The position numbers and the translations under genes were made by a program. The notes under the pieces are model-generated. The model was given only the letters and a program-made list of their open reading frames with translations, was not told the origin of the DNA and did no database searches. DNA of 64,000 nucleotides from an uncultured Clostridia bacterium (lineage in GTDB: Bacteria; Bacillota; Clostridia; Christensenellales; UBA3700), in NCBI GenBank assembly GCA_947646415.1, contig CANSGN010000010.1, positions 1,399 through 65,398 on the forward strand, in the 5' to 3' direction. Positions 1-64,000 of the stretch are shown here, piece after piece (positions within the stretch are counted from its first letter, which is position 1; the number at the start of each line of letters is the position of its first letter).

Positions 1-408
1 CAATTTTTTAATCTTCATAAAAACTCCCTTTCTATATCGATATTTTTAAAATAAATATTCAATATATTTACTATAGCATAATAAATAGTTAATTTCAACC
101 CTCAAAACTGCTGTAATATGTAATAAAGCTATATATTTATATAAAATTAAAGTAAGTTTTTTTATTGTTATTTACATTTATTTGGAAATAATGTAAAATA
201 AAAGTAATAGAAGTTTGATAAGGAAATGAAGTTATGACAATAACAAATTTAAAACAATCTCTACAAACAAATTACGGCAAGCTGAAAAGCGCTACAAACG
301 TTATGATTAATCACACTTACCTTTTTACCACATAAGTTATTGGTAGAAAACAAAAACTATTTACTTTTAAATAGTCATTATTTAATAGTTATAAATCTTT
401 GATTAAAC

Positions 409-443
409 AAAATACGCAAGTTAAAAACTTGCGTATTTTGTTG
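409..443. terminator. Rho-independent-type hairpin (AATACGCAAG / CTTGCGTATT) flanked by an A-run and a T-run
   Basis: A perfect 10-bp stem at 411-420/428-437 is followed by TTTTGTTG and preceded by an A-rich tract. Confidence 0.5.
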
Positions 444-758
444 TACAATTTTTGAAGTTATCCTTCTCCAAAGAAAAAAATTCATTAAGAGTTTTAGTGT
501 ATTTTTGCACCGCAAACTTTTTGCGGCAGCAAAAATACTAACTTTTTACAATCTTACACCGAATTATTTGGTATTTTATATATTATACACCTAATTTTTT
601 GAGTTTGTCAAGTAAAATACCGAATTTTTTGGCATTGTGTAGATAATAATAAAATTATAGCTTTATTTCGATTTTTTTCGTAAAAATAAAATAATTTAAT
701 AACTGAAATAAATCACTAAATATTTCTCAAATTTTATTTTTGTAGAGGGGGTAGCAAT

Positions 759-1100
759 ATGGAGTACAATAACAAGCTAAAAGAATTGAGAATATCCAAA
801 GGTTTTTTCCAAAAAGACATTGCAACTAAAATCGGCGTTGCGACAAACACTTATCAATCTTGGGAGCGAGGAATAACTCAACCCGATATTTCCAATTTGA
901 TAAAACTTAGTAATGTTTATGCCTGCTCTGTCGATTACATTATCGGCAAGGAAACCGAGGAAGGTATGATAATGTTTACTAACAACTTAAGTGAAGATGA
1001 AAATATCTTTATCAATACCGTAAGACAACTTAGTCTAAAAGACAAAGGCATTTTGTTTGACTTGGCTTTGACTATGCTTAAAGCAAAAAATATAAAATAA
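759..1100 (+). CDS. XRE-family helix-turn-helix transcriptional regulator
   Basis: 113-aa ORF. It has an N-terminal HTH_3-like segment (LKELRISKGFFQKDIATKIGVATNTYQSWERG). A purine-rich RBS (AGAGGGGG) lies upstream of the ATG. Confidence 0.8.
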   Translation: MEYNNKLKELRISKGFFQKDIATKIGVATNTYQSWERGITQPDISNLIKLSNVYACSVDYIIGKETEEGMIMFTNNLSEDENIFINTVRQLSLKDKGILFDLALTMLKAKNIK

Positions 1101-1248
1101 TAGTATTTTTAATATCAAGCCTTATATCAACACGCAATTATAAAAAGTTTTAATCAAATTATCGGCTCAAATGCTAAGTTTTTGTAAAATTGCTTTATTT
1201 AATATTGTATTTATGTTATAATATATAAAATAATATAGTAGGTGCATT

Positions 1249-1716
1249 ATGCGAAAGTCAAACAGAGAAATACACGGCTTGGATAAAATAGTTGACATTA
1301 TACAAAACACAAATACAATAAGGTTGGGTATAAATGACTCCCCTTACCCTTATGTTGTGCCGGTTTCTTTTGGTTTTGACGTGCAAGATGACAAACTTTG
1401 TTTTTATTTTCATGGTGCAACCATAGGTAAAAAAGTACAGCTTTTAGATAAAAACCCGTTGGTTTGCGTGGAAGGAGACATTTTTCACCGTTATATGGAT
1501 ACGATAAAATCGGTAACTTGCCTTTACGAAAGTTTTATAGCATACGGCAAATGCACTTTACTGAACGGAAATGATGCTATCCACGGCCTAAAACAAATTT
1601 TAAAGCATTGCAATTATTCCGACCACACCTTTAATACGGATGTTTTACCTATAGTAAATGTATATAAAATAGAGGTAGAAAGCATAACCGCAAAACACAG
1701 GACAAAAGATAATTGA
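1249..1716 (+). CDS. Pyridoxamine 5'-phosphate oxidase-family FMN-binding split-barrel protein (NimA-like)
   Basis: 155-aa ORF. The pattern TIRLGINDSPYPYVVPVSFGF...LCFYFHGATIGKK is typical of the PNPOx-like/Nim family. An RBS (TAGGTG) lies upstream. Confidence 0.65.
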   Translation: MRKSNREIHGLDKIVDIIQNTNTIRLGINDSPYPYVVPVSFGFDVQDDKLCFYFHGATIGKKVQLLDKNPLVCVEGDIFHRYMDTIKSVTCLYESFIAYGKCTLLNGNDAIHGLKQILKHCNYSDHTFNTDVLPIVNVYKIEVESITAKHRTKDN

Positions 1717-1920
1717 TATATAATTAAAAATATATAAAATATGATATATAAATATTTTTACAATTATATATCTGCAATGCAGTTTGCTAATCTCTATTTG
1801 TTGTAGATAAACGTAAAATATAATTTGTTAAAAATAAAAAGAAAATTTTAAAATAACACTTACCTATTTACTTGACATTACCGTAAATTTTGTATATACT
1901 TTTTAGGTAACCGAATAAAT

Positions 1921-1997
1921 GGACGATTAGCTCAGCTGGATAGAGCGTTGCGCTACGGACGCAAAGGTCAGGGGTTCGAATCCCTTATCGTTCACCA
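1921..1997 (+). tRNA. tRNA-Arg (anticodon ACG), CCA encoded
   Basis: Hand-folded cloverleaf. Acceptor GGACGAT/ATCGTTC. D arm GCTC-AGCTGGATA-GAGC. Anticodon stem TTGCG/CGCAA with loop CTACGGA. T arm AGGGG-TTCGAAT-CCCTT. Discriminator A followed by CCA. Confidence 0.93.
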
Positions 1998-2010
1998 TAA
2001 GGGAATAAGA

Positions 2011-2049
2011 CGAACTCTTTATTTAGTAAGGAGTTCGGTTTATTTTTTA
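2011..2049 (+). terminator. Rho-independent terminator after tRNA-Arg
   Basis: Stem CGAACTC (2011-2017) / GAGTTCG (2031-2037), followed by GTTTATTTTTT. Confidence 0.7.
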
Positions 2050-2061
2050 TGAATGATTGTT

Positions 2062-2196
2062 ATGGAGTAAAATCAAGACAGTGGAGAAAAAACGGAAAAA
2101 ACTTATTATGTTAGGTCTGGTTGGATGGTTTTTTCAAATGGAAAATTAAAAAGTAATACATTAATAGCAGGATGGTGGTTAAATGAAGTTGTTTGA
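2062..2196 (+). pseudogene. 5'-truncated remnant of the cassette's larger gene (last ~38 codons only)
   Basis: It translates to SGEKTEKTYYVRSGWMVFSNGKLKSNTLIAGWWLNEVV*, against the C-termini of 2709-3326 and 3833-4450. An in-frame TAA lies just upstream and there is no start codon. A 1-nt length difference occurs at the homology boundary. Confidence 0.85.
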
Positions 2197-2551
2197 TAAG
2201 GTTAAAGTGTTGGTTTCAAAGCCAGAATATGAAAAATGGGAAATTTTTAAAGGAATGGTAGGGACAATTATTGATGCAGAAATACGTTTTAGGGCATTTC
2301 AAGTTATCTTTACTGACCCTACACCAGTAACATCAGAAAATTGGGATTATATTGATTTAAAAGATGATATTTTGTGCTATATTCATGTAAAAGATTTGGA
2401 AGTTGTTGAAGAAAGCGATTGCACAGATGAGTATTTGTTAGAAAATTTACCAAATCAAGATATAAGATGGTTTTGTAAGGTGGAGGATGGTTTTATAATC
2501 AACTTGCTTGGCGAAAAATTGAACAAAATACCTTACGATTATGACAGTTAA
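2183..2551 (+). CDS. Cassette small protein, copy A (immunity/antitoxin-like; DUF4926-like N-terminus), orphan
   Basis: 122-aa ORF. Its ATG lies inside the ...AAATGAAGTTGTTTGA overlap with the remnant upstream. It is a paralog of 3313-3675 and 4437-4799. Confidence 0.8.
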   Translation: MKLFDKVKVLVSKPEYEKWEIFKGMVGTIIDAEIRFRAFQVIFTDPTPVTSENWDYIDLKDDILCYIHVKDLEVVEESDCTDEYLLENLPNQDIRWFCKVEDGFIINLLGEKLNKIPYDYDS

Positions 2552-2708
2552 TTTATCAAGAATTTAATTTGATAATTAATTTTATTTTTAACAAGCTTTA
2601 AAATAACATTTTTTTATACAATAATGCAAAAGAATTTGTCATAAAACCATTTAAAAATAATTTTTATGCCTTACAATATAGTTAAAAAATATAATTGTGA
2701 GGTGGAAA

Positions 2709-3326
2709 ATGTTAGCAGAGTGGACAAGCAAATGGATTAAAGTTTTTGACAAATTAAACGATGTTGTCATTGATGATTTTGATTATGAACATGGTATACA
2801 TGGTCTAATAACAACTAAACATTGTGTAAAATGTATTGCAGCAAATCAGTGTTGGTTTGTAGATGAAAAAAATAAAAAACCTGAACAAATGGAATATAGC
2901 TTTGAAGAGATATTAAAGGATACAAAGAATAAAAGAGGGTTGTACCATTATAATTGTCATTGCAAAGAAATAAACATTCCTACCCCCAAAGAATCTGAAA
3001 TAAAATTAATTATTCCCGAAGGAAAAATTGGATGGTTGTTTAAAGATAAAGAGGGATTGGTAAAAAAAGCGTTGGGTTATGAGCCAAATGATGACTTCTT
3101 AGAATATTTTAAAAAACAGGTTTTGAAAAGTTATTGCCAAGGTAAATATTACATATTAGGCATTGATGAACATGGTGTGGCAATAAGTGTTAAAGTAGAA
3201 ATCAACGGCAGTGGAGAAAAAACGGGGAAAACTTATTATGTTAGGTCAGGCTGGATGGTTTTTTCAAATGGAAAATTAAAAAATAATACACTAATAGCAG
3301 GATGGTGGTTAAATGAAGTTGTTTGA
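2709..3326 (+). CDS. Cassette large protein, copy 1 (MuF-like CxxC...HxNCxC knuckle plus a variable C-terminal putative toxin domain)
   Basis: The ORF track starts at GTG 2697. ATG 2709 is preferred because GAGGTGG sits 4-10 nt upstream. Motifs present: HCVKCIAANQCWF and LYHYNCHC. The stop overlaps the next gene's start by 14 nt. Confidence 0.8.
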   Translation: MLAEWTSKWIKVFDKLNDVVIDDFDYEHGIHGLITTKHCVKCIAANQCWFVDEKNKKPEQMEYSFEEILKDTKNKRGLYHYNCHCKEINIPTPKESEIKLIIPEGKIGWLFKDKEGLVKKALGYEPNDDFLEYFKKQVLKSYCQGKYYILGIDEHGVAISVKVEINGSGEKTGKTYYVRSGWMVFSNGKLKNNTLIAGWWLNEVV

Positions 3327-3675
3327 TAAGGTTAAAGTTTTAGAGTCAAGACAAAGATATAGTGAAAGAGAAATATATAAAGGAATGATTGGCACAATAA
3401 TAGATGCTGAAATTAGAGGAAGGACATTTAATGTGATTTTTACTGACCCGACTCCATTTACCGAGGAAACTATGTATTCAATCAAACCCGATATTATTTG
3501 TGCAATTTACATTAAAGACTTGGAAGTTGTAGAAGAGAGCGATTGCACAGATGATTATTTATTGATAAATTTACCAAAACAAAATCCAAAATGGTTTTGT
3601 AAAGTAGAAGATGGATATATAATCAACTTGCTTGGCGAAAAATTGAATAAGATTCCTTATGATTATGACAGTTAA
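3313..3675 (+). CDS. Cassette small protein, copy B (immunity/antitoxin-like)
   Basis: 120-aa ORF. It is translationally coupled by a 14-nt overlap. The KLFDKVKVL...KGM.GTIIDAEI...VIFTDP...KDLEVVE pattern resembles DUF4926. Confidence 0.8.
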   Translation: MKLFDKVKVLESRQRYSEREIYKGMIGTIIDAEIRGRTFNVIFTDPTPFTEETMYSIKPDIICAIYIKDLEVVEESDCTDDYLLINLPKQNPKWFCKVEDGYIINLLGEKLNKIPYDYDS

Positions 3676-3832
3676 TTTATCAAGAATTTAATTTGATAAT
3701 TAATTTTATTTTTAACAAGCTTTAAAATAACATTTTTTTATACAATAATGCAAAAGAATTTGTCATAAAACCATTTAAAAATAATTTTTATGCCTTACAA
3801 TATAGTTAAAAAATATAATTGTGAGGTGGAAA

Positions 3833-4450
3833 ATGTTAGCAGAGTGGACAAGCAAATGGATTAAAGTTTTTGACAAATTAAACGATGTTGTCATTGATGA
3901 TTTTGATTATGAACATGGTATACATGGTCTAATAACAACTAAACATTGTGTAAAATGTATTGCAGCAAATCAGTGTTGGTTTGTGGATGAAAAAAATAAA
4001 AAACCTGAACGAATGGAATATAGCTTTGAAGAGATATTAAAGGATACAAAGAATAAAAGAGGATTATATCATTATAATTGTCATTGCAAAGAAATAAACA
4101 TTCCTGCTCCCAAAGAATCTGAAATAGAATTAATTATTCCCGAAGGAAAAATTGGATGGTTGTTTAATGATAAAGAGGGATTGGTAAAAAAAGCTTTGGG
4201 TTATGAACCAAACGAAGAATTTTTAGAATATTTTAAAAAACAAGTTTTGAAGAGTTATTGTAAAGGACAATATTATATATTAAATATCAATAAGTATGGT
4301 GTATCCATAAGTATTAAAGTTAAAGTTGAAGGTAGTGGAGAAAAAACGGGGAAAACTTATTATGTTAGGTCAGGCTGGATGGTTTTTTCAAATGGAAAAT
4401 TAAAGAGTAATACATTAATAGCAGGATGGTGGTTAAATGAAGTTGTTTGA
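3833..4450 (+). CDS. Cassette large protein, copy 2
   Basis: The ORF track starts at 3821, with ATG 3833 behind GAGGTGG. The first ~100 aa are nearly identical to copy 1. A divergent patch lies at aa ~148-169. Confidence 0.8.
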   Translation: MLAEWTSKWIKVFDKLNDVVIDDFDYEHGIHGLITTKHCVKCIAANQCWFVDEKNKKPERMEYSFEEILKDTKNKRGLYHYNCHCKEINIPAPKESEIELIIPEGKIGWLFNDKEGLVKKALGYEPNEEFLEYFKKQVLKSYCKGQYYILNINKYGVSISIKVKVEGSGEKTGKTYYVRSGWMVFSNGKLKSNTLIAGWWLNEVV

Positions 4451-4799
4451 CAAAGTTAAAGTTTTAGTTTCAAAGCCAGAATATGAAGAGCAAGAAGTTT
4501 ATAAAGGAATGGTAGGGACAATAATTGATGCAGAAATTAGAGGAAGGTCGTTTCATGTGATTTTTACTGACCCCACACCATTTACTGAAGAAACGATGTA
4601 TTCAATTAAACCAGATATTTTATGCGTTATAGATATAAAAGACTTGGAAGTTGTTGAAGAGAGCGATTGCACAGATGATTATTTATTGATAAATTTACCA
4701 AAACAAAATCCAAAATGGTTTTGTAAAGTAGAAGATGGATATATAATCAACTTGCTTGGCGAAAAATTGAATAAGATTCCTTACGATTACGATAGTTGA
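4437..4799 (+). CDS. Cassette small protein, copy C (immunity/antitoxin-like, mosaic of A and B)
   Basis: 120-aa ORF with a 14-nt overlap with 3833-4450. Confidence 0.8.
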   Translation: MKLFDKVKVLVSKPEYEEQEVYKGMVGTIIDAEIRGRSFHVIFTDPTPFTEETMYSIKPDILCVIDIKDLEVVEESDCTDDYLLINLPKQNPKWFCKVEDGYIINLLGEKLNKIPYDYDS

Positions 4800-4906
4800 T
4801 TTATTAGGAATTTCTATTATCTGAAGTTGTCGCCAAGCAGCCCGTAGGGATATTTGACAGCAACTAATGCTAATTCAAACTATTTGTAAAATTTGAAAAT
4901 CTAATG

Positions 4907-4942
4907 GTGCTATGGTCTTAAATGACTATGGCACTATTTTTT
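4907..4942 (+). terminator. Rho-independent terminator closing the cassette array
   Basis: Stem GTGCTATGGTC (4907-4917) / GACTATGGCAC (4924-4934), followed by TATTTTTT. Confidence 0.75.
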
Positions 4943-5231
4943 ATGTGTTTTAATCTAGATTTTTTATGTGTTAAAAACCAATTTAGCCTAAATTGTGCCA
5001 AAATTTGACATTTGTTTTTTGCTATTGCCAATTTTTGGTAATAGTTTTATAAAATTAGTAATCATTATCACTTTTTACATAAATTTTTCTTTTCATATTA
5101 TAATGCTATATGATTTGAATAATTAAACGTATAATAATAACTCTAAGTTTTTTAAACTAAACAAAAGGTATAAAATAAAGTAAAAAGTAGCAAAAATATG
5201 TGATAAAAATTTTACATAGATTTTTACTTGA

Positions 5232-5290
5232 ACACAACATATTGTGGTCAAATTGCCAAAATCTCAAAAAATGACCACAATATATTGATT
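5232..5290 (+). promoter_or_regulatory. Two NrdR-box-like palindromes upstream of nrdD
   Basis: ACACAACATATTGTGG (5232-5247) and CCACAATATATTGATT (5275-5290), compared with the recalled consensus acaCwAtATaTwGtgt. Their centres are ~43 bp apart. Box 2 abuts the -35. Confidence 0.7.
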
Positions 5291-5297
5291 TTTCCTC

Positions 5298-5326
5298 TTG
5301 ACAACGAATATAATTTGTTGTATACT
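5298..5326 (+). promoter_or_regulatory. Sigma-70/SigA-type promoter of nrdDG
   Basis: TTGACA (5298-5303), a 17-nt spacer, then TATACT (5321-5326). RBS AAGGAG lies before the ATG at 5370. Confidence 0.7.
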
Positions 5327-5369
5327 GAATGAGCAATATCAGTAAACCCAAAGAAGAAGGAGAAATTTT

Positions 5370-7679
5370 ATGATTAAAAGCATTATTAAAAGAGATGGCA
5401 GAAAAGTTCCATTTAATTTGCAAAAAATTGCCGATGCTATTTTTAAAGCAGCAGCATCTGTTGGAGGAAGCGACCATGATACCGCATTAGAGCTTGCAGT
5501 TGAGGCTTGCGAGTATTTGGAAAGCCAAGGCAACACTACCCCAACCGTGGAGGAAATCCAAAACGCAGTTGAAAAGACATTAATTGAAAAGGGACACGCA
5601 CAAACTGCCAAAAACTATATTCTTTACAGAGCAAACCGTACAAGAGCAAGAGAAATGAAAACTTCTCTTATGGAAATCTATAAAGATTTGACTTTTAAAG
5701 ATGCAAAAGATAATGATATAAAAAGAGAGAACGCTAACATTGACGGCGACACTGCAATGGGTACAATGTTAAAGTATGGTAGCGAAGGTGCAAAACAATT
5801 TAACAAATTGTTTGTATTGCGTCCTGAACATGCAAAAGCTCATGAAGAGGGAGACATTCATATTCATGACCTAGACTTTTTGACATTGACTGAAACTTGC
5901 TGTCAAATAGACCTAATCAAATTGTTTAAAGGCGGTTTTTGTACCGGACACGGCTTTTTGAGAGAGCCTAACGACATAGCATCCTACTCCGCACTTGCAG
6001 CAATAGCTATTCAATCCAACCAAAATGACCAACACGGCGGACAAAGTATTCCTAACTTTGAATACGCAATGGCTATCGGTGTAGCAAAATCTTATAAGAA
6101 AATTTACAAGAAAAATCTTATCAAGGCTTTGGATATTTACGAAATCGAAAACGCTGAGGAAGTTGCTAACAATATAACAAATTCTCTTGCAGAAAAGGAT
6201 ATCGTTCCTAAGCTAGAGAAAGACGATTATATGATTGAAGAGGCAAAAGAGCTTGCAAAAATCGGTATTAAAGACGAAAGTATCAAAAAAATTCAAAAGT
6301 TCACAAAGAAATATTCGGAGCAAGAAATTGACCGTGCAACATACCAAGCAATGGAGGCTTTTGTTCACAATTTGAACACAATGCACTCTAGAGCAGGCGC
6401 ACAAATTCCGTTTAGCAGTATCAACTACGGTACAGATACCACCCCTGAAGGCAGACTTGTTATTAAAAACATTATGCTAGCAACAGATGCAGGTTTGGGT
6501 AACGGCGAAACAGCTATCTTCCCTATCCACATATTTAAAGTAAAAGAGGGTATCAACTACAATAAACAAGACCCTAACTACGATTTGTTTAAACTTGCTA
6601 TCAGAGTATCTGCAAAAAGGTTATTCCCTAACTTCTCGTTTATTGATGCTCCATTTAACCTACAATACTACAAAGAGGGCGACTACAGGACTGAAATAGC
6701 TTACATGGGTTGCCGTACAAGGGTTGCAGGTAACGTTTATGACAAGGATAGAGAGATTGTTACTCAAAGAGGTAACTTATCATTCACATCAATCAACTTG
6801 CCTAGACTTGGTATTCTTGCAAAAGGCGATTTAAACAAATTCTATGAAATGCTTGACGAAAAACTTAATTTGGTTTCCGACCAATTAATGGACAGATACA
6901 AAATTCAAGCTAAAAAGAGAGTTAAAAACTATCCGTTCCTAATGGGTCAAGGTGTATGGCTAGACAGCGATAAGCTAGACTACGAAGATGAAATCGGCGA
7001 GATTTTAAAACATGGTACATTGTCTATCGGATTTATCGGTCTTGCAGAGTGCTTGGTAGCACTTACAGGCAAACACCACGGAGAGAGTGAGGAATGTCAA
7101 AAACTAGGTTTGGAAATCATCAAACACATGAGAGATTTTACTGAAAAACTTTGCGAGGAAACTCACTTTAACTACTCTGTTATCGCAACTCCTGCAGAAG
7201 GACTATCCGGCAGATTTGTAAGAATCGATGCTAAAAAGTTCGGTAAAATAAAAGGCATTACAGATAGAGAATATTATACAAACTCTTTCCACGTTCCTGT
7301 TTATTACAATATTGCAGCTTTGGATAAAATCAAAATCGAAGCACCTTATCACGCTTTGACAAACGGCGGACATATCAGCTATATCGAGCTTGACGGCGAC
7401 CCTCTAAAGAACTTGGATGCTTTTGAAGCTTGCGTACGTTGCATGAAAGAGGCCGGTATAGGATATGGCTCAATCAACCACCCAATAGATCGTGACCCTG
7501 TTTGCGGATATAATGGAATAATCGATAATGTTTGTCCTAAATGTGGCAGAAAAGAGGGCGACGGCAAACAAAACTTTGAGAGAATCCGCAGAATTACAGG
7601 ATATTTGGTAGGTACTGTTGATAGATTTAACAATGCAAAACGTGCCGAAGTAAACGACAGAGTAAAACACCATGTGTAA
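5370..7679 (+). CDS. nrdD: Anaerobic ribonucleoside-triphosphate reductase (class III RNR)
   Basis: 769 aa. It has an N-terminal ATP-cone, a C-terminal Zn ribbon (CPKCG) and the glycyl-radical motif RRITGYLVG. Confidence 0.95.
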   Translation: MIKSIIKRDGRKVPFNLQKIADAIFKAAASVGGSDHDTALELAVEACEYLESQGNTTPTVEEIQNAVEKTLIEKGHAQTAKNYILYRANRTRAREMKTSLMEIYKDLTFKDAKDNDIKRENANIDGDTAMGTMLKYGSEGAKQFNKLFVLRPEHAKAHEEGDIHIHDLDFLTLTETCCQIDLIKLFKGGFCTGHGFLREPNDIASYSALAAIAIQSNQNDQHGGQSIPNFEYAMAIGVAKSYKKIYKKNLIKALDIYEIENAEEVANNITNSLAEKDIVPKLEKDDYMIEEAKELAKIGIKDESIKKIQKFTKKYSEQEIDRATYQAMEAFVHNLNTMHSRAGAQIPFSSINYGTDTTPEGRLVIKNIMLATDAGLGNGETAIFPIHIFKVKEGINYNKQDPNYDLFKLAIRVSAKRLFPNFSFIDAPFNLQYYKEGDYRTEIAYMGCRTRVAGNVYDKDREIVTQRGNLSFTSINLPRLGILAKGDLNKFYEMLDEKLNLVSDQLMDRYKIQAKKRVKNYPFLMGQGVWLDSDKLDYEDEIGEILKHGTLSIGFIGLAECLVALTGKHHGESEECQKLGLEIIKHMRDFTEKLCEETHFNYSVIATPAEGLSGRFVRIDAKKFGKIKGITDREYYTNSFHVPVYYNIAALDKIKIEAPYHALTNGGHISYIELDGDPLKNLDAFEACVRCMKEAGIGYGSINHPIDRDPVCGYNGIIDNVCPKCGRKEGDGKQNFERIRRITGYLVGTVDRFNNAKRAEVNDRVKHHV

Positions 7680-8160
7680 AATAAGAATTGCAGGCTTAGT
7701 CAACGACTCTATTGTAGACGGCCCGGGAATGAGACTTACCGTCTTTTGCCAAGGCTGTCCGCATAACTGCAAAGGCTGTCATAACAAACATACCCACGAT
7801 TTTAAAGGCGGATATGATATGGACATTGACGAAATTGTTGAAAAAGCCAAAAAAAATAAAATACTTAGCGGAGTAACTTTTAGCGGTGGCGAGCCAATGT
7901 GCCAACCAAAAGCTTTTTTACAGCTTGCAAAAAAAATAAAAGCCGAAACCGACTTAAACATAATTTGCTACACAGGTTACACACTTGAAGAGCTTGAGCA
8001 AATGAACAATGCAGATATAAATGAACTGCTTGATATTTGTGATTGGTTGATAGACGGCAGATTTTGCGAAGAACTAAAGGACTTGACTCTTCCTTTCCGC
8101 GGAAGTTCCAATCAGCGCATAATAGAGCTTAAAAACAATACTATTGATTGGACAAGATAA
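7672..8160 (+). CDS. nrdG: Anaerobic RNR activating protein (radical SAM)
   Basis: 162 aa. The cluster motif CQGCPHNCKGCHN is present. An 8-nt overlap with nrdD (ATGTGTAA) links the two genes. Confidence 0.9.
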   Translation: MCKIRIAGLVNDSIVDGPGMRLTVFCQGCPHNCKGCHNKHTHDFKGGYDMDIDEIVEKAKKNKILSGVTFSGGEPMCQPKAFLQLAKKIKAETDLNIICYTGYTLEELEQMNNADINELLDICDWLIDGRFCEELKDLTLPFRGSSNQRIIELKNNTIDWTR

Positions 8161-8183
8161 TAAAGCAGTATATTTAATTTAAC

Positions 8184-8217
8184 AAAAAGAGATTTGATAA
8201 TTCAAATCTCTTTTTTA
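8184..8217. terminator. Bidirectional terminator between nrdG (+) and the LRR lipoprotein gene (-)
   Basis: Stem AGAGATTTGA (8188-8197) / TCAAATCTCT (8202-8211), flanked by A5 and T6. Confidence 0.75.
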
Positions 8218-8277
8218 TTGTACAAATTATAATGATTTAAAACATATTCGAATTGCTTGTTTTTAATAGATTAATTA

Positions 8278-10149
8278 TTATATAAGTTCGCCCGATTTGT
8301 TGATTGTACCGTCGGAACACTTTATAACATAATTACCTGTTGAACTATTCCAACCACTACCTTTTTTGATGTTTGCCCAATCTTCCATTGTGCCACTGTA
8401 CTCAATTTCTTCAAGCAACAAACAATTTGCAAACGCACCTACACCAATGCTTTCAATCGTAAACGGAATTACTACTTTTGTCAAAACACTGTTTCCTGCA
8501 AATAGGTTATCCCCTATTTTGGTCATATTATAATTAATACTATTGTATGTTGTATAAGATGGTATGTTTGCAATTTTAGAATCCATTATATTTTCTTGGA
8601 ATATAACCTCGGCAGTTCTATCTTGAGTATTTAGCAAATAAATTGAGACACCCTCATTTTCTAAAATTATTCTGCCATCCGATGTAATATTGTTATTGCC
8701 GTCTCCATCCTCCGTGTATCCCCAAATAACAGGGCGGTTTGAAGAGTTCCAATCATCTTTCCAATCGTTCGGTTTAGCCTGTGCTTCACATTTTATAATT
8801 AATTTCAAGCAATATCTAAAAGCATCACTGCCTATTTTTTCAACTGTGTCAGGAATGATAATTTTACTTATTCTATCACTGCCTTGCAACATAGCTGCTC
8901 CAATAGAAGTAACGGTATCAGGTATTACAAAACTATCCAAAAGATTACATTCCGCAAAAGCACATGCACCTATTTCCTCAACGTCGACATCAATTTCGTA
9001 TTTACCGTTTTCCCTCCAATTTACAGCTGTCAAATTGCTACAAGCATAAAAAGCGTAATTGCCTATTTTTATTGTATTTCTTTGAATTTCTATTTGAGTG
9101 ATAACATCGTTCCTATAAAAAGCATAGCCCATGATGCTAGTAACATTGTATGGTTTACCATCATATTCGACAGCAGGTCGCAACTCGATATTATCGTTTG
9201 TAATAGGTTGTTTAGCTACAATAGCCTCATTACCTTTTATTCCGTATTTTACATATCCTCTGTTAGTATCAATAAAATAAATATATCCGTCATCCGCAAC
9301 ATTGTTATTGTCTGCATCCCACACAATAGGATAGCGACTAAATTGGTCTATCTTCCAATCATAGGTAATCCAACCTGCAGGTTTTTCTTTCGCTTGAGCG
9401 TATATTGTTATGCCGTAGCAGTTTTCAAACACACTTTCTTCTATATTTTTTACGCTTGACGGAATGCTTATTTCCGCCAAAGCCGAACAACCGTAAAATG
9501 CTCTTTCCTTAATTGTCACAACAGTTTTAGGTATATAAACATTTGATAACGCACGTTTGCCATAAAAAGCTTTGTCGCCTATTACGGTTACGGGTTTGCC
9601 GTCATAATACTCGCTGATTACAACTTCCGTAATCATATTTTCGATATCGCTTTCAACCCCGCTGACAGTGTAAGAATATCCGTCAGTGTTTAAGGAATAA
9701 ATAAGTCCCTCCGAGCCTTTCATAAAACCGCAAACAGTACATTTCCCGTTTTCAAATGTGTGATTTTCTTCTTCTTTGGAAATATCGCAAATATCGCTGC
9801 AATCGTACCAATGATTTTTATCGTTATACTTTATTGTATGATTATGCTTATTACCACACAAAGTACATATATTTTCGCTGTTATACGTATGAACAACTTT
9901 ATCCTTTTCATATCCGCAAACAGAACACTCCTGCCAATGATAGTTGTTATCAAAATTCAACTCAAAGCTATGCTCTGCATAGTCATTTTTTTCCTTACAT
10001 TTTTTCTTAGTACAGTCGTGCCAATGATGTGTTTCATTATTTGACCACTCTATATTCCATTCGTGGTTGTGCTTACAAGCAACCAAGCCCGTACACATAA
10101 CACAAAGCAACACGATTATAGCAAAAATTATAATTGATTTTTTTTTCAT
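8278..10149 (-). CDS. Surface lipoprotein: Cys/His-rich triple repeat plus BspA-type leucine-rich repeats (LRR_5-like)
   Basis: 623 aa. Signal peptide with lipobox LVAC. Three HxW..C...C..H modules are followed by repeated (A)F..C..L..I.IP..V..IG..AF units. Confidence 0.8.
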   Translation of the reverse strand: MKKKSIIIFAIIVLLCVMCTGLVACKHNHEWNIEWSNNETHHWHDCTKKKCKEKNDYAEHSFELNFDNNYHWQECSVCGYEKDKVVHTYNSENICTLCGNKHNHTIKYNDKNHWYDCSDICDISKEEENHTFENGKCTVCGFMKGSEGLIYSLNTDGYSYTVSGVESDIENMITEVVISEYYDGKPVTVIGDKAFYGKRALSNVYIPKTVVTIKERAFYGCSALAEISIPSSVKNIEESVFENCYGITIYAQAKEKPAGWITYDWKIDQFSRYPIVWDADNNNVADDGYIYFIDTNRGYVKYGIKGNEAIVAKQPITNDNIELRPAVEYDGKPYNVTSIMGYAFYRNDVITQIEIQRNTIKIGNYAFYACSNLTAVNWRENGKYEIDVDVEEIGACAFAECNLLDSFVIPDTVTSIGAAMLQGSDRISKIIIPDTVEKIGSDAFRYCLKLIIKCEAQAKPNDWKDDWNSSNRPVIWGYTEDGDGNNNITSDGRIILENEGVSIYLLNTQDRTAEVIFQENIMDSKIANIPSYTTYNSINYNMTKIGDNLFAGNSVLTKVVIPFTIESIGVGAFANCLLLEEIEYSGTMEDWANIKKGSGWNSSTGNYVIKCSDGTINKSGELI

Positions 10150-10244
10150 AGTCCCCTCTAGGTAACATTAATTACATTATAATTTTATCATAATAATTAT
10201 TATAAGTCAATATTTATATAGACTTTAAAGGCATATTATACCAA

Positions 10245-10282
10245 TAAAAAAAGAATACAAACCAAATTATGGAATGTATTCT
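10245..10282 (-). terminator. Rho-independent terminator of the MMPL gene
   Basis: On the minus strand, AGAATACA...TGTATTCT is followed by T7. On the plus strand this is an A-run at 10246-10252 and stems at 10252-10259/10275-10282. Confidence 0.7.
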
Positions 10283-10296
10283 AATATTTAATTATT

Positions 10297-12627
10297 TTAA
10301 GTTTCGTTATCGCTTTCGTTGATGTCCGCAGCTCTATTTTCGAAATCTACTTGCATATTTATATCCGCTTTTTTAATGTCCGAACTGCTGTCATTATCCA
10401 TTATACAGTTTTCTTCCTGCTCTTGCTGCGGGTTGACATTTTGGTCTGCTGCTACCATTGCAAGTTGCTTTTTATCACGCTTATTTTGCAGTTTACTACC
10501 GATTTTCAAACGGATTTTATGAAAAATATCATCGTTTGTCGGCGGTTTTCTTGTAATAGCAATTAAAAGAGCCGGCAAAACAAACAGTATTAATAGCGCG
10601 CTTATTATTGCACCTCTGCCAATAAGCAAAGTAATTTGTCCTATAATAGCATTTGTTGTTATTGCACATACTGCCAAACACAAAACACCCAAAATCGTAG
10701 CCGATGTGAGGATTGACAAAGTACTATCTTTTGTGGCTTTTAAACAAGCTTGTTTAACAGGCATAGTTGCCATATTACGCTTAAATTTAGTTGCCAGCAA
10801 TATCGCATAATCTACCGTTGCACCCATTTGTACACTGCTGATTATGATATATGCCATAAAGTTGACAGGTGCTTGGATAATAAAATTCAACGCCAAATTT
10901 ATAAATATACCGAACTCCACAACACCCATAAGTGCGAGCGAGTATTTTGCACTTCGTATGGACAGCATTAGTATTATAAATATAATGATTGCACTTATTG
11001 CGGAAACCAAAGCAAAGTCCTTTGGAGTTACCACCGACAAGTCATTTACCGCCTGCGCCATCCCCGTAATGTAATATTTGTCGCCGAAATATTTTTTAAG
11101 CGTATCTCTTACATTTTGCAGTAATATACCCTCTTCCGCCGATTCCGACTCTGTTTCTATCATAAGAGTATACAGCACATATCCATTGTTTGCATACGCT
11201 TTTAATTGTGGCAAATTCCATTTAATTGCAAGCGATAATTGCTCTGCCATTTCCTCGGGTGCAAGTGCATAAATGCTACTTACTACGCTTACATTTTCAA
11301 TCTTTTTCAAATCTTCGATAAAATCCAAGTGTACGGCTGCTTTATCGTTAGGAGCACAAATCAAAATACTGTTACCCATAACTTCGACAACCTGTTGAAC
11401 TTCGCTAAGTTCCGACTTGTCCTTATCCATTTTCATATACGAATAAGATATGCTAAGCCCGCAATATATCATTGGCACCAAAGCTATCAATGCGATTGCA
11501 AGTATAGGTTTTCTGCCCTTAATAGCGACTTCCGCACTTTTTTGAAACTTAGGTAAATGTACGGGATGTTCGAGCTTAGCAGTAGTTTTTGTAGTAAACA
11601 ATATCAAACAAGGCTGCAACAACAAAACTGTAAGCATTGACATTAACACACCTTTTGCAAGCACGATACCCAAATCGGCACCTATACCGAACTGCATAAA
11701 CATTAAAGCAATAAAGCCCCCGACCGTAGTTAGTGCAGAGGCACAAACCGTCGATAAAGTTTTTGGTATAGCTCGTTTCATTGCAGTCCTGTCATCAAAA
11801 CACATTTTCCGTTCTTCCTTAAATGCGTGCATTAAGAAAATCGAGTAATCCATTGACAGTGCAAGCTGCAATATTGCAGAAGTAGCAAATGTAATGACCG
11901 ATACATCCCCCAAAATGATATTACTACCCATATTAAGGAAAATACTTATTGCCAAAGTCGTTAGCAAAATAACAGGCTCGAAAAAGCTTGTAGTTGTCAA
12001 AACCAACACCAAAATTGCGATTATACACGCAACAATTAGGAAATACGGCATTTCCTTTACAACCGTTCCAAGCAAGTTGGTGGAAATCTCCGCACTGCCA
12101 CCTATAGCATAATCCAAACCATAGCTTTCAATAATCTTTTTGGTTTGTTTTAAAATACCGCTTGCCTCGTTAGTACTTGATGCAACTGACATTTGCACCA
12201 TAATGGTATATATATCCTCTTTTGGACAAAACAGTTTTTTAACATCCGGGTTGTTTTTAATTTGCTCAACAAGTTCGTTGGCATCCACGCCGCCGATATT
12301 ACCCATACTTGCAAAGCTATCCAAAGTTCCGTACCAAGTTATTCCGTTTGCACGTACTCCTTCAAGCTCTTGCATTTTCTTGGTAATTTCCGTCATTTGC
12401 TCTTCGCTAGCACCTTTTACGGCAACAATGGCATCACTTTCCATATCAAAAGTTTTCTTTAAAAAAGCATATCCCTCGGAAGTTGTCATATCCTCCGGTA
12501 AATAGGATATGATATCGGAATTTATAGGAACAAAAAACAAGCATACAAGGGCAATTATCGTAAGTATCAAAAACACAATGCTTATTGCAAGTTTATGTTT
12601 TATGATAAAATCAGAAAACTTTTCCAT
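10297..12627 (-). CDS. MMPL/RND-superfamily membrane transporter
   Basis: 776 aa. Two blocks of ~6 TM helices are each preceded by a large extracytoplasmic loop, giving an MMPL-like architecture. Confidence 0.75.
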   Translation of the reverse strand: MEKFSDFIIKHKLAISIVFLILTIIALVCLFFVPINSDIISYLPEDMTTSEGYAFLKKTFDMESDAIVAVKGASEEQMTEITKKMQELEGVRANGITWYGTLDSFASMGNIGGVDANELVEQIKNNPDVKKLFCPKEDIYTIMVQMSVASSTNEASGILKQTKKIIESYGLDYAIGGSAEISTNLLGTVVKEMPYFLIVACIIAILVLVLTTTSFFEPVILLTTLAISIFLNMGSNIILGDVSVITFATSAILQLALSMDYSIFLMHAFKEERKMCFDDRTAMKRAIPKTLSTVCASALTTVGGFIALMFMQFGIGADLGIVLAKGVLMSMLTVLLLQPCLILFTTKTTAKLEHPVHLPKFQKSAEVAIKGRKPILAIALIALVPMIYCGLSISYSYMKMDKDKSELSEVQQVVEVMGNSILICAPNDKAAVHLDFIEDLKKIENVSVVSSIYALAPEEMAEQLSLAIKWNLPQLKAYANNGYVLYTLMIETESESAEEGILLQNVRDTLKKYFGDKYYITGMAQAVNDLSVVTPKDFALVSAISAIIIFIILMLSIRSAKYSLALMGVVEFGIFINLALNFIIQAPVNFMAYIIISSVQMGATVDYAILLATKFKRNMATMPVKQACLKATKDSTLSILTSATILGVLCLAVCAITTNAIIGQITLLIGRGAIISALLILFVLPALLIAITRKPPTNDDIFHKIRLKIGSKLQNKRDKKQLAMVAADQNVNPQQEQEENCIMDNDSSSDIKKADINMQVDFENRAADINESDNET

Positions 12628-12703
12628 AAATCTCCCTCCTTTAATGCTTGTAATTTGAAAAACCTATCAAAAATCGAGGTTATTATATATTTTATAAAAT
12701 ATA

Positions 12704-15049
12704 TTATCTTCTGTTAAACTTGTTTTGCAATTTTAACAACAAGTCATCCACGCTTTGTTCAGGCTTTTTAGGTTTATTGTTATTTTTAAAATTATTACCC
12801 TTATTATTACCTTTAAAATCTTTATTTTTATTTCTTTCTTTTCTGTCTTGAAGTTTTGGGTCTTTTACAGTGCTTTCCGACTTAGGTTTAGCATTGCTTG
12901 CGCCCTTGATAGTCAAGCTTATCCTGTTTTTAGCAGGGTCTACGCCAATAACTTTTACGGTAACAATATCGCCCACCGTCAAAGCATCGGACGGATGTTT
13001 GATATAGTCATTGCTTATTTCACTTATATGCACCAAACCATCTTGATGAACACCGATATCTACAAACGCACCGAAGTCAATAACGTTTCTTACCGTACCT
13101 ACAATTTCCATACCCTCTTTCAAGTTGGAAATATCAAGCAAGTCATCTCGCAAAATAGGCTTTGGCAAGCTATCACGGATATCTCTACCAGGTTTTTTAA
13201 TCTCGTCGATAATATCCTCCAATGTTGGCATACCGATATTAAGTTCGCCGGCAAGTTTTGCTTTTCCGTAACTATTGATTTTTTCTTCCAAATCGCCCAA
13301 GTTTCCGTTTGTTACATCCTTTTCGGTCAAACCGAAAGTTGCAAGCAATGCTCTTGTCGCCTCATAAGACTCCGGATGCACCGAAGTATTGTCCAAAGCT
13401 TCTACACCGTCGGTAATCCTCAAGAAGCCTGCACATTGTTCGTAAGCTTTAGGTCCAAGCTTTGGCACTTTAAGAAGTTGTTCCCTTTTTGTAAACGGCT
13501 TGCTCTTTCTGTACTCAACGATATTTTTAGCAATAGCCAAGTTAAGACCGGATACAAAGGAAAGCAATTTGTAAGATGCTGTATTCAAATCTACACCTAC
13601 GCTGTTTACGCAATCTTCTACTACGCCCTCAAGTACTTCGGTAAGTCTTTTTTGTGGCATATCGTGTTGATATTGACCTACACCGATACTCTTAACGTCT
13701 ATTTTAATCAACTCTGCAAGCGGGTCTTGCAATCTTCTGCCTATGCTTACCGCACTACGCAATGATACATCAAATTCAGGGAATTCCTCCGCACCCAATT
13801 CACTTGCACTGTATACGGATGCACCCGCCTCGTTTACAACCATATATTGCAAAGGTCTATCAAGCTTTTTAATCAAGTTGGCAACGAAAATCTCTGTTTC
13901 CTTACTTGCTGTTCCGTTACCGATAGAAATAACTTGTACGCTATGAGCTTTGATAAGTGCAGTAAGTTTTTCTTCCGCCTCTTCCACTCTGCTTTGAGGT
14001 GGAGTTGGATAAACCACGCCTGTTGCAAGTACATTACCGTTTTCGTCCAATACCGCAACTTTACATCCTGTTCTGTAAGCAGGGTCAAGTGCCAATACTA
14101 CATTGTTTTTTAGCGGTGGTTGCATTAAAAGAGGTTTCAAATTTGTCTCGAACATTTTAATAGCACCCTCGTTGGCATTGTCTGTCAAATCGTTTCTTAT
14201 CTCTCTTTCGATTGATGGCAAAATCAATCTTTCGTAACTATCCTCTACGGCTTCGGTCATTAATTGAGTAAACAAGCAATCGGTATGTACATATTTTGTG
14301 TAAATAGTCGAAAGTGCTGTTTCCTTATCCAATTTCAAATCAACTTTCAAGCAATCTTCCTTTTCGCCACGGTTGATTGCAAGTATTCTGTGCGATGGGA
14401 TAGCTTTGATTTTTTCAGTATAATCTTTGTACATACCAAAGATAGCACCCTTTTCGTTGTCCTTTTCTTCGTCCAAGGTGGTGGTAATATCGCCAATACC
14501 AACAAAAAGCTCACGCAACTCTTTACGAACTTCCGCATCGTCGCTTATTCTTTCAGCTATAATATCTTTTGCACCGTCATAAGCCTCTTTAACGCTGTTT
14601 ACTCCTTTTTCCTCGTTAACAAAAGGTGTTGCAATAGCAACTATGTCGCCATCTTTTAAATCGCTCATAACAATATCTGCAAGCTCGGAAAGACCTTTTT
14701 CAATAGCAACGGATGCTCTTGTCTTTTTCTTTTTCTTATATGGGCGATAAATATCTTCCACTTCGGTCATAGTCTCTGCCTTAGAAACTGCCTCTGCCAA
14801 CTCGTCAGTCCATTTGCCTTGAGACTCTATGCTGTTTTTGACCTCTTCCTTTCTCTTTTCCAAATTTCTCAAATAAGTTAGGCGGTCAGCAAACTTACGC
14901 AAAGTTTGGTCGTCGCAAGTGCCGTGCATTTCCTTACGATAACGGGCAATGAACGGAATTGTGCAACCCTCGTCGATAAGTTTGATAATATTATCGCTAT
15001 ACTCCTGTTTTAATTGAAATTCTCCTGCTAATCTTTCACTGATTATCAT
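12704..15049 (-). CDS. tex: Tex-like transcription accessory protein (YqgF/HHH/S1 domains)
   Basis: 781 aa. N-terminus IPFIARYRKE. The C-terminal S1 domain reads G.V..V.DFGAFVDIG.HQDGLVHISE. A basic tail follows. Confidence 0.9.
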   Translation of the reverse strand: MIISERLAGEFQLKQEYSDNIIKLIDEGCTIPFIARYRKEMHGTCDDQTLRKFADRLTYLRNLEKRKEEVKNSIESQGKWTDELAEAVSKAETMTEVEDIYRPYKKKKKTRASVAIEKGLSELADIVMSDLKDGDIVAIATPFVNEEKGVNSVKEAYDGAKDIIAERISDDAEVRKELRELFVGIGDITTTLDEEKDNEKGAIFGMYKDYTEKIKAIPSHRILAINRGEKEDCLKVDLKLDKETALSTIYTKYVHTDCLFTQLMTEAVEDSYERLILPSIEREIRNDLTDNANEGAIKMFETNLKPLLMQPPLKNNVVLALDPAYRTGCKVAVLDENGNVLATGVVYPTPPQSRVEEAEEKLTALIKAHSVQVISIGNGTASKETEIFVANLIKKLDRPLQYMVVNEAGASVYSASELGAEEFPEFDVSLRSAVSIGRRLQDPLAELIKIDVKSIGVGQYQHDMPQKRLTEVLEGVVEDCVNSVGVDLNTASYKLLSFVSGLNLAIAKNIVEYRKSKPFTKREQLLKVPKLGPKAYEQCAGFLRITDGVEALDNTSVHPESYEATRALLATFGLTEKDVTNGNLGDLEEKINSYGKAKLAGELNIGMPTLEDIIDEIKKPGRDIRDSLPKPILRDDLLDISNLKEGMEIVGTVRNVIDFGAFVDIGVHQDGLVHISEISNDYIKHPSDALTVGDIVTVKVIGVDPAKNRISLTIKGASNAKPKSESTVKDPKLQDRKERNKNKDFKGNNKGNNFKNNNKPKKPEQSVDDLLLKLQNKFNRR

Positions 15050-16689
15050 AAAAATTGCTCCTTTTCCTTTAATTTGTTATAATCTACTTTGCCGATTGCG
15101 GTAAGCGGTAATTCGCTAACACATTCTATTTCTTTCGGTAAAGAATATTTCATTAAATTGGTTTTTATTGTATTTTTTATCTTTTGTTCCACCATTTGTG
15201 AAAACTCGTATCCCTCTTTCATCATAACATAAAGTTTGATATAAGGTTTTCCGTTTTTCTCAAAATCTACCGCGCAACACTTGTCTATTTCTTGCACATT
15301 TTCGCCGACTATATATTCAATCTCGTTAGGGAAAACATTCATTCCGCTAATCTTAACCATTCGTTTTATCCTGTCCACGAAAAACAAATGTCCGCTTTCC
15401 TCAAGATAACCGTAATCGCCTGTTGCTAGCCAAACAACGCCGTCGCTATCCTCAAACATAACTTTGTTGGTGGTTTGCTCATCCGCAAAATATCCGCTCA
15501 TAATATTGTCGCCGGATAGGCAGATTTCCCCACGCACTCCGTAATCGAGTTTGTTATGCTCGCTATCCACAATGCAAACCTTAATATCTCCAAGCGGTTT
15601 GCCGACCGAGCTAACCTTGCTATAAGCCTCTACATTTACATTGCATACACCCGCTTCGGTCAAGCCGTAGCCCTCACATAACCTGCAATCGGACTTATAT
15701 TTTTTCATAAGATTGTCAAAATCTTGCTTAATCTCTTGTTTAAGCTTGTCCCCACCGCAGTAGCAATATTTCATCTTTCTAAGATACCTGCCACCAAAAG
15801 CTTTAACTTTTATAAGCTTAGCGTACATTGAGGGAACACCCGTCATATAAGTTGCCCTCTCTCGCCTTACTACTTTTGCAAGCGACTTTGGTTTAAAGCT
15901 TGGTACCAAAATACATCTTGCACCTGCTGTAAGCGTTGAGTGCATGCACACTCCAAGACCAAAAATGTGGAACATAGGTAATACCATAAGCATACTTTCG
16001 CCTTTTTGCACTTCATCCCCAATCAACGTGCGTATGCTGTAGCTACATTCATTAATTGCACGGTTTGCAAGCATTGCGGTTTTTGGCATGCCCGTTGTAC
16101 CGCCAGAGTGAATATATGCCGCTATCTCATCCCCGATACCTGCATAGTGTTCGCGTACGGGCGCGGGTTGTAATTGATATTTTATAAAATCATTAAAATA
16201 TAAAACATTATCCGTATTGTTCAAACAAGGTTTTTTGCGGCTTGTCCACAAATCATATCCCCATTTATAAACGTTTTTAAGGTAGTCGGATGGTCTGCAC
16301 AACACAGTGGTTATATTTTTTTGTTCCAATACCGCACGATTTTTATTGTAAAACATATCAAGCACAAACACCAATTTGCTGTTTAATACTTCTACCATAT
16401 CGCCAAGTACTTTAGGCGGCACTAACGGATGTATTAAATTTACCCCGACACCCAACTTGTTTGCGGCATAAAATATAATAATCGCATTGGGAATATTAGG
16501 CAAACACAATGCAATATTGTCGCCGCATTTTACCCCAAACGAATTTAAGGCATTTGCAACAATATCCACCTGTTCAAAAAATGTATTTGTAGATATACGA
16601 TTATTGTAGTAGGAGATTAAAGGTCTGTTATCCCCTTTATCCCTGGCTTTCAAATATTCGTACATACTAAAATCATTCGATTGTTTCAT
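15046..16689 (-). CDS. AMP-dependent acyl-CoA synthetase/ligase (long-chain fatty acid-CoA ligase-like)
   Basis: 547 aa. The AMP-binding motif YIHSGGTTGMPK and the motif TGDYGY are present. A 4-nt overlap links it to tex. Confidence 0.85.
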   Translation of the reverse strand: MKQSNDFSMYEYLKARDKGDNRPLISYYNNRISTNTFFEQVDIVANALNSFGVKCGDNIALCLPNIPNAIIIFYAANKLGVGVNLIHPLVPPKVLGDMVEVLNSKLVFVLDMFYNKNRAVLEQKNITTVLCRPSDYLKNVYKWGYDLWTSRKKPCLNNTDNVLYFNDFIKYQLQPAPVREHYAGIGDEIAAYIHSGGTTGMPKTAMLANRAINECSYSIRTLIGDEVQKGESMLMVLPMFHIFGLGVCMHSTLTAGARCILVPSFKPKSLAKVVRRERATYMTGVPSMYAKLIKVKAFGGRYLRKMKYCYCGGDKLKQEIKQDFDNLMKKYKSDCRLCEGYGLTEAGVCNVNVEAYSKVSSVGKPLGDIKVCIVDSEHNKLDYGVRGEICLSGDNIMSGYFADEQTTNKVMFEDSDGVVWLATGDYGYLEESGHLFFVDRIKRMVKISGMNVFPNEIEYIVGENVQEIDKCCAVDFEKNGKPYIKLYVMMKEGYEFSQMVEQKIKNTIKTNLMKYSLPKEIECVSELPLTAIGKVDYNKLKEKEQFL

Positions 16690-16850
16690 ACTATTCTCTT
16701 TTTATATAAATATATATAGCATTATAGCACTTATTTTATTTATTGTAAATAGTTTTTGTCAATTTGGGTCAAAATTGTACTTTATTTTAATATAAATAAT
16801 TGGATTTAACAACATACTATATTTACATCTATTTAGATTTTTACAGGTCA

Positions 16851-16902
16851 AAAATATAAAAAATCGCAAATAGCCCCGATTTTCAAAGGATATTTGCGAT
16901 TT
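16851..16902 (-). terminator. Terminator of amino-acid ABC operon 1
   Basis: The 12-bp arms AAATCGCAAATA / TATTTGCGATTT are followed on the minus strand by a T-rich run. Confidence 0.65.
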
Positions 16903-16962
16903 CTTTAACATTATAAACTGTAATTTTGATATACAATTATTTGCAATTTAATAAATATTAGA

Positions 16963-18198
16963 TTACAAAACCTTAGATAAAAAGGTTTTCAATCTTTCAT
17001 TTTGCGGATTGTCAAACAACTCTGCAGGAGTGTTGTCTTCCATAATCTTTCCGCCGTCCATAAACAAAACTCTTGTAGCAACCTCTTTAGCAAAGCCCAT
17101 TTCGTGAGTTACTATAACCATTGTCATACCCTCGTCGGCAAGTTGTTTTATAAGCTCCAATACTTCCCCAACCATTTCAGGGTCAAGAGCGGAGGTTGGC
17201 TCGTCAAACAACATTACTTCCGGTTTCATAGCAAGCGCTCTTATTATAGCAATTCTTTGCTTTTGACCGCCCGACAAAGTGTTAGGATAAGCTTTTGCTT
17301 TTTCCTCAAGACCGATACGCTCTAATAATTGTTTTGCATAGTCCTCTATCTCTTGCTTTCTTGCCTTTTTATAGCTTGCTTGAGTTTCTTTTGTGATTTC
17401 CTTATTTTTAAGTTTTTCCTTTATTTCTTTTGACAAATACTCAAGCGGTGCAAAAGTAATGTTTTCCATAACCGTCATGTGAGGGAAAAGGTTAAAGTGT
17501 TGGAACACCATTCCCATATTTTTTCTGACAGCATTTTCATTTACTTTGATGGATTTATTTGCTTTGCTTTTAGCAGTTTTAATCAAGCTTGATACTTTGC
17601 TTTGCAGCTTTTTGATATTATCTCTGTACTCGCTGTCACGACTTAGGTTATCATTAACTTTCGTAACAACCTCGGACAAATTCATATTTTCAAAGCTTAA
17701 ATTCAAATTTGTATCCGCAAAAAAGGTTTGTTTAACCTCGTCCGACAAAAACTGCAATTCTATATTTTTAATGTTTTCCCTTACTTCGATATCAAACTCA
17801 AGCTCTCTTACCAATTCGTCACGAAGTACGGTACAGTCTTTTATTTTCTTTTCACACTCTTGCAACTTCTTTATTATTTTTTCGTCCGCACTGCCCTTTA
17901 AACTTTCTGCCTTTAAAATCAACTTACTTGTTTTTTTATCGTATTGCTTAATTTTGTAATTGATAAACTTTTTGGACATTGCAGATATTTTTGGATAATA
18001 AGTAATCTCTTTATCCTTAAAATAAAGGTGTCCCATAGTTGGTCTTTCAAGTAAATTTAAACACCTTAAAAAAGTTGATTTACCACTACCAGAAGGTCCA
18101 ATAACAGCAACCTTTTCGCCTTGCTTAATGTCTATATCAATACCATCTAATACAACAAGGCTACCAAAATGTTTGTGTAAATTTTTAACGCTTATCAC
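16963..18198 (-). CDS. Polar amino-acid ABC transporter ATP-binding protein with a ~140-aa insertion
   Basis: 411 aa, against ~240 aa for typical GlnQ/ArtP-type proteins. Motifs: Walker [11 protein letters not shown]-loop [11 protein letters not shown], signature LSGGQKQR, Walker [12 protein letters not shown]. Confidence 0.85.
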
Positions 18199-18889
18199 TT
18201 CTTGATAACCTCCTTTCTAGTAATTTTAACAATTTGCTTATTACATATACAATAATAAAATAGATTACGCCTAACACAAAATATGCAACAAAATAATCAT
18301 AAGTACTTGAAGCAATAGTTTGTAAAGCAAATGTTATATCCATTACAGTTACATAACCTGCAACCGAAGTTTCCTTTGTCAAAGATATTAATTCGTTACC
18401 TAATGTTGGTACAATATTTTTAATGGCTTGTGGCATAATTATTTTTAACATTGATTTGCTATATGACATTCCTAAAGAACGCCCTGCTTCTAATTGTCCT
18501 TTGTCAACAGAAGCAATGCCAGCACGAATAATTTCAGAAACATACGCGCCACTATTTAAGCCAAAAACTAATATTGCTACGAACAATTTGTTAAAGCCTA
18601 AAGGCGACAACATTGCAAAGTATATAAACAATAGTTGAACTGCAATCGGTGTACCTCTAAATAATGAAACATAAAAATTGTTTATCCATTTCCATATCCT
18701 AATAAAAATATTTTTGTTGGGAACATAGTATGCTATACCAACTATTGACCCTAATAAAATTCCTATTGGGAACGCACAAAGCACAATTAGAAGGGTGTTT
18801 AACAACCCTCCTAAAAGTAAAGATATTGAATCTACAAATATATATTTCCAAATATTTGTACTAACTGCAGATATTATATTTAATATCAT
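18185..18889 (-). CDS. Polar amino-acid ABC transporter permease (HisMQ family)
   Basis: 234 aa, multi-TM. The EAA-like loop [12 protein letters not shown]...IIMPQA is present. It overlaps the ATPase gene by 14 nt. Confidence 0.85.
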
Positions 18890-18901
18890 AAAATTATTTC
18901 C

Positions 18902-19693
18902 TTACCCAAAGTATTTTGCAGTTATTTCAGCAAATTTACCACTTTCTTCCAAAGCTTTCATTGCATCATTAATTTTCTTTAACATATCACTATTACCTTT
19001 TTTAACGGCAATAGCATATTTTTCATCGCCCATTGCAACAGTGCTTGCTTTTACACCTTGGTTAGCAAATTTCTTAGCAAACTCTTGTGCAGGTGCATTA
19101 TCAATTACTACAACATCAATTTGACCATTAACTAAATCTTGTACAGCAAGACCACCAGTTTTAAACTTAGTAGTTGTTGCACCAGTTCCAAATAAAGCTC
19201 CACCTTCAGCTAAAGCCTCATCTATCATTAAATCACCACTAAAGCCTTTAGCAACGCCAATCTTTTTACCTTTTAAGAAGTTCCAAAGCTCTTCTTCAGT
19301 AGTATAATTTAAAGTCTCACCTTTATAAATGATTGTTTGTGAAGCATTAAAATATGTGTTAGAAAAATCAACTTTTTCTTTTCTTTCATCATCAACGGTT
19401 AATCCTGCAATAGCCACATCATATTGACCGCTTTGAACAGAAGGGATTACTGAATCAAAATCCATGTGCTCAATTTTTGCTCCATCATAACCCATTTGTT
19501 TTGCGATAGCATCAATGTACTCCATATCAAAGCCTACGATTTTATCTCCTTCGTAATATTCAAATGGAGGGAACTCTGCATTTGTTGCAACAGTTAAATA
19601 ATTACCTTTATCGCAACCTACTAGAGCGAAAGTAGCAATAGCAGCAGTAACTAGTACCATAAGTGCAATAAATAATGTTTTAAATTTTTTCAT
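18902..19693 (-). CDS. Amino-acid ABC transporter substrate-binding lipoprotein (SBP_bac_3 type, canonical topology)
   Basis: 263 aa. Lipobox LVGC. The segment LTVATNAEFPPFEYYEGDKIVGFDMEYIDAIAK is present. Confidence 0.85.
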   Translation of the reverse strand: MKKFKTLFIALMVLVTAAIATFALVGCDKGNYLTVATNAEFPPFEYYEGDKIVGFDMEYIDAIAKQMGYDGAKIEHMDFDSVIPSVQSGQYDVAIAGLTVDDERKEKVDFSNTYFNASQTIIYKGETLNYTTEEELWNFLKGKKIGVAKGFSGDLMIDEALAEGGALFGTGATTTKFKTGGLAVQDLVNGQIDVVVIDNAPAQEFAKKFANQGVKASTVAMGDEKYAIAVKKGNSDMLKKINDAMKALEESGKFAEITAKYFG

Positions 19694-19852
19694 TTTTATG
19701 TCCTCTCAAAAAATTATTTCTTGTTTTGTGTATACATTCTATCATACATATATGCACAAATCAACTAATTTTTGAATATTTTTTGTATAAATATGAAAAA
19801 ATTTGCATTTTTTGCTAATTTTTATGTATAAAATACAGTTTTTGAATAGTTT

Positions 19853-21691
19853 TTATACATTTTTACATTTCAACACCGCAAATTCGCCCACCTTTAGGGA
19901 AATCTCGCCGTCCATAGCTTTATTTGTTACACAGTTTACGCAATTTTTGGCTAAAATCTGCTTTTCTTCCTCGTTGTTATTGTATATAAATTGTATATTT
20001 TGTGTATTATCGGCACTTTTTCGCATAATATACAGCAACCCGTTATCCGCAAATATCTCCATAGTGCCGCTAAAAGCTTTTTTGTATTTCGCTCGTAACT
20101 TGCCAAGGCTTTTATAATGTTCCAATAATTGGTTGTCCATATTATTCCAAGGGAAAGGTCTGCGATTGATTGGGTCTTCGTAGCCCTCAAGCCCTACTTC
20201 GTCGCCGTAAAAAATTGTAGGCAGTCCCGGCAACGCATACAAAATGGCAGTTGCTAGTTTCAGTTTTTCTTTTGCTCTGCTTTTTACATCTTCGGGCAGT
20301 TTTATTTGCAACCTATCTTGCTTGCTTGTGCCATCTATTTTGTAGTCGCAAAAAGTATTCAGCGCCCTTACGGTATCGTGAGTACCCAAAAAGTTCATAC
20401 AGGAGTTTAATGCACATAGCGGATAATTTTCATAAATAGTCATTATATTATTTATAAATTTATTTATATCCTTATTCCATACATAATCTATAATAGCATT
20501 TTTAAAAGGATAATTCATAACACCGTCAAGTTGATTGCCTTGCAAATAAGGGCGTCTTTTGCTGTATGCAATTTTTGTAGAGGCATCTTCCCATACCTCG
20601 CCGATTACATAAGCATTTTTATCCACGCTTTTTACTCTTTTTCTTATATCGTTAACAAATTCGATATCAAGCTCGTCGACAACATCCAAACGCCAACCTG
20701 CCAAGCCGAATTTTGTCCATTTATCAAGCACACCATTTTCACCCAAAATAAATTTTCGATAGCTTTCGTTGTTTTTGTTTACAGTAGGTGTAACGGTTAT
20801 CCCCCACCAACAGCCGTATTCGTCAGGATAGTTGATAAAGTAATACCAATCGTAATAAGGAGATTTTATGCCTTGATAAGCACCAAAACTATCGTATTTG
20901 CCAAGCTTGTTAAAATATTTACTGTCACTGCCCGTGTGGTTAAACACTCCGTCAAGCATTATTCCTATATCTTTTTCCTTAGCTTTTGCAATTAGTCTTG
21001 CAAGTGAACTTTCGTCCCCCAAAAGTTCGTCAATGCACATATAGTCGCCCGTATCGTACCTGTGGTTGGAGCTTGACTTGAAAATAGGAGACAAATAAAT
21101 CATTGTTACACCCAAATCCTTTATGTAGTCAAGTTTATCGATAATTCCTTGCAAGTTGCCGCCATAAAAATCGTTGGCACGAAAAACTCCGTCACTGTCA
21201 ACTATTGTAACATCTTGCGACCAATCTTTCAAAACACCGTCTTTATCCCACAAACAAGCACAATCTTCCCCTTTATTAAACCTATCTGCAAATATTTGAT
21301 AAATAACTCCACCGCTTTGAGTTTGAGGCGCAAAACATTCCTCACTATAAACAGTAAGACTGTAAGGCTCGGCATTTTGCAACAGCTCGGCATTTTCCCC
21401 TTTACCAAAAACAAAACTGCCAAGCTCTGTGTTTGTCACAAACTTGTACCAATACAAACCGCTGTCATTTATACTTAAAGACAAAGCAAAAACAGAGTGT
21501 CCGTCCTCCGCACCTTGGTAGTTCATTTGATAGTAGCAATCGTCCTCGCCGTCCTTTGTCAAAACAAGATAAATGCTCTCTACAAAAATACCGTCGCGAG
21601 CGGTAATTTTAAAATCGATTTGTTTGCCGCATGCTACCGCACCAAAAGGTTTTTTGTATTTCAAATCTCTGCTGTTGTAATAAAAAATCAT
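19853..21691 (-). CDS. GH13 alpha-amylase-family glycosidase (neopullulanase/cyclomaltodextrinase-like)
   Basis: 612 aa. Conserved regions DGVFNH, GWRLDVVDE, GEVWED and FLGTHD are present. Confidence 0.85.
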   Translation of the reverse strand: MIFYYNSRDLKYKKPFGAVACGKQIDFKITARDGIFVESIYLVLTKDGEDDCYYQMNYQGAEDGHSVFALSLSINDSGLYWYKFVTNTELGSFVFGKGENAELLQNAEPYSLTVYSEECFAPQTQSGGVIYQIFADRFNKGEDCACLWDKDGVLKDWSQDVTIVDSDGVFRANDFYGGNLQGIIDKLDYIKDLGVTMIYLSPIFKSSSNHRYDTGDYMCIDELLGDESSLARLIAKAKEKDIGIMLDGVFNHTGSDSKYFNKLGKYDSFGAYQGIKSPYYDWYYFINYPDEYGCWWGITVTPTVNKNNESYRKFILGENGVLDKWTKFGLAGWRLDVVDELDIEFVNDIRKRVKSVDKNAYVIGEVWEDASTKIAYSKRRPYLQGNQLDGVMNYPFKNAIIDYVWNKDINKFINNIMTIYENYPLCALNSCMNFLGTHDTVRALNTFCDYKIDGTSKQDRLQIKLPEDVKSRAKEKLKLATAILYALPGLPTIFYGDEVGLEGYEDPINRRPFPWNNMDNQLLEHYKSLGKLRAKYKKAFSGTMEIFADNGLLYIMRKSADNTQNIQFIYNNNEEEKQILAKNCVNCVTNKAMDGEISLKVGEFAVLKCKNV

Positions 21692-21834
21692 AGTTCACCT
21701 TATAGTAATTTATTTGCTTATATTTTAGTTAAAAATCATATTTTTGTTATTCCTATAACAAATGCTATAATCTTAAAAATTGTCAAAAACCGATAATAGT
21801 ACCGATTTTTGACGCTATTTTTTTAAATGTTAAG

Positions 21835-22527
21835 TTAATTGTTTGCGTTTTCCTTTTCCGTCCACAAGTATCCTGCATTTTTTATAGTTTGCAAATGATT
21901 GGAAAGCCCGCCTTTTTCGAGCAACTTGCGTAGTTTGCTTATATAAACCTCTACCACCGAAAAAGTAGTTTCACTTTCAAATCCCCACACCCTGTTAAAC
22001 AATGTGTTTTTGGAAATTATAATTTCCTTGTGTCTTACCATATACTCAAACACTTCGTACATTTTGGCAACTATATTCATTTGTTCGCCGTCTATTTTAA
22101 CGGAACGCTCAAAAAAGTTTATTTGCAAGTTTTTAAACTCATAAATATTTGTTCCGAAATTGCAGTAATACCTACGTAACACGCTGTTTATTACGGCAAG
22201 AAATTCGTTGCTGTCAAAATCATAAGGCATATAACTATCTGCACCGCTGTTTAATAAATCTATTTTTACCTCTAAATCCTTATCGTTGGACAGCACCACA
22301 ATAGGCACCGAATTATCTACCCTAACTTTAGTTATCAAATTTTTTACGGCTGTTTTAATACCATTGCAACCAATAACAATCATATCGTACTTACCGCCGA
22401 TTGCCATATCAAGCCCTCTATCCAAATCGTAGGCACTATCGCAAGTACTGCCACCTTTGTAATCGGACAAAAGCCCCGAAATATTGTGGTTTACCCCTTC
22501 GTTTTGTTCCACAATCAAAAATTTCAT
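21835..22527 (-). CDS. OmpR/PhoB-type winged-helix regulator with a degenerate (pseudo-)receiver domain
   Basis: 230 aa. The C-terminal trans_reg_C-like segment reads RVWGFE...VEVYISKLRKLL. In the receiver domain, key Asp and Lys positions are substituted. Confidence 0.75.
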   Translation of the reverse strand: MKFLIVEQNEGVNHNISGLLSDYKGGSTCDSAYDLDRGLDMAIGGKYDMIVIGCNGIKTAVKNLITKVRVDNSVPIVVLSNDKDLEVKIDLLNSGADSYMPYDFDSNEFLAVINSVLRRYYCNFGTNIYEFKNLQINFFERSVKIDGEQMNIVAKMYEVFEYMVRHKEIIISKNTLFNRVWGFESETTFSVVEVYISKLRKLLEKGGLSNHLQTIKNAGYLWTEKENANN

Positions 22528-22592
22528 AATTTTAGCCCCTCTAAATAGTTTAAATCATATTCCCTTATTCATAAAACTTTTTACACTTTCAA

Positions 22593-23315
22593 TCAATTAA
22601 AATTTCGCTGTCTTATCACTTCAAATGAAATTATCCCGCTTGCAACGGATGCGTTTAAGGAGTTTACATTTCCTTTCATAGGTATGCTTATCACTTGGTC
22701 GCAAAGCTTTCTTGTCAATGCTTTTACACCATTCCCCTCACTGCCTATAACCACTGCTATATCATCGGTCATATCCACTTGATACATAGGACTTCCGTCC
22801 GCTTCCGCACACACGATTTTTACAAAATCTTCTTTCAACTCCCTTATCGTATCATTTATATTGGTTACCATAGCTACTTTAACATAGTTGCTCGCACCGC
22901 TGGAAACTTTTACAACCGTATCGTTAACCGAACAAGCCCTGTGTTTTGGCAAAACTACTCCATGTGCGCCGCTGCAATCGGCTACCCTTAATATACTGCC
23001 TACATTGTGAGGGTCTTCCACTCCGTCAAGGATGATAACAAAAAGTTTTTCCCCTTTTTTTGCAGCAAGCTCCCTCATATCCGCTATTGTAGAATATTTA
23101 AAGTCTTCACAAGTTGCGATAAACCCTTGGTGCTTTTTGCTTTCGCTAAGCTTATCCATTTTTATTTTGTCGCAAAAAACAAACCTTATCCCTTTGTCTT
23201 TGGCAAGACCTATTACATTGTCGTTATCGTGAATACCTTTTTGAACTTTTAGCTCGGATATGGTAACACCGCTTTTTATTGCCTCTTTTACAGCATTTTT
23301 GCCTTCGATTATCAT
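22593..23315 (-). CDS. rlmB: TrmH/SpoU-family 23S rRNA 2'-O-methyltransferase (RlmB-like)
   Basis: 240 aa. Motifs DGVEDPHNVGSILR and VIGSEGNG, and SLNASVA, are present. Confidence 0.8.
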   Translation of the reverse strand: MIIEGKNAVKEAIKSGVTISELKVQKGIHDNDNVIGLAKDKGIRFVFCDKIKMDKLSESKKHQGFIATCEDFKYSTIADMRELAAKKGEKLFVIILDGVEDPHNVGSILRVADCSGAHGVVLPKHRACSVNDTVVKVSSGASNYVKVAMVTNINDTIRELKEDFVKIVCAEADGSPMYQVDMTDDIAVVIGSEGNGVKALTRKLCDQVISIPMKGNVNSLNASVASGIISFEVIRQRNFN

Positions 23316-23342
23316 ATAAATTCCCTATTAAATCAATTATTA

Positions 23343-23768
23343 TTAATTGCCTCGTTTTTTTTCTATAAACTCAAACAATTCTTCTAGCCTTTCGTTTTTG
23401 CCCAAAAGGTACAAATATCCGATAACCGCCTCAAAACCGCTCGCTTTTTTATAGTCTGCAACGCTTGCATTTTTTGCCATTGTATTCATGTGAGTATTGC
23501 GCGCCCTTTTAAATATGGCGATTTCCTCTTCCGTCAAAATGGACATTATTTCGTCCATATATTTTGCCTGTGCGGAGGCTTTAATTTGTTCACTTTGCAA
23601 TTTGTGCAGTTCCCCTGCTTTTGCTGTGGAAGTAGATGCAAGCTTTGTCCTTACCATAAGTTGCTGTACGCTATCCCCTACAAAAGCCAAAACCAACGGA
23701 TTAAGTCCTAAAATTTCCTTTTCGGAAAGATACTCTTTTGCTATAGGTAAATAAACTTTCATTGTCAA
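23343..23768 (-). CDS. mrnC: Mini-ribonuclease III
   Basis: 141 aa. Motifs LAFVGDSV and FEAVIGYLYL are present. The gltX-mrnC-rlmB context supports the call. Confidence 0.8.
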   Translation of the reverse strand: MTMKVYLPIAKEYLSEKEILGLNPLVLAFVGDSVQQLMVRTKLASTSTAKAGELHKLQSEQIKASAQAKYMDEIMSILTEEEIAIFKRARNTHMNTMAKNASVADYKKASGFEAVIGYLYLLGKNERLEELFEFIEKKRGN

Positions 23769-25207
23769 CCTTTCAAATACTCCAAGCTGTATTTAAGCCT
23801 GCGTACTGTCTCCTGCTTGCCAAGCAAATCTGCCATTTCGGTAGCACCGCCCGGAGTCATTTGTGCACCCGTCAATGCAAGCCTTATCGTCAAAAATACT
23901 TGACCTTTTTTGTATCCGCCTTGCTCGATAATTTCGGATATTATTGCTTGCAAATTTTCCTCGCTGTAATCATCCGTTTGCTCAAATTTAGGTATGCACT
24001 TTTCCAAAATTTCTACAGCAATCTGCTTGTCCATTTTGTTTTTCTTGTTTTCATATAGCTCCTTATCATAGCCCTCAAACTCTTCCAAAAAGTCGATTTT
24101 ACTTGGGATATCGCTCAAAATTTCCACCCTAGGGATAAGCAGCTTTGCAAGTTTTTTATAGTCGTATTTGCCTGCTGCTTTGCTCTTTTCAAAAAATGGT
24201 TTTGCAAGTGCAACAAATTCGTCCTCGCTAAGCTCTTTGATATATTGCGAGTTTAACCATTTCATTTTTGCCTCGTCCAAAATGCTGCCGCTTTTGCTTA
24301 TGCCTTTAATATCAAAAGCATCCATAAGCTCTGCCATACTCATTTTTTCCCTATTATCGCTAGGTGCCCAACCCAAAAGTGCAATATAGTTTACAATAGC
24401 GGGTACCAAATATCCTTTTTCAAGAAAATCTTCAAAATTTGCATCCCCGTGTCTTTTGGATAGTTTATGTGTAGCATCACGCATAATAGGCGGCAAGTGC
24501 ATATATTGCGGTCTTTCCCAACCGAACTTATCGTACATTAAATTGTATTTCGGAGTGCTTGACAAATACTCCATACCGCGAATAACGTGAGTTATATTCA
24601 TTAAATGGTCATCTACAACGTTTGCAAAGTTATAGGTCGGCATACCATCGCTTTTAATAAGTATTCCGTCCTCCATATCCGCATTTGGAACTGCAATTTC
24701 CCCAAATACCATATCGTTGTAGGAAGAAACACCATCCTGCGGTATATTTTGCCTAATAACGTAAGGAACTCCGCTTGCAAGCTTTTGTTGCACCTGTTCA
24801 GGGGTTAAATTCATACAATGTTTATCGTATTTTTTTATGCCGTTTTCGCCTGCCAAACTATCAAGCCTTTCCTTATCGCAAAAACAATAGTAAGCTCCGC
24901 CCAATTCCACAAGTTTTTTCGCATACTCAAGATAAATGGCTTTCCTCTCGCTTTGAATGTACGGACCTACTCCGCCATCCTTATCCGGTCCCTCGTCATG
25001 CTCTATACCTGCTTTTTTTAATGTGTTGTAAATTATTTCAACAGCACCCTCTACATACCTTTCTTGGTCTGTATCCTCTATCCTCAAAATAAATTTGCCG
25101 TTGTTTTTTTTCGCAAACAAATATCCGTATAAACATGTTCTCAAATTTCCGACATGCATAAAACCCGTAGGGCTTGGTGCAAATCTTGTTCTTACTTCCA
25201 TTATCAA
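23765..25207 (-). CDS. gltX: Glutamate-tRNA ligase
   Basis: 480 aa. It has a HIGH-type motif (PSPTGFMHVGNLRT) and a KMSKS-type motif (KLSKR). Confidence 0.95.
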   Translation of the reverse strand: MIMEVRTRFAPSPTGFMHVGNLRTCLYGYLFAKKNNGKFILRIEDTDQERYVEGAVEIIYNTLKKAGIEHDEGPDKDGGVGPYIQSERKAIYLEYAKKLVELGGAYYCFCDKERLDSLAGENGIKKYDKHCMNLTPEQVQQKLASGVPYVIRQNIPQDGVSSYNDMVFGEIAVPNADMEDGILIKSDGMPTYNFANVVDDHLMNITHVIRGMEYLSSTPKYNLMYDKFGWERPQYMHLPPIMRDATHKLSKRHGDANFEDFLEKGYLVPAIVNYIALLGWAPSDNREKMSMAELMDAFDIKGISKSGSILDEAKMKWLNSQYIKELSEDEFVALAKPFFEKSKAAGKYDYKKLAKLLIPRVEILSDIPSKIDFLEEFEGYDKELYENKKNKMDKQIAVEILEKCIPKFEQTDDYSEENLQAIISEIIEQGGYKKGQVFLTIRLALTGAQMTPGGATEMADLLGKQETVRRLKYSLEYLKG

Positions 25208-25288
25208 TCAACACTCCTTAAGTTACTATTGTTATTATAAATTGAAATTACTTTTAAAAACCATACAAAAATCGATATTAAAAGGCAA

Positions 25289-26017
25289 TTAATATCTTAC
25301 GTCTTTAATTCTTCCGCGAAGCAGTTCAAATCTTCCGTTACTCATCGAGTCCAACAAACCGCTTTGCCTAAACGAAAAATATCCGCTTTTTGCTATAATA
25401 ATATGGTCGTCAAACCGTATGCCTAACATTGTTAGCGTAAGGTATAGCTGCTCAGTCAAATTTTTATCTGCTACGCTTGGCGTAACATTGTCCGACGGAT
25501 GGTTATGCACCAATATGACTTTGCAAGATTCATTCCTTAAAGCAATATCCGCAATTTCTCTTACATTGCAAAAAGATTCGTTTACTACGCCTCTGTTTAA
25601 AACCACTCTTTTTATTAGTTTGCCTGCGCTGTCGCCCATAAGCATGTGTATTTCTTCCCTTGGCAGAGTAGCCATTATCGGTTTCATAAGTGCAAGTACA
25701 TTTTCAATATTGTTGATATAAACATCATCTAAACTTTTCCTGTAATATCTACGGCTTACATCGCTTAAACTATGTAAAAATATCGCCATATTATAGCTTA
25801 TCCCTTTAACCTTTTGCAATCTTTCAATAGGTTGGTCAAAGACGTTGCCCAAGCTTCCAAATTCATCTAGTATAGTATGGGCAAGCTCGTTGGTATCTTT
25901 ACGCGGCACAACAGCATATAACAAGTATTCCAAGACTTCGTGGTCCTGCAAGCTATCGATGCCGTACTGCTCGATTCTCTTTCTCATTCTGTCCCTATGT
26001 CCGTCATGAACTGCCAT
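25289..26017 (-). CDS. radC: RadC-family JAB/MPN domain protein
   Basis: 242 aa. An N-terminal HhH-like region is followed by the JAMM motif LVHNHPSDNVTPSVAD. Confidence 0.85.
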   Translation of the reverse strand: MAVHDGHRDRMRKRIEQYGIDSLQDHEVLEYLLYAVVPRKDTNELAHTILDEFGSLGNVFDQPIERLQKVKGISYNMAIFLHSLSDVSRRYYRKSLDDVYINNIENVLALMKPIMATLPREEIHMLMGDSAGKLIKRVVLNRGVVNESFCNVREIADIALRNESCKVILVHNHPSDNVTPSVADKNLTEQLYLTLTMLGIRFDDHIIIAKSGYFSFRQSGLLDSMSNGRFELLRGRIKDVRY

Positions 26018-26211
26018 ATTTATCCCCTACTGCTAAATTTTTTACTTTAAATTTTAATATACGCAATTATTATACCACCTTTGTATTTTTTTTGCAATAT
26101 TTTAAATAACTTTATTCAAATTAGTTCTCATTTATTTGCTAATAGTATATACTTATAATTAAGAAGCCTTTTGATTTATCTTTTAACAAAATAACATTAT
26201 GCGGAGTGATT

Positions 26212-27501
26212 ATGAATTATTTTAACGAGTATATAAACGCAGCTAAAGACCTTATAAAAATAAATAGTGTGGAAAGCAGTGCCATTGACGGCAAACCTTT
26301 TGGTGTAGGCGTGGACGATTGTTTGAGGAAAGCACTTGCCATAGCCGAAAGTTTAGGCTTTAAAACTTTTTACGGAAACGGCTACTACGGCTATGCCGAA
26401 ATAGGAGAAGGGGAAGAAATGCTTGGTATTTTGGGGCATTTAGACACCGTGCCTATCGGTAACGATTGGGATATCCCTGCGTTAGGCGGAGATATTATTG
26501 ACGGTTATTTATGCGGCCGCGGGGTACTTGATGACAAAGGCCCTATCCTAGCAACTTTGTTTGCTGCAAAACAACTTATTGACAGCGGTTTTGTCCCTAA
26601 CAAACGTATACGTATTATTTTTGGTTGCGACGAAGAATCGGGATGGGAATGTATAGATAAGTACTGTGAATTGGAGGAAATACCTACCATAGCTTTTACC
26701 CCTGACGGAGATTTCCCTGTAATAAACTGCGAAAAAGGCGTAGCTTACTTTACCGTGCATATCAAAAAGCCTAAATATGTGGTAAGCGTGTGCGGTGGCG
26801 AGCGTGCCAATATGGTTATGGATAAAATCAAATGTATCGTTTGCGATGAAATGGCGGAAAAATTACCTGCAAATAACAATTTTGGGGTAACTGTGGACGG
26901 AAACATACTTACCGCAAGCGGCAAATCCGCTCACGGCTCTTCCCCACATCTTGGGGACAATGCTCTTTGGAAAGTTGTTAAATTTTTAGCCGATTATGAC
27001 CAAACCGCCAAAAATTTTGCAAACATAATTTGCAATACCGACGGCTCAAATTACAATATCAAATGTAGCGACGAAATTAGTGGAAATTTAACAATAAATA
27101 TCGGTACAATCTCTAGCGACAGCGAGAATATAACCTTTAGTCTTGATATAAGACACCCTCTTTGCATTACAAGGGAACAACTTTATGAAAAATTGTGCAA
27201 AACCTTTGATAACGGAACTGTGGAATATGGTTTTTTCCATAATCCGCTTTACATTGCTCCCGACCACCCGCTTTGCACTAAATTATTAAAAGCTTACAGC
27301 GATGTTACGGGCGAAAACTTAAAGCCTATTACTATCGGCGGAGGAACTTATGCAAGAGCCTTACCTGTAGCCGTTGCTTTCGGGCCGATTTTTCCTAATC
27401 AAGAGTCCACTATTCATCAAAAAAATGAAAAAGCAAAACTTTCCGATTTGGAAAATATGTACAAAATCTATGTGAAAGCTATTGAAGAATTGTGTAAATG
27501 A
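26212..27501 (+). CDS. M20-family dipeptidase (PepV/Sapep-like)
   Basis: The ORF track starts at GTG 26206. ATG 26212 follows a GGAG. Motifs GHLDTVP, GRGVLDDKGP and CDEESG are present. Confidence 0.8.
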   Translation: MNYFNEYINAAKDLIKINSVESSAIDGKPFGVGVDDCLRKALAIAESLGFKTFYGNGYYGYAEIGEGEEMLGILGHLDTVPIGNDWDIPALGGDIIDGYLCGRGVLDDKGPILATLFAAKQLIDSGFVPNKRIRIIFGCDEESGWECIDKYCELEEIPTIAFTPDGDFPVINCEKGVAYFTVHIKKPKYVVSVCGGERANMVMDKIKCIVCDEMAEKLPANNNFGVTVDGNILTASGKSAHGSSPHLGDNALWKVVKFLADYDQTAKNFANIICNTDGSNYNIKCSDEISGNLTINIGTISSDSENITFSLDIRHPLCITREQLYEKLCKTFDNGTVEYGFFHNPLYIAPDHPLCTKLLKAYSDVTGENLKPITIGGGTYARALPVAVAFGPIFPNQESTIHQKNEKAKLSDLENMYKIYVKAIEELCK

Positions 27502-27534
27502 TTAATTAAAATTATTTTAATTGTAAATTATAAA

Positions 27535-27572
27535 ACAAAAATCACTTTGACAAATTCAAAGTGATTTTTTGT
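27535..27572. terminator. Bidirectional terminator between the dipeptidase (+) and LRR lipoprotein (-) genes
   Basis: Arms AAAATCACTTTGA (27537-27550) / TCAAAGTGATTTT (27556-27568), flanked by A-rich and T-rich tracts. Confidence 0.75.
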
Positions 27573-27576
27573 ATTT

Positions 27577-29823
27577 TTAATTAATTTCTTTTTCTTCTAC
27601 AACTTCGCCTGCCTTGTTAAGTGTTCCGTCGGTACACTCTACAATAAACTCGCCTGTATCCCTCCAAGCTACCTCTTTTTTAACTTTATTCCAATCAGCC
27701 ATACTTCCCCCAAAAATAATACACGTTAACTTAGAAAACCCGTCAAAAGCATTTTTTGCTATACTTATTTTACTGTTAGAGATTGTAATAGTTATAAACT
27801 CGCTACCTCCCTCAAATGTATTATTTTTAATCTGTGTTATTGTTTCAGGTATTACCAATTCGGTTATTAACGTTTCATCTAAATACAAATTATGGGCATA
27901 ATACAATGGATTAGCGTAGTTTGCTCCAAAATCTATATTACACCATGCCTCTAAGTCTTTTATGCAAACTCTTTCTAGTTTGGTACATTGCTCAAAGGAA
28001 TTTTGACCTATGCTTACTACATTTTCATGTATTGTAACAGAAACAAACTCGCTGCCGCCCTCAAATGTATAGTCTTTAATTTGTGTTATTGTTTCAGGTA
28101 TTACCAATTCGGTTATTAACGTTTCATCTAAATACAAATTATGGGCATAATACAATGGATTAGCGTAGTTTGCTCCAAAATCTATATTACACCATGCCTC
28201 TAAGTCTTTTATGCAAACTTTTTTCAGGTTTGTACATTGCTCAAACGCTTTTTGACCTACGCTTACCACATTGTTATGAAATGTTATTGAATCAAACCAA
28301 CTACAGCCCTCAAACGCATTGTTTTTTATTTGAGTTATCGCTTCAGGTATTACCAAATTGCTTACCATCGTATTATTTAAAAATAATTTATTTGCATAAC
28401 ACAATGGGTTTGAGCGATTTGCACCAAAATCTATATTACACCAAGATTCTAAATCGTTTATTAAAACTGCTCTAAGTTCACTGCATTGTTCAAAAGCATA
28501 ATCTCCAATAAAATTTACACTTTCCGGTATTTTAACTTGTTCTAGAGAATTACAATATTCAAAAGCTCTAGCACCTATTTGAGTTACACCATTTGGGATT
28601 TCCAAAGTTACAAGGCTACGACAAAGACCAAACGCACTTTCGCCGATACTGACTACGCTGTCGGAAATTGTCAAATCGATTAACCTCGTACATACATAAA
28701 ATGCTTGCATGCCTATGCTTTGTAATTTATTTCCCATAACAACGCTGGTAAGTCCGCTACAATCTCTAAACGCAAAATCGCCCAATGTAACCACACTATT
28801 TGGTAGTGTTAAATCGGTAAGACCGCTGCAAAAATAAAAAGCACTTTCCCCTATTTCCGTTATATTTTCATGCAAAGTCACACTTTTTAAAGCACTGCAA
28901 CCGACAAATGTATTGTTTTTTATAACCTCAACGCTACTCGGTATTATTAAATTACTGATTACTTGATTATTCAAATATAATTTGCCTGCATAATACAACG
29001 GATTTGATAAGCTGTCTTTAAAATCTATATTACACCATGCTTGCAAGTCTGAAATATAAATACCATTTAACCTGCTGCATCTTTCAAATGCTCTGCTATC
29101 AATTTGCACAACGCTTTTGGGAAGTACAATTTTTGTTAACCTGCTACATCCACTAAATGCGTAATTTCCTATTTTTGTAATTTCGTTTCCTAATGTTAAA
29201 CTGCTTAAACCTCTACATTCATAAAAAGCCCGGTTTTCTATCACTGACACACTATCGGATAACACTATTTCCTCAAGACTATAGCACTCGTAAAAAGTAT
29301 TGCTTTTAATAACTGCAACGTTTTCGGAAATTTTTATTTCCACAAGATTACTACATCTTTCAAATGCACCTATACCCAAACTTGTCAAACTGTTTGGTAA
29401 AAATATGCTAGTAAGAACGCTGCAACCTTTAAATGCATAATCTCCGATTTTTGTAACAGTTTCAGGAATATTTATTTTGCTTAGTTGTTTGCAATCTTTA
29501 AACGCACTATCTCCTATCTCAGACACTCCGTTAGGGATAGTAATGCTTTTTATATTTTTACATCCATCAAATACATTATTCTTTATCCCTACAACATTTA
29601 TATCGTTATACTTGGACGGAATAACAATATCCGTTGCTTTTACATCCAACAACTCACTTACGTAATATCCATTGCTAGACAGGTCATATTTAAAAGTTTC
29701 AATAATATCTTGAGGTTTCTCCTCATTTTTGCTTTCGTTTTTATCACATCCTATCAAAATAACCGACATTGTCAGCATTAAAGCAATTAAAATAAATATC
29801 AATAACCTTTTTGATTTGTGCAT
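27577..29823 (-). CDS. BspA-type leucine-rich-repeat surface lipoprotein
   Basis: The ORF track runs 27577-29871. The start at 29823 (MHKSKRLL...) is preferred because AGGAGG lies 7 nt upstream. Lipobox LIGC. About 20 LRR_5-like units are present. Confidence 0.85.
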   Translation of the reverse strand: MHKSKRLLIFILIALMLTMSVILIGCDKNESKNEEKPQDIIETFKYDLSSNGYYVSELLDVKATDIVIPSKYNDINVVGIKNNVFDGCKNIKSITIPNGVSEIGDSAFKDCKQLSKINIPETVTKIGDYAFKGCSVLTSIFLPNSLTSLGIGAFERCSNLVEIKISENVAVIKSNTFYECYSLEEIVLSDSVSVIENRAFYECRGLSSLTLGNEITKIGNYAFSGCSRLTKIVLPKSVVQIDSRAFERCSRLNGIYISDLQAWCNIDFKDSLSNPLYYAGKLYLNNQVISNLIIPSSVEVIKNNTFVGCSALKSVTLHENITEIGESAFYFCSGLTDLTLPNSVVTLGDFAFRDCSGLTSVVMGNKLQSIGMQAFYVCTRLIDLTISDSVVSIGESAFGLCRSLVTLEIPNGVTQIGARAFEYCNSLEQVKIPESVNFIGDYAFEQCSELRAVLINDLESWCNIDFGANRSNPLCYANKLFLNNTMVSNLVIPEAITQIKNNAFEGCSWFDSITFHNNVVSVGQKAFEQCTNLKKVCIKDLEAWCNIDFGANYANPLYYAHNLYLDETLITELVIPETITQIKDYTFEGGSEFVSVTIHENVVSIGQNSFEQCTKLERVCIKDLEAWCNIDFGANYANPLYYAHNLYLDETLITELVIPETITQIKNNTFEGGSEFITITISNSKISIAKNAFDGFSKLTCIIFGGSMADWNKVKKEVAWRDTGEFIVECTDGTLNKAGEVVEEKEIN
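27796..28545 (-). repeat. Three tandem 249-bp (83-aa) coding repeats inside the LRR gene; the two distal units are near-identical
   Basis: A ~150-nt block at ~27822-27965 recurs at ~28071-28214, offset by 249 bp. It encodes CIKDLEAWCNIDFGANYANPLYYAHNLYLDETLITELVIPETITQIK twice. A third, diverged unit lies upstream. Confidence 0.85.
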
Positions 29824-29954
29824 AATAAGACCTCCTATACGAAATTTATTATACAGTGCTTTACACTGCAAGTCAAGTATTTTACAGTGGTTTGCACTAC
29901 AACATTAGTAATAAAGGATTGTCATTGTTACAAACTAATAAGTAGCGAGGATTT

Positions 29955-30167
29955 ATGATAGCACAAGAATTAGGAAGAAGATTAAAAAACGAACGTAAGG
30001 CAAAAGGCTTTACGCAAAAAGTAATGGCGGAAAAAATGGGAATGGTTTTACAGCAATACCAAACTTATGAAAGTGGCAGGTATCAGCTTGACTACGAAAA
30101 GCTTAAACAAGTCTGTATAATTTTGGATATATCTGCTGACTATTTACTTGGAATTACGCAATATTAA
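29955..30167 (+). CDS. Small XRE-family HTH regulator
   Basis: 70 aa. The HTH_3 pattern LKNERKAKGFTQKVMAEKMGMVLQQYQTYESG is present. It is divergent from the LRR gene. Confidence 0.8.
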   Translation: MIAQELGRRLKNERKAKGFTQKVMAEKMGMVLQQYQTYESGRYQLDYEKLKQVCIILDISADYLLGITQY

Positions 30168-30263
30168 ATGCAAAGCAAATAAATACATTTTGACATTTAG
30201 CTTAAAAACAAGTAAAAAAACCTTTGAAAATCGGTACTAATATGATTATTTTTGGCAAAAATT

Positions 30264-30296
30264 AAGGAACACTCAGTTTGAGTGTTCCTTTTTTAT
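30264..30296 (+). terminator. Rho-independent terminator
   Basis: AAGGAACACTC / GAGTGTTCCTT followed by TTTTATT. Confidence 0.65.
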
Positions 30297-30310
30297 TAGC
30301 CTTTATAAAG

Positions 30311-30341
30311 AAAAAAAACCGAAAATAAATTTCGGTTTTTT
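30311..30341. terminator. Bidirectional terminator downstream of pdxS
   Basis: A8-CCGAAA-ataaa-TTTCGG-T6. Confidence 0.7.
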
Positions 30342-30360
30342 ATTATTGTTTGCTTATTGA

Positions 30361-31224
30361 TTATTGACCGCGTTCTTCCATTTTGATTTTGATTTCGTCG
30401 CAGTTAATACCAACGATTGGCTCGCCCAAATCTTCGGACAATCTTGCAATCAAGTCATAGTCCATATAATTTTCTACCGAGCGAACGATTGCATCAGCTC
30501 TTTTTGCAGGGTTGCCAGACTTAAATATACCGCTACCTACAAATACGCCCTCTGCACCTAAATGCCTCATTAAAACTGCATCTGCAGGAGTTGCAACGCC
30601 ACCAGCTGAGAAGTTTGGAACAGGCAATTTGCCGTTTTCGTGAACAAATTTAATCAAATCGTAAGGTACTTGAAGTTGTTTTGCCTCCTCATAAAGCTCG
30701 TCTGGGCTCATAGCTTTAACTGCTCTCATTTGAGCTTGCATTGCTCTCATGTGTCTAACAGCTTGAACAACGTCGCCTGTACCTGCCTCGCCCTTAGTTC
30801 TTATCATGCTTGCACCCTCTTGCACACGGCGAAGAGCTTCGCCCAAGTTTCTAGCACCGCAAACAAATGGAGCTTTGAAAGACATTTTGTCAACATGGTA
30901 AACATCGTCTGCAGGAGTTAAAACCTCACTTTCGTCGATAAAATCAATATCCATAGCCTCAAGTAATCTTGCCTCTATAAAATGACCGATTCTGCATTTA
31001 GCCATTACAGGGATTTTAACTGCTTTTTGAATTTCCCTAATCATTTTAGGGTCGCTCATACGGCTTACACCGCCCTCTCTTCTGATATCTGCAGGAACTC
31101 TTTCCAAAGCCATAACTGCACCAGCACCTGCTGCCTCAGCGATTTTAGCTTGCTCAACAGTGGTAACATCCATAATTACTTTGCCTTTCAAACTTTCTGC
31201 GATAGGATTGTTAATTTTGTACAT
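30361..31224 (-). CDS. pdxS: Pyridoxal 5'-phosphate synthase lyase subunit
   Basis: 287 aa. The SNZ/PdxS sequence is highly characteristic (GGVIMDV-type start, [30 protein letters not shown]). Confidence 0.95.
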
Positions 31225-31472
31225 ATATATAAATCTCCTTTGTAGGTTTTATAATTTTTTCTACTTTAGTATAGCACAAATTAGTAAAAATTTACAAGCA
31301 ATAATAAATAATTAACTTAAAATTTTATTTATTATCTGCCATAAAATTTAGTTATATTGCTATTAGCACAAATATTTCAAATTTTTTGGCAAATTGCATA
31401 AATATAAAAAGTTGCCGTAATACAGCAACTCCTTTTATCGTTTTTTATTAAAAATTTATACTTAACTTTTAT

Positions 31473-31712
31473 TTACTTTATGTTGTTATTGGAAACATTC
31501 CCCCACTCATCTTCTAACCCTAAAATATAGTCCGTTGTTTTATTAAAAATTTTTGATAACGAAATAATTGCAGCTGCTGTTGGCTCTGTTCTTTTTGTTT
31601 CCCATTTTGCTACTGCTGATTGGCTTATATTTAGTTTTTTAGCGAGTTGTGCTTGTGACAGACCACTTTCTTTCCTCAACTCAATTATTCTATCTCTATA
31701 ATCCATAGCCAT
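31473..31712 (-). CDS. XRE-family HTH regulator (cI-like member of a divergent pair)
   Basis: 79 aa. The segment LRKESGLSQAQLAKKLNISQSAVAKWETKRTEP is present. Confidence 0.8.
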   Translation of the reverse strand: MAMDYRDRIIELRKESGLSQAQLAKKLNISQSAVAKWETKRTEPTAAAIISLSKIFNKTTDYILGLEDEWGNVSNNNIK

Positions 31713-31740
31713 ATTATATCAAAACATATTCCAAATGTAC

Positions 31741-31769
31741 TTGACAAGTCTTAAAAGACTTGATATAAT
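31741..31769 (+). promoter_or_regulatory. Promoter with an 18-bp palindromic operator in the spacer
   Basis: TTGACA (31741-31746), a 17-nt spacer, then TATAAT (31764-31769). The perfect inverted repeat CAAGTCTT-AA-AAGACTTG (31745-31762) fills the spacer. Confidence 0.65.
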
Positions 31770-31816
31770 TTGACTATTATTATTTTTAAAAATAATTAAA
31801 ATATTTAGGAGTTTTT

Positions 31817-32077
31817 ATGACTTTAATTGAGGCAATAGCGATAAAAACAAAAAATTTAATGCAAGAAAAAAATATTTCTCAACAACTGTTGGAGGCAAAA
31901 ACTAATATTTCTCATTATAGTATGAACAAAATACTTAAATGCAAATACAAAGATATCGACATTGTAACAATACTTAAAATATGTAATGCCTTTGGCATAA
32001 CAATAAACGAATTTTTAAATGATGACCTTTTTGCAACGTCTAATTTACAAATAGCAAACAAAGGAACCAAAATATAA
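31817..32077 (+). CDS. Small HTH (XRE-like) protein, Cro-like member of the divergent pair
   Basis: 86 aa. The HTH-like segment ISQQLLEAKTNISHYSMNKILK...ILKICNAFGITINEFL is present. RBS TAGGAG. Confidence 0.65.
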   Translation: MTLIEAIAIKTKNLMQEKNISQQLLEAKTNISHYSMNKILKCKYKDIDIVTILKICNAFGITINEFLNDDLFATSNLQIANKGTKI

Positions 32078-32112
32078 ATACAAAAAAGATTGCGAAATCG
32101 CAATCTTTTTTA

Positions 32113-32397
32113 TTATTTTAATATAGATTTTTCCACTGCTTTTTTGTAGCCGTCCGAGCCGTGATTTACGCACTTGGAAACCCTGCTTAATGTAGCGGAA
32201 GAAATGCCTGTTTGTGATATTACTTCGTTGTAAGTCATACCATCCAACAAAAGTTTTGCAGCTCTTAAACGTTGTGCCATTTGCTCAACTTCCTTATATG
32301 TACAAAGGTCATCAAACAAAGCCTTACATTCCTCCACACTTTCTATATCCGTTATTGCCTTATACAAATCAGGCAAAAATTCTTCATAATTCGACAT
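32113..32397 (-). CDS. YerC/YecD-family TrpR-like DNA-binding protein
   Basis: 94 aa. The segment FDDLCTYKEVEQMAQRLRAAKLLLDGMTYNEVISQTGISSATLSRVSKCVNHGSDGYK matches the YerC/YecD pattern as I recall it. Confidence 0.75.
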   Translation of the reverse strand: MSNYEEFLPDLYKAITDIESVEECKALFDDLCTYKEVEQMAQRLRAAKLLLDGMTYNEVISQTGISSATLSRVSKCVNHGSDGYKKAVEKSILK

Positions 32398-32408
32398 ATT
32401 CTCCCCCT

Positions 32409-33377
32409 TTATGCCTTAAGTATTTTATCCATAAACTCTTTTGTTCTTTGCTCTGTTGGGTTGTCGATAACTGCTTTTGCATCGCCATACTCCAAAATCT
32501 TACCTCCGTCAAGGAAGATTACTTTGTCCGCAATTTCCCTTGCAAACATAATTTCGTGCGTAACGATTAGCATTGTTGTACCGCTTTCCCTTAGGCCGCT
32601 TATAACCTTTAATACCTCGCCTGTAAGCTCTGGGTCAAGTGCCGAAGTCGGCTCGTCAAAACATAAAATTTCAGGAGATAGGCAAAGTGCTCTTGCTATT
32701 GCAACTCTTTGTTTTTGTCCGCCGCTTATCTCGCAAGGATATGCGTTTTCCTTATCGGAAAGTCCTACTTTTGCAAGTTGTTCTTTTGCTAAATTTATAG
32801 CTACTTGCTTATCCATATTTTTAACCAACATTGGCGCCATTATCAAGTTTTCTATAACCGTTTTGTGAGGAAACAAATTGAAATCTTGAAAAACAAGCCC
32901 CATTTTCAACGCTTTTTCCCTCAAAACATTGTCTTTTGGATATATACTAACATTGATTTCGGAAAGTGGATTTCCGCTTTCATCCGTTGGGATATATTTT
33001 TTAAAAAACTTATATTTGTAAGTCATATCTACGGGTACTGTAGTAAAAAACTTAAATTTTTTCTTACCGTTTTCCTCATATTTATTTACAAACTTAAACT
33101 TTTTGCCACTGCCGCAAGGCAACTTTTGCACAAACATAAACTTTGGCTTTACAGGTTGCAGTTCACTTGGGACAATTTCTTCCCCGCCAATCCAAATACT
33201 ACCGCTTTGTGCCTTTTCCAAAAATGTCAAACATCTTAGCAAAGTTGACTTTCCGCCACCGCTTGAGCCGATAATTGCAATTACTTCGCCCTTTTGCATA
33301 CTAAAACTTATATCTTTAAGTACATGGTTTAATCCAAAGGACTTATTCAAACTTTTTATTTCCAAAATCTTTTCCAT
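32409..33377 (-). CDS. Polar amino-acid ABC transporter ATP-binding protein with a ~80-aa Lys/Phe-rich insertion
   Basis: 322 aa. Motifs: Walker A GSSGGGKST, Q-loop LVFQDFNLFPH, signature ISGGQKQR, Walker [12 protein letters not shown]. Confidence 0.85.
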   Translation of the reverse strand: MEKILEIKSLNKSFGLNHVLKDISFSMQKGEVIAIIGSSGGGKSTLLRCLTFLEKAQSGSIWIGGEEIVPSELQPVKPKFMFVQKLPCGSGKKFKFVNKYEENGKKKFKFFTTVPVDMTYKYKFFKKYIPTDESGNPLSEINVSIYPKDNVLREKALKMGLVFQDFNLFPHKTVIENLIMAPMLVKNMDKQVAINLAKEQLAKVGLSDKENAYPCEISGGQKQRVAIARALCLSPEILCFDEPTSALDPELTGEVLKVISGLRESGTTMLIVTHEIMFAREIADKVIFLDGGKILEYGDAKAVIDNPTEQRTKEFMDKILKA

Positions 33378-33388
33378 AAAATCCTCCC

Positions 33389-34033
33389 TTACCTGTACCT
33401 ATTTGTACGTTTTTCAAGCTTTGCAAATACGATTGACAATATTCCTACAAAAGCAAGATAGAATAATGCAGTTGCAAAGAATGGTGCTAAGTATCCTTTA
33501 TTCAAAAAGTCTTGTCCAACAAATATCAACTCTGACAAACCGATTATTCTTGCAAGCGATGTATCTTTTACCAAAGTAATTATCTCATTACTCATAGGAG
33601 GCAGTATATTTTTATAGATTTGCGGCATTGCAACATTTACAAATGCTTGCGATTTTTTCATACCTAGCACTTGGCAAGCTTCGTATTGTCCTTTTGGTAC
33701 TGCATCCATTCCGCCTTTGTAAATAACTGAAAAATAGCAAGCGTAATTTATCGAAAAAGCAATTAAAACCGCAACAAACTCCTCACGAATACCAAATCCC
33801 CAATCTAAAAGCCCCGGTACGTAATAAACCACAATGATTTGCAACATTAACGGTGTTCCTCTTATTATCCAAATAAAAGCATCCATTAAATATTTAACAG
33901 GTTTAAATTTACACTTTTGTAAAAATGCAAATAATAGTCCCAAAGGCAAAGCAACGGCAAGGGTAGCAAAGAATATTGCTACCGACATGCCGAAACCTTC
34001 AAATAATGCTATTACTACTTGTTGTATATCCAT
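33389..34033 (-). CDS. Polar amino-acid ABC transporter permease
   Basis: The ORF track starts at 34093, which would overlap the SBP gene by 47 nt. ATG 34033 (MDIQQVV...) sits behind AAGGA and avoids the overlap. The protein is multi-TM with an EAA-like loop. Confidence 0.8.
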   Translation of the reverse strand: MDIQQVVIALFEGFGMSVAIFFATLAVALPLGLLFAFLQKCKFKPVKYLMDAFIWIIRGTPLMLQIIVVYYVPGLLDWGFGIREEFVAVLIAFSINYACYFSVIYKGGMDAVPKGQYEACQVLGMKKSQAFVNVAMPQIYKNILPPMSNEIITLVKDTSLARIIGLSELIFVGQDFLNKGYLAPFFATALFYLAFVGILSIVFAKLEKRTNRYR

Positions 34034-34046
34034 ATTTATCCTTGTA

Positions 34047-34895
34047 TTATTTGTCCAATTCAATGCCCATTGGTGCATTAACTGTATAACCAATTACAAC
34101 TTTCTTTTTGTTTTTCAACTCGTTTTTCCACTCGTCGCCTGTTAAAGTAGATGTCCAAGTCATTGTTACTTTTCTATCTGTCAAACCATACTTTTCTGCA
34201 ACTTCGCTATACTTAGTATCTTGCAACTCAACCAATTTTGTGTTAATAAAGTCGATTAACTTTGTATTGCCTTTCTTAGCTGCTACGCCGTACTCTTCTT
34301 TTTGTTGCTCATAATCACTAATTGTAACAATCTTCAAATCTGTGTAGCTACCATTTGTTTGATTTAGCAAATATCCTGCCATTGTTGAGTCAATGATTGC
34401 TAAATCAGATTGACCAGATTTTACTTCCATCAAAGCATCGATTTGGGCTGTAATTCCTTTAATAGTGATATCAATGTTTTTGTTATCTTTAATATCTGTA
34501 GCAGTTTCTTCACCTGCTGAACCATTTTCTACAGCAACTTTCTTGCCAGCCAAATCTGAAAGTTTTGAATATTGAGAAGCATTCTCCCCTTTAACTACAA
34601 CAGCTTGCTCATTTGTTAGATAAGGGATAGAGATTTGCATATTCTCTTTTCTTTCATCAGTAATTGTAAGTCCATTCCAAACCAAATCAATTTTTCCTGA
34701 ATTTAACTCAATTTCTTTTTGAGACCAGTCAATTTTACGAGTTACAACTTCAATGCCCTCTTTTTCAAAAATTGCTTTTGCAAGGTCAATATCAAAACCG
34801 CTTACCTCTTTCTTGCCGGCACACGCTACAAGACCTACAACCATAACTACAGCAAGTGCTACAACTGCTATAATAGTTAAAATTCTCTTTTTCAT
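34047..34895 (-). CDS. Amino-acid-binding lipoprotein (SBP_bac_3-like) with apparently permuted topology
   Basis: 282 aa. Lipobox LVAC. The mature N-terminus begins directly at the GFDIDLAKAI helix. A beta1-like segment, KKVVIGYTVNAPMGIELD, sits at the extreme C-terminus. Confidence 0.8.
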   Translation of the reverse strand: MKKRILTIIAVVALAVVMVVGLVACAGKKEVSGFDIDLAKAIFEKEGIEVVTRKIDWSQKEIELNSGKIDLVWNGLTITDERKENMQISIPYLTNEQAVVVKGENASQYSKLSDLAGKKVAVENGSAGEETATDIKDNKNIDITIKGITAQIDALMEVKSGQSDLAIIDSTMAGYLLNQTNGSYTDLKIVTISDYEQQKEEYGVAAKKGNTKLIDFINTKLVELQDTKYSEVAEKYGLTDRKVTMTWTSTLTGDEWKNELKNKKKVVIGYTVNAPMGIELDK

Positions 34896-34949
34896 TTTTA
34901 TTCTCCTTATTAATTGCCTTTTGCAATCTTGTTTTTTGTTTATGCTACT

Positions 34950-35030
34950 ATTATACTTTAGTACGCTAAAGTTGTAAAGTGTTTTTTAGTAATTTCTTTG
35001 ATTTTTGCAAATACTTTACCGTGCTAAAGT
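34950..35030 (-). promoter_or_regulatory. Promoter of amino-acid ABC operon 2 with two 18-bp inverted-repeat operators
   Basis: On the minus strand: TTTACA (34973-34978), a 17-nt spacer, then TATAAT (34950-34955). ACTTTAG-TACG-CTAAAGT (34955-34972) fills the spacer. A second site, ACTTTAC-CGTG-CTAAAGT, lies at 35013-35030. Confidence 0.6.
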
Positions 35031-35252
35031 ACAATTACACATACATGCTTATATTTGTTACTCATATCCAGCCATAAATATACTAAAATTAAAGTTTTAC
35101 GCATAAAAAGGAGTATTTTTTTCAAACCAATGTCAATTTTGTGCATTGTTCGATAGTAACCTTAAAAACTCGACTTTTATTTTATAAAAGCATTTACAAA
35201 AAAATTACACCGTACATAATATACAGTGTAATTAATAATTATAATATTAAAA

Positions 35253-38309
<3,057 letters not shown>

Positions 38310-38511
38310 TTATTATAAATTTATTATCTTTCACAAAATTTTTACAATTCTTTTAAATTATCAATATCTCATTATTACTTGCTATTGTTTGTATTTAACT
38401 ATCTTTAAAAATATCTAAGCAACATATTTTCAGCTATTTTAAATACGCTTTTCAAAAAATGCAATTAATACCGATTTTTGAAGATTTTTTAGGATATTAG
38501 TATTTAAAACT

Positions 38512-40095
38512 TTATTCCATATCCAAATAATCTTCGTAATTCATTTCCTTATCGAACACCTTAGTGCCGTTAATTTCGATTATCCTATTTGCAACGGTAG
38601 ACAAAATCTCTTGGTCGTGCGTTGCAAAAAGCATATTACCTTTAAAGTTTATCATTCCTTTGTTAAGTGAAGTGATTGACTCCAAATCCAAGTGGTTGGT
38701 TGGCTCGTCCATAATCAAAAAGTTACCTCCTGCAAGCATCATCCTTGCAAGCATACATCTAACCTTTTCGCCACCGCTTAGCACTTTTGCGGATTTTTTA
38801 ACTTCCTCGCCGGAGAATAACATTCTGCCAAGCCAACCGCGCAAAAACTCTTCATATTGCTCTTTTGGAGAATATTGTCCTATCCATTGTACCAAATTCA
38901 AATCACAACCGTCAAAGTACTTAGAGTTATTTTCAGGAAGATAGCTTGGAATAATGGTTTTTCCCCATTCAATAGTACCGCTGTCTGCACTTTCCTCGCC
39001 CATCAAAATGTCAAAAAGCATTGTGATAGTGGTTGATTTATCTGCCAAAAATGCAATTTTTTCATCCGCTTTTACCATAAAGCTGACATTTTCAAAATAA
39101 CCTTTTTTGGTCAAATTTTCAACCTTTAAAATCTCTCTTCCTATCTCCCTTTCATACTTAAAGTCCACAAACGGATATTTACGCATAGACGGTTTGATAT
39201 CGTTCAAGGTCAACTTTTCAAGCTCTTTTTTACGGCTTGTTGCTTGTCTTGATTTTGACGCATTTGCAGAGAATTTTGCAATAAACTCTTGCAACTCTTT
39301 TGCTCTTGCCTCAGCCTTTTTATTTTGTTCCCTTGCTTGTCTTGCAAGTAATTGCGAAGTTTCGTACCAAAAATCGTAGTTGCCGACAAATACGTTTATA
39401 TGTCCAAAGTCCACATCACAAATATGCGTACAAACTCTGTTCAAAAAGTGTCTGTTGTGGGAAACGATAATGATAGTATTTTCAAAATCCATCAAATAAT
39501 TTTCAAGCCATCTTGTGGTTTTTGCATCCAAGTTGTTGGTTGGCTCGTCCAAAATCAAAATATCCGGATTGCCAAAAAGGGCTTGAGCAAGCAACACTTT
39601 TACCTTGGTTTTTGCATCCAAATCTGCCATTAAGGTATTGTTTAAAGAGTTATCTATCTTTAATTCGTTAAGCAATGTTTCCGCTTCACTCTCTGCCTCC
39701 CAACCGCCAAGCTCTGCGAACTCTCCCTCAAGCTCGGATGCCAAAATACCGTCTTCCTCGGTAAAATCCTCTTTTGCATAAAGAGCTTCCTTTTGTATCA
39801 TAATTTCATACATTCTGCTGTGTCCTTTTAAAACAGTTTGCAAAACCGTCAAATCGTCATAAGCATTTTGGTTTTGTTGCAAAACGGACATTCTCTCTTG
39901 CTTGCCTATACTTACATTGCCGTGGGTAGGCTCAATATCTCCCGATAAGATTTTTAAAAATGTAGATTTCCCCGCACCATTCGCACCGATAACTCCATAG
40001 CAATTACCTTTGGTAAACTTTATATTAACTTCCTCAAATAATTTCCTTTGTCCAAACTGTAAACTCAAATCATTAACTTGTAACATGTATTTCAC
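38512..40095 (-). CDS. ABC-F family ATPase (YbiT/YkpA-like), no TM domains
   Basis: 527 aa with two NBDs. The linker FSANASKSRQATSRKKELEKL is typical of YbiT-like ABC-F proteins. NBD1 Walker A is GANGAGKST. The NBD2 signature is LSGGEKVR. Confidence 0.85.
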   Translation of the reverse strand: MKYMLQVNDLSLQFGQRKLFEEVNIKFTKGNCYGVIGANGAGKSTFLKILSGDIEPTHGNVSIGKQERMSVLQQNQNAYDDLTVLQTVLKGHSRMYEIMIQKEALYAKEDFTEEDGILASELEGEFAELGGWEAESEAETLLNELKIDNSLNNTLMADLDAKTKVKVLLAQALFGNPDILILDEPTNNLDAKTTRWLENYLMDFENTIIIVSHNRHFLNRVCTHICDVDFGHINVFVGNYDFWYETSQLLARQAREQNKKAEARAKELQEFIAKFSANASKSRQATSRKKELEKLTLNDIKPSMRKYPFVDFKYEREIGREILKVENLTKKGYFENVSFMVKADEKIAFLADKSTTITMLFDILMGEESADSGTIEWGKTIIPSYLPENNSKYFDGCDLNLVQWIGQYSPKEQYEEFLRGWLGRMLFSGEEVKKSAKVLSGGEKVRCMLARMMLAGGNFLIMDEPTNHLDLESITSLNKGMINFKGNMLFATHDQEILSTVANRIIEINGTKVFDKEMNYEDYLDME

Positions 40096-40404
40096 CTTTT
40101 ATAAATATAATATTGTAATTATATCATATTAATACCCTAATTGCAAGAGAATTACCGTTAAACCCTTTATTTATATATATTATATATATGAGTTATTATA
40201 TCATTACATATTTTTCAAAGTCAATTTAACAAACTTTATGATATACTGTTTAACTACTTGTTACAAAACAATGCCTTTTACACAATCAATGCTTTACTAT
40301 CAATAACAAATCAATACTAAACGATAATTTTTTTTCATATTACCATTTACACCTATTTATAAAATTACTTTAAAAATCTTACTCGTCCATTCTGTTATTA
40401 TTTA

Positions 40405-40458
40405 TAAAAATACTTCCGATTTTCAATCGAAAATCGGAAGTATTTTAATTTTTTTATT
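40405..40458. terminator. Long bidirectional terminator hairpin
   Basis: An ~18-bp stem, AAAATACTTCCGATTTTC / GAAAATCGGAAGTATTTT, is followed by TTTTTTTATT. Confidence 0.75.
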
Positions 40459-40517
40459 GTAATTTATATTTTTATCACTTATAGATTTATTGATAATTTT
40501 AGTACATATAAATTCAA

Positions 40518-41807
40518 TTATTCGTTATGTTCACTGTATTCCTCACGAGAGAATTTATCTACAAAATTGTTTTCCGCCTTTTTGGCAACCAAGTGTAAAA
40601 ACAATGCCAAATAGCAATCCGTAAGCTCGGAACAAACTGCTTCGCCATGAACGTTGCGGTATTGATTGCAACCTTGGAAAGTAAATTTTTCGTTATGCTT
40701 AAAGGTTTTTTCAATAAGTTTCATTCTTGCTTTTGCCCATTCACGGGAGCTAATGTCTATTGTTTGTTCCGCACCTAAAATATACGCAAAAATATCCATA
40801 ACATACAGCGCAGATTCATTGACTCTGCCACCTCTTATCCCGTCGGGATAAAGTATGCCGCCACAAGGTCTGTTCTTTTTATCATAAACAGTAAATAGCC
40901 CTTTTCGCTTTCCGTCACTTTGAATTTCGTAGCCATAAAAAGCTTTGTAAATATCTTCAAAATTTCTGCAAGCACCGCTTGGCAAATCTTGCTCCGCAAT
41001 TTTGGAAAAAATAAATGCTTTTATCCCCACGCCTATATAGCTTGTTGCAAAAGGACTTCTTGTATCAAACCTATGGATAAGCATATCTTCGCCCACATTA
41101 TAGCCAGCCATATCTCCGTGATTTTTAGATGCAAAACATGCCCTGTATGTCAAAATCGCCTTTTCGCGAAAGTCTTGTGCCGTTGTGTCAGATTCAGTCA
41201 TAACGCTGATTAGATACAACAAGTTTGCATTTTCCATATTGACAATCGTTTTGCACTCCCCGTCGTTTTGGGAGTCATCCGAATTGTAGTTATATTCGAT
41301 AGCTTGATTGATTACTCTTTCGCTTTCCAAATTCAAAAGATTTACAGCGTATTCCTTATCACGGATATTTAATTTATCCCAAACAAGCCAACAAACAAAA
41401 AGCAACTCGGTAACGGCAGACAAATGCTCGCTACAACCGCCCCAGCCGTCCGTGCTGTTTGCTATGTGGTGGTAAAGGCAGGAGCGTATAAGCTTCATAT
41501 ATCTATCACGTGCGACATAAAGTTTGTGTCCGACTTCATTTTCGTCATAAAACTTAAACTTTACCGCTGCGGCAATAGTTTTTGCCATATAAACACATTG
41601 TCTTACAATCCTGTCAAAAGGTCCTTTTAAGCTTAGATATTCACTTTTACTTTCCTTGTTAAACCCTTTATATTTCCACCAATCATTCAAGCCGAATTTG
41701 ACAAATTTATTGATAATTTTACCCAAATCTTCTGCCAAATCTCCGCCCAAAGGCTCGGGCTCTACTTGAATCCACTCTATTTTTTTTATATCATCCAAAA
41801 CAAACAT
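40518..41807 (-). CDS. Hypothetical protein (429 aa), translationally coupled to adenine deaminase
   Basis: Long ORF with a TAATG stop/start overlap with the upstream ade gene. I recognise no motif. It appears helix-rich and Trp/His-rich. Confidence 0.6.
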   Translation of the reverse strand: MFVLDDIKKIEWIQVEPEPLGGDLAEDLGKIINKFVKFGLNDWWKYKGFNKESKSEYLSLKGPFDRIVRQCVYMAKTIAAAVKFKFYDENEVGHKLYVARDRYMKLIRSCLYHHIANSTDGWGGCSEHLSAVTELLFVCWLVWDKLNIRDKEYAVNLLNLESERVINQAIEYNYNSDDSQNDGECKTIVNMENANLLYLISVMTESDTTAQDFREKAILTYRACFASKNHGDMAGYNVGEDMLIHRFDTRSPFATSYIGVGIKAFIFSKIAEQDLPSGACRNFEDIYKAFYGYEIQSDGKRKGLFTVYDKKNRPCGGILYPDGIRGGRVNESALYVMDIFAYILGAEQTIDISSREWAKARMKLIEKTFKHNEKFTFQGCNQYRNVHGEAVCSELTDCYLALFLHLVAKKAENNFVDKFSREEYSEHNE

Positions 41808-43564
41808 TACTTTTCCACCTCAATTTTTACAAAATTAAAAGATGAATAGTCAAACAGTCCCCTATCGCTTATTTTAAGTTCGGGTATTACCACCAATGAC
41901 ATAAATGATAATGTCATAAACGGCTCAACTTGCTTATTCACGCTCAAAACTTTGTAAGCGTACTCATTTAATTTTGCCGTCATTGTCGCAATATAGTCTA
42001 TGTCTTTATCGCACATTAAACCTGCAATAGGTAGCTCCAAAGTATCAAAAATATTACCATTATGAACGGCAGTCATTCCTCCGCCTACACGTTTAATTTC
42101 GTTAACGGCAATCGCCATATCTCGGTCGTTATCTCCGCAAACAATGATATTATGGCTGTCATGTGCTACACTGACCGCAATAGCACCGTTTTTTATATCG
42201 TAGCCGTCAAGCAAACCAATACCTATATTACCCGTATTTTTGTGTCTTTCTACCACACAAATTTTGCTTAAACCGTCCTTAAAGTCATATTCTCCGTTTG
42301 TCACGCTAACTTTTTTTACAAGGCTTTTGGTAGTAACGTTATGAGGCTCTATCCCCATAATTCTTACTGTGTCGGAGTTTAATTTTAAAGCCAAATCCTC
42401 AGCTTTAATATGTGCACAATTAACGGTATTTCTTACTTCGCTGCAATTTAGTACTTTGGCATCAAACAAAGCCTTGCCATTTTCCGCAACAAGCTTGCCA
42501 TTTTTATAAACTTGCAAAACATTGAACTTAAATAAATCGTCAAGCACAACTATATCCGCAATTTTACCCGGAGCCAAAGCTCCCCTGTCATTCAACTTGT
42601 AGCACTCGGCAGCATTCAATGTTGCCATAGTAACCGCATCCACAGGCGACAAGCCCATTTCTATAGCTATTTTTATATTGTTATTGATATGTCCGATTGT
42701 AAGCAAATCATGCACCTGTCTATCATCGGTACAAAACACAAGTCTTCTTAAAGTTTTGCTGTTAATAATAGGGAACAAGTCACGCAAATTCCTTGTCGCA
42801 CTTCCCTCCCTGACAAGAACATACATACCGCGTCTTAATTTATCGCAAGCGTCTTTGACATCCACACACTCATGGTCGGTTGTAATACCCGCGCCGATAT
42901 AAGCATTCAATTCCTTTTCCCCTGCAAGAGGGTAATGCCCGTCTACCACAACTCCGCGTTTTCTAGCATACTTAAGCTTGTTCATAACATCGCTGTCACG
43001 ATAGATAACGCCAGGGGCATTCATAAATTCGCCAACCCCATGGCATTTTTCAAGCAACTTGTCAAGTCCATCAGCATCTATAGTTGCACCATTATTTTCA
43101 TAAGGAGTAGCAGGAACACAGCTAGGAGCCATAAACATTGCATCAAAAGGCACGGTTTTACTTTCTTTAATCATATAACCTACGCCTGCCTCGCCGCATA
43201 CATTGGCAATTTCATGCGGGTCGCAAATGCCTGTCGTAGTACCCCATGGCAAAACCGCTTTAGCAAAGTTAGACGGAGATAGCATTGTGCTTTCTATATG
43301 CAAATGTCCGTCGATAAAACCCGGTGACAAATACTTGCCTTGCACATTAACTTCCGTTTTACCGCAATAGTTACCTATACCGGCAATTATTCCATCCGAA
43401 ATGGCAATATCCGCAACTTCCACCTCGCCTGTATAAACATTGATAACATTACCGCCTTTAAGCACCAAATCAGCTTTTTCAAGTCCCATAGCAACAGCAA
43501 TTTGTTTTTCCATAAATACTCCAAAACTTTTATGCAAAATGTTTTGCACATAATTTTTAATCAT
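41807..43564 (-). CDS. ade: Adenine deaminase
   Basis: 585 aa. The amidohydrolase motif GFIDGHLHIESTM is present and the length is typical for Ade. An alternative start at MEKQIAVAMG (43513) is possible. Confidence 0.9.
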   Translation of the reverse strand: MIKNYVQNILHKSFGVFMEKQIAVAMGLEKADLVLKGGNVINVYTGEVEVADIAISDGIIAGIGNYCGKTEVNVQGKYLSPGFIDGHLHIESTMLSPSNFAKAVLPWGTTTGICDPHEIANVCGEAGVGYMIKESKTVPFDAMFMAPSCVPATPYENNGATIDADGLDKLLEKCHGVGEFMNAPGVIYRDSDVMNKLKYARKRGVVVDGHYPLAGEKELNAYIGAGITTDHECVDVKDACDKLRRGMYVLVREGSATRNLRDLFPIINSKTLRRLVFCTDDRQVHDLLTIGHINNNIKIAIEMGLSPVDAVTMATLNAAECYKLNDRGALAPGKIADIVVLDDLFKFNVLQVYKNGKLVAENGKALFDAKVLNCSEVRNTVNCAHIKAEDLALKLNSDTVRIMGIEPHNVTTKSLVKKVSVTNGEYDFKDGLSKICVVERHKNTGNIGIGLLDGYDIKNGAIAVSVAHDSHNIIVCGDNDRDMAIAVNEIKRVGGGMTAVHNGNIFDTLELPIAGLMCDKDIDYIATMTAKLNEYAYKVLSVNKQVEPFMTLSFMSLVVIPELKISDRGLFDYSSFNFVKIEVEK

Positions 43565-43728
43565 AAAAGAGCTACAAGTAAAAATACCTTTTACTTTGCT
43601 CTCTTTTTATATTTTAACATTAATATAATATAAAGTCAAGATAAAAAATAAGCTCACACCTTACAAAAAAGCAGTTTTAAGCATAATATATAAAAGCAGA
43701 CGCATACATTATATCCAAGGGGGATATT

Positions 43729-44280
43729 ATGTGCGAAAATGAATTATTGCCATCCGAAGACCAAATAAATATGATGAATAAGGAATATAACGAAATTACA
43801 AGAAGACGCGAACTTTTGTGCGAAAATTGCGAAAAATATAAAAGCAATATAAACGGTTACCGACCTGTGCCTCTTTGCAAAAGTGCCAAATGCGGTACTG
43901 ACCCAAAACAAAAAAAATTGTTTGAGCGTATATACTTTGCCGAACAAGATTTGATAATGGCATTAAGACAGTTGTTCACAATAGCTCCGCTTGCCGTAAA
44001 AGACGATATCGCCGATGTAATAAAGCTAAAAAAAGCGACGTCGACATTATCGCTAAAATGTTACTATACGGTTTCCGACAAACAAATCAACTATGCACCT
44101 ATACTAAGCCACGAAGAAGACTATTGCAAACTTTTAAGACATATAGTCACAATGCAAAAGCAGTTGCTATTGATGCTTAATAAAGCAAAATATATGTGTG
44201 CCCACAGCAAAAAAATGATTAAAAACGAATGGACAGCAAGCTATATTTTAACAACAATCAGCATATATTGCAGATACTAA
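43729..44280 (+). CDS. Hypothetical Cys-containing protein (183 aa)
   Basis: The ORF has RBS GGGGGA. No family was recognised. Confidence 0.5.
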   Translation: MCENELLPSEDQINMMNKEYNEITRRRELLCENCEKYKSNINGYRPVPLCKSAKCGTDPKQKKLFERIYFAEQDLIMALRQLFTIAPLAVKDDIADVIKLKKATSTLSLKCYYTVSDKQINYAPILSHEEDYCKLLRHIVTMQKQLLLMLNKAKYMCAHSKKMIKNEWTASYILTTISIYCRY

Positions 44281-44296
44281 TTAATAAAAAACACAT

Positions 44297-44327
44297 CAAA
44301 AATCGGCACTAATGTGCCGATTTTTTT
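44297..44327. terminator. Bidirectional terminator
   Basis: AAAAATCGGCAC-taat-GTGCCGATTTTT. Confidence 0.75.
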
Positions 44328-44415
44328 ATTTCCAACTCAAATTATTTAAATATATTACTTTATCTTAGGCAAGTATTTTAAACTATAATTTTTAAAAAGC
44401 AATAAAATAATTATT

Positions 44416-45807
44416 TTAAAGCTTTTTAAGCTCGTAACCTTCTTTGCTGTCAAGCACACTATAACCCATTTCCTTGATCTTACCCCTCAATTCGTCAGCT
44501 TTTGTCCAATCTTTTTGTTGTTTTGCAAGTAATCTTTCCTCTGCCAAAGCAACTACCTCGTCAGGAACGTCAGTGCCATTTTTCTTTATATATTCTTCCG
44601 CTTTATCAAGTGACAAACCTAAAACTTTATCCATTTGCAAAGCCAATTTATAAACATCCGAACACAATGGTAATTTTGTCATTTTCCAAAGCACGCCAAG
44701 TGCCATAGGAATGTTTATATCGTCATTTATGGCATTGTCGAATTCTTGTTTAAACTCGTTCAAAGTATCTTGGTCAACCAAAGCCAAACCATAACTGTGA
44801 CTCCTTAAAATACCGCACAACCTTTCGTAAGAAACTTTTGCAGCATCCATACCTTCAAAAGTAAAGTTCAACTTTTTCCTGTAGTGCGCATTTAAGCAGA
44901 AATAACGGAAAACCATAGGACTGTAACCCATTTGCTCAAGCTGTGCGATAGTATAGGTATTGCCCAAACTTTTGCTCATTTTACCATTATCCACAAGCAT
45001 AAATTCGCCGTGCATCCAATAGTCAACTGATTTTTTGCCTGTCAAAGCCTCATTTTGAGCAATCTCGTTTTCGTGATGTACAGGGATATGGTCTACACCT
45101 CCCGTATGAATATCAAAAACCTCGCCCAAATACTTTTGGCTCATTGCCGAACATTCAATATGCCAGCCGGGGTATCCCATTCCCCAAGGACTTGGCCATT
45201 GTTGAATATGATTAGGGTCAGCTTTTTTCCAAACGGCAAAATCTTGTGGATTGCGTTTTTCCGAGTTTACCTCTACCCTTGCACCTGCAATTTGCTCATC
45301 TAAATTTAACCTAGATAACTCCCCGTATTTAGGAAATTTACTAATGTCAAAATACACGCCGTCACTTGTTTCGTAAGCAAAGCCCGCCTCCACAAGTCTT
45401 TGCACATACTGAATCATATCATCGATATGCTCGGTTGCTTTTGCAATAGTTTCGGGCAAACCGATATTAAGCTTTGCAAGGTCAGTCATAAAAATATTAG
45501 TATAGAAGTCGGCAATCTCCTTAGGCGTTTTGCCTGTTTCCTTTGCCCTTTTATCCATTTTGTCTTCGCCCTCATCTCCGTCGCTTGTCAAATGTCCGAC
45601 GTCGGTTATATTCATAACGCCTTTAAGTTTGTAACCATCATACTGCAAAACACGCCTTAACAAATCCATAAAAACATACGTTCTCAAATTCCCGATATGA
45701 GCGTAGTTATACACTGTCGGGCCGCAAGAATACATTGTGATTTCCCCTTTGTTAAGCTCTTTAAAATCTTCCTTTTTTCTACTTAAAGTGTTGTATACTT
45801 TTAACAT
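44416..45807 (-). CDS. cysS: Cysteine-tRNA ligase
   Basis: 463 aa. Motifs HIGH (AHIGNLRT) and KMSKS (GKMSKSLGN) are present. Confidence 0.95.
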
Positions 45808-45849
45808 TTCGATATCTCCTAAACTAAAATATATTTATTACTAATGTTA

Positions 45850-46569
45850 TCAATTTTCTTGTTTTTCTTTGTTTTTTTCTCTTTTTTCCACAAGCATTTG
45901 CAAATAAGCCTCATCCTCTATAACCTCGGTGTTGCAAATGGAATACTTGCAAGACTCAATACCCAATTTTTCTTCCAACACGGCAAGCCTTTTGCAAACT
46001 CTTTGAAACTCTTGCAAAATAGGGTCAGGCACATTTTGATTAAGGTCAATTTTAGTCTCATGCCTTTTTACTATTCTGCCGGGAACACCCACAACAGTAC
46101 TGTGTGACGGAACGTCTTTTAAAACAACCGAGCCCGCACCGATTTTGCTGTACTCCCCAATGTTAATTGGACCAAGCACCTTTGCACCGCTGCTTATCAT
46201 ACAATTATTGCCTATAGTAGGGTGTCTTTTACCTATATCTTTACCTGTACCGCCAAGTGTTACACCTTGATAAATGGTAACATTGTCGCCTATTTCACAA
46301 GTCTCGCCTATAACTACACCAACGCCGTGGTCAATAAAAACACCTTGACCGATTTTTGCGGCAGGATGAATATCTACGCCTGTTTTTCTCCTTGTTTTTG
46401 CAGAAATTAGCTCTGCAATGCCAACCATTTTATGCCTGTAAAACCAATTTGCACGCCTATGCCTACGGATAGCCCTAAAGCCGCCGTAAGTTAAAAAAAC
46501 TATTAACTTGCTTGTTGCAGCGGGGTCTCTATCCATAACCGCTTGCAAATCATTTTTAAATTGTTTCAT
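45850..46569 (-). CDS. cysE: Serine O-acetyltransferase
   Basis: The ORF track starts at 46581. ATG 46569 follows GAGGTG. A SATase N-domain and left-handed beta-helix hexapeptide repeats (GVVIGETCEIGDNVTIYQGVTLGG) are present. Confidence 0.9.
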   Translation of the reverse strand: MKQFKNDLQAVMDRDPAATSKLIVFLTYGGFRAIRRHRRANWFYRHKMVGIAELISAKTRRKTGVDIHPAAKIGQGVFIDHGVGVVIGETCEIGDNVTIYQGVTLGGTGKDIGKRHPTIGNNCMISSGAKVLGPINIGEYSKIGAGSVVLKDVPSHSTVVGVPGRIVKRHETKIDLNQNVPDPILQEFQRVCKRLAVLEEKLGIESCKYSICNTEVIEDEAYLQMLVEKREKNKEKQEN

Positions 46570-46782
46570 AATACACCTCAAATACAGTATTAGACTAACT
46601 CAATCAAATTTATTATAATGCAACTGACGTAAAAACAACTTTTTAAATATCTTTTATTACTACATACTTCAAAATAGTAGCAACAACTTTTTAATAGTAA
46701 TTTTTTATAACATTTACCAAAAAAGCCTGTAAAATAACCATATATTTTTACTAATTTATTGTTGTCACTTAAAATACAAAAA

Positions 46783-47020
46783 CACGGCATAACATAAAGA
46801 CGCTATACCGTGATTCCACTTTAATTCAACAACAAAAAAGTTGCTCTTGTATGCAGATAACGATGCCCCGAGCGACATTTCCTTCGCCTGACTATGTCAA
46901 TGCACTTCACAAAAGCATTTGCAAATAGGCTTCCACCCGATGGCCTATACTCTCTGTTACATTAGCTTTAGCTACTCTTTTGACAATTTTGTGACTAACC
47001 ACAACCGCCTTATCAAATTG
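46783..47020 (-). promoter_or_regulatory. T-box riboswitch leader (specifier UGC = Cys) with intrinsic terminator
   Basis: Elements on the minus strand, in order:
- Stem I base TGTCAA/TTGACA with a GA-type internal loop (AGAGTAG // GAAG-UGC-A)
- An AGAGAG bulge and a distal GGGUGGAAGCC
- T-box sequence AATTAAAGTGGAATCACGG (plus 46808-46826), overlapping the 5' arm of the terminator
- Terminator CACGGTAT...ATGCCGTG followed by TTTTTG (plus 46783-46812). Confidence 0.75.
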
Positions 47021-47027
47021 TAATTGA

Positions 47028-47057
47028 ATTATATCATAATATAAATATGTTTGTCAA
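47028..47057 (-). promoter_or_regulatory. Promoter of the T-box-cysE-cysS transcript
   Basis: On the minus strand: TTGACA (47052-47057), an 18-nt spacer, then TATAAT (47028-47033). Confidence 0.6.
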
Positions 47058-47121
47058 TACTTTTTGGTTACTTGTACTTTGTACTACTATATACACATAT
47101 TGTTTTAGCGTTGCAGACACT

Positions 47122-50100
47122 TTATGCAAGTGTTTTTACTGTTTCGCTATCATTATAATATTTACCGCCGATAGCAATTAATTTAATATCGGTGTAGCCG
47201 TCCAAATCCGCTTTTGAAATAACTAACTCTGTTACACCTGTGCTTATTTCGTAGTCCGATTTATCCGCACCTGTAAATACCAATTTGTATCTTAATGCGT
47301 TGTCCACCTTATTCCAACTAAACACATAGTTGTCGCCATCCAACTTAATTTCAAGCGATGGCGCAGCCAAATTAACATTTATTGGGTCAAATTTAGCATA
47401 AGCTTTGGCACTTGAGTTAATACCCTCTACACTGCTTTTTGCTACAATGATTATAGAGTGGTTACCAGGAGTAGTAAGCAAATTAGCAAACTTAGCCTCG
47501 CCGCTCAAATTAAAGAAAATTTCCTCCCCTGCTTTTACGTTGTCATTTTTAATAGTCAATACGATACCATCAAAAACTATCTCGTAAGTTTCGGCAAAAT
47601 GCACTGCCTTAAAAGTCAAAACATACTCGTTGTTATTATTTTTTTCTACCTTAGGAGCGCCTACTTTATCAAGTGTGATATAGTGAGTGTGTTGTGTAAA
47701 GTAAGGGTCGCTATCTCTTATAAATTCGGGCTCGTCAGAGCGCAATACAATTTTAATTGAGTGGTTGCCTACAGTGTTTAAAACAGTTCCCAAATCAAAT
47801 ACGTAGTTCGGTATACCATCGCTGTCCCTGTCTATTGCAAATTCCAAAGGAGTTTCCGCGTTATCGATAGTTACCAAAACTTTGGTAGCTAGGCTGTCGA
47901 TAGAAGAAAGTTCAAGCGTAGCTTTATCGCCCACTCTTTCGATAACCGCAAATTGAGGAGTTTCAAGCCAATCGATATATTTTTCGTTTTGAACATTGAT
48001 AATCAATGCGTTATTATCTTTTAAACTCTCTTTGCTTACCCAAACGGTATTAACACCGATAATTTTACCAAATCCGCCGTTTTCACTCACGTAAACAAGT
48101 TTACCGCCGCTGATTGTACCAAGTTCGCCGCTGTTAAAATCGTTGTAAGTAAAGCCTACCAATCTTAGTTCCGAATGTTCATCCAATACTGCGTTACCAA
48201 TATCGCTATTTGCACGAACACGCGCATTTTGCAAATTAATGTCGATTTTTGTAGCTTTATTAAATGTAATATCCGAATTTACTGCATTAATACTGCTTAT
48301 ATTTTCGCCAAAAGCTAGTTGGTCAAAAACGACTTTACTACTTCTCATATTAAACGAATTGTTTGCTTGAATACTACCTATAGAATTGCCTTGAGCAATA
48401 CTGTCAAACTCGATATCATTAGCAGAAACATTTGTCAAAATAGTTATTGAATTTGCATTTTTTATTGACAATTTGCCGTTAACGGTAATTTTACCACCCA
48501 AAGTATACTCTTTGCCCGACTTAACACCAAGCGTCATAGCCCCGCCTTTAGGGTTTTCCAATGTTAGGTTACCATTTACAGTCAAAGTCTTTTTGTTCAA
48601 ATCCACATTTAAGCCAAGTGTCAAATCGCCGTCAACCGTGATATCCTTTTCTAAATAATAAAGTTCCTTTTTGTCTTTGATAGGCTTTGCAAAATCTTCC
48701 GCACTGCTTATCAAAACTTTAGGCGCATTAATAACCAAAATAGGTGTTAAAACAGATACCAAAATAACAACCGCAAGCACAGCAACGGCAATTAAAATTG
48801 TAATAAGCTTTTTCTTTTTAGGGGTAGCTTTGCCTTTTTTATCCCCGCCTTTCTTTTTGCCTTTTTTATCTGTGCCTTGCTCATCTTCCTCACTATTTTG
48901 CTCGTTAGGGTCGATTTTTTCTGCATTTTCCGCATTGCTATCGTCTACGATAACTATATCGCTGTTTGCATCTTTAACTTCGTCATTGCTGTTTTGTTCG
49001 TCAGCAGGAATATCGCTTTCTTCGTCAACAACTTGGTCGTTAATGTTATCAACTTCTGTGGCGCTTTCATTCATCTCCTGCTCTTCAAAATCATTTTGCT
49101 CGTCTATTACAGCATCGATATTATCTTTTTCTTGCATATCTTCTTCCTTTTGCAAAAACATATCTACCAATTCGTCGCCAGAATTTAGCATAATTCCTGT
49201 TTTTGCACATTCACTTTCAGTATATGCAGAAACACCTTGTTTAATACAAGTGCTGTCGTAAATAATAAACGGAATAGGCTCACTGCTGTGAGTTTTTGTG
49301 ATAAGCGGTGTTGGATGGTCAGGACATACCAAAATACGCAAGTCCTCGTCCTCAAGCTCTCTCAAAATATATGCTACAACCTTTTCGTCAATAAGCTCGA
49401 TAGATTTTACCTTTCCTTTGCTATCCCCTTGATGTCCGCACTCGTCAGGTGCCTCCATGTGAAGATATACATAGTCAAAGCCGTCACGTATAGCTTGCAC
49501 GCAAGCTTGCGCTTTACCCTCAAAATTGGTATGTACAGTGCCTGTAACGCCCTCTACTTCAATAATTTCCATACCGCTTGCAATGCCTATACCTTTTAGC
49601 AAATCGACAGCGGAAATTACCGCTCCCCTCAAGCCGCGTAAGTTCTCAAAGTTAGGAAGAGTCGGTTTACTACCCTCTCCCCATAGCCAAATGCTATTTG
49701 CAGGGTTTTTACCTTCTGCTATCCTTTTTAAATTTATAGGGTGGTCTTTTAAAATATCGTACGACTTAACCATAAGGTCAAGCATTTTGTCGCCGTAAAG
49801 ACCTTTTGGCAAATAGTCGCCTATAACCTTGCCGCTTATGTCATGCGGAGGTGTGTATTCCGTACCACGCTCGCCGTTATGTTTAATCAAACAATGTCTG
49901 TAACTTACACCGCTGTAAAAAGCAAACTCGTCATCTCCAAGTGCCTCTTGAACAAAACCGATAAGCTCTGCTGCCTCTTCAGTAGAAATTTCGCCCGCGC
50001 TATAGTCTACCATACTTTTGTCTGCATATTTCTCCTCGTCCGACAAAGTAACAAGATTACACCTTACAGCCAAATCACTATCCGCCATATCAACACCTAT

Positions 50101-50346
50101 ACTTAGTGCCTCCAAAGGCGACCTACCGCTGTAATACTTTAATGGAGAATATCCCATAACCGACAAATTGGCAACATCACTGCCGGGTTTTATGCCGTCG
50201 GGAACAGTCTTACACATACCGCAAATTGCCTTTTGTGCCAAGCTGTCAATATTAGGCTTGTATGCAACTTCAAGCGGAGTCATACCGCCAAGTGCGTCCG
50301 ATGGCAAATCTGCCATTCCGTCCCCTAAAATCACAATATATTTCAT
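47122..50346 (-). CDS. Fusion protein: archaeal-type cofactor-independent phosphoglycerate mutase (ApgM-like), acidic linker, TM helix, and a large extracellular beta-helix/Ig-like region
   Basis: The ORF track starts at 50373. MKYIVILGDGMAD (50346) is the typical ApgM N-terminus. Motifs GSDVANLSVMGY, RCNLVT and YLHMEAPDECGH are present. These are followed by a D/E/N-rich ~110 aa stretch, the block KKGKKKGGDKKGKATPKKKK, the TM helix LITILIAVAVLAVVILVSVL, and a further ~530 aa. Confidence 0.8.
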   Translation of the reverse strand: MKYIVILGDGMADLPSDALGGMTPLEVAYKPNIDSLAQKAICGMCKTVPDGIKPGSDVANLSVMGYSPLKYYSGRSPLEALSIGVDMADSDLAVRCNLVTLSDEEKYADKSMVDYSAGEISTEEAAELIGFVQEALGDDEFAFYSGVSYRHCLIKHNGERGTEYTPPHDISGKVIGDYLPKGLYGDKMLDLMVKSYDILKDHPINLKRIAEGKNPANSIWLWGEGSKPTLPNFENLRGLRGAVISAVDLLKGIGIASGMEIIEVEGVTGTVHTNFEGKAQACVQAIRDGFDYVYLHMEAPDECGHQGDSKGKVKSIELIDEKVVAYILRELEDEDLRILVCPDHPTPLITKTHSSEPIPFIIYDSTCIKQGVSAYTESECAKTGIMLNSGDELVDMFLQKEEDMQEKDNIDAVIDEQNDFEEQEMNESATEVDNINDQVVDEESDIPADEQNSNDEVKDANSDIVIVDDSNAENAEKIDPNEQNSEEDEQGTDKKGKKKGGDKKGKATPKKKKLITILIAVAVLAVVILVSVLTPILVINAPKVLISSAEDFAKPIKDKKELYYLEKDITVDGDLTLGLNVDLNKKTLTVNGNLTLENPKGGAMTLGVKSGKEYTLGGKITVNGKLSIKNANSITILTNVSANDIEFDSIAQGNSIGSIQANNSFNMRSSKVVFDQLAFGENISSINAVNSDITFNKATKIDINLQNARVRANSDIGNAVLDEHSELRLVGFTYNDFNSGELGTISGGKLVYVSENGGFGKIIGVNTVWVSKESLKDNNALIINVQNEKYIDWLETPQFAVIERVGDKATLELSSIDSLATKVLVTIDNAETPLEFAIDRDSDGIPNYVFDLGTVLNTVGNHSIKIVLRSDEPEFIRDSDPYFTQHTHYITLDKVGAPKVEKNNNNEYVLTFKAVHFAETYEIVFDGIVLTIKNDNVKAGEEIFFNLSGEAKFANLLTTPGNHSIIIVAKSSVEGINSSAKAYAKFDPINVNLAAPSLEIKLDGDNYVFSWNKVDNALRYKLVFTGADKSDYEISTGVTELVISKADLDGYTDIKLIAIGGKYYNDSETVKTLA

Positions 50347-50578
50347 ATTATACCTACCTTTGGCATACGCCAAAAAAAGATTTTTTGAGTTTTAAATGCG
50401 CATATTAAAAATATTTATTAAAATGCAATATAACAATATAATACCTAAAACATTATATTAATATTATAATAAGCATATTAATACGATTATATTTTTATTT
50501 ATACATTATAATTATACACTCAAAAACTCATTAAGTCAAGAAAATTAATTATCACAAGCAAACGTAAGCCAAAACATA

Positions 50579-50623
50579 TTTCTTGAACGGTTGTTGGACG
50601 GTTTGTTGAACGGTATGCAAAAA
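50579..50623. repeat. 45-bp direct repeat, copy 1 (downstream flank of fic)
   Basis: TTTCTTGAACGGTTGTTGGACGGTTTGTTGAACGGTATGCAAAAA is identical to 51669-51713. Confidence 0.95.
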
Positions 50624-50648
50624 GCACCTGCTAATTAGGTGCTTTTTT
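50619..50648. terminator. Bidirectional terminator after fic
   Basis: A5-GCACCT-gctaatt-AGGTGC-T6. Confidence 0.75.
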
Positions 50649-50653
50649 AGATT

Positions 50654-51619
50654 TTACTTTTTATAATACTTTTGATTACGATTGTTTGGCATATCGGGAT
50701 AAGTCATAGCGATTAAGCCTTTTTCTAATGCAGGTTTCAAATAACTTTCGCGGAGAGTTTGCTTACGAGTAAGCCCAAGTTTAGCCATAAGTTCATTTGC
50801 ACTTTGTGGCTCGTAATCAATTACACCCATTAATCGTTCAATATTTTCAGGAAGTTTTTCGTCTTTCAGCTCACAAAGGCTATCGTAAATAATTTGCAAC
50901 AAAAATTCCACAAATACGCTTGAATCCACACTGCTATCGGCACAAGCAAGACATTTGTAATATTCCTTTTGCCTTGATTTTATAAGAGTTTCTATAGGCA
51001 AATAAATGAATATAGGATGATAAGTAGATAAAAGCAAAGTTTGCCACAAACGCCCCATCCTGCCATTTCCGTCTTGAAAAGGATGTATAAATTCAAACTC
51101 ATAATGAAAAACACATGACTTTATTAAAATATGCAGTTCGCTTTGTTCAACCCATTGCAAAAGATTATTAATATGCCCTTTTACCATGTGTGCAGGTGGA
51201 GCTAAATGCACAAGCCTATCTCCCTCAAAAACACCTACACTACCTGTACGAAATTTGCCTGCCTCGCATACAAGCGATTGCATCATTAACTTATGTGCTT
51301 GTAGCAAATCAGAAATGCTGTAAGGATTAAAAGATAAAATATGTTCGTATGCCTCAAAAGCATTTTTAACTTCCTGTATTTCAGACGGCATACCCAATAC
51401 TCTTTTACCATTTACAATAGCCGTAACTTGCTCAATACTTAAAGTATTATTTTCTATAGCTAGCGACGAATGAATTGTTTTTATCCGATTCTCGCGACGT
51501 AAACGAATATCCGGAACAGGTCTATTGTCATATTTAAATTTTCCTATTATTTCGCTTATTTTAGCCACTAAGTTAACAATTTTTGTATTTAAATTAAAAG
51601 GCGGTTTATACTCTTCCAT
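50654..51619 (-). CDS. fic: Fic-family protein (class II: N-terminal inhibitory helix plus a C-terminal wHTH-like tail)
   Basis: 321 aa. The Fic motif is HPFQDGNGRMGR. The upstream inhibitory motif is SSLAIEN, matching (S/T)xxxE(G/N). Confidence 0.9.
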   Translation of the reverse strand: MEEYKPPFNLNTKIVNLVAKISEIIGKFKYDNRPVPDIRLRRENRIKTIHSSLAIENNTLSIEQVTAIVNGKRVLGMPSEIQEVKNAFEAYEHILSFNPYSISDLLQAHKLMMQSLVCEAGKFRTGSVGVFEGDRLVHLAPPAHMVKGHINNLLQWVEQSELHILIKSCVFHYEFEFIHPFQDGNGRMGRLWQTLLLSTYHPIFIYLPIETLIKSRQKEYYKCLACADSSVDSSVFVEFLLQIIYDSLCELKDEKLPENIERLMGVIDYEPQSANELMAKLGLTRKQTLRESYLKPALEKGLIAMTYPDMPNNRNQKYYKK

Positions 51620-51638
51620 AAAAAATCTCCTTATATAT

Positions 51639-51667
51639 ATATTACCATATTACAAAAATATAGTCAA
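51639..51667 (-). promoter_or_regulatory. fic promoter
   Basis: On the minus strand: TTGACT (51662-51667), a 17-nt spacer, then TAATAT (51639-51644), then AAGGAG. The -35 abuts direct-repeat copy 2. Confidence 0.55.
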
Positions 51668-51668
51668 C

Positions 51669-51713
51669 TTTCTTGAACGGTTGTTGGACGGTTTGTTGAA
51701 CGGTATGCAAAAA
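51669..51713. repeat. 45-bp direct repeat, copy 2 (upstream flank of fic)
   Basis: Identical to 50579-50623. Each copy is immediately preceded (in minus orientation) by a different terminator hairpin. Confidence 0.95.
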
Positions 51714-51740
51714 CTCCCGACATAAATCGGGAGTTTTGTT
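51709..51740. terminator. Bidirectional terminator after the GLUG surface-protein gene
   Basis: A5-CTCCCGA-cataaa-TCGGGAG-TTTTG. Confidence 0.75.
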
Positions 51741-51770
51741 GTTTATAAATTAACTATGAAAAGTTTTTTA

Positions 51771-54700
51771 TTAGTTAATTCTTTTGAAAATCATAATTTC
51801 GTCAAATACATAATCTTCAACTTGTAAGAATGTTGCGATTTCCGCATTATTACCAAATCTGCACTCAATTTCCTTTTCAGGGATTACCATACTAATTTGG
51901 TATACATTGCCTTGTCTTAAATATTGAGTAAAGTCAGAGGCATTAAATCCATTGATTGTTAGATTAGGTTTATTGTTTTCTGTATCATACTCAGTATCTG
52001 CTTTGCCGTAAACAAATGTAGCACTTATGTAATAAATACCATCCAACAAGAATGCCTCATATTTCATTGATTTTTCTTTAACAACACCAGGGAAAGTAGC
52101 AATATTTTCAACTTTCTCGATATTTAAATCGGTAATAGCATAAATTACCGACGGCTGTTCGCCTACATCCACACGTGCACCATTTACCAAATATGTTGTT
52201 TTAGCCTCCAATGTTACAGGAGCACCATAATCCATAGATACGGAATTTTTATTGTCATAAACTACTTGAACTTTAGGAGCATCAGCAGTCTCTTCAAACA
52301 AAGCCTTAAATTCTACAACTTTGTTCACTTCATCCCTTGATACTTCTTCCCAGCCTTTGAATATCCAACCCATTTCATTAGGCAATCTGTATTCTGCATC
52401 GTATGATGGGATATGATAATAACATTCTCTCTTTAATTCGTTGTAGTTTGCACGATAAATATGTTTCCAAGGCTTAGCCGCCATGTCGATATCTTCGTAA
52501 ACAGCTGTTAAAGTAAAGTTTTCTTGAACTTTTAACGAATATTTAGGAAGATAAGTCAAATAGCTACCGTCTTTTCTTTGCCAGCCTACAAAAACTTCAC
52601 CTTCTTTGGCAGCAGGAGCATCCAAATAAACTTTATCGCCATATTTATAATCGTCTTTTTCGACTATATCAACACCATCATCGATAGTTACTGTATAAAA
52701 TCTTTCTGCATAATCTACAAATGCAATTTCTTTCAAACTATCATCGGTAGCGGTATAAGTTGCAGTCATTAAGCCGTTATTATTAGTCCAACTAATACCT
52801 GTAATTTCGTTGCCGTTTTTATCTATTAGTTTTACGGCACTTGCAGTAAAGTGGCTATCATCCAATCTTGCAGTGATGGTAATTGTACGCTTTTGAGCGT
52901 TTTTATCTGCATTTCCAAAATCAAAGTTGCTCATAAATTTGTACTCACCGCCTACGGCTGCACCATTTATATAAATACTTGGGTGTACTGTTACAGTGTG
53001 AGGTTTGATTTCTGCTGCAAAATAACTTCCTATCTCTTCTAGTACCATATGACCGTTGCTAAGCTCTACTTCTTGATACAAAATATAGTTGTTTGTAGAT
53101 GGTCTTAATAATTGTCTGCCCGCAATATTTAATTTAATGCTAACACCTTCGTTATATCCTGTATCTTGCCACATCATTTGTTCGTTAGCAGCAAATCCGG
53201 AGTATACACCTGACCTATCGTCGGTCATTTTGTTAAAGGAAACATACGCATTTCCGAAAATAGTTGTTTCTCCTCGTTTGTAACCTGCAGAAGTTCTAAC
53301 CAATAGACTTCTTTTTTGGATAGTAATGGTTCTTAACATACTATCGTTAATAACATTATTTAAAAGCACGACAACTTTTTCCTGCTCGTCACTGTAAGCA
53401 ACGGCATGTTCTCTATCGCCGTTATCGTCACAATAAAGTTTTACTGCTCTTCCGTTAAAAACATTCATGGAGTTTTTAAGGTCTCCTACATTTATAACTC
53501 GCAATCCTTTATCGTAAAGCTGTCCGTTTATTTTCATTTTCAATTCGTATGTAGTACCATCGTAATACAAAGGAGAATCTACACCACCATTTTTAGCACT
53601 TCTGGTTTGGTCGGACATTTCCATCCATTTTATACCGTCAGTGTCAGAAACCTCTCCATTGCTATCCATCTTATAAAATCCTATTTCGCCGGTACTATTT
53701 ATACCTACTTCGATTTCCGAGGTTGTAGCTGCATCCGGATAGTTGTTTTTTACAATAATGCCCGACTCTAAGTTAGAGAATGTTGGAGAGCTATACAAAG
53801 TCCACAAAATTTTACCTTGAGGTACAAAAATCACTACACCTTGGCCATCATGATTGAAAAAGTAAGGTATTGCAACACCATTGTTACCATTATTCCTTCC
53901 GTTTGTTGTAAGAGTTGCTTTTTCTCCGCAATCTCCGTAACCTTGATTGTATACACTTCCGCTGGCCTCGTTACCCTCCTTATTGGTACCGCCTGTAGCG
54001 TTCATATAAATCATTGTTCCGGGTAAAGGTCCTTCCGCAATATAAATATTCTTCATTTGCTGTACGCCTTCGCCTTCGCCACTACCGCCGCTTGAGCCCT
54101 CTGCTATCATACAATCCAAATTGCCGGATACCATTGCAGTTGTTACGCTAGCACCTGAGTTAACACCTATAATACCACCTATCTTTCTATAGCACTTATA
54201 AGGTCCTCTGCTTGCTCCGTTTTGATGGGTTTTTATATAGCCATGTAATCTACTATTATTCTCAAATTTAGCATATAGGTTGTTAAGTTTTGCACCATTT
54301 GCAACATAACCAGCTATACCACCAATCAAAGTTGAGCCCGAATTTCTATAGGTTTTAGTCGGGAAAGTACCTGTCCAATATCCCGACCTACCTTCTGCAT
54401 ATAGCTTGCTATTAGTTCCAAAAATTGCAGTTGCATTGCTTATAGTTCCACCTCTGCTTGCACCTACAACAAGTCCTAATAATATAGCTCCGTTACAACC
54501 TGATTTAGAAAAAGTATCGTCTCTATCTATCCCCTCGTGAGAAGAAACATATAATTGCTTATCGGCAGCCAATTCCACAACTACGTTATCTATATCGCCG
54601 CCGCTGTTATAGCCCACTAGACCTCCAAAGGCTATATGCGCATCTAATCTACCCTCATTATTACTTACACTGCCGGTATCTCTATATGTTATTTTATGAT

Positions 54701-55340
54701 TCCATGGGATATAAAATTTGAAATTAAACAATTTACCGCCTGCGCCAAGCTCGTTAAGCATACCGCCAAAGCAATGGTAAGCTACAGGATATGGATTACC
54801 ACTATCATCCGGCATTTCATATCCAGGTATATCTTTTGCTGTTACATGAGGTCTTTGACCTACTGATTGAGCATGATCACAGGCTATAATATCCGGACCG
54901 CCGCCTTCTAAAGTTACTGTATATCCACATCCGTCAAACCATTTTGTAAACTTACCCACGCTGCCGGGTGCAAGACCCGCATAAGTTGAGGTTGTTCCCC
55001 AATCCAAGGTAACATTAGAGGTCAAATATCCGCTTTTGCCGGAATAACTACCCTCTTGTTTTAAAAAACTTTGTAATTGAGCGCCGTTGCTTATAGCAAC
55101 CCAATCGGTTGATTCCACATAACCGGAACTGTTTATGTACCTTTCCTGGTCGCCAACACCGCCCAAATAGTTATTTTCGGTATAACCCTCGTTAAGAACA
55201 GGCTGTACTGTATCCAAATAAGTACCATTGCTGATATCCGACTTGTTTAAGGTTAACACCCCAAACAAAGCCAAAACAAAAGACAATGTAAGCACTATAC
55301 TGATGCAAATACCGAATACCCTCGTCTTTCTTCTTTCCAT
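51771..55340 (-). CDS. Large secreted/anchored surface protein with GLUG-motif repeats and Listeria-Bacteroides (Flg_new-type) repeats
   Basis: 1189 aa. An N-terminal signal-anchor is present. GLUG-like units include GGLVGYNSGGDIDNV, IGGIAGYVANGAKLNN and IGGIIGVNSGASVTT. C-terminal units such as FVGWQRKDGSYL...FTLTAVYE and IFKGWEEV...FKALFE are present. Confidence 0.8.
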   Translation of the reverse strand: MERRKTRVFGICISIVLTLSFVLALFGVLTLNKSDISNGTYLDTVQPVLNEGYTENNYLGGVGDQERYINSSGYVESTDWVAISNGAQLQSFLKQEGSYSGKSGYLTSNVTLDWGTTSTYAGLAPGSVGKFTKWFDGCGYTVTLEGGGPDIIACDHAQSVGQRPHVTAKDIPGYEMPDDSGNPYPVAYHCFGGMLNELGAGGKLFNFKFYIPWNHKITYRDTGSVSNNEGRLDAHIAFGGLVGYNSGGDIDNVVVELAADKQLYVSSHEGIDRDDTFSKSGCNGAILLGLVVGASRGGTISNATAIFGTNSKLYAEGRSGYWTGTFPTKTYRNSGSTLIGGIAGYVANGAKLNNLYAKFENNSRLHGYIKTHQNGASRGPYKCYRKIGGIIGVNSGASVTTAMVSGNLDCMIAEGSSGGSGEGEGVQQMKNIYIAEGPLPGTMIYMNATGGTNKEGNEASGSVYNQGYGDCGEKATLTTNGRNNGNNGVAIPYFFNHDGQGVVIFVPQGKILWTLYSSPTFSNLESGIIVKNNYPDAATTSEIEVGINSTGEIGFYKMDSNGEVSDTDGIKWMEMSDQTRSAKNGGVDSPLYYDGTTYELKMKINGQLYDKGLRVINVGDLKNSMNVFNGRAVKLYCDDNGDREHAVAYSDEQEKVVVLLNNVINDSMLRTITIQKRSLLVRTSAGYKRGETTIFGNAYVSFNKMTDDRSGVYSGFAANEQMMWQDTGYNEGVSIKLNIAGRQLLRPSTNNYILYQEVELSNGHMVLEEIGSYFAAEIKPHTVTVHPSIYINGAAVGGEYKFMSNFDFGNADKNAQKRTITITARLDDSHFTASAVKLIDKNGNEITGISWTNNNGLMTATYTATDDSLKEIAFVDYAERFYTVTIDDGVDIVEKDDYKYGDKVYLDAPAAKEGEVFVGWQRKDGSYLTYLPKYSLKVQENFTLTAVYEDIDMAAKPWKHIYRANYNELKRECYYHIPSYDAEYRLPNEMGWIFKGWEEVSRDEVNKVVEFKALFEETADAPKVQVVYDNKNSVSMDYGAPVTLEAKTTYLVNGARVDVGEQPSVIYAITDLNIEKVENIATFPGVVKEKSMKYEAFLLDGIYYISATFVYGKADTEYDTENNKPNLTINGFNASDFTQYLRQGNVYQISMVIPEKEIECRFGNNAEIATFLQVEDYVFDEIMIFKRIN

Positions 55341-56043
55341 AATTTCCTCCCTAAGAAGTCAGAATTTGCCCACCACACAATATAAACAGCGGATAAAAAA
55401 CATATTGCAAACCAACTGAATAATATTGGGAGCAATAGCAGTTTTTCATTATACCTTTATATATGCGTGGTATAATACAATATTATAATAGAACATATAC
55501 CTTAATCAAACCTTAAACAAGGGAAATGCTACAAAAAATTTACACAAAAATTATATAAAATAAATATTATTTCGCTTTTTAGAAATTCTTTGTCTACCAA
55601 ATTTTTACCGCTAGCAATCTTTTGTCTAACAAAATTAATACTCTTAACCTCTTTGTCTTTACCTAGATATTTTAGACTAAGCACCTAACTTTGTTCAATA
55701 TAATTATTAACAAGCTGCCATAAACTTTTAGACCATTAGTCTTTTTCAATCAAAGAACATTAAAAACTAGATTGCAAATAAAAGTCGGCTTGTATATCAT
55801 TTGCTTTTTTTGTATGCTTTTTACTTTACTATTTGCCAATAATTATTTTATGCTACTCAATTACCCGTGTCACAAACTTATTTTAATCGCCTATTTTTGC
55901 ACTTGTTTAAGCGTATTTCACTTAAAATACGCCTAATCTGTTGACTATTCGCTTAAATTTAACTATTTTTAAGCGAATTTTAATATAAAATTGCTTAAAA
56001 ACTGTTGATTTTGGAAAATTTTAGGTAAATTACAGGCTATATA

Positions 56044-56072
56044 TTGATAAATCTAACAATTTGTGCTATAAT
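56044..56072 (+). promoter_or_regulatory. trxA promoter
   Basis: TTGATA (56044-56049), a 17-nt spacer, then TATAAT (56067-56072). RBS AAGGAG. Confidence 0.6.
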
Positions 56073-56127
56073 AATTATAGTTACAATAAAAAGTATTTAT
56101 CTTTAATCAAGATAACAAGGAGATAAT

Positions 56128-56430
56128 ATGTTAAACCACATTAATAGTAAGGAAGAATTTGAACAAAAAATAGCAAACGGCACTGTACTTGTAGACTTTT
56201 TTGCAACATGGTGCGGACCTTGCAAAATGTTAGCGCCTGTGCTTGAGCAACTTGCAAACGAAATGCCTGAAATCGAAATTTTGAAAATCGATGTTGACCA
56301 AGTATCTGACGTTGCAAAGGAATATGGCATAATGTCAATCCCTACGCTTATCCTTTTTAAAGACGGCGTTAAACAAAATACACAAGTAGGTTTTATGAAT
56401 ATTAACCAACTTAAAAGTTTTGTAAAATAA
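56128..56430 (+). CDS. trxA: Thioredoxin
   Basis: 100 aa with the active site WCGPC. Confidence 0.95.
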   Translation: MLNHINSKEEFEQKIANGTVLVDFFATWCGPCKMLAPVLEQLANEMPEIEILKIDVDQVSDVAKEYGIMSIPTLILFKDGVKQNTQVGFMNINQLKSFVK

Positions 56431-56453
56431 CAATTAACTAATTTTGTATATTT

Positions 56454-56490
56454 AAATGCTTGCTTTTACAGCAGGCATTTTTTTATTTTT
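56454..56490 (+). terminator. trxA terminator
   Basis: AATGCTTGC / GCAGGCATT stem (one G-U pair) followed by a T-run. Confidence 0.7.
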
Positions 56491-56591
56491 TACAATATCC
56501 ACAGCAAATAGATTTTTTTATAATAATTATTATCAATATTTATTGTCTTTTTAAAAGTGATAAAACTTTTTGATTTTTTGCTTTTAAATAA

Positions 56592-56620
56592 TTGACAGTT
56601 ATATAAATGTATGCTATACT
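56592..56620 (+). promoter_or_regulatory. Promoter of the XRE-cupin/potABCD operon
   Basis: TTGACA (56592-56597), a 17-nt spacer, then TATACT (56615-56620). Confidence 0.6.
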
Positions 56621-56637
56621 CTTTTTGTTTAATAAAA

Positions 56638-56716
56638 CTAAACTTTAGGTTTAGCAAAAATTGTTTTACTAAACTTTTGGTTTAATATTATAAAATTCAT
56701 TAAACTTGAAGTTTAG
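56638..56716 (+). promoter_or_regulatory. Three phased 17-bp palindromic operator candidates (YTAAAC-N5-GTTTAR)
   Basis: CTAAACTTTAGGTTTAG (56638-56654), CTAAACTTTTGGTTTAA (56669-56685) and TTAAACTTGAAGTTTAG (56700-56716). Spacing is exactly 31 bp. Confidence 0.65.
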
Positions 56717-56748
56717 TATGTAAAACCAAAGTAGTTAAGGAGTTAAAT

Positions 56749-57282
56749 ATGGAAATAGGCTCAAAAATAAAAAGACTAAGGTTGCAACTTTCGCTCACGC
56801 AGTCCGAGCTTGCGGACAGATGCGAACTTACAAAAGGATATATATCGCAGCTTGAAAACGACTTGACAAGCCCGTCAATCTCAACGCTTATAGATATATT
56901 GTCCGCACTTGGTACGGATGCTCAAACTTTTTTTAAAGAAGAAGAAGACGAACAGGTAGTTTTTACCGAAAACGATTTTATCGTAAAGGATAGCTTGGAG
57001 CAGGAAAAAATATGGCTAGTACCAAACTGTCAAAAAAACGAAATGGAACCTTTGTTGGTTACCATAAAACCAAAATACTCACTACCCGGAGATATGCCGC
57101 ATGAGGGGGAGGAATTCGGGTATGTTTTATCAGGTAAAATTATACTGCATTTAGGCAAAAACAGTTATACGGTAAAAGCTAAGGAAAGTTTTTACTTTGT
57201 ATCGGACAAATTACACTATATTGAAAATGCGAGCAATATCCCCGCAAAAATAATTTGGATATCAAGTCCACCTACTTTTTAA
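56749..57282 (+). CDS. XRE-HTH plus cupin-domain transcriptional regulator (PuuR-like architecture)
   Basis: 177 aa. The N-terminal HTH reads IKRLRLQLSLTQSELADRCELTKGYISQLEND. The C-terminal cupin reads HEGEEFGYVLSGKIILHLG. Confidence 0.8.
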   Translation: MEIGSKIKRLRLQLSLTQSELADRCELTKGYISQLENDLTSPSISTLIDILSALGTDAQTFFKEEEDEQVVFTENDFIVKDSLEQEKIWLVPNCQKNEMEPLLVTIKPKYSLPGDMPHEGEEFGYVLSGKIILHLGKNSYTVKAKESFYFVSDKLHYIENASNIPAKIIWISSPPTF

Positions 57283-57297
57283 TGGAGAAAAAAATAT

Positions 57298-58746
57298 ATG
57301 AGTACACTTATTGAATTGAAAGACGTTTGCAAAGCTTATGATGGTCAAAATGTTGTTGACCATGTAAATCTTAATATCGAAAAGGGAGAATTTGTTACCC
57401 TTTTAGGTCCAAGCGGTTGCGGTAAAACCACTACTTTGAGAATGATTGCCGGTTTTGAAAAACCTACCGACGGCGAAATTTTGCTTGACGGTAAATCGGT
57501 GCTTGATATTCCGCCTCATTTAAGACCTGTAAACACCGTATTTCAAAGATACGCACTTTTTCCACACTTAAATGTTTTTGACAACATTGCGTTTGGTTTG
57601 AAACTTAAGAAAAAAGAGCTTTGCCGTGAGGTAAAAGGTTTTTGGGCAAGACAAAAAGCTATTAAAGCCTTGATTTCCGAAAAAGTTAAAAAAGCTTTGA
57701 AAATTGTTGGCCTTACCGACTACGAATATAGAAATGTTACAAGCCTAAGCGGCGGTCAACAACAAAGGGTGGCTATTGCACGTGCTATCGTAAATGAGCC
57801 GCAAGTTTTGTTGTTGGACGAGCCTTTGGGTGCTTTGGACTTAAAAATGCGTCAAGAAATGCAGCTTGAACTTAAAAATATGCACCGTAGACTTGGTATT
57901 ACATTTGTTTACGTAACCCACGACCAAGAGGAGGCTCTTACAATGAGCGACCGCATTGTGGTTATGAAAAACGGTATCATACACCAAGTAGGAACACCTA
58001 TTGACATTTACAACGAGCCATCTAACGCGTTTGTTGCGGACTTTATAGGCGAATCAAATATCATAAACGGTATTATGCTTGAGGATAAGCTTGTTAGATT
58101 TGCAGGAGCGGAATTTGTTTGCGTGGACAGCGGCTTTGAAAAAAATCAAACTATCGACGTTGTTATCCGTCCGGAAGATATTTATTTGATGGACGAGGAA
58201 AAAGGTCAAATAAAAGGTGTTGTAATTTCCTCGCTATTTAAAGGTGTACACTACGAGATGAGCGTAATTGCAAACAAGGTAGAGTTTTTGATTCACTCGA
58301 CTACCGAGTGGAAGGCAGGCGAAAAAGTCAGCCTTTACATTCGTCCGGATGACATTCACATAATGAAAAAGGAAAAAAACAGCAACGTTATAAACGCTAA
58401 AGTTTTGAACGAGACAGAGATTGAATTTGCCGATGGTATATTTAATTATGACAAAAAAACCTTTGAAAATGGGGGTTTTTCCGAAAATGACTATTTGAAA
58501 GAGGAAGTAAAAATCTCCATTGACTTTGATAAAATCGACCTTACCGACTACGAGGACTCTGCACCAATCGCAGGTAATATCGTATCAAGCATTTTCAAGG
58601 GAGATAAATATCAATATGTTGTAAAATCCGATAATGGTTTCGATTTCTTTGTAGATACCGAGGACGAGTATGACAGCAATGACCGTGTGGGAATTACTAT
58701 CAAACCGGAAGACATTAAGTTGGAAAGAATTATTTCTTCCAAGTAG
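57298..58746 (+). CDS. potA: Spermidine/putrescine ABC transporter ATP-binding protein with a duplicated C-terminal TOBE-like domain
   Basis: 482 aa. Motifs: Walker [10 protein letters not shown], signature [14 protein letters not shown], Walker [12 protein letters not shown]. Two C-terminal segments resemble each other ([17 protein letters not shown]... and [17 protein letters not shown]...). Confidence 0.85.
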
Positions 58747-58755
58747 GAGCAAAAA

Positions 58756-59565
58756 ATGAAAAAAATTACTATTAAAAGAAAATATCTTGCTTTTCCTTAC
58801 GCGATATTTATGTTGCTTTTTGTGCTTTTGCCTCTTGCTTTGATAGTTTTTTACGCTTTTACAAATGCGGACGGCAGCATCAGTTTGGAAAACTTTATAA
58901 ACTTTTTTACGGACGGAGTAACTTTCAACTCTTTCCTTGACTCTATTTGGATTGCCTTTATTACAACTGTTATTTGCTTTGTGATAGGCTTTCCCGTTGC
59001 TTACATTTTGGCAAACAAAAAATACAATAGGAACAAAACTTTGTTTTTGCTTTTCTTGTTGCCTATGTGGATAAACTTTTTGCTAAGAACAATCGCAACT
59101 CGTGCTATGTTCGAGGCTTTTGGCTCTTGGCTTGATATAGAGATAACTTTTGGCAAAGCGACTACTATTTTTGGTATGGTTTACAACTTTTTGCCATTTA
59201 TGATTATTCCTATTTACTCCACTCTTTCTAGTTTGGACAAAAGCTATACGGAGGCAGCGCTTGATTTGGGCGCTACACCAACAAAAGTTATTACCCGCGT
59301 TATCCTTCCGCTTGCAATACCAGGAATTATAAGCGGTATAACAATGGTATTTATGCCTACGCTTTCCACTTTCGTTATATCAGACTTGTTGGGCAACAAC
59401 TTAGTTCAACTACTTGGTAACATTATTAACTTGGAGTTTACTCAAAATTCTTGGAACTATGGCTCTGCACTTTCTATCATTCTGCTACTTCTTATGGGGC
59501 TTACAATGTTTATCGAGAAAAAGTATAACAACAAAACTCAAACTGCGGGAGGTAGGATATGGTAA
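58756..59565 (+). CDS. potB: Spermidine/putrescine ABC transporter permease
   Basis: 269 aa with 6 TM helices. The EAA loop reads YTEAALDLGATPTKVITRVILP. Confidence 0.85.
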   Translation: MKKITIKRKYLAFPYAIFMLLFVLLPLALIVFYAFTNADGSISLENFINFFTDGVTFNSFLDSIWIAFITTVICFVIGFPVAYILANKKYNRNKTLFLLFLLPMWINFLLRTIATRAMFEAFGSWLDIEITFGKATTIFGMVYNFLPFMIIPIYSTLSSLDKSYTEAALDLGATPTKVITRVILPLAIPGIISGITMVFMPTLSTFVISDLLGNNLVQLLGNIINLEFTQNSWNYGSALSIILLLLMGLTMFIEKKYNNKTQTAGGRIW

Positions 59566-60380
59566 AAAAGATTTTAGCCAAAGGCTACGTTTACTTGGTA
59601 CTTTTATTCCTTTACGCTCCTATAGCAGTATTGGTTATTTACTCCTTTACTCCTGCGGCAACTATGCAATGGCAAGGTTTCAGCCTTGAACTTTATCAAG
59701 ATTTGTTTAATCCCGCAAAAAGTGCGGATATATTGGACGCTTTGAAAAACACTTTGATTATCGCAGGAATATCCTCAATAATATCGACATTGATTGGTAT
59801 TTTTGCGGCAATAGGCATTTACAACATGAAAAACCGCTCTAAAGAGGCAATGATGACTGTAAGTAAAATACCTATGATGAACGCCGAAATAGTGACAGGT
59901 GTTTCGCTAATGCTATTGTTTTTGCTGTTTGGCATACCTTTCGGAATGGTTACCGTTATTATTGCTCACATAGTTTTTTGCACTCCTTACGTTATACTTT
60001 CCATTATGCCTAAATTGCAACAAATGGACAACAACTTGTACGAGGCTGCTTTAGATTTGGGTTGCACCCCTATGAAAGCATTATTCAAAGCGGTACTTCC
60101 TCAAATTATGTCAGGTATTGTAAGCGGTTTCTTCCTTGCATTTACACTATCTATTGATGACTTTGTTGTAACTATTTTCAACATTCAAGGTATTAACACA
60201 TTGTCAACATTTATCTATGCCGATGCTGCTAAAAATGGTTTGACACCATCTTTACGTGCACTTTCGACTATGATTCTTGTTTCAGTTTTGTTATTGCTTG
60301 TTATAGTAAATATTTTCTCTCACCGTGAGAAAAAATCAAAAAATAAAGCTGTTGCTAAAACAAAGGGGGTTAAAATATGA
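59559..60380 (+). CDS. potC: Spermidine/putrescine ABC transporter permease
   Basis: 273 aa. The EAA loop reads LYEAALDLGCTPMKALFKAVLP. It overlaps potB by 7 nt. Confidence 0.85.
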   Translation: MVKKILAKGYVYLVLLFLYAPIAVLVIYSFTPAATMQWQGFSLELYQDLFNPAKSADILDALKNTLIIAGISSIISTLIGIFAAIGIYNMKNRSKEAMMTVSKIPMMNAEIVTGVSLMLLFLLFGIPFGMVTVIIAHIVFCTPYVILSIMPKLQQMDNNLYEAALDLGCTPMKALFKAVLPQIMSGIVSGFFLAFTLSIDDFVVTIFNIQGINTLSTFIYADAAKNGLTPSLRALSTMILVSVLLLLVIVNIFSHREKKSKNKAVAKTKGVKI

Positions 60381-61954
60381 AAAACAAAAGATTAACTGTA
60401 TTGGTTTTGCTTACTTTACTCCTTGCTACTATACTTATCCCTGTACTTAGCGGTTGCAATAACAATGTGATTGTGCTTAAAGTTTACAACGCTCAAGACT
60501 ATATTCAACACGGGGAAGAAGAAAGCGTTTTAAGAGACTTTGAAAAATACTACTTGGAAAAAACAGGTCAAAAAGTTCGTATTCAATATGATACTTTTGA
60601 TACTTTGGAAAGGGCTTATACCATTATCAACAAACGTGAGGCCGAATATGATGTAATGTGTCCAAGTGACTATATCATTGAAAAAATGAAGAAAAACGAC
60701 CTTTTGATTGAGCTTGACAAAAACAAAATCCCTAACCTTTCAAATATTCCGCCTTACCTTTTGGACAGAAACTTTGACAGAGGCAACAAATACAGCGTAC
60801 CTTATATGTGGGGGACTGTAGGTATTATGTATAACACCGATAAAGTTGACGAGGAAGACGTTAAAAATTGGGGGTTGTTGTGGAATGATAAATACAAAAA
60901 CAAAATACTTATGAAAGACAGTATTCGTGACTCGGTATTTATCGCAACCATTTACGCTTACCGTGAGGAATTGGAGGAACTTGCAAAAACAGCTACTCCT
61001 GAAGAATATCGCGATAAAATAAGCGATTTGACAAACAACATTACCGCAGATAAGCTTGCACTAGTAGAAAAGGAATTGCGTACTCAATACGATATACTTT
61101 ACGCTTACGAAGTTGACAGCGGTAAAGACTCTATGATAAATGGCGAAGCTTACGTAAACCTTGCTTGGAGCGGAGACGCTGTTTGGGCAATAGAGGAAGC
61201 TTTGGCAAACGGAATAAACCTTGATTACTATATCCCGGAAGAAGGCTCTAACGTTTGGTTTGATAATTGGGTTATACCCAAGTATTCCAAAAACGTGGAT
61301 ATTGCTCACGAATTTATAAACTTTATGTGCGACCCTGACATTGCTCTTCGCAATATGGATGAGACAGGCTATACCACGGCGGTAATCTCTCCTGACATTA
61401 TAGACTATATGACTGACGAGGAAGTAGATGCAAACGACTTTACTTACCTTTTTGAAGATAACGACGGCAATATTTCAGCAGAAAATCGTGCTTTGATTGA
61501 GTACTATAACGACGAGTACGGCATAGATTTTTCCGCATTGCAAATACCGGAATTGACAATGCCTTCCACAGATAGTGCCGAAAGACTTGTCGAAATGACC
61601 GACTTTGGCGAAAAACAGGATATGGTTGTTAAAATGTGGACAAGAGTTAAAGCCTTGCCGTTGGGATTGGAAGTTAAAATATTCAGCATTTTGCTTGCTA
61701 TTTCGATTGTCGCAATTATCGCCTATTCTATTTACAAAAAAATCGCAAACAAAAAACTTGTTGCAGGCAAAATTGAACAAATGGGCAATAGCACTGCTGC
61801 AGTATCTGGCAACTTCTTTAGCAATATAAGCACTAAAACAAAAGACCTGTTTGCTACAACTAAAAAGAAGTTTACCGCTTTAAGCGATAGCTTTAAAAAC
61901 AAAAAGTCCGAAAATGATAAAATCGATAATAATGACCAGCAGGACAATAATTAA
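60377..61954 (+). CDS. potD: Polyamine-binding lipoprotein with an extra C-terminal TM helix and tail
   Basis: 525 aa. Lipobox LSGC. A PotD-like core is present (VYNAQDYI, CPSDY, VPYMWGTVGI, NVWFDNWVIPK). The TM helix IFSILLAISIVAIIAYSIY and a ~80-aa tail follow. Confidence 0.8.
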   Translation: MKNKRLTVLVLLTLLLATILIPVLSGCNNNVIVLKVYNAQDYIQHGEEESVLRDFEKYYLEKTGQKVRIQYDTFDTLERAYTIINKREAEYDVMCPSDYIIEKMKKNDLLIELDKNKIPNLSNIPPYLLDRNFDRGNKYSVPYMWGTVGIMYNTDKVDEEDVKNWGLLWNDKYKNKILMKDSIRDSVFIATIYAYREELEELAKTATPEEYRDKISDLTNNITADKLALVEKELRTQYDILYAYEVDSGKDSMINGEAYVNLAWSGDAVWAIEEALANGINLDYYIPEEGSNVWFDNWVIPKYSKNVDIAHEFINFMCDPDIALRNMDETGYTTAVISPDIIDYMTDEEVDANDFTYLFEDNDGNISAENRALIEYYNDEYGIDFSALQIPELTMPSTDSAERLVEMTDFGEKQDMVVKMWTRVKALPLGLEVKIFSILLAISIVAIIAYSIYKKIANKKLVAGKIEQMGNSTAAVSGNFFSNISTKTKDLFATTKKKFTALSDSFKNKKSENDKIDNNDQQDNN

Positions 61955-61960
61955 TGCTCA

Positions 61961-61998
61961 AAAATTCGGGTGCAAGTTAAATCTTGCACCGATTTTTA
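61961..61998 (+). terminator. pot operon terminator
   Basis: CGGGTGCAAG / CTTGCACCG followed by ATTTTT. Confidence 0.7.
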
Positions 61999-62169
61999 CT
62001 AAATATAGCGATTTTCGCAAGGTTATTTTTAATTTTCTAATGTTTTTATTTTAACTTATTTACTATTTTAGCTGCAATTTCATTGTGTCAAAAGGAGTTT
62101 TATTTTCCAGAATTATATGTGCAACATTTTTTTAACTCACGTACATGACACATGGTTTTGTTATACAAC

Positions 62170-62199
62170 AAAAAATGCCGAAATAAATTCGGCATTTTT
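62170..62199. terminator. Bidirectional terminator downstream of the GH2 gene
   Basis: A5-ATGCCGAA-ataaa-TTCGGCAT-T4. Confidence 0.7.
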
Positions 62200-62221
62200 A
62201 TTATATTCAAACATTTTAAAA

Positions 62222-64000
62222 TTATTTGAAAAACCATTTTAAAACTACGTCTTTAATATTTTTAGGGGCTAATAATACTCCTGTATTTTTTGCAATGTCA
62301 CGCACAACATTACCTTTTGAGTCGATATTTGCAACCGATTTGATACGCAATTTTTCAAGCACTTCCTGCTCTTTCATTTTGCCCACGGGAATAGTGATTT
62401 CCGCTCTACCGCCTGCCATAATATCAAAATAGTTATTGCTAAACGGCGTTTTTGTGTTTTCCATAGAAAGTGCAACATATCTTGCAAATTTTTCCGCCTG
62501 TATACTTATTTTTGCAATGCCCTTCCTGCAAACCACACCCACTTTTAACTTAGGGTCAGGTAGCATAGCAAGTTTGTTTTGCACAAACAAAAAATCTTCC
62601 GCCGCTATTATTCTGCCCGACTTATCCGTAAGCTGTGCAACAAAAACAATCTCTCTTTCTTTACCTGTTACAACTTCCTTTAAATCCAATGTTGCTATAG
62701 TGCTGTTTTGATTTCCGGCAATCTCCACATTAAGTTCCCCGTTTGACATTACTATGCCGTCAAAGTCCTCAATTCTCCAATTTAAATTGCATTCCTCACT
62801 AATATTTACATCCGAGCTTAAATCGACTTTTACCACGCCTTTATTACAAGTAACCGTCATTAAGATAGGGGAAAATACTTTTTTTAATTTGTACATTACC
62901 GCTTTGTAATGCCCCAAATAATCAATAGCAGAGCAATCTATACCCGCCCAACAGTCATTTAACGAGGTCATTATTACTCCTCGGCATTTTGACATATTGC
63001 GTCTTAAATGCTCTATCATTTCAGTATAGTATTCCGCTTGAGTCAGTTGCGAATAATATATCAAATCAGACATACTTCTCGGTACTCTAAATCTTGACGA
63101 AATATAGTAAAGCATTTTATTGTTTCCGTCACGATACTTTTGCCTTTTTTCAAGCTCCAATCCGGATATGGTAAATTGCTTTTTGGATATAAATTCGTCA
63201 AATACATTTGAGCTTGGCATTGACGGCATACCGAACTCGCCGCAAAACCTAGGAGTATGTTTGCCTAATTTTTGCATAGACCTCATACCGCCCCAAACTT
63301 CCCACATGTTTGTGATTCCGTTTTTGTAGTTGTTAACCTTATCACAAAATTTGCCCGAAAGCGGAGAGGACGGAATATACAAGAAATCGCACCCCATATT
63401 TTTAATTCTTTCAGGGATTTTTTTATAAAACACGTCAAAAATCGCACCTTTTAATGGTTTTTTACCAAATGTCCTTGATAGTTTGTTCTCCATTTCGTAG
63501 CTACCGCATAGCAAAACTACCGACGGATGATAGTGCATTTTTGTTAAGTTATATTTTATTTCCTTATCGACATTGGCAGAAAAATCTTGGTTTTCAAACG
63601 GATAAATCATGCCCGCAAAAGGCATATCTTGCCATACCATTATACCCCTTTCGTCGCACATAGTGTAAAATTCGTCAGGCATATATCCGTTGCCTGCAAA
63701 CACTCTTATTAAGTTTGCGTTTATATTGATTATGCTATCCAAATAGCTTTCCATCTTCTTTTTATTAAAAAGCGATGACATGCTGTCAAGCGGCATTAAA
63801 GTAACACCTTTTACAAAAACCTTTTCGCCGTTTAAAACTATTCCGAACTTTTTGTAGCTGTCTACTTCTTCCTCTTCAAACCTAATGTCTTTTAAGCCGT
63901 AATTGAATGTTTTGCTATCTATTATTTCGTCATTTTTTAACAAATCAAGCGAAATTTTATAAAGTGCGGGTTTTTGAACTTTTGTGTAAATATCCCAAAG
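62222..64000 (-). CDS. GH2 beta-mannosidase-like glycosidase, 5'-truncated by the window edge
   Basis: The reading frame stays open from 63943 to 64000 (LWDIYTKVQKPALYKISLD...), so the TTG start in the ORF track is not the real start. The segment RVFAGNGYMPDEFYTMCDERGIMVWQDMPFAG resembles the beta-mannosidase catalytic-domain pattern. Confidence 0.75.
   Translation of the reverse strand, partial: LWDIYTKVQKPALYKISLDLLKNDEIIDSKTFNYGLKDIRFEEEEVDSYKKFGIVLNGEKVFVKGVTLMPLDSMSSLFNKKKMESYLDSIININANLIRVFAGNGYMPDEFYTMCDERGIMVWQDMPFAGMIYPFENQDFSANVDKEIKYNLTKMHYHPSVVLLCGSYEMENKLSRTFGKKPLKGAIFDVFYKKIPERIKNMGCDFLYIPSSPLSGKFCDKVNNYKNGITNMWEVWGGMRSMQKLGKHTPRFCGEFGMPSMPSSNVFDEFISKKQFTISGLELEKRQKYRDGNNKMLYYISSRFRVPRSMSDLIYYSQLTQAEYYTEMIEHLRRNMSKCRGVIMTSLNDCWAGIDCSAIDYLGHYKAVMYKLKKVFSPILMTVTCNKGVVKVDLSSDVNISEECNLNWRIEDFDGIVMSNGELNVEIAGNQNSTIATLDLKEVVTGKEREIVFVAQLTDKSGRIIAAEDFLFVQNKLAMLPDPKLKVGVVCRKGIAKISIQAEKFARYVALSMENTKTPFSNNYFDIMAGGRAEITIPVGKMKEQEVLEKLRIKSVANIDSKGNVVRDIAKNTGVLLAPKNIKDVVLKWFFK

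Follow-up and report, generated by a model that had tools for sequence, protein, structure and literature searches.

Organisation of the array

The 64-kb window (64,000 nucleotides, the whole stretch of DNA analysed) carries, between tRNA-Arg(ACG) and nrdD, about 2.3 head-to-tail copies of a 1124/1130 bp unit made of a large gene, L, and a small gene, S (Table 1). The array occupies the 3' flank of the tRNA gene and is ordered as a truncated L with S0, then L1 with S1 and L2 with S2. Direct repeats start 1130 and then 1124 nt apart, the first interval being longer because S0 has two additional codons. A pattern scan of positions 1700-5400 found two terminator-like hairpins in all, and these flank the array. 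The initial annotation had described a head-to-tail array beside a tRNA with two complete units and a third combining a truncated large gene with an intact small one, the products being about 205 and 120-122 aa long; all of this was confirmed by the open reading frames and repeat coordinates.

Table 1. Features of the array and its borders in the window.
Feature	Position	Strand	Evidence and remarks
tRNA-Arg, anticodon ACG	1921..1997	+	ARAGORN; Rfam RF00005, 63.9 bits
Intrinsic-terminator-like hairpin and T run, 3' of tRNA	2011..2047 (hairpin 2011-2037)	+	Pattern scan; conserved in L001 and L058
5'-truncated L remnant, last 39 codons and stop, no start codon	2077..2196	+	Translation; tblastn
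S0, orphan small gene, 122 aa, DUF4926-like immunity type	2183..2551	+	ORF; Pfam; strain comparison
Spacer 1, 157 nt, GAGGTGG ribosome-binding site at its end	2552..2708	+	100% identical to spacer 2
L1, 205-aa predicted toxin (from ATG)	2709..3326	+	Residues 1-95 zinc-type, 96-205 DUF6883/BECR-Tox3-like
S1, 120-aa DUF4926-like SH3-fold partner	3313..3675	+	ATG 14 nt inside L1
Spacer 2	3676..3832	+	Same sequence as spacer 1
L2, 205-aa predicted toxin	3833..4450	+	91% identical to L1
S2, 120-aa partner of L2	4437..4799	+	89% identical to S1
Intrinsic-terminator-like hairpin (15 pairs) and T run, array end	4903..4948 (hairpin 4903-4938)	+	Pattern scan; conserved in L001 and L058

Positions 2080-2193 of the L remnant match L residues 168-205 at 95% identity in tblastn. 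Its equivalent at the conspecific locus L001 matches L1 residues 163-205 (tblastn, 67% identical) and is 74% identical to the window remnant; at another conspecific locus, L058, this position is occupied by an intact L. The tRNA-Arg gene is identical in both loci.

Since the S start codon lies within the last 14 nt of L in every unit, the remnant with S0 included, S would be synthesised in step with L through translational coupling. Both L1 and L2 start at an ATG of their own, preceded by a GAGGTGG ribosome-binding site. The spacers share one sequence, as had been noted, but each is 157 nt long when measured between the stop codon of S and the ATG of L; the 145 nt given initially is obtained only when counting to a GTG at 2697. 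The promoter candidate proposed there (TTTAAA-16-TACAAT) is a 9/12 match, and promoter-like matches number 30 against 24.8 ± 5.1 in shuffled sequences, which is no excess and leaves the candidate unsupported. RNA structure in spacer 1 was not significant (z = -1.41), and the spacer had no Rfam match.

S1-L2-S2-nrdD was recovered at 99.96% identity in an independent metagenome contig (L048) and L1-S1-L2-S2 in another (L049), so the array cannot be put down to misassembly. Five metagenome contigs contain the L2 sequence. GC content of the array is 25-31% versus 37-40% in nrdD. The array is followed by nrdDG, and no phage, secretion or integrase genes adjoin the module in the window.

The L and S proteins and their pairing

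Residues ~96-205 of L form a divergent DUF6883 domain ('BECR-Tox3'), predicted to be an RNase of the colicin-like BECR fold. The window proteins miss the gathering score of Pfam PF21814 (27 bits), with 16.7 bits (E = 0.0088) for L1 and 15.5 bits for L2, and even with the cut-off relaxed to E<0.1 the family is recognised in only five of 29 close members. However, a family profile built from 29 sequences and searched against 1.84 billion representatives retrieved 350 proteins at E<=1e-3, and its positions ~100-198 align with the extreme C-termini of long proteins. Calculated for the library as a whole, its matches had E-values of 1e-9 to 1e-12. In nine out of ten long proteins scanned, DUF6883 exceeds its gathering score precisely at the stretch matched by the L profile, and in the remaining one (P0243) it reaches 25.8 bits. 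The domain forms the tips of an RHS protein (P0277, 2022 aa), a DUF637, CdiA-like protein (P0297, 917 aa) and a PG_binding protein (P0254), and its L counterpart is likewise C-terminal, as in RHS/CdiA-like polymorphic toxins. DUF6883 was also detected in 19 of 41 short or intermediate-length relatives (best E = 8e-10).

L aligns cleanly with bona fide DUF6883 domains: K114, G123, G145 and G156 are invariant, while Y147, G188 and T194 are almost invariant. The best active-site candidates are K114, located in the helix that precedes the core, and T194 of the last strand, both of which are also conserved in the RHS- and CdiA-borne toxin versions. In the window clade, 'GVA'-type residues stand where canonical DUF6883 has its strongly conserved 'GQR' motif; the clade thus lacks the Q-R dyad, and its catalytic set may be altered or lost. 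The PBECR/MuF-C domains of phage polyvalent proteins, fused to MuF or occurring solo, are likewise predicted to be BECR RNases, and their active site is described as similarly combining an N-terminal-helix residue with a C-terminal Thr/Ser (Iyer et al., 2017; PMC5512222). L differs from them in having Lys at the candidate position and no conserved His, in being accompanied by a putative immunity gene and in its chromosomal rather than phage location.

In the AlphaFold model, L residues 95-203 (pLDDT 80-96) form helices at 106-121 and 128-143 followed by four strands. This order corresponds to the topology that a preprint (10.64898/2026.08.28.747851) describes for colicin-like BECR domains, 'pre-alpha + alpha-beta1-4'. 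With the model as query, Foldseek matched no PDB entry at E<=1e-3, nor did a BECR toxin appear in the first 50 entries, and a profile search of PDB sequences gave no match, so BECR membership rests on the topology and the preprint. L resembles the colicin D and colicin E5 tRNases, which also come with immunity proteins, in that DUF6883 belongs to the 'colicin-like' BECR group and the model has the same topology, but neither sequence comparison nor Foldseek linked it to a solved structure of a colicin or CdiA-CT. L would act as an RNase.

S is a DUF4926-type SH3-like protein, modelled (pLDDT 96) as an SH3/KOW-like barrel with a short helix-hairpin. Here too the window proteins stay below the Pfam gathering score (PF16277, 29.1 bits), with 16.9 bits for S0, 12.6 for S1 and 17.2 for S2; DUF4926 matches 31 of 49 S family members (best E = 7.8e-6), and two homologues (P0052 and P0057) carry a precomputed PF16277 match. 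An almost invariant 35-aa C-terminal segment extends beyond the 57-aa Pfam domain. No DNA-binding Pfam family matches S. Presumably, S neutralises L by binding it directly; what is observed of the two is genetic linkage and translational coupling.

Although the initial annotation recognised no characterised system of this composition, DUF6883 and DUF4926 have already been proposed computationally as a toxin-immunity pair, DUF4926 being commonly encoded downstream and fusion to Phage_Mu_F being frequent (2026 preprint, 10.64898/2026.08.28.747851). The window module agrees with that description in the homologous C-terminal domain of L, the DUF4926-like downstream gene, the predicted colicin-like BECR topology of the model and a possible link to MuF. 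It departs from it in the sub-threshold Pfam scores, the missing GQR motif, the extra C-terminal segment of S and the tandem, strain-variable arrangement. The pairing itself is thus not new; this type of conflict system has been described only recently, and in the present case strains of a single species vary in both the number of copies and the alleles. We found no experimental study of any DUF6883 or DUF4926 protein in the literature.

We surveyed the pairing in 46 genome loci from gut Clostridia MAGs. Apart from a few truncated or rearranged cases, S directly follows L, and adjacency and tight coupling are kept at L identities down to about 30%. S also follows relatives of ~185 aa that are 20-30% identical to L, with DUF4926 annotated on the partners at two such loci (L060 and L062). 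L homologues are everywhere complete proteins of about 200 aa, and at several loci a single L is accompanied by 3-4 S genes. Among the distance comparisons between the two proteins, the best correlation, uncorrected for phylogeny, is that of the L C-terminal domain with the N-terminal half of S (r = 0.82).

Variation between units and between strains

The number of units is 1, 1.2 or 2.2 in three conspecific haplotypes whose flanks are ~99% identical; their alleles differ as well, with L identity as low as 63-65%. Such a strain comparison had been called for at the outset, and variation of both copy number and alleles refutes the view that these are fixed single-copy genes. In a conspecific strain (L058), a divergent L allele is accompanied by an S gene whose product shares 92.6% identity with S0.

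Within the array, the 'variable C-terminal half' initially ascribed to L proved an overstatement, as L1 and L2 differ at 18 amino acids and share the same domain. Twelve of these differences fall within residues 144-166. Synonymous divergence between the units is zero over a 309-nt identical tract comprising the spacer and the first 152 nt of L, then 0.10, 0.67 and 0.13 along L. dN/dS stays below 0.2 in all segments (0.04-0.19), indicating purifying selection on both genes. Mosaic recombination under purifying selection, rather than swapping of unrelated toxin domains, accounts for the differences between the units. The array may have grown and shrunk by unequal recombination and gene conversion, both between its own units and with alleles of other strains, and S0 could be an immunity gene orphaned by these rearrangements.

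Possible phage link and proposed mode of action

Residues 1-95 of L form a domain with an invariant HCxxC…HxxCHC zinc-type motif, whose Cys/His residues, five of them invariant, are kept across distant relatives and would bind zinc. We take this pattern (HCxxC...HPNCHC) to resemble the C-terminal motif of MuF, the phage minor head protein. The initial annotation had hinted at MuF, and several signals agree with it. Phage_Mu_F is the sole recurrent Pfam match of the domain, albeit sub-threshold (5 of 25 sequences, best E = 0.04). In BFVD, Foldseek ranks a phage 'Minor capsid protein' first (E = 2.4e-5). On a viral contig (L047), a P22-like portal gene overlaps at its end with an L homologue, and three S genes come next; muf genes are defined by their position right after the portal gene (PMC5576092). 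On the other side, hhalign of the domain with SPP1 gp7 was negative, and its profile recovered no MuF-annotated protein, only proteins of ~60-200 aa. The family is carried by one of 2.9 million viral contigs, and searches of 50,697 phage records and of 72,556 plasmids gave no match. The N-terminal domain looks like what remains of a MuF delivery domain, and its retention with invariant Cys/His residues suggests that a delivery or binding role is still in use.

MuF polymorphic toxins share with L a C-terminal toxin domain and a small (<150 aa) immunity ORF directly downstream (Jamet et al., 2017; PMC5576092), in addition to the post-portal position of the L047 relative and the weak MuF-like sequence and structure signals. 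[quoted passage not shown] Housekeeping genes are the neighbours in the window and at six other annotated chromosomal loci (L054, L056, L058, L060, L062 and L064), and no portal, terminase or other phage gene was found near the module in any of these contexts.

Overall, we consider it probable that the region is a strain-variable tandem toxin-immunity array, derived from phage MuF toxins and acting intracellularly, with L as a DUF6883-type predicted RNase and S as its DUF4926-type counterpart. In this gut Christensenellaceae bacterium, the two genes are most likely those of a small RNase toxin of phage origin and of the protein that protects against it. The toxin/immunity or toxin-antitoxin (TA) character proposed initially is supported by the homology to DUF6883 and DUF4926 together with the genomic context. 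Action inside the cell is favoured since phage, secretion and integrase genes are absent nearby and the relatives are found among housekeeping genes. A phage MuF-toxin/immunity pair would have been domesticated into a cell-autonomous selfish module, a compact co-translated operon with no delivery or secretion genes nearby in the window and annotated contexts, in which L acts within the producing cell in the manner of toxin-antitoxin or abortive infection.

Type II TA systems with BECR RNases (the RelE/ParE superfamily, e.g., toxin-first HigBA) are likewise small coupled two-gene modules among housekeeping genes, with variable copy number and no secretion signal. But S is SH3-like and has no recognisable DNA-binding domain (HTH, RHH, AbrB), L has an extra zinc-type N-terminal domain, and RelE-type families are not matched in sequence. 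The toxin-first order and the missing DNA-binding domain of S, unlike most type II TA systems, count against a TA-like reading.

Multiplication of S, the orphan S0 and strain-specific alleles fit better with inter-strain warfare than with a purely intracellular module. L could accordingly be a delivered weapon: its MuF-like domain would dock on the portal of a tailed phage, resident or infecting, or of a phage-like particle, so that L travels in the head and enters the next cell along with the DNA, while S protects the producer and its kin and the array with S0 forms an immunity collection against alleles circulating in the species. Head packaging and injection have been proposed for MuF toxins (PMC5576092; PMC5512222). 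The homologue in the MuF slot of L047 with its three S genes, the minor capsid match, the invariant Cys/His residues of distant relatives, the similarity of S0 to the partner of another strain's allele, the loci with multiple S genes and the L-S distance correlation (again uncorrected for phylogeny) are all consistent with delivery. However, the seven chromosomal contexts are devoid of phage genes, in contrast to muf genes; the N-terminal domain amounts to a fraction of MuF and is not significantly similar to Phage_Mu_F or SPP1 gp7; and the family is present in a single viral contig. We regard delivery as possible but doubtful.

A variant of delivery from the chromosome is unlikely. L may be a 'stowaway' toxin, its mini MuF-like zinc domain boarding capsids of any portal-bearing phage in the cell, with the virions injecting the RNase into the next host. 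If so, either phage spread would be sabotaged, amounting to population-level anti-phage defence without a prophage, or competitor strains lacking the matching S would be killed, and the strain-specific L/S alleles, S0 and multi-S loci would reflect an immunity arms race conducted via phage particles.

It is quite improbable that what we see is left over from a decaying prophage and lacks toxin function, L being a MuF fragment with a dead BECR-like domain, as proposed for phage Mu gp30, S a passenger and the repeats neutral duplications in a recombination-prone tRNA flank. An inactive PBECR domain is described in the Mu MuF protein (Iyer et al., 2017; PMC5512222), the window clade has lost the Q-R dyad, one unit is already truncated, and low GC content and a tRNA 3' flank are typical of acquired DNA. 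Yet a neutral remnant would not be maintained with both genes under purifying selection, with L-S adjacency and coupling kept in nearly all 46 loci and extending to further relatives at 20-30% identity, with K114 and T194 shared with RHS- and CdiA-borne toxins and with intact starts and ribosome-binding sites.

The tandem toxin-immunity array acting within the cell, which we prefer, shares with the CDI (cdiA-CT/cdiI) and Rhs orphan arrays the tandem tip/immunity units, the truncated toxin gene with an intact immunity gene, the conserved recombination tracts and the DUF6883 domain itself; here, however, the truncated unit lies upstream rather than downstream, one toxin family is present throughout, and the units are complete and independently translatable. 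That the units are silent spare cassettes, expressed once recombination through their 5' handle has placed them in a large main toxin gene at another site in the genome, is highly improbable: the identical tract between units, the mosaic divergence and the orphan-like remnant with S0 would suit it, but tblastn found neither a larger gene with the same handle nor any additional L-like sequence in the 64-kb window, the N-domain profile found no longer gene with this region in the databases, L1 and L2 have their own translation signals like their full-length homologues, and a related conspecific locus carries a single complete L-S pair.

Organisation of the tandem array

Mapping of reading frames, repeats and hairpins bore out the tandem array of toxin/immunity-like cassettes described in the initial annotation. 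Each module pairs a large gene for a predicted toxin (L1, L2) with a small partner gene (S1, S2), while S0 is an orphan small gene behind the 5'-truncated L remnant that opens the array. According to the repeat search and alignment, the unit-to-unit repeat spacing in the window is 1130 and then 1124 nt. The ATG of each S gene is located 14 nt inside the reading frame of the preceding L, and GAGGTGG is found ahead of each L ATG. Tandem Repeats Finder reported no repeat because its maximum period was only 500. An assembly artefact can be ruled out as the source of the array, since independent metagenome contigs carry the same order of genes; one of them (L048) is 99.96% identical to the array region over 7 kb.

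Two details of the initial annotation have to be corrected. The promoter proposed in the spacer is a 9/12 match to the consensus, and such matches are no commoner in the region than in shuffled sequence. L1 and L2, described as variable in their C-terminal halves, differ in only 18 residues. As a candidate regulatory RNA, the spacer gave no Rfam match and has an unremarkable fold.

Identical strong promoter-like sites are located ahead of tRNA-Arg and nrdD, and the 570 nt upstream of nrdD are about 99-100% conserved across three conspecific assemblies. GC content of the array (window 2001-5000) is 25-31%, against 37-40% in the adjoining nrdD, and its GC skew is strongly positive on the coding strand (0.18-0.49). 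Downstream of nrdG, a gene kept in the conspecific loci codes for a protein of 623 aa that has LRR_5 (BspA-like) repeats and, N-terminally, several CxxC...H motifs.

Features of the array, its surroundings and the related loci
Feature	Contig or locus	Position (nt)	Strand	Remark
Promoter-like sites	window	1872-1900; 5298-5326		TTGACA-17-TATACT (11/12)
tRNA-Arg(ACG)	window	1921-1997		array is in its 3' flank
Terminator-like hairpin behind tRNA-Arg	window	2011-2037		hairpin/pattern scan
L remnant	window	from about 2077	+	final 39 codons, without start
S0	window	2183-2551	+	122 aa
Spacer 1	window	between S0 and L1		157 nt
L1	window	2709-3326	+	205 aa
S1	window	3313-3675	+	120 aa
Near-invariant S C-terminal segment	window	3571-3675		S1 residues 87-120; also in S0, S2
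Spacer 2	window	between S1 and L2		sequence identical to spacer 1
L2	window	3833-4450	+	
S2	window	4437-4799	+	
Strong terminator-like hairpin	window	4903-4938	+	array's far end
LRR_5 protein gene	window	8278-10149	-	
tRNA-adjacent module	window	1921-2196		
tRNA-adjacent modules	L001, L003, L005, L009-L011, L015, L023, L027-L029, L034, L035, L039, L044, L058			
Portal gene and L homologue	L047	4656-7170		viral contig
HNH endonuclease and serine recombinase genes	L054	8858-12547		
tRNA-Arg(CCT) near S	L015	6959-7186		
S gene	L058	7600-7968		conspecific assembly
Single L with tandem S-like genes	L026; L047; L056; L064	6001-7697; 6514-8264; 7001-8737; 6001-8549		
Divergent L' and its partner	L016; L003	2657-3836; 1395-2572		

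Domains of the large and small proteins

Direct database scans related the C-terminal half of L to DUF6883 (BECR-Tox3) and the N-terminal third of S to DUF4926, a proposed immunity family, in both cases below threshold only. NCBIfam and PADLOC scans gave no matches, and a PHROGs scan yielded only weak ones to families of unknown function. The L family is small: 32 clusters at 90% identity, from 'Clostridia bacterium' MAGs, were found among 5.8 billion proteins. A profile of 29 members retrieved 350 proteins from 1.84 billion representatives, and its positions ~100-198 map onto the extreme C-termini of proteins of 300-2000 aa. Pfam called DUF6883 on the matched stretch in all ten long proteins scanned (above the gathering score in nine); such carriers include a 2022-aa RHS-repeat protein and a 917-aa DUF637 (CdiA-like) protein. 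In polymorphic toxins, a domain at the C-terminal tip of an RHS/CdiA-type protein is the toxin domain, and by the same logic the C-terminal domain of L would be a toxin domain.

Residues 96-205 of L align to DUF6883 domains with few gaps; K114, G123, G145 and G156 are invariant, while Y147, G188 and T194 are nearly so. The Q-R dyad of canonical DUF6883 ('YGQRI') reads 'HGVAI'-like in the clade of the window. AlphaFold models this half (pLDDT 80-96) as helices 106-121 and 128-143, the latter long, followed by four antiparallel strands. A 2026 preprint (10.64898/2026.08.28.747851) places DUF6883, as 'BECR-Tox3', in the colicin-like group of BECR RNases with the topology pre-alpha + alpha-beta1-beta4, and reports that a DUF4926 gene commonly comes next and that fusion to Phage_Mu_F is frequent. 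[quoted passage not shown] A Foldseek search of PDB with the L model gave no significant match and no solved BECR toxin, therefore the BECR fold of the modelled domain is only plausible. A sequence-profile search of PDB with the same domain found nothing.

Within the N-terminal 95 residues of L, H38, C39, C42, H80, C83 and H84 are invariant in the close family, and C39, C42, H80, C83 and C85 across distant relatives. This Cys/His pattern looks like a zinc-knuckle signature; the AlphaFold model is poor over this domain. The motif (HCxxC...HPNCHC in relatives) appears similar to the one with which MuF domains, known from a phage minor head protein family, end at the C-terminus. Phage_Mu_F was the sole recurring family in per-sequence Pfam scans of the domain (5 of 25 sequences, E at least 0.04). 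Comparison of the N-domain profile with SPP1 gp7 by hhalign was negative, and all proteins retrieved by the profile are short (about 60-200 aa, in most cases ~190 aa) and lack annotation. When the whole L model was compared with viral predicted structures by Foldseek, a phage 'Minor capsid protein' came first (E = 2.4e-5, 163 columns) and a second one third. Neither individual proteins nor the profiles of the two domains brought up anything meaningful among PDB sequences, the best match of the N-terminal domain being a Cas12f zinc finger (E = 0.06).

L047 is the sole viral contig found to carry a relative. Its 218-aa L homologue (43% identity) shares 14 nt with the 3' end of a P22-like portal gene (portal E = 8.5e-26), and three S genes come after it. 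muf genes are defined by their context, immediately downstream of the portal gene (Jamet et al., PMC5576092), and the L homologue of L047 is at this classic position of a MuF minor head gene. Weighing the Pfam, hhalign, profile and Foldseek results together with the L047 context, we regard a MuF origin of the N-terminal domain as likely; its assignment to the MuF family is only tentative.

Among 255 relatives of S, DUF4926 was detected in 31 of the 49 sampled. The AlphaFold model of S (pLDDT 96) is an SH3/KOW-like barrel, for which Foldseek found just generic SH3/KOW barrels in PDB (E at least 0.01). The C-terminal ~35 residues, LPxxNPxWWCKVEDGYIxNLxGEKKNKIPYDYxS, are almost invariant, in the partners in L056, L060, L062 and L064 too, and are kept even where the partner L is just 20-30% identical. 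Overall, S is more conserved than L. Both properties are unusual for an immunity protein.

Genomic context and within-species variation

L relatives were found in 46 loci from gut Clostridia/Christensenellaceae MAGs; apart from a handful of truncated or rearranged examples, S comes directly after L, at most a few bases away or overlapping it. The more distant ~185-aa relatives of L are paired with S in the same way. The neighbours are housekeeping genes, different at each locus, and no secretion-system or phage genes were found near the module in the window and the annotated chromosomal contexts compared. Likewise, neither L nor S had a tblastn match in the phage and plasmid collections.

A tRNA gene is located within 500 bp of the module in 15 of the 46 loci as well as in the window, and the module is always on its 3' side; if tRNA genes are taken to occur about once every 50 kb, about 2% would be expected by chance. 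These tRNAs represent about ten identities (Arg-ACG, Arg-CCT, Val-TAC, Val-GAC, Asn, Thr, Leu-CAG, Leu-CAA, Leu-TAA and a Glu cluster). The window has neither a second copy of the tRNA-Arg 3' end nor an integrase adjoining the module, and no tRNA 3'-end repeats flank the module in 17 tRNA-adjacent loci; the one exception, a repeat of 22 nt in L044, does not enclose the module. In L015, tRNA-Arg(CCT) is just 153 bp from S. In L054, HNH endonuclease and large serine recombinase genes (about 4.5 kb), 1-3 kb downstream of the module, separate it from tRNA-Arg(CCT), which suggests the insertion of a small mobile element into the tRNA flank. The tRNA flanks holding the modules therefore look like insertion hotspots. 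A metagenome search for an empty site, starting from the upstream PNPOx gene, returned only three close loci, two of which stop at the repeat, and a more distant one, L067. In the ~8.8 kb of sequence available beyond its tRNA-Arg, L067 has no homologue of NrdD, L or S. None of the loci retrieved offers a clean empty tRNA-Arg/nrdD site.

The flanks HTH-PNPOx-tRNA-Arg ... nrdD-nrdG-LRR are common to three assemblies, with DNA identities of about 99-100%. What is found between tRNA and nrdD differs: a single complete L+S pair in L058, a remnant with S followed by L+S in L001, and a remnant with S0 followed by L1+S1 and L2+S2 in the window. Short metagenome contigs hint at other orders (S1-L1-S1-L2-S2; L2-S2-L2), subject to the usual caveat of repeat assembly. 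The toxin of L058 shares no more than 63-65% identity with L1 and L2. Since S0 is 92.6% identical to the partner gene of L058 while the L remnant ahead of it is of the L1/L2 type, the remnant-S0 unit is a recombinant mosaic.

The spacer and the first 152 nt of L (309 nt in total) are identical between units. dS between L1 and L2 is 0.67 in codons 101-165 and drops to 0.13 at the 3' end, and S divergence between units is mosaic as in L. dN/dS is below 0.2 for each whole gene, with a maximum of 0.36 in the variable segment of S. On these alignments, the divergence pattern is one of repeated recombination or gene conversion among apparently functional alleles. Recent neutral duplication is contradicted by the mosaic dS and the low dN/dS. 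Positive selection on the variable segments was also considered and rejected, as dN/dS there is 0.10-0.36.

Possible mode of action and further variants of the module

We predict that L would act as a cytoplasmic RNase toxin; its sequence, as we read it, shows neither a hydrophobic N-terminus nor a known export domain. Coupled translation would yield S in fixed proportion to L, and S would bind L and block it. On balance, we favour a module which acts cell-autonomously, like a toxin-antitoxin or abortive infection system, and which goes back to a MuF-toxin/immunity pair of a phage; that phage context is almost entirely absent counts for cell-autonomous action. The same absence speaks against the main alternative, in which L is still guided by its MuF-like domain into phage heads and injected into other cells, and the S genes, S0 included, give immunity against alleles that circulate in the species. 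The match of the orphan S0 to the pair of another strain, the loci with multiple S genes and the invariance of the N-terminal domain all favour such delivery, which we nevertheless consider the less likely of the two. A dead prophage remnant is improbable, and a silent cassette store in CDI/Rhs style even more so.

If the cell-autonomous reading is right, the locus would be a clean case from nature in which a toxin module of the phage head, made up of MuF-toxin and immunity, is cut to a 95-aa remnant with an RNase tip and, in this stripped form, fixed in bacterial chromosomes. It does not constitute a new category, as both the domain pairing and the MuF association have already been predicted computationally (preprint 10.64898/2026.08.28.747851). 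Its distinguishing marks are the tandem amplification, the variation of alleles and copy number within a species of a little-studied gut lineage (Christensenellaceae), and the miniature N-terminal domain. We found no experimental work on the DUF6883/DUF4926 pair in the literature, and the locus offers ready material for a first test: two toxins of 91% identity, a graded set of three immunity variants and, from a conspecific strain, an allele pair of 64% identity could be used for mapping specificity determinants.

Some loci have one L with three or four copies of S. In L026, L047, L056 and L064 a single L is followed by three or four tandem S-like genes, so that it is only the immunity genes that have multiplied; L064 has two small genes of another family interleaved among them. 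In some loci a divergent L' is present as a second L-type gene, and its partner is a double-DUF4926 protein. In L016 and L003, L' (199 aa, about 30% identical to L) has the canonical 'GQRI', adjoins the L-S pair or a tRNA cluster and is followed by a gene for a 200-aa protein with two DUF4926-like halves. The L' of L003 is frameshifted.

Follow-up and report, generated by a model that had tools for sequence, protein, structure and literature searches.

What is encoded at positions 2709-3326 (+) of the 64,000-nt stretch of clostridial DNA analyzed here (the window), where a small free-standing protein appears to join a piece of a phage head protein to a toxin-like domain? The MuF domain of MuF toxins is believed to act as a handle for positioning the toxin inside the phage head, and the first-pass annotation had read the protein as the terminal Cys/His knuckle of such a domain fused to a DUF6883-like module. 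Our favored reading, held with a probability of roughly 0.55, is that the gene supplies the toxin of a polymorphic toxin-immunity cassette that derives from a phage and has a reduced, "mini-MuF" form; of the MuF head-protein domain, the protein's N-terminal ~95 residues keep just the last beta-strand and the segment with the Cys/His knuckle. Temperate phages are known to carry MuF polymorphic toxins (Jamet et al. 2017, PMC5576092).

The ORF, which encodes 205 aa, was confirmed as real. Its listing reaches back to a GTG at 2697; the ATG at 2709 sits 5 nt after a Shine-Dalgarno-like GAGGTGG, and homologs in the database open with M-L-A-E-W, which supports ATG 2709 as the start. The gene (toxin copy 1) belongs to a tandem array on the forward strand that starts about 75 bp past the 3′ end of a tRNA-Arg gene (anticodon ACG; 1921-1997, ARAGORN) and comprises a toxin remnant, three partner genes and two toxin genes in a low-GC islet (28.7% GC vs. 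35.4% for the window). A terminator-like hairpin detected by consensus scan only (2011-2037) lies immediately 3′ of the tRNA gene and is followed by the remnant of a third toxin copy (2071-2193), recognized from the repeat family and by HMM. What is left of the DUF6883-like domain in it is the final ~36 codons (...GEKTEKTYYVRSGWMVFSNGKLKSNTLIAGWWLNEVV); the remnant lacks a start codon and the N-terminal part, and matches positions 167-199 of the family profile at E 3.5e-14. Partner copy 1 (2183-2551; 122 aa; DUF4926 at a sub-threshold E 0.0043) has been orphaned by the decay of its toxin. An AT-rich spacer of 157 bp (2552-2708; 16.6% GC), which carries the GAGGTGG ribosome-binding site, precedes toxin copy 1, whose stop is overlapped by 14 nt by partner copy 2 (3313-3675; 120 aa). 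The second spacer (3676-3832) is identical to the first at 157/157 positions and leads into toxin copy 2 (3833-4450; 205 aa), which is 91% identical to copy 1, with the differences concentrated in the toxin domain, and into partner copy 3 (4437-4799; 120 aa). Another terminator-like hairpin (4903-4938; consensus scan) marks the array end, upstream of nrdD (5370-7679); the ORF downstream of the array is identical in another contig (L166), where it carries the Pfam ATP-cone and NRDD domains. Toxin copy 2 shows an identical alignment to a database protein (P0001), whose contigs it retrieves, and the tRNA-plus-cassette context of the window recurs in a Christensenellaceae metagenome-assembled genome (L123). 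The toxin gene had also been credited with its own promoter, which is not established: promoter-like TTTAAA-16-TACAAT sequences occur at 2650-2677 and 3774-3801, and such matches in the AT-rich stretch (26 observed vs. 22.2 +/- 5.8 expected in shuffled sequence) are not above chance. Downstream of the array, a search for att-like repeats matching the 3′ end of the tRNA yielded just an 11-mer, and the window contains no prophage near the array and no MuF, portal or capsid gene.

The N-terminal domain (residues 1-95; nt 2709-2993, +) is delimited by conservation, a chain of hhalign comparisons with controls, and AF2 modeling. The Cys/His strings on which the MuF proposal had been based, T36-K-H-C-V-K-C-I-A-A-N-Q-C-W-F50 and L78-Y-H-Y-N-C-H-C85, are present as quoted, with C39-x2-C42 encoded at nt 2823-2834 and H80-x2-C83-H-C85 at nt 2946-2963; in the clade of the window protein an insertion of ~25 residues separates the two knuckles. 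Conservation of the Cys/His residues among homologs indicates that the motif is not a chance feature: H38, C39, C42, C48, H80, C83, and H84 are invariant in an alignment of 22 close homologs, C39, C42, N46, P58, H80, and C83 remain so once divergent relatives are added, and in an alignment of 41 sequences C42, H80, and C83 are invariant and C39 nearly so. Since C85 is replaced by Asp in some members and H84 by R or K, the conserved core consists of C39, C42, H80, and C83, which probably form a zinc site, as predicted from the sequence.

The proposed kinship with MuF holds through intermediates and falls short in direct comparison. Neither the window protein nor 21 close homologs match PF04233 (Phage_Mu_F) at E<=1, and three relatives (P0241, P0071, P0109) score 15.9, 13.1, and 12.7 bits, below the gathering threshold of 29.6 bits, always over model positions 63/73-111 of 112. 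When the N-termini of short-linker relatives were compared by hhalign with a PF04233 set of 29 sequences, all above the Pfam threshold, a probability of 97.2% (E 4.7e-11, 36 columns) was obtained over both knuckles, CxxC and HPNCxC, with order and register kept, the second-knuckle score being inflated because the set had been chosen by its PPxHPNCRC motif. The window clade matches the short-linker relatives at 99.4% probability; compared directly with the PF04233 set it gives a weak match (55%, 14 columns) to the second knuckle only. Reversed or shuffled templates gave E 0.08-0.9, and with a template lacking HPNCRC the CxxC alignment stayed in register at E 0.006. The remainder of the MuF domain is missing, as had been claimed: hhalign covers only the last ~40 template columns, Pfam matches the last ~40-50 model positions, the N-terminal helical part ("...IARTE...", model ~1-60) is absent, and nothing in MuF corresponds to residues 1-35 of the window protein.

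Comparisons with phage proteins point in the same direction. One relative (P0071) matches phage records weakly by tblastn (best E 9e-3), and among the matches listed 20/20 fall in head-morphogenesis or MuF-like genes; by BLASTP it is 43% identical over 40 aa to the extreme C-terminus of gp04 of phi8074-B1, a short MuF protein of a Clostridium phage that ends in ...C-x2-C...HPNCRC and whose gene lies between portal and scaffold genes. Both phi8074-B1 gp04 and SPP1 gp7, in which the first Cys pair is replaced by R/H, possess a full MuF domain and no toxin, unlike the window protein, and SPP1 gp7 used as a seed recovered itself alone. The sole PHROG match among the window proteins was weak (E 8.6e-4, residues 23-86) and to a family of unknown function; of the three best Foldseek matches in BFVD, two are "Minor capsid protein" entries. 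The AF2 model used here was built from 41 sequences and gives the N-terminal domain a pLDDT of about 83-96 past its first 10 residues; it replaced a model from 22 sequences in which the N-terminus was unreliable (pLDDT <50).

A link to a phage is provided by a viral contig (L174) in which a 218-aa homolog of the toxin lies between the portal and major head genes and overlaps the portal stop. The order there is portal (phrog_156, 1e-47), the 218-aa homolog, three partners, a 223-aa ORF, and the major head protein (phrog_14242, 1e-55). Between the portal and major head genes is where MuF classically sits, and a second MuF gene was not found across 15 kb of the contig. In a prophage of the same lineage (L149) a scaffold-like gene directly follows the portal gene, so that the cassette is an accessory insertion and not an essential head gene; this adjacency rules out an essential role for the gene as the MuF substitute of its phage lineage. 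The prophage carries decayed cassettes elsewhere within the element.

It could be argued that the Cys/His module is not derived from MuF at all and is a generic zinc ribbon or knuckle that aids an RNase in binding RNA, the likeness to MuF being convergent. The weak direct profile comparison, the sub-threshold scores of every PF04233 match, and a similarity that covers only ~40 residues and is mostly driven by Cys and His would all fit this explanation, as would the AF2 pTM of 0.87, which suggests that the N-terminal module packs with the toxin domain as a single unit. We nevertheless judge it improbable given the match through intermediates and the register of CxxC even without the HPNCRC columns, the confinement of the listed phage tblastn matches to MuF genes, the homolog in the MuF slot behind the portal gene, and the independent linkage of DUF6883 toxins to MuF in the literature. 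A MuF origin and an RNA-binding role are in any case compatible with each other.

The C-terminal domain (residues 96-205; nt 2994-3326, +), delimited by Pfam, family profile, alignment, and AF2, is, on sequence grounds, a divergent DUF6883 ("BECR-Tox3") domain. The strings on which the DUF6883 assignment had been based (IIPEGKIGWLF...ALGYEP...HGVAISVKV...GEKTGKTYYVRSGWMV...TLIAGWW) are present in the protein, and the assignment stands by way of the family profile, which leads to members above the Pfam threshold, and not for the window protein taken singly: DUF6883 (PF21814) matches toxin copy 1 at E 0.0088 (16.7 bits) and copy 2 at 15.5 bits, against a threshold of 27 bits, and matches only 6/22 family members at E<=1. 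A family profile search retrieved 350 proteins at E<=0.001, and among these the region ~107-198 repeatedly forms the very C-terminal end of long polymorphic toxins carrying RHS repeats, DUF637 (CdiA-like), Tox-PAAR-like, PT-TG, or PT-HINT domains; at the matched C-terminus Pfam calls DUF6883 above threshold in P0145 (36 bits), P0166 (36.4), P0157 (33.4), and others. The window family and the DUF6883 toxins have in common the motifs K..K..G.Y...G...SGWM..P.G...NT. A broad DUF6883 HMM gives the window toxins E values of about 1e-29, a figure that is partly circular in that its alignment includes the sequence of copy 2. DUF6883 has been assigned to BECR-Tox3, a group of BECR RNases, in a preprint that also reports a DUF4926 gene as commonly downstream and Phage_Mu_F fusions as frequent (bioRxiv 10.64898/2026.08.28.747851).

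The conserved residues of the toxin domain are K106, K114, Y147, and T194. In the AF2 model of the toxin (pLDDT 91, 41 sequences) helices spanning 106-143 precede four strands, and the invariant T194 falls within strand 4, a layout compatible with the BECR pattern of an N-terminal helix, a sheet of four to five strands and a conserved S/T in strand 4 (PMC5512222). Foldseek searches of the PDB with both AF2 models gave no significant match and none to colicin, RelE, or barnase structures, so that the BECR fold is here without structural confirmation; sequence searches of the PDB with the toxin, as a single sequence or as a profile, likewise found no matches. For these C-terminal ~110 residues the prediction is an endoribonuclease that needs no metal. 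In the window clade the canonical GQR motif of DUF6883 is replaced by G-V-A/S, from which it follows that the active site may be altered or impaired.

The 120-aa, DUF4926-like partner is likely to be the cognate immunity protein. It begins MKLFDKVKVL, as had been quoted, and consists of an N-terminal part resembling DUF4926 and a C-terminal tail that is strongly conserved, W[FW]CKVEDGYIxNLLGEKxNKIPYDYDS. The DUF4926 resemblance is borne out insofar as this is the only recurring family among the partners (16/41 members at E<=0.1, best E 1.4e-5); in the window the three partners score 12.6-17.2 bits with PF16277, under its threshold of 29.1. The partners of one relative (P0141) also have precomputed DUF4926 matches, weak or faint. 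Toxin is followed by partner in nearly all of 43 loci, the exceptions being loci cut at a contig end, and at several loci, as in the phage contig, one toxin is accompanied by three to four partner paralogs. One toxin with multiple partner paralogs is an arrangement typical of the immunity arrays of polymorphic toxins.

Variation within the array is mosaic. Between toxin copies 1 and 2 the differing codons comprise 4 synonymous and 2 non-synonymous changes in the knuckle domain and 15 and 16, respectively, in the toxin domain; between the unit copies, the partner N-domain has 17 synonymous and 13 non-synonymous changes and the partner tail 3 and 0. The cassettes resemble orphan CDI/Rhs arrays in their tandem arrangement, short conserved upstream segment, variable toxin tip, and immunity gene, and in the presence of decayed copies and orphan immunity genes. 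They might be silent spare parts like orphan cdiA-CT/cdiI or rhs-CT, that is, fragments of full-length MuF toxins that become active only after recombining into a prophage muf gene, with the retained end of the conserved MuF region as the recombination handle. Conservation of the spacer and knuckle-coding segment around variable toxin/immunity cores, decay of the first toxin in the tandem array, and a copy number that differs between related assemblies all favor such a role. Unlike orphan CDI/Rhs modules, however, both toxin copies are complete, apparently translatable ORFs with an ATG and a Shine-Dalgarno-like sequence, and the ~200-aa length and family-specific N-terminal segment (W9, D14) are kept across 43 loci and many relatives. 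The short form itself, moreover, occupies the phage head module, translationally coupled to the portal gene, and no full-length parent MuF-DUF6883 gene lies upstream, while none turned up nearby or in the searches run. Protein searches for a MuF-DUF6883 fusion with the N-terminal and DUF6883 profiles returned only short or MuF-less proteins; none of 120 viral MuF ORFs contained a DUF6883 domain (0/120); the DNA pattern GWM..P.G....NTP and the short-linker clade were not found in viral contigs; tblastn of a phage collection with the window toxin, the canonical DUF6883 domain, and the partner gave no matches, nor did blastn of the array against plasmids. We therefore regard the spare-part explanation as very unlikely.

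The free-standing ~200-aa form had struck the first-pass annotation as unusual; it is no one-off, being found at 43 loci of the clade and in many short-linker relatives. At 42/43 genomic loci MuF, portal, or capsid genes are absent within 8 kb, and at most loci the neighbors are housekeeping genes, so that loading into a virion would require a phage encoded elsewhere. Two loci (P0028 and P0031) occupy a syntenic chromosomal site beside Amidase_3, SpoIIE, and TilS genes in different lineages, which implies long-term retention. These features raise the possibility of an intracellular toxin-antitoxin or abortive-infection module, in which the partner would restrain the RNase and the MuF knuckle would sense or decoy the portal/head-assembly machinery of an infecting phage, whose engagement would free the toxin or poison the phage capsids. 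Such a role would suit units of two genes that stand alone, with reading frames that overlap and a ribosome-binding site, as well as a toxin lacking secretion or trafficking domains, the setting of nearly all loci among housekeeping genes, free of prophage for 8 kb, and the implied long-term retention. It appears rather unlikely, however, given that type II toxin-antitoxin systems seldom have several partner paralogs behind one toxin, an arrangement typical of immunity to incoming toxins, and that the phage contig itself has the toxin and three partners in its head module. Pfam detected no DNA-binding antitoxin domain in the window partners or other family members, and NCBIfam and PADLOC scans returned no match for toxin or partner, the PADLOC result also counting against such a module.

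Under the favored reading, that of a reduced phage-derived toxin-immunity cassette, the partners would neutralize their cognate toxins and possibly also related toxins from outside. A toxin made while a suitable phage is being produced in the same cell would be loaded beside the portal through its knuckle domain and delivered together with the phage DNA. Conserved flanks, consisting of the spacer and knuckle-coding region upstream and the immunity-tail-coding region downstream, could let the variable toxin/immunity cores be swapped by recombination. A bolder extension, which we consider a long shot, is that the chromosomal mini-MuF toxins are host-encoded "stowaways" whose vestigial knuckle suffices to dock the RNase at the portal of a compatible phage, while the ultra-conserved C-terminal tail of the partner would lock the conserved handle. 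If so, departing virions would inject the toxin and kill or arrest the next host if it lacks a matching partner gene, or the toxin could alternatively sabotage the phage's own progeny, and the cassettes would constitute a host-controlled, phage-vectored weapon for kin discrimination or against phages.

Like the toxins of Jamet et al. 2017 (PMC5576092), the window family has a MuF-derived N-terminus, a variable C-terminal toxin domain, and a small downstream ORF (<150 aa; here the 120-122-aa partner), and one homolog lies behind a portal gene in a phage head module. It differs in keeping about the last 40-50 of 112 Pfam MuF positions, in a length of ~200 aa as opposed to several hundred, and in that most copies, those of the window among them, are chromosomal, outside a recognizable prophage, and often arrayed. 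With the BECR-Tox3/DUF6883-DUF4926 systems (bioRxiv 10.64898/2026.08.28.747851) it shares the toxin domain family, by profile-based transitive homology, the order of toxin and partner genes, and the Phage_Mu_F link; unlike in these systems, the window proteins fall under the Pfam thresholds for both domains, G-V-x takes the place of GQR, the MuF part is vestigial, and the partner is extended by a strongly conserved tail at its C-terminus. The idea that a BECR-type RNase is tethered to a MuF module associated with the virion and is delivered with phage DNA is common to this family and to the MuF-PBECR fusions and the polyvalent proteins of Iyer et al. 2017 (PMC5512222). Those are larger and encoded among late genes, whereas the window toxin is a mini-protein of two domains that comes with a cognate immunity gene and is mostly chromosomal.

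Since MuF-DUF6883-DUF4926 systems have already been described, the window cassette is a reduced variant and not a new type of system: it is a known phage toxin system pared down and found mostly on chromosomes, with a previously described domain combination that does not overturn current understanding. The variant suggests that the handle of MuF toxins can be reduced to a Cys/His knuckle of ~50 residues, which would offer a concrete small target for studying the portal recruitment of MuF proteins and their cargo. It also shows that in Christensenellaceae and related uncultured gut Clostridia MuF-type toxin/immunity modules persist as diversifying chromosomal cassettes, often at the 3′ end of a tRNA gene, which blurs the boundary that separates phage-delivered polymorphic toxins from immunity islands and from toxin-antitoxin modules.

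The 205-codon ORF at window positions 2709-3326 (+), which starts with an ATG at 2709 just downstream of GAGGTGG, contains all of the sequence strings quoted in the first-pass annotation and is a single unit within a tandem array with a period of 1124 bp. The array begins with tRNA-Arg(ACG) (1921-1997), followed by a toxin remnant (2071-2193), a 41-codon open stretch that includes the last ∼36 toxin codons, and then by partner gene 1 (2183-2551), toxin 1 (2709-3326, +), partner 2 (3313-3675), toxin 2 (3833-4450), partner 3 (4437-4799) and a terminator-like hairpin (4903-4938). Every partner gene has a 14-nt overlap with the stop of the toxin before it. The array forms a low-GC islet (28.7% vs. 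35.4% for the window), and 3′ of it lie nrdD and nrdG, whose identical ORFs in the related locus L166 match Pfam NRDD and Radical_SAM. Two ORFs, of 113 and 155 aa, are located 5′ of the tRNA gene (759-1716). The closest genome match, L123 from an uncultured Christensenellaceae MAG of mouse gut, shares the tRNA-Arg context with one unit fewer, and unit number varies among closely related assemblies, with one toxin in L123, two in the window and at least three units in L167. Toxin 1 and its partner most likely constitute a reduced MuF-type polymorphic toxin-immunity cassette.

The resemblance of the C-terminal half to DUF6883, proposed from the sequence alone, falls short of the Pfam threshold in the window protein itself (residues 121-189; E 0.0088, 16.7 bits, cut-off 27) and is borne out by profile searches of its homologues. 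When 1.84 billion representatives were searched with a profile built from 22 homologues, 350 proteins were detected at E ≤ 0.001; outside the ∼200-aa family, profile positions ∼107-198 match the very C-terminal end of proteins that range from 200 to 2022 aa in length, in which Pfam DUF6883 scores above threshold at exactly the same C-terminal position. Ahead of it lie RHS repeats (P0157), DUF637/CdiA-like (P0171), Tox-PAAR-like (P0177), PT-TG, PT-HINT or peptidoglycan-binding domains, and recurrence behind such domains is the usual hallmark of the C-terminal domain in polymorphic toxins. The aligned domains have the motifs K-F, G-K, L-G-Y, G-x-Y, S-G-W-M, P-x-G and N-T in common. In place of the canonical Y-G-Q-R-I, the window copies have G-V-A or G-V-S (toxin residues 156-158; window 3174-3182 and 4298-4306) and sister members of the clade have G-F-K/R. 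In typical DUF6883 domains few polar residues are more conserved than this Q and R, so the active site of the window clade may be modified.

DUF6883 has been equated with the “BECR-Tox3” ribonuclease family and is reported to be often fused to Phage_Mu_F, with a conserved DUF4926 gene downstream (bioRxiv 10.64898/2026.08.28.747851). A confident AlphaFold2 model of the toxin (pLDDT 91.2, pTM 0.87; 41-sequence alignment) places helices at residues 106-143, then four strands, the fourth containing the invariant T194. This modelled topology matches the published description of BECR domains, in which an N-terminal helix is combined with four to five strands, the fourth bearing a conserved S/T (PMC5512222). 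A Foldseek search of the toxin models against the PDB returned no significant neighbor, so the fold assignment depends on topology and literature, not on a structural match. The toxin is predicted to be an endoribonuclease.

In the N-terminal 95 residues, neither the window protein nor its close homologues had a listed match to PF04233 (Phage_Mu_F) at E ≤ 1. C39, C42, N46, P58, H80 and C83 remain invariant when divergent members are added to the alignment, and CxxC...HxxCxC occurs in most of the ∼150-230-aa relatives examined, many of which do not have the ∼25-residue insertion typical of the window clade; C39, C42, H80 and C83 are predicted zinc ligands. Short-linker relatives (P0071, P0081) read, for example, TCALCVAVNKCIF-x8-P-x-HPNCRC. 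These were compared with a motif-selected set of viral MuF ORFs, collected by PPxHPNCRC, of which all 29 sampled sequences score above threshold for PF04233, the model ending just past that motif. N-termini of the short-linker relatives align with this set across both knuckles (Prob 97.2%, E 4.7e-11, 36 columns) and with the window clade over 67 columns (Prob 99.4%, E 5e-21); the direct alignment of the window clade with the MuF set covers the second knuckle only (Prob 55%, E 1.2e-4, 14 columns). Reversed or column-shuffled templates gave E 0.08-0.9, and with the HPNCRC columns removed CxxC still aligned in the correct register (E 0.006).

Two tests are independent of the motif-selected set. 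The curated PF04233 model matches three relatives below threshold, always through its last 40-50 positions (e.g., P0241 residues 30-73 against model positions 63-111, E 0.023). Among all 50,697 phage records, tblastn with P0071 matched 334, all weakly (best E 9e-3), and the best 20 matches are all via the N-terminal domain and in head-morphogenesis or MuF-like genes. The top match is the extreme C-terminus of gp04 of Clostridium phage phi8074-B1 (43% identity, 40 aa), a 242-residue protein that is PF04233-positive at residues 137-238. In a viral structure library searched with Foldseek, two of the three top matches, 473 and 497 aa long, carry the name “Minor capsid protein”, which probably denotes MuF-type proteins. 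MuF homology of the N-terminus is established via intermediates rather than directly. The helical “...IARTE...” part of MuF has no counterpart in the protein, and the original claim that only the terminal MuF knuckle is present is therefore supported. It is improbable that the module is instead a non-MuF zinc ribbon serving RNA binding.

The partners (120-122 aa) had been likened to DUF4926, and here too the likeness lies below the Pfam cut-off (12.6-17.2 bits vs. 29.1), while DUF4926 is the only family to recur among 41 partners from related loci (16 at E ≤ 0.1, best 1.4e-5). The similarity is confined to the first ∼75 residues, and the final ∼35-40 form a tail, W[WF]CKVE[DN]GYIxNLxGExKNKIPYDYxS (residues ∼76-120; window 2414-2551, 3538-3675 and 4662-4799), with a mean pairwise identity of 65% vs. 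46% for the rest of the partner. The tail is kept in the partner of P0141, a toxin only 21% identical to that of the window, at ∼74% identity, which makes it far better conserved than the toxins, and it might serve to bind either the conserved knuckle or some factor of the host or of a phage.

Between the units of the array, the spacers (2552-2708 and 3676-3832, 157 bp each) show 100% identity. The knuckle domain (toxin residues 1-95) differs by four synonymous and two non-synonymous codons and the partner tail (residues 76-120) by three and none, whereas the toxin domain (residues 96-205) differs by 15 and 16 and the partner N-domain (residues 1-75) by 17 and 13, i.e., ∼30 codons in each core. 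Conserved flanks around a variable toxin/immunity core are the usual mosaic of polymorphic toxin cassettes, and such identity beside divergent cores indicates recent gene conversion or cassette exchange, the mosaic being compatible with a presumed exchange by homologous recombination.

A scan of one genome per species detected 43 loci, all in MAGs of uncultured Christensenellaceae, Christensenella, Clostridia, Eubacteriales or Lachnospiraceae. An overlapping partner is found 3′ of the toxin in nearly all, the exceptions being loci cut at a contig end, and several include decayed toxins or extra partner paralogues, giving arrays with orphan partners. That the cassettes are silent orphan spare parts is very unlikely. 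Neighbors are mostly housekeeping genes, and no MuF-domain gene was found within 8 kb at any of the 43 loci or in the 64-kb window.

In 15 of the 43 (within L123-L165), a tRNA gene lies within 500 bp of the cassette, which is always on its 3′ side; ten tRNAs are represented (Arg-ACG, Arg-CCT, Glu-CTC, Val-TAC, Val-GAC, Asn, Thr, Leu-CAG, Leu-CAA and Leu-TAA). No integrase is adjacent to the tRNA-linked cassettes, and the window yielded no att-like repeat. The linkage suggests that tRNA 3′ ends are insertion hotspots or that the cassettes are what remains of integrated elements; to tie it to the predicted tRNase-type activity would be pure speculation. Elsewhere, a toxin with three to four partner paralogues occupies a syntenic chromosomal site in two divergent lineages (L175 10001-13057; L177 10001-13874), between Amidase_3/SpoIIE/TilS genes and a hydrolase/transketolase block, together with two unannotated ORFs (about 217-227 and 169-178 aa) that might be a second toxin/immunity type. 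The cassette of the homologue P0023 (L178/L179) is flanked by a Pfam-annotated HTH_3 and PNPOx_N pair, and 1-3 kb downstream of it lie a large serine recombinase and an HNH protein.

The exception to the housekeeping contexts is the IMG/VR contig L174 (IMGVR_UViG_3300031555_010284, region 4656-10477), where a homologue lies in a phage head module. The stop of a portal gene (phrog_156, E 1.3e-47) shares a 14-nt overlap with the start of a 218-aa toxin homologue; then come three partner paralogues, an ORF of 223 aa and a major head protein gene (phrog_14242, E 9.5e-56). This is the position of the MuF genes in SPP1 and phi8074-B1, and no further MuF was found across 15 kb of L174. In L149 (20-8926), a prophage of the same lineage, a scaffold-like gene directly follows the portal and decayed cassettes lie several kb downstream, indicating that the cassette is accessory cargo rather than an essential head gene and is mobile within one phage lineage. 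The knuckle domain would recruit the toxin to portal or capsid for delivery with phage DNA, and the toxin would be neutralized by the partner. An intracellular toxin-antitoxin or abortive-infection module, with the knuckle as phage sensor, is rather unlikely, since several partner paralogues behind a single toxin, in the phage as well, argue that toxins come from outside, and hence for a toxin that is delivered rather than for a classical toxin-antitoxin pair.

MuF polymorphic toxins (PMC5576092), MuF-BECR fusions (PMC5512222) and the DUF6883/DUF4926/MuF association (bioRxiv 10.64898/2026.08.28.747851) have already been described. By strict thresholds the window proteins fall outside PF04233, PF21814 (DUF6883) and PF16277 (DUF4926), and profile evidence makes them divergent relatives of all three. 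The present family departs from these descriptions in a protein of ∼200 aa in which nothing of MuF but the terminal knuckle is left; in its mainly chromosomal, often arrayed cassettes outside prophages; in the long inter-knuckle insertion and altered GQR motif of the window clade; and in a conserved extra tail on the partner.

Follow-up and report, generated by a model that had tools for sequence, protein, structure and literature searches.

We find that a sharply bounded patch in the large gene of a tandem array, located within a 64,000-nt stretch of DNA from an uncultured Clostridia bacterium (hereafter, the window), is very probably an old discrete allele that has been spread by recombination, and not a burst of new amino-acid changes. 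The patch would be an anciently diverged allelic cassette encoding the β1-β2 hairpin of a predicted RNase toxin of the DUF6883/BECR-Tox3 type, set in an array of paired toxin and DUF4926-type immunity genes downstream of a tRNA-Arg gene. The DNA around it is held near-identical by homologous recombination and gene conversion, which act among array units and also from strain to strain. This shared DNA takes in the intergenic region, the first two-thirds of the toxin gene together with its final 38 codons, and the second half of the small gene. The cassette itself, 75 nt long and ~32% diverged, is passed on as an intact block. As a whole, we consider this explanation, an anciently diverged recombining cassette combined with type-specific recognition by the immunity protein, to be probable. 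Taken separately, the mosaic origin of the patch is highly likely from the alignments, and a role in immunity specificity is put forward tentatively.

The array lies on the forward strand. Its left anchor is tRNA-Arg(ACG) (1921..1997; ARAGORN, Rfam tRNA 63.9 bits), and nrdD (5370-7679) and nrdG (7672-8160) lie 3' of it; an HTH regulator and a pyridoxamine-oxidase-like gene are also among its neighbours. A consensus scan placed terminator-like hairpins 3' of the tRNA (2011..2037) and at the close of the array, upstream of nrdD (4903..4938). Within these limits comes first a 5'-truncated remnant of the large (toxin) gene (2080..2196), which keeps about the last 38 codons (tblastn query residues 168-205 at 95%, and alignment). 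Homology begins within the patch region, and the same remnant is found in syntenic loci L001, L079-83, L102-105 and L113. The orphan small gene that overlaps its end (copy 0, 122 aa, 2183..2551) is predicted to encode an immunity protein, with a Pfam DUF4926 match (E 0.004) below threshold. Copy 0 is itself a mosaic: its loop, residues 11-22, differs only by E20 for G20 (11 of 12 residues shared) from that of the small gene that follows the remnant in L001/L080, and the rest of the protein, residues 23-122, resembles the L079 small gene that follows the 198-aa large gene.

Two complete units follow. A 145-nt intergenic repeat (2552..2696), 100% identical to 3676-3820, is contained in a 309-nt run (2552-2860) that is identical between units 1 and 2. 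Unit 1 then comprises large gene copy 1 (2709..3326, 205 aa, identical to WP_279155610.1) and small gene copy 1 (3313..3675, 120 aa, a predicted immunity protein); unit 2 comprises large gene copy 2 (3833..4450, 205 aa, P0001) and small gene copy 2 (4437..4799, 120 aa, loop type VSKPEYEEQEVY). Copy 1 of the large gene probably starts at ATG 2709, which is preceded by AGGTGG, and not at GTG 2697; homologs of the protein are 198-211 aa long, and their alignment begins at the second Met of the GTG-start reading. Array content at the tRNA-Arg/nrdD locus varies between strains, and several loci have two to four additional small genes in a row as well as truncated large genes. An embedded RNA was considered and rejected.

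The two large genes were compared as GTG-start frames (copy 1, 2697-3326; copy 2, 3821-4450), which run colinear, 1124 nt apart. They differ at 44 of 630 positions, with 24 of these differences falling within 75 nt at 3137-3209 (4261-4333 in copy 2), inside the aligned patches at 3135..3212 (haplotype type 1, QGKYYILGIDEHGVAISVKVEIN) and 4259..4336 (type 2, KGQYYILNINKYGVSISIKVKVE). A preliminary description of this DNA had reported such a sharp patch and had argued against uniform drift, and both points hold: the densest 75-nt window contains 24 of all 44 differences, whereas permuted data average 10.2 and never exceed 20 (100,000 permutations, p ≤ 1e-5), and divergence along the gene is clustered, not even. 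The amino-acid strings it quoted are correct (11 differences among 26 residues), and its estimate that about one third of patch positions differ agrees with the 31-32% that we find. However, the further statement that almost all changes are non-synonymous is mistaken, because the 18 changed codons comprise 11 replacements and 7 silent changes, and 12 of the 24 patch substitutions are at third codon positions. By the Nei-Gojobori method, dN in the patch is 0.26 and dS is 2.85, a saturated value that is also noisy since it is estimated from 25 codons only. The resulting dN/dS of about 0.1 gives no support to strong diversifying selection on the patch in the sense of dN > dS. As for the handful of flank substitutions described earlier, this is accurate for the 3' flank (three differences in 114-117 nt) but not for the whole 5' flank, which is not uniform: there are no differences up to 2860 and then 17 in 2861-3128 (6%, dS 0.28). 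Flank dS is thus 0 in codons 1-50, 0.28 in codons 51-142 and 0.09 in codons 168-205. The nucleotide distance of 32% between the two patches is on a par with the deepest splits that the subfamily shows, compared with 0-6% in the flanks. Given saturated patch dS beside low flank dS, and with half of the substitutions at third positions, the patch reads as old DNA within recently shared flanks.

In public data, the patch is found as discrete haplotypes (types 1, 2, 3 and more), with type 1 on 15 contigs, type 2 on 6+40+11+9 contigs and type 3 on at least 25. Copies 1 and 2 are reproduced in the same order on the independent contigs L082 and L098. Segmental exchange, which had been proposed from the sharp boundaries, is borne out by the saturated patch dS against a flank dS of 0-0.28 and by two recombinants. 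In the syntenic genome L001, 12 of 17 informative flank sites resemble copy 1, but from 3137 onward 26 of 27 sites resemble copy 2 (Fisher 3e-6), and a recombination breakpoint check places the maximum chi-square breakpoint at 3128|3137 (permutation p 1e-4). Metagenome contig L120 is copy-2-like at all 17 flank sites to 3128 and copy-1-like at all 24 patch sites (Fisher p 7e-12). The two are reciprocal recombinants, and both switch copy within the same 8 nt, 3129-3136, which border the patch on its 5' side. Since the L120 junction shares only 8 nt, a k-mer assembly chimera is impossible there. Further breakpoints were located at 2945|2982, 2984|3003 and 3209|3281, and five cluster members are mosaic proteins (P0176, P0184, P0196, P0214 and P0222). 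The observed junctions fall in conserved DNA at the cassette edges, which is why the cassette boundaries stay sharp. Because the type 1 and type 2 haplotypes are unchanged in other genomes and on opposite flanks (L001 and L120), they must be older than this array. Two points weigh against the mosaic origin: among related alleles, no donor for the type 1 patch was found, the nearest being at 26.7% nucleotide distance, and the patch dS is noisy. Recombination of discrete blocks is an ordinary route by which toxin-immunity loci diversify, and the long-term upkeep of discrete patch types is compatible with balancing selection.

Directly 3' of the patch is a conserved island (3210..3343) formed by the large-gene 3' end and the first 10 small-gene codons, including the 14-nt overlap of the two genes. 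Its first 71 nt (3210-3280) are identical between copies. Across the island, dS is 0.1-0.17 among types 1, 2 and 3 and 0.8-1.8 against distant alleles; the latter values rule out nucleotide-level constraint as the cause of its conservation. A second block of old divergence then begins in the small gene (3344..3531), where codons 11-22, the RT-like loop, have dN 0.50 and dS 1.57, and codons 46-73 have dN 0.05 and saturated dS. The block is followed directly by 128 identical nt (3532-3659).

The large protein has an N-terminal Cys/His-rich domain and a C-terminal DUF6883/BECR-Tox3-like domain, a predicted RNase toxin. Its AlphaFold2 model (pLDDT 87.8) has helices at residues 106-113, 115-121 and 128-143 and strands at 147-153, 156-166, 175-186 and 189-204. 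This topology of helices and then β1-β4 fits the colicin-like BECR arrangement (pre-α, α and β1-β4) given in the available text of a recent preprint (bioRxiv 10.64898/2026.08.28.747851). In the model, the patch corresponds to the hairpin of β1 (147-153) and β2 (156-166) in the toxin core. Most of the 11 replacements alter charge or polarity at the tip of the hairpin or at sites interleaved with conserved hydrophobic residues, a pattern that suggests a solvent-exposed face for the varied positions.

Kinship with DUF6883 emerges at the level of profiles. On the window copies, Pfam PF21814 (DUF6883) scores 16.7 and 15.5 bits (E 0.009-0.02, residues 121-189), below its 27-bit gathering score, and it matches at E ≤ 1 in only 7 of 44 family members. 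The family HMM (alignment A1) matches the C-termini of Rhs-repeat, Tox-PAAR-like and PG_binding_1 proteins at E 1e-9 to 1e-13. Pfam calls DUF6883 in the matched C-termini of all 10 long proteins scanned (P0324, P0330, P0347, P0359, P0364, P0365, P0376, P0327, P0309 and P0305), above threshold in eight. By profile-level homology, then, the C-terminal domain is related to DUF6883. Its invariant residues are K106, K114, G123, Y147, G156, G167, K191, N193 and T194, among which K106, K114, K191, N193 and T194 (pre-α and β3-β4) are likely catalytic. Some BECR RNases have no histidine, and a missing histidine leaves RNase activity possible. Across the family alignment, no histidine is invariant in the toxin domain; active-site histidines in pre-α and β4 are reported for colicin-like BECR proteins generally in the available text of the preprint (bioRxiv 10.64898/2026.08.28.747851).

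Other searches with the large protein returned little. Foldseek of its model against the PDB gave nothing significant (best E 0.16, NTF2-like or designed sheets), and a profile search of PDB sequences gave no match. Against viral models, Foldseek returned 'Minor capsid protein' entries (E 5.7e-4, prob 0.99; E 0.1, prob 0.96), a likeness at fold level only. Phage_Mu_F (PF04233) was absent at E ≤ 1 from the window proteins and at E ≤ 0.01 from 10 relatives of ~200 aa, and tblastn found no match in 50,697 phage records or in a plasmid collection. Pfam, NCBIfam and PHROG annotation showed no secretion or trafficking domain within these 205 aa. Nothing matched in NCBIfam or PADLOC, and the PHROGs matches had weak E-values and were confined to families without annotation.

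The small protein (copy 1) is modelled as an SH3-like barrel with a small acidic C-terminal domain (AlphaFold2 pLDDT 95.9), and its Foldseek matches are KOW/SH3/PsaE structures (prob ~1, E 0.02-0.1). No DNA-binding domain was detected in it. Its N-terminus matches PF16277 (DUF4926) weakly (E 0.003-0.095; 12.6-17.2 bits versus a threshold of 29.1), and the homologs P0067 and P0072 have a precomputed PF16277 match. The small gene lies directly 3' of the large gene in most of 78 genome loci, and we predict that it encodes a DUF4926-type immunity protein. Toxins of the DUF6883/'BECR-Tox3' kind with downstream DUF4926 proteins are described in the available text of bioRxiv 10.64898/2026.08.28.747851.

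Under the proposed mechanism, the SH3-like immunity protein would most likely recognise the cassette as a specificity exosite through its variable RT-like loop. Each toxin type would have a partner of its own that neutralises it, and frequency-dependent selection would preserve the distinct types. The patch is a plausible partner-binding interface. On long, well-covered contigs, four patch types each adjoin a small-protein loop type of their own, namely ESRQRYSEREIY beside type 1, VSKPEYEEQEVY beside type 2, VSKEKYEKCEVF beside type 3 and ADAEEYAKEEVY beside the E type, and two further patch types, P5 and P6, have one in common. Note that the patch and the small-gene variable region are only ~135 nt apart, and their association may be linkage alone.

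The strongest competing account, which we judge somewhat unlikely, is that the patch is a tolerant surface hairpin that diverged by lineage and acquired sharp edges through short conversion tracts, with no role in specificity. Consistent with this, the patch is not the most variable segment family-wide, with a mean column entropy of 1.74 bits versus 1.80 for residues 123-142 and 1.98 for residues 56-76, and breakpoints are scattered along the large gene. Both covariation tests were also negative. The net charges of types 1, 2 and 3 look compensatory (-1/+3/+2 in the patch; -1/-5/-2 in small-protein residues 11-68), but charge complementarity was dropped as evidence, since across 66 non-redundant pairs rho was -0.14 to -0.24 and not significant. 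MI-APC between the large and small proteins (effective sequences 46) placed patch columns in 16 of the top 100 pairs versus ~13 expected, which is no enrichment; the top pairs joined L103/L191/L193 to S30/S31. Patch types P5 and P6 differ at six residues, yet they have one common small-gene type, and the type 1 patch adjoins other small-gene types in L086, L093-95 and L120. All of these contigs are ≤2.5 kb at ≤5x coverage, and the mismatches may reflect either true recombination or swaps at assembly bubbles through the 71- and 128-nt identical runs. Against a purely neutral origin, near-identical backgrounds carry at least three deeply diverged patch types, all at appreciable frequencies and two of them within one array, and this is easier to explain if selection maintains the types. 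The one-to-one pairing of types 1, 2, 3 and E with loop type in long contigs also argues for a specificity role, as does dN equal to or above dS in small-protein codons 11-22 in several comparisons.

We regard it as improbable that the cassette alters the choice of RNA substrate, or allows escape from a third-party inhibitor, instead of affecting binding of the immunity protein. In colicin E5/D and RelE, the sheet face of BECR RNases contributes to RNA binding. The same is stated of the BECR sheet face in the available text of bioRxiv 10.64898/2026.08.28.747851, and L120 and L093-95, if real, would be cases of the patch moving apart from the small gene. However, the likely catalytic invariant residues in pre-α and β3-β4 are far in sequence from the hairpin. 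Even less credible is a recent tandem duplication followed by strong positive selection limited to the patch. Amino-acid divergence there is ~10-fold above that of the flanks (dN 0.26 versus 0.02-0.03), and many of the changes alter charge, but saturated dS (~2.9), the silent changes in 7 of 18 codons and the half share of third-position substitutions, together with the same two haplotypes recurring unchanged on opposite flank backgrounds in L001 and L120, largely refute it. Targeted hypermutation or an assembly artefact can be set aside almost entirely: sharp edges and a nearby repeat give a superficial likeness to a VR/TR pair, but a diversity-generating retroelement target is ruled out by a spectrum that lacks adenine specificity (G>A 7, C>T 6, A>G 3, C>A 2, A>C 2, others) and by the lack of a third, template-like patch copy within the 64-kb window, and the haplotypes are discrete and stable across samples, with copies and order repeated on L082 and L098.

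The proposed recombining specificity cassette has partial counterparts in known systems. The E-group nuclease colicins E2/E7/E8/E9, which are DNases, are bound by Im2/7/8/9 at an immunity-protein exosite through dual recognition, and Riley reportedly described clustered substitutions in the colicin immunity region. As in those colicins, most of the difference between near-alike enzymatic toxin domains is concentrated in a short stretch of surface, the adjoining small immunity gene has a matching variable segment beside a conserved one, synonymous and non-synonymous changes are both raised in the region, and recombination is implicated. Unlike them, the window proteins are of other folds and families, a BECR-type RNase domain with an SH3-like partner, and their genes sit in chromosomal tandem arrays without translocation or receptor domains or a lysis gene; binding between patch and partner is our inference. 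In ParD-ParE systems, a few specificity residues separate insulated paralogous toxin-antitoxin pairs. The window likewise has two co-resident paralogous pairs of small cytoplasmic proteins with overlapping genes, differing almost only in short segments of each partner. However, here the toxin gene comes first, the small protein has no detected DNA-binding domain, PADLOC gives no match and the domain family is otherwise tied to secreted polymorphic toxins.

The general features of polymorphic toxin-immunity systems are found in this family: a domain shared with secreted toxins, a downstream immunity gene (14-nt overlap), orphan immunity genes and toxin remnants. Similarity to polymorphic toxins with orphan toxin-tip/immunity modules (CDI, Rhs and the MuF toxins) extends to a domain common to Rhs and PAAR proteins, an immunity gene immediately 3', extra immunity genes with 5'-truncated toxin remnants, and one strain-variable locus with recombination through conserved sequence. 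The differences are that the 205-aa protein has no recognisable trafficking or secretion domain or signal, that the swapped unit is a 25-codon piece within the toxin domain and not a whole tip, and that the remnant precedes the full copies and retains only the post-patch segment. With DUF6883/BECR-Tox3 toxins, as far as they are presented in the available text of bioRxiv 10.64898/2026.08.28.747851 (which cites Iyer et al. 2017 on PBECR proteins), the window proteins share profile-level kinship, the pre-α, α and four-strand topology and a conserved downstream gene that may be of the DUF4926 kind. They differ in falling below Pfam thresholds and in having no full Phage_Mu_F domain, phage context or conserved toxin-domain histidine, and a tandem multi-copy array with intradomain cassettes does not appear in that text. 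MuF toxins (PMC5576092) differ in their N-terminal Phage_Mu_F domain and in the prophage head-morphogenesis module, neither of which accompanies the window genes.

Even if the patch proves neutral, it is a clean example of a sharp difference between paralogs that is old DNA between recombination junctions and not positive selection. A bolder reading, which we offer as speculation, is that the cassette is a self-contained, swappable specificity module, that short-tract conversion, as in L120, re-pairs or un-pairs toxin and immunity, and that the array generates new specificities in gut Clostridia. If true, the array would do within a single domain what orphan-module switching does in CDI and Rhs systems. 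If the cassette does determine specificity, the locus would offer a compact natural system, with proteins of 205 and 120 aa, at least three discrete types and natural chimeras, that could be used to map how an SH3-like immunity protein recognises a BECR-type RNase toxin in DUF6883/DUF4926 pairs. It would also show how arrays and gene conversion make and keep incompatibility types among strains of uncultured mouse-gut Clostridia.

The sharply bounded divergent patch in the large gene is genuine, and is very probably an old allelic cassette delimited by recombination junctions. Counted from the GTG start initially chosen, large genes 1 (2709-3326) and 2 (3833-4450) show 44 differences over 630 positions, and 24 of them fall within 3137-3209. 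Random placement of the 44 differences (100,000 trials) yielded a maximum of 20 per 75-nt window (mean 10.2), so the patch is real and sharp, as the preliminary description had it. The flanks were also described as near-identical. This is accurate for 2552-2860, an identical 309-nt run that includes the intergenic repeat, and for the last 117 nt of the large gene (three differences), but not for 2861-3128, which holds 17. Nor are almost all patch changes nonsynonymous: 7 changed codons are silent and 11 alter the amino acid, with 12 of the 24 substitutions at third codon positions.

Nei-Gojobori estimates between the two copies gave dN 0.26 and dS 2.85 (saturated) in the patch (codons 143-167), compared with 0 and 0 in codons 1-50, 0.027 and 0.28 in codons 51-142, and 0.011 and 0.09 in codons 168-205. 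Judged by synonymous sites, the patch thus appears far older than its flanks. Recent duplication followed by adaptive amino acid change would have kept dS low, and this reading fails because patch dS is high. Strong diversifying selection in the dN>dS sense, suggested earlier, is likewise not supported for the patch, with saturated dS against a dN of 0.26.

Segmental exchange, the other process proposed, is borne out by reciprocal recombinants. L001, a syntenic contig from a Christensenellaceae MAG, shows 91-94% identity and lacks one full unit relative to the window. It agrees with copy 1 at 12 of the 17 informative positions within 2861-3128, and with copy 2 at 26 of the 27 that begin at 3137. 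The maximum chi-square breakpoint lies between 3128 and 3137 (permutation P = 1 × 10−4). The metagenome contig L120 is its reciprocal, with a copy-2-like flank (17/17) and a copy-1-like patch (24/24; Fisher P = 7 × 10−12). Because the L120 junction (3129-3136) spans only 8 identical bases common to copies 1 and 2, it is not a k-mer assembler product. Other contigs have further breakpoints at 2945-2982, 2984-3003, and 3209-3281. Discrete patch types are present among protein clusters at 90% identity: type 1 (window copy 1) is QGKYYILGIDEHGVAISVKVEIN, type 2 (copy 2) is KGQYYILNINKYGVSISIKVKVE, and type 3 is KGQYYILSINNYGVAISIKVKIE. These clusters also hold several more distant patch types, as well as mosaics with exchanged N- or C-terminal parts. 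No type-1/type-2 recombinants with a junction inside the patch were seen. Homologous exchange within the patch is expected to be rare at the 32% divergence between copies, which would explain mechanically why the edges are sharp. This distance is as large as the deepest in the subfamily, and a search of related alleles found no close donor of the type-1 patch, the nearest being 26.7% away. The tandem array of predicted toxin and immunity genes very probably undergoes concerted evolution together with exchange between strains.

By the same age argument, the small gene appears to contain a second old block (copy 1 versus copy 2: dN 0.50 and dS 1.57 in codons 11-22; dN 0.05 and saturated dS in codons 46-73), directly followed by 128 identical nt. 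The two old blocks are separated by a conserved island (3210-3343; copy 2, 4334-4467), in which a 71-nt run (3210-3280) is identical in both copies. Nucleotide-level constraint on the island is ruled out, because its low dS (0.1-0.17) is confined to types 1, 2, and 3 and rises to 0.8-1.8 against more distant alleles. Type 3 has a 5′ flank dS of ~0.9-1.2, yet shares the low island dS. The island therefore appears to be recently shared DNA, and resembles a favored tract for crossover or conversion.

The array is a head-to-tail repeat with a period of 1124 nt, downstream of tRNA-Arg(ACG) (1921-1997) and a terminator-like hairpin (2011-2037). A 5′-truncated large-gene remnant (2080-2196; last ~38 codons) and small gene 0 (2183-2551; 122 aa) precede large genes 1 and 2, which are paired with small genes 1 (3313-3675) and 2 (4437-4799); adjacent large and small genes share 14 nt. 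A second terminator-like hairpin (4903-4938) is followed by nrdD and nrdG. The GTG initially chosen as the start (2697) probably lies 12 nt upstream of the true one, because homologs (198-211 aa) align from the second Met, which AGGTGG precedes. The G+C content of the array (2040-4800) is 28.6% versus 35.4% for the whole window, consistent with acquired DNA. The tRNA-Arg gene directly adjoins this array of predicted tRNA-targeting-type RNase toxins, and the BECR RNase colicin D has tRNA-Arg as its cleavage substrate. The adjacency is most likely coincidence, because tRNA genes are common insertion sites of islands.

Between tRNA-Arg and nrdD, array content differs between strains. Writing rem for the truncated remnant and L and S for large and small genes, we found rem-S(b), L2-S2 in L001, L114, and L119; rem-S(a), L2-S2 in L113; rem-S1, L(E)-S(c), L1-S1 in L079; ...S1, L1-S1, L2-S2 in L082; and rem-S1′, L(P5)-S(b), L2-S2 in L112. 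The window's arrangement recurs on independent contigs L082 and L098 and is thus not an assembly artefact. The first unit is always a 5′-truncated remnant with an intact small gene (window 2080-2551; L001, L079-83, L102-105, L113). Remnant homology starts inside the patch region, and the small gene that follows varies by strain (three types seen), small gene 0 being a mosaic of two other types. The type-3 pair (L088-L092) has upstream neighbors as in window 1-8200 (GH16, pyridoxamine-oxidase-like gene) and downstream rpsR-ssb-rpsF in place of nrdD-nrdG, which locates the array at a synteny breakpoint; L088 has a rolling-circle Rep-like gene upstream. At several related loci, the large gene is a frameshifted pseudogene split over two or three frames beside an intact small gene (L016 6001-6612, L014 1461-2050, L069-L077), which suggests toxin decay with immunity retained. 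Distant relatives (L056, L059, L060, L036, L039) have one large gene, then an orphan immunity-like array of three or four tandem small genes. Copy 1 (2709-3323; protein P0171) exactly matches RefSeq WP_279155610.1, which carries the name Thomasclavelia cocleata; the syntenic MAG contigs are assigned to Christensenellaceae/Clostridia, and a close allele to 'Bacilli'. Such conflicting labels point to mis-binning, contamination, or horizontal transfer.

The large-protein family is small (47 clusters at 90% identity, each either without a name or annotated as 'hypothetical') and found only in uncultured gut Clostridia/Christensenellaceae-type MAGs. Single sequences match Pfam DUF6883 below threshold. 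A family profile search of a 1.8-billion-protein library reached 369 proteins; in ten long distant matches scanned, the matched region was the C-terminal domain, with Pfam DUF6883 in 10/10 (above threshold in 8/10). There it follows RHS repeats (2022 aa), a Tox-PAAR-like domain, or a peptidoglycan-binding domain, which is a polymorphic-toxin architecture. A 2026 preprint places DUF6883 in the colicin-like BECR RNase group ('BECR-Tox3'), describes a conserved downstream DUF4926 gene as the likely immunity protein, and reports frequent DUF6883 fusions to Phage_Mu_F domains (bioRxiv 10.64898/2026.08.28.747851). The AF2 model of the large protein (pLDDT 87.8) has helices at 106-143 and then four strands, a predicted topology that matches the BECR-Tox3 description; the patch comprises strands beta1 (147-153) and beta2 (156-166). 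The N-terminal half has invariant H38, C39, C42, C48, C83, and H84 and a fold-level resemblance to phage 'minor capsid protein' models. No Phage_Mu_F sequence match was found in window proteins or the ~200-aa relatives scanned, and no phage context was found for the large gene.

The small protein is modelled (AF2 pLDDT 95.9) as an SH3-like barrel with a small acidic C-terminal domain. In the model, its variable residues 11-22 make up the loop that connects strand 1 to strand 2, which corresponds to the RT loop of SH3 domains. Several pairwise comparisons give a dN at or above dS in this RT-like loop (window 3343-3378), for example 0.93/0.46 and 1.06/0.47, which, over 12 codons only, may hint at positive selection more than any toxin-patch signal does. 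Together with the pattern of replacements and the pairing of types, this would make the patch a candidate partner interface. Most replacements alter polarity or charge and lie at the tip of the hairpin (151, 153-155) or at even-numbered beta2 positions (158, 164, 166), interleaved with conserved hydrophobic residues; the two changes at odd positions exchange V and I. This periodicity, read from residues rather than coordinates, suggests an exposed face of the hairpin. In every long, well-covered contig, each of types 1, 2, 3, and E has a small-protein loop type of its own downstream, a pairing that linkage alone could explain because ~135 nt separates the two variable blocks. A type-1 patch precedes non-type-1 small genes in L086, L093-95, and L120 (contigs ≤2.5 kb, coverage ≤5×), with switch points in the 71- and 128-nt identical runs; these mismatches may be real or assembler branch swaps. 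P5 and P6 patches have one small-gene type in common. Net charge of patch and small protein showed no correlation across 66 non-redundant pairs, and mutual information between the proteins did not favor patch columns (effective number of sequences, 46). The top inter-protein pairs link large-protein residues 103, 183, 191, and 193 (pre-alpha/beta4 region, with invariant K191 and N193) to small-protein residues 30-31 (loop after strand 2, IIDAEIR). On weak statistics at this effective n, they may show the position in which the small protein masks the active site.

Diversification through recombination is likewise known from polymorphic toxin loci and from nuclease colicins with their immunity proteins. 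Particular to this locus are a stand-alone DUF6883-type predicted toxin with an SH3-like partner, an intradomain unit of exchange of 25 codons, and the natural occurrence of reciprocal chimeras. The hairpin may determine immunity specificity.

Follow-up and report, generated by a model that had tools for sequence, protein, structure and literature searches.

Evidence for block-wise recombination in a tandem array of predicted toxin-immunity cassettes between tRNA-Arg and nrdD of a Clostridia genome

In CDI systems, recombination of orphan toxin/immunity cassettes via conserved sequence changes the active set. Comparable events are known for the tandem T7SS immunity paralogues esaG (Staphylococcus aureus) and tipC (Streptococcus), for which Garrett et al. 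2022 (PMC9484751) report recombination, crossovers in conserved blocks, chimeras and copy-number change. A further system that bears on the locus described here is DUF6883 (BECR-Tox3), a family of BECR-fold RNase toxins that usually has a DUF4926 gene downstream and is often fused to Phage_Mu_F (preprint 10.64898/2026.08.28.747851). As in the esaG and tipC arrays, our locus consists of non-identical tandem paralogues in which conserved blocks, as probable crossover sites, flank variable parts; chimeric genes occur in it, and copies appear to have been gained or lost between related strains (PMC9484751).

The window, i.e. the whole stretch of 64,000 nt, contains a variable region (1998-4981) between tRNA-Arg and nrdD that is occupied by a tandem array of two-gene cassettes. 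The array repeats head to tail every 1124 nt and begins directly 3′ of tRNA-Arg(ACG). Its features are listed below.

1921..1997, + strand: tRNA-Arg(ACG), found by ARAGORN; left boundary of the variable region
2011..2037, + strand: terminator-like hairpin 3′ of the tRNA (consensus scan)
~2062..2196, + strand: decayed 3′ remnant of a large (predicted toxin) gene that extends into the start of small gene A
2183..2551, + strand: small gene A, ORF of 122 aa; orphan immunity-like gene
2537..2860, + strand: 324-nt tract perfectly identical to 3661-3984 (position-by-position comparison)
2709..3326, + strand: large gene 1, 205 aa from ATG (longest ORF from GTG 2697); predicted toxin
3313..3675, + strand: small gene B, ORF of 120 aa; its first 14 nt are also the last 14 nt of large gene 1
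3343..3372, + strand: block I of B (codons 11-20, ESRQRYSERE), a divergent allele and the source of most of the 5′ mosaic signal
3833..4450, + strand: large gene 2, 205 aa, 91% identical to large gene 1 at the amino acid level, overlapping small gene C
4437..4799, + strand: small gene C, ORF of 120 aa with a TGA stop; its G024 orthologue is 98% identical at the amino acid level
4532..4538, + strand: best-supported breakpoint in C (gene nt 96-102, codons 32-34; max chi-square), at the edge of a conserved block in the conservation profile
4656..4783, + strand: 128-nt tract identical to 3532-3659 of B, in the 3′ third (dS 0.17, dN 0)
4903..4938, + strand: terminator-like hairpin closing the array (consensus scan)
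4982..5369, + strand: nrdD upstream region (blastn against L053); right boundary, where homology with the array-free G021 restarts

The three small ORFs (122, 120 and 120 aa for A, B and C) lie where the original prediction had placed them and have the sequences that it quoted, and large gene 1 is also found as a 205-aa protein in public gene calls. The remnant at 2062-2196 matches large-protein residues 150-209 in tblastn with two stops, belongs to repeat family D1 and agrees with the upstream translation. The 324-nt tract, which spans the end of the small gene, the 157-nt spacer and 152 nt at the 5′ end of the large gene in units U1 and U2, is, judging by its perfect identity, a probable product of recent conversion or duplication. 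In the first ~10 kb of the window, which were inspected, the neighbours of the array are a HTH regulator, a pyridoxamine-phosphate-oxidase-like gene (Pyridox_ox_2), the tRNA-Arg (100% conserved in G024, G021 and G023) and nrdD/nrdG. No further array copies were found elsewhere in the genome (1.73 Mb, 31 contigs), and no integrase-like ORF was seen among the immediate neighbours of the array. An island of the integrase type was also considered and dropped, there being no second partial tRNA 3′ end in 1921-5370.

Direct scanning of the large protein returned DUF6883 (PF21814) at 15.5-16.7 bits (E = 0.009-0.022), i.e. below the Pfam gathering cut-off of 27, and a search of the genome with the DUF6883 profile gave no match. 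We have searched 1.8 billion representatives with a profile of 40 large-protein homologues. This retrieved 372 relatives, including proteins of 300-530 aa that match via their C-termini only (E = 1e-10 to 1e-12). DUF6883 was present in all ten long relatives tested, at or above 27 bits in seven of them; of these ten, one has a Tox-PAAR-like domain at its N-terminus, and another has a peptidoglycan-binding domain. Alignment by hhalign to verified DUF6883 C-termini, which is partly circular since the targets were found with the same profile, covered large-protein residues 98-204 (99.3%, E = 4.6e-20). At the level of profile comparison, these data show that the C-terminal ~105 residues of the large protein belong to the DUF6883 (BECR-Tox3) superfamily. 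The AF2 model (pLDDT 89.8) has a Cys/His-rich N-terminal domain, then a helix at 128-143 and four antiparallel strands; helix and strands are compatible with a BECR-type alpha/beta fold. Residues ~147-170 of the large protein form a variable hairpin. Foldseek comparison of this model with the PDB gave no match at E ≤ 0.001, and phmmer found nothing meaningful among PDB sequences. Among viral structures, a “minor capsid protein” ranks first (E = 2.9e-4). Phage_Mu_F (PF04233) had no match in the protein at E ≤ 1 and none in the genome; NCBIfam and PADLOC gave no matches, and PHROGs gave weak matches to function-unknown families only. We infer a toxin function and RNase activity from the sequence and refer to the large protein as a predicted RNase toxin.

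The small-gene family comprises 220 homologues. Direct DUF4926 (PF16277) scores are 16.9, 12.6 and 17.2 bits for A, B and C, which is below the Pfam cut-off of 29.1, and three homologues that are 57-70% identical to C (P0020, P0023 and P0095) have PF16277 on record. The structural model (pLDDT 97.3) is an SH3/KOW-like barrel of residues 1-75 with a short C-terminal extension. Foldseek aligns residues ~1-75 with L24/KOW, PsaE and SH3 domains with a probability of ~1 and E of ~0.03; no match in the PDB reached E ≤ 0.001. Along the small gene, conserved blocks (gene nucleotides ~1-19, 86-95, 131-138, 212-227 and 325-358) alternate with variable ones, of which there are at least four (codons ~10-22, 34-40, 46-68 and 79-104). 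In the model, block I is the loop plus helix between strands 1 and 2, and block III is the long 44-60 loop together with the next strand. The small gene overlaps the upstream toxin gene by 14 nt. Many family members lie behind truncated large genes, as would be the case for immunity genes that outlast their toxin. The small protein is presumably an immunity protein of a DUF4926-like SH3 fold, translationally coupled to its toxin; A, B and C would then be three paralogous immunity genes, and A, whose upstream toxin gene has decayed, the orphan among them.

The small genes do differ in the manner that was first noted, with copy C resembling A at its 5′ end and B further on; a three-way nucleotide alignment and a breakpoint test confirm it. 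The identity of C over gene nucleotides 1-96 is 87.5% with A and 77.1% with B; over nucleotides 97-369 it is 91.0% with B and 79.0% with A. There are 76 informative sites, of which 16 of 22 located 5′ of the breakpoint are A-like and 43 of 54 located 3′ of it are B-like. The maximum chi-square of 18.7 falls at gene nucleotides 96-102 (permutation p = 0.0002-0.0004, Fisher p = 3e-5); in the triplet test, B as the “child” gives p = 0.04 and A as the “child” p = 0.30. The pattern is real and goes beyond chance.

Almost all of the 5′ likeness of C to A comes from a single 30-nt block (gene nucleotides 31-60; 4467-4496 in C), and the mosaic test with this block left out yields p = 0.12. This is block I, where A and C read VSKPEYE... 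and B reads ESRQRYSERE. Codons of the 5′ part that specify the same residue in all three copies show no preference for A (three are A-like and three B-like). The statement of the original prediction that beyond approximately codon 35 C follows B almost exactly holds for the protein, where 82 of 87 residues agree, but not for the DNA, since codons 34-72 are 82% identical with a dS of ~1.0. Codons 73-120 of B and C, in contrast, are 96.9% identical with a dS of 0.17 and include 128 identical nucleotides (3532-3659 = 4656-4783). Nei-Gojobori dS values along three segments (nucleotides 1-99, 100-216 and 217-369) are 0.99, 1.00 and 0.17 for B and C and 0.52, 1.22 and 0.72 for A and C; all dN/dS (omega) values are below 0.4. 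Selection on the protein cannot explain the synonymous drop between B and C in the last third; the drop indicates a fairly recent conversion or homogenisation. The middle part of C, whose protein sequence is B-like, belongs to an allele class that the two copies have shared for long. The max-chi-square signal rests on two features, i.e. block I and the homogenised 3′ third of B and C, and the polarity of events is not provable from a triplet of three sequences. A reading of C as A × B is thus too simple.

The last small gene of G024, a sister species, encodes a protein that is 98% identical to C and has the same mosaic structure, and C-type proteins of 98-99% amino acid identity are found in other samples (P0001-P0003). 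Across the three segments, dS between C and its G024 counterpart is uniform (0.11, 0.15 and 0.12). Since the structure is the same in G024 and the other samples, and dS is uniform, C predates the split of the lineages. The claim that C directly attests to an exchange between A and B within this array is therefore not borne out: as far as the sequences tell, C is an old allele and not a chimera of present-day A and B. Block I of the “VS[KN]PEYE” type, as in A and C, is also found in the outgroup genus and in most family members, while the allele of B is rarer and common to G20, P0013 and P0014. In the 5′ tree, B and G20 form a clade (support 98/91), and they stand apart elsewhere in the gene. 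The 5′ similarity of A and C is old (dS 0.52) and reflects the common form of block I, with B as the odd copy. A better description is that B and C are closely related and have been homogenised in their 3′ third, that B carries a different old block-I allele, and that A is a more distant paralogue.

The broader part of the original prediction, that members of the array exchange sequence, fares well, mostly on evidence from outside copy C: PHI tests, discordant segment trees, identical tracts, concerted evolution and alternative arrays. For the small-gene DNA of the genus set, the observed PHI is 0.586 as against 0.660 ± 0.010 in permutations (p ≤ 0.0005); p ≤ 0.0005 is also obtained for a second genus and p = 0.001 for all 24 sequences. 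Segment trees are discordant, with B grouping with G20 at the 5′ end and with C elsewhere. Tracts of 324 nt (U1/U2) and 128 nt (U2/U3) are perfectly identical amid DNA that is 10-30% divergent. Over four variable blocks, 26 proteins of close relatives show 17 combinations of block alleles, with violations of the four-gamete rule. P0015, for example, combines a C-type block I with A-type blocks II-IV, and in P0004, P0008 and P0009 another allele of block I stands before blocks II and III of the C type and a block IV of either C-type or A-type. The DNA of the single small gene of L057 runs from C-only sites through ~35 A-only sites back to C-only sites. Both G024 paralogues (n = 2) have G024-specific substitutions in common, e.g. 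I103T, which points to concerted evolution after speciation, and the one complete unit of G024 is a patchwork of window units 1 and 2. In a qualitative conservation profile, switches fall at or beside the more conserved stretches of the gene; no blocks passed a strict “conserved block” threshold applied to this profile. The original prediction takes the shuffled blocks for “specificity segments”, which they may be; the conversion tracts that are clearly recent cover the conserved parts (3′ third, spacer and 5′ end of the toxin gene), not the variable blocks. On these sequence comparisons, recombination among array members is strongly supported.

The tRNA-Arg/nrdD site was compared with that of contigs assembled from other samples, with flanks that are 93-99% identical; all are short-read metagenome or MAG assemblies, in which tandem repeats may collapse or mis-join, and a few of the single-gene or chimeric forms may have arisen in this way. 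The number of small genes at the site is zero in G021 (an empty site, with homology restarting at window position 4982), one in L057, L058 and L061 (an orphan in each case, recurring in several runs), two in G024 and three in the window and L064; gene orders differ, and chimeric forms occur. In G024, where the HTH regulator, the pyridoxamine-phosphate-oxidase-like gene, tRNA-Arg, array and nrdD follow one another as in the window, the array reads X, a chimera of large genes 1 and 2, and C′, i.e. two small genes and one large gene. The order on the 53-kb contig L064 is B, a 198-aa toxin of a third type, A′, large gene 1 and B; that of L067 is B, large gene 1, B, large gene 2 and C. B is located 3′ of large gene 1 in all three arrays with a readable next gene (window, L064 and L067), and C is located 3′ of large gene 2 wherever the downstream gene can be read. 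In L064 and L068, a relative that is 93% identical to A follows the complete 198-aa toxin, which may be the partner lost by A in the window. The recurrence of arrangements across samples and assemblers argues against repeat collapse. Twelve complete toxin-immunity pairs are available, but they are largely redundant, and physical linkage confounds their co-variation.

Several other explanations have to be weighed against these data. One can suppose that C is a recent chimera of this very genome, made when a conversion tract from A replaced ~100 nt at the start of a B-like gene or when A and B crossed over, and the triplet test indeed singles out C (p = 3e-4, as against 0.04 for B and 0.30 for A). 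However, the same mosaic in G024 (98% amino acid identity) and in P0001-P0003 with uniform dS of 0.11-0.15 speaks against a recent origin, and a dS of 0.52 between A and C at the 5′ end and of 1.0 between B and C in mid-gene means that neither A nor B was a recent donor. Within block I itself, C has EYEEQEVY where A has EYEKWEIF (4 of 12 residues differ), and 5′ sites that are synonymous only show no preference for A; we consider this origin of C extremely improbable. It could also be that A, B and C did not recombine at all and evolved at uneven rates, with block I diverging fast in the B lineage under selection by a toxin partner and the 3′ third constrained. This would be in keeping with the 5′ signal lying in amino-acid-changing codons of one 30-nt block, and with a rooted 5′ tree in which A-type sequences are basal and C joins B, G20, G23, G21_c5 and G21_c1 in a clade without A (89/95), so that the topology of the triplet may stay constant. 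Yet protein-level selection does not explain the fall in dS between B and C from ~1.0 to 0.17 in the 3′ third or the identical run of 128 nt, B shares its block I at the DNA level with G20 on a different background, and the family-wide PHI result and the block reassortants need recombination. Rate variation alone is, in our judgement, quite unlikely.

The next possibility, that short-read assembly of the MAG produced both the mosaic and the array variants by mis-joining or collapsing near-identical tandem repeats, draws on the facts that G000 is a 31-contig assembly, that units are identical over stretches of 128-324 nt, where assembly graphs branch, and that several supporting contigs are only 2-7 kb long. 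We regard it as very unlikely: exact or near-exact versions of C, B and both large genes come from independent samples and assemblers, large gene 1 is read on 14 contigs (the longest shown is 53 kb), the order large gene 1-B-large gene 2-C is also present in L067, G024 independently assembles C′ beside nrdD, and the single-gene loci of P0009 and P0004 are found in six and three contigs, respectively, from different runs. The last question is whether the cassette is some other two-gene module, e.g. a phage-derived structural or regulatory pair, with a mosaicism unrelated to immunity specificity. All direct family scores are below threshold, there is no secretion or delivery domain, and the Cys/His N-terminal domain has no assigned function. 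The profile-profile match to DUF6883 C-termini that end long proteins, one of them PAAR-like, points the other way, as do the published DUF6883-DUF4926 neighbourhood (preprint 10.64898/2026.08.28.747851), the frequent decay of the large gene while the small gene is kept, and the fixed pairing of each large gene with its downstream partner (B for large gene 1, C for large gene 2). A module of another kind is unlikely, if less so than the foregoing alternatives.

The explanation that we favour, and hold to be probable for the locus as a whole, is a variable-region array of toxin-immunity cassettes whose small genes are reshuffled by block-wise recombination. For each variable block there would be a small number of discrete alleles of old origin. 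Tandem copies, and probably also strains, would recombine homologously by gene conversion and unequal crossing-over, with crossovers in the conserved blocks; in this way block alleles would be reassorted, conserved parts homogenised and copy number changed. The pattern of A, B and C would be one view of this process. A more far-reaching idea, which we put forward only tentatively and think rather doubtful, is that the variable blocks (block I, i.e. the strand 1-2 loop, and block III, i.e. the 44-60 loop) act as independent modular specificity determinants whose old alleles are recombined into new immunity specificities. If this were so, short arrays and orphan genes could cover many toxin variants of competing strains or phages, and the locus would be a natural “cassette-shuffling” immunity repertoire that goes beyond neutral homogenisation. 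The natural set of chimeras (B, C, P0015 and the P0004/P0008/P0009 types) could be used to map the parts by which immunity proteins recognize toxins.

Compared with the BECR-Tox3/DUF4926 pair, the cassette has the same gene order, a DUF6883-homologous C-terminus and a small SH3-like downstream gene with weak similarity to DUF4926. It differs in that its proteins score under both Pfam cut-offs, the small protein has an extra C-terminal part of ~45 residues relative to DUF4926, and the predicted toxin, instead of ending a long delivery protein, is free-standing (205 aa) with a short Cys/His N-terminal domain. With the MuF polymorphic toxins of temperate phages (Jamet et al. 2017, PMC5576092) it has in common a gut Firmicute host and a toxin domain of a kind reported in fusion to Phage_Mu_F, and the large protein structurally resembles a “minor capsid protein”; unlike in MuF toxins (PMC5576092), no Phage_Mu_F domain was detected in the protein or the genome, the genes are in tandem, and the immediate neighbours (first ~10 kb of the window inspected) are chromosomal and not a phage packaging module. 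The CDI and Rhs orphan cassettes (Rhs: e.g. Koskiniemi et al. 2014, PMC3967940) are similar in having tandem cassettes and orphan immunity genes beside toxin fragments, and in that recombination through conserved sequence would alter the active set. The large genes described here are, however, complete, with a start and a ribosome-binding site of their own, rather than 3′ fragments awaiting fusion, and no main cdiA or rhs gene accompanies them.

The closest known precedent is the recombination of tandem esaG and tipC paralogues (Garrett et al. 2022, PMC9484751); the likeness is one of process and not of family membership. The family found here is SH3-fold and DUF4926-like rather than EsaG/DUF600 or TipC, its arrays have 1-3 copies as opposed to up to 12 for esaG, and its predicted toxin genes are interleaved in the array and join in the exchange. 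Recombination in the array is ordinary evolution of toxin-immunity loci and calls for no new mechanism. What the locus adds to the tandem immunity systems that recombine block-wise is a little-studied family of gut Clostridia, in which a free-standing DUF6883-like predicted toxin is paired with an SH3-fold partner.

The array sits in a variable site. In a relative of the same genus (locus L053; G021, contig C9), the stretch separating tRNA-Arg from the region upstream of nrdD holds no cassette; its 242 nt (positions 1434-1675) are unrelated to window positions 1998-4981. No repeated tRNA end was detected at the array site. When the flanks (702-1997 and 4982-8160) were compared with comparison locus L064, the left one was 94.8% identical and the right one 98.6%; the array locus may be a recombination boundary between lineages.

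Within the array, the positions at which large genes 1 and 2 differ cluster in one patch (window 3135-3212 in the former, 4259-4336 in the latter), and the large gene of the sister species (G024) switches from large-gene-1-like to large-gene-2-like sequence exactly at window position 3137. At two loci, a gene for a third type of toxin (198 aa; 61-63% identity with large proteins 1 and 2) is immediately followed by one that shares 93% identity with small gene A:

L064, 2876-3472, 198-aa toxin gene
L068, 614-1210, 198-aa toxin gene

A may have had this type as its cognate toxin and lost it in the window.

An identical promoter-like site lies inside the 3′ end of each large gene or remnant, upstream of every small gene. 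The sites are weak (9/12) and defined by consensus match only:

Window 2082-2109, TGGAGA-16-TATTAT
Window 3212-3239, TGGAGA-16-TATTAT
Window 4336-4363, TGGAGA-16-TATTAT

Through them the small genes might be expressed independently of the toxins; a consensus scan of the array region revealed no excess of such sites over shuffled sequence.

Small gene C ends with TGA (4794-4799), A and B with TAA. At loci L057-L063, several public gene calls read this TGA as Trp ("with_TGA=W"), yielding 150-152-aa proteins. Under table 11 nrdD reads intact, so these calls look like an effect of which genetic code the gene caller chose for short contigs.

Further cassettes, part of them complete and part with a frameshifted large gene, are found at other chromosomal sites of relatives:

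L039 (G024, contig C4), 5721-6690, cassette
L040 (G021, contig C1), 5037-5995, cassette
L037 (G021, contig C5), cassette

The family is therefore dispersed as well as tandem.
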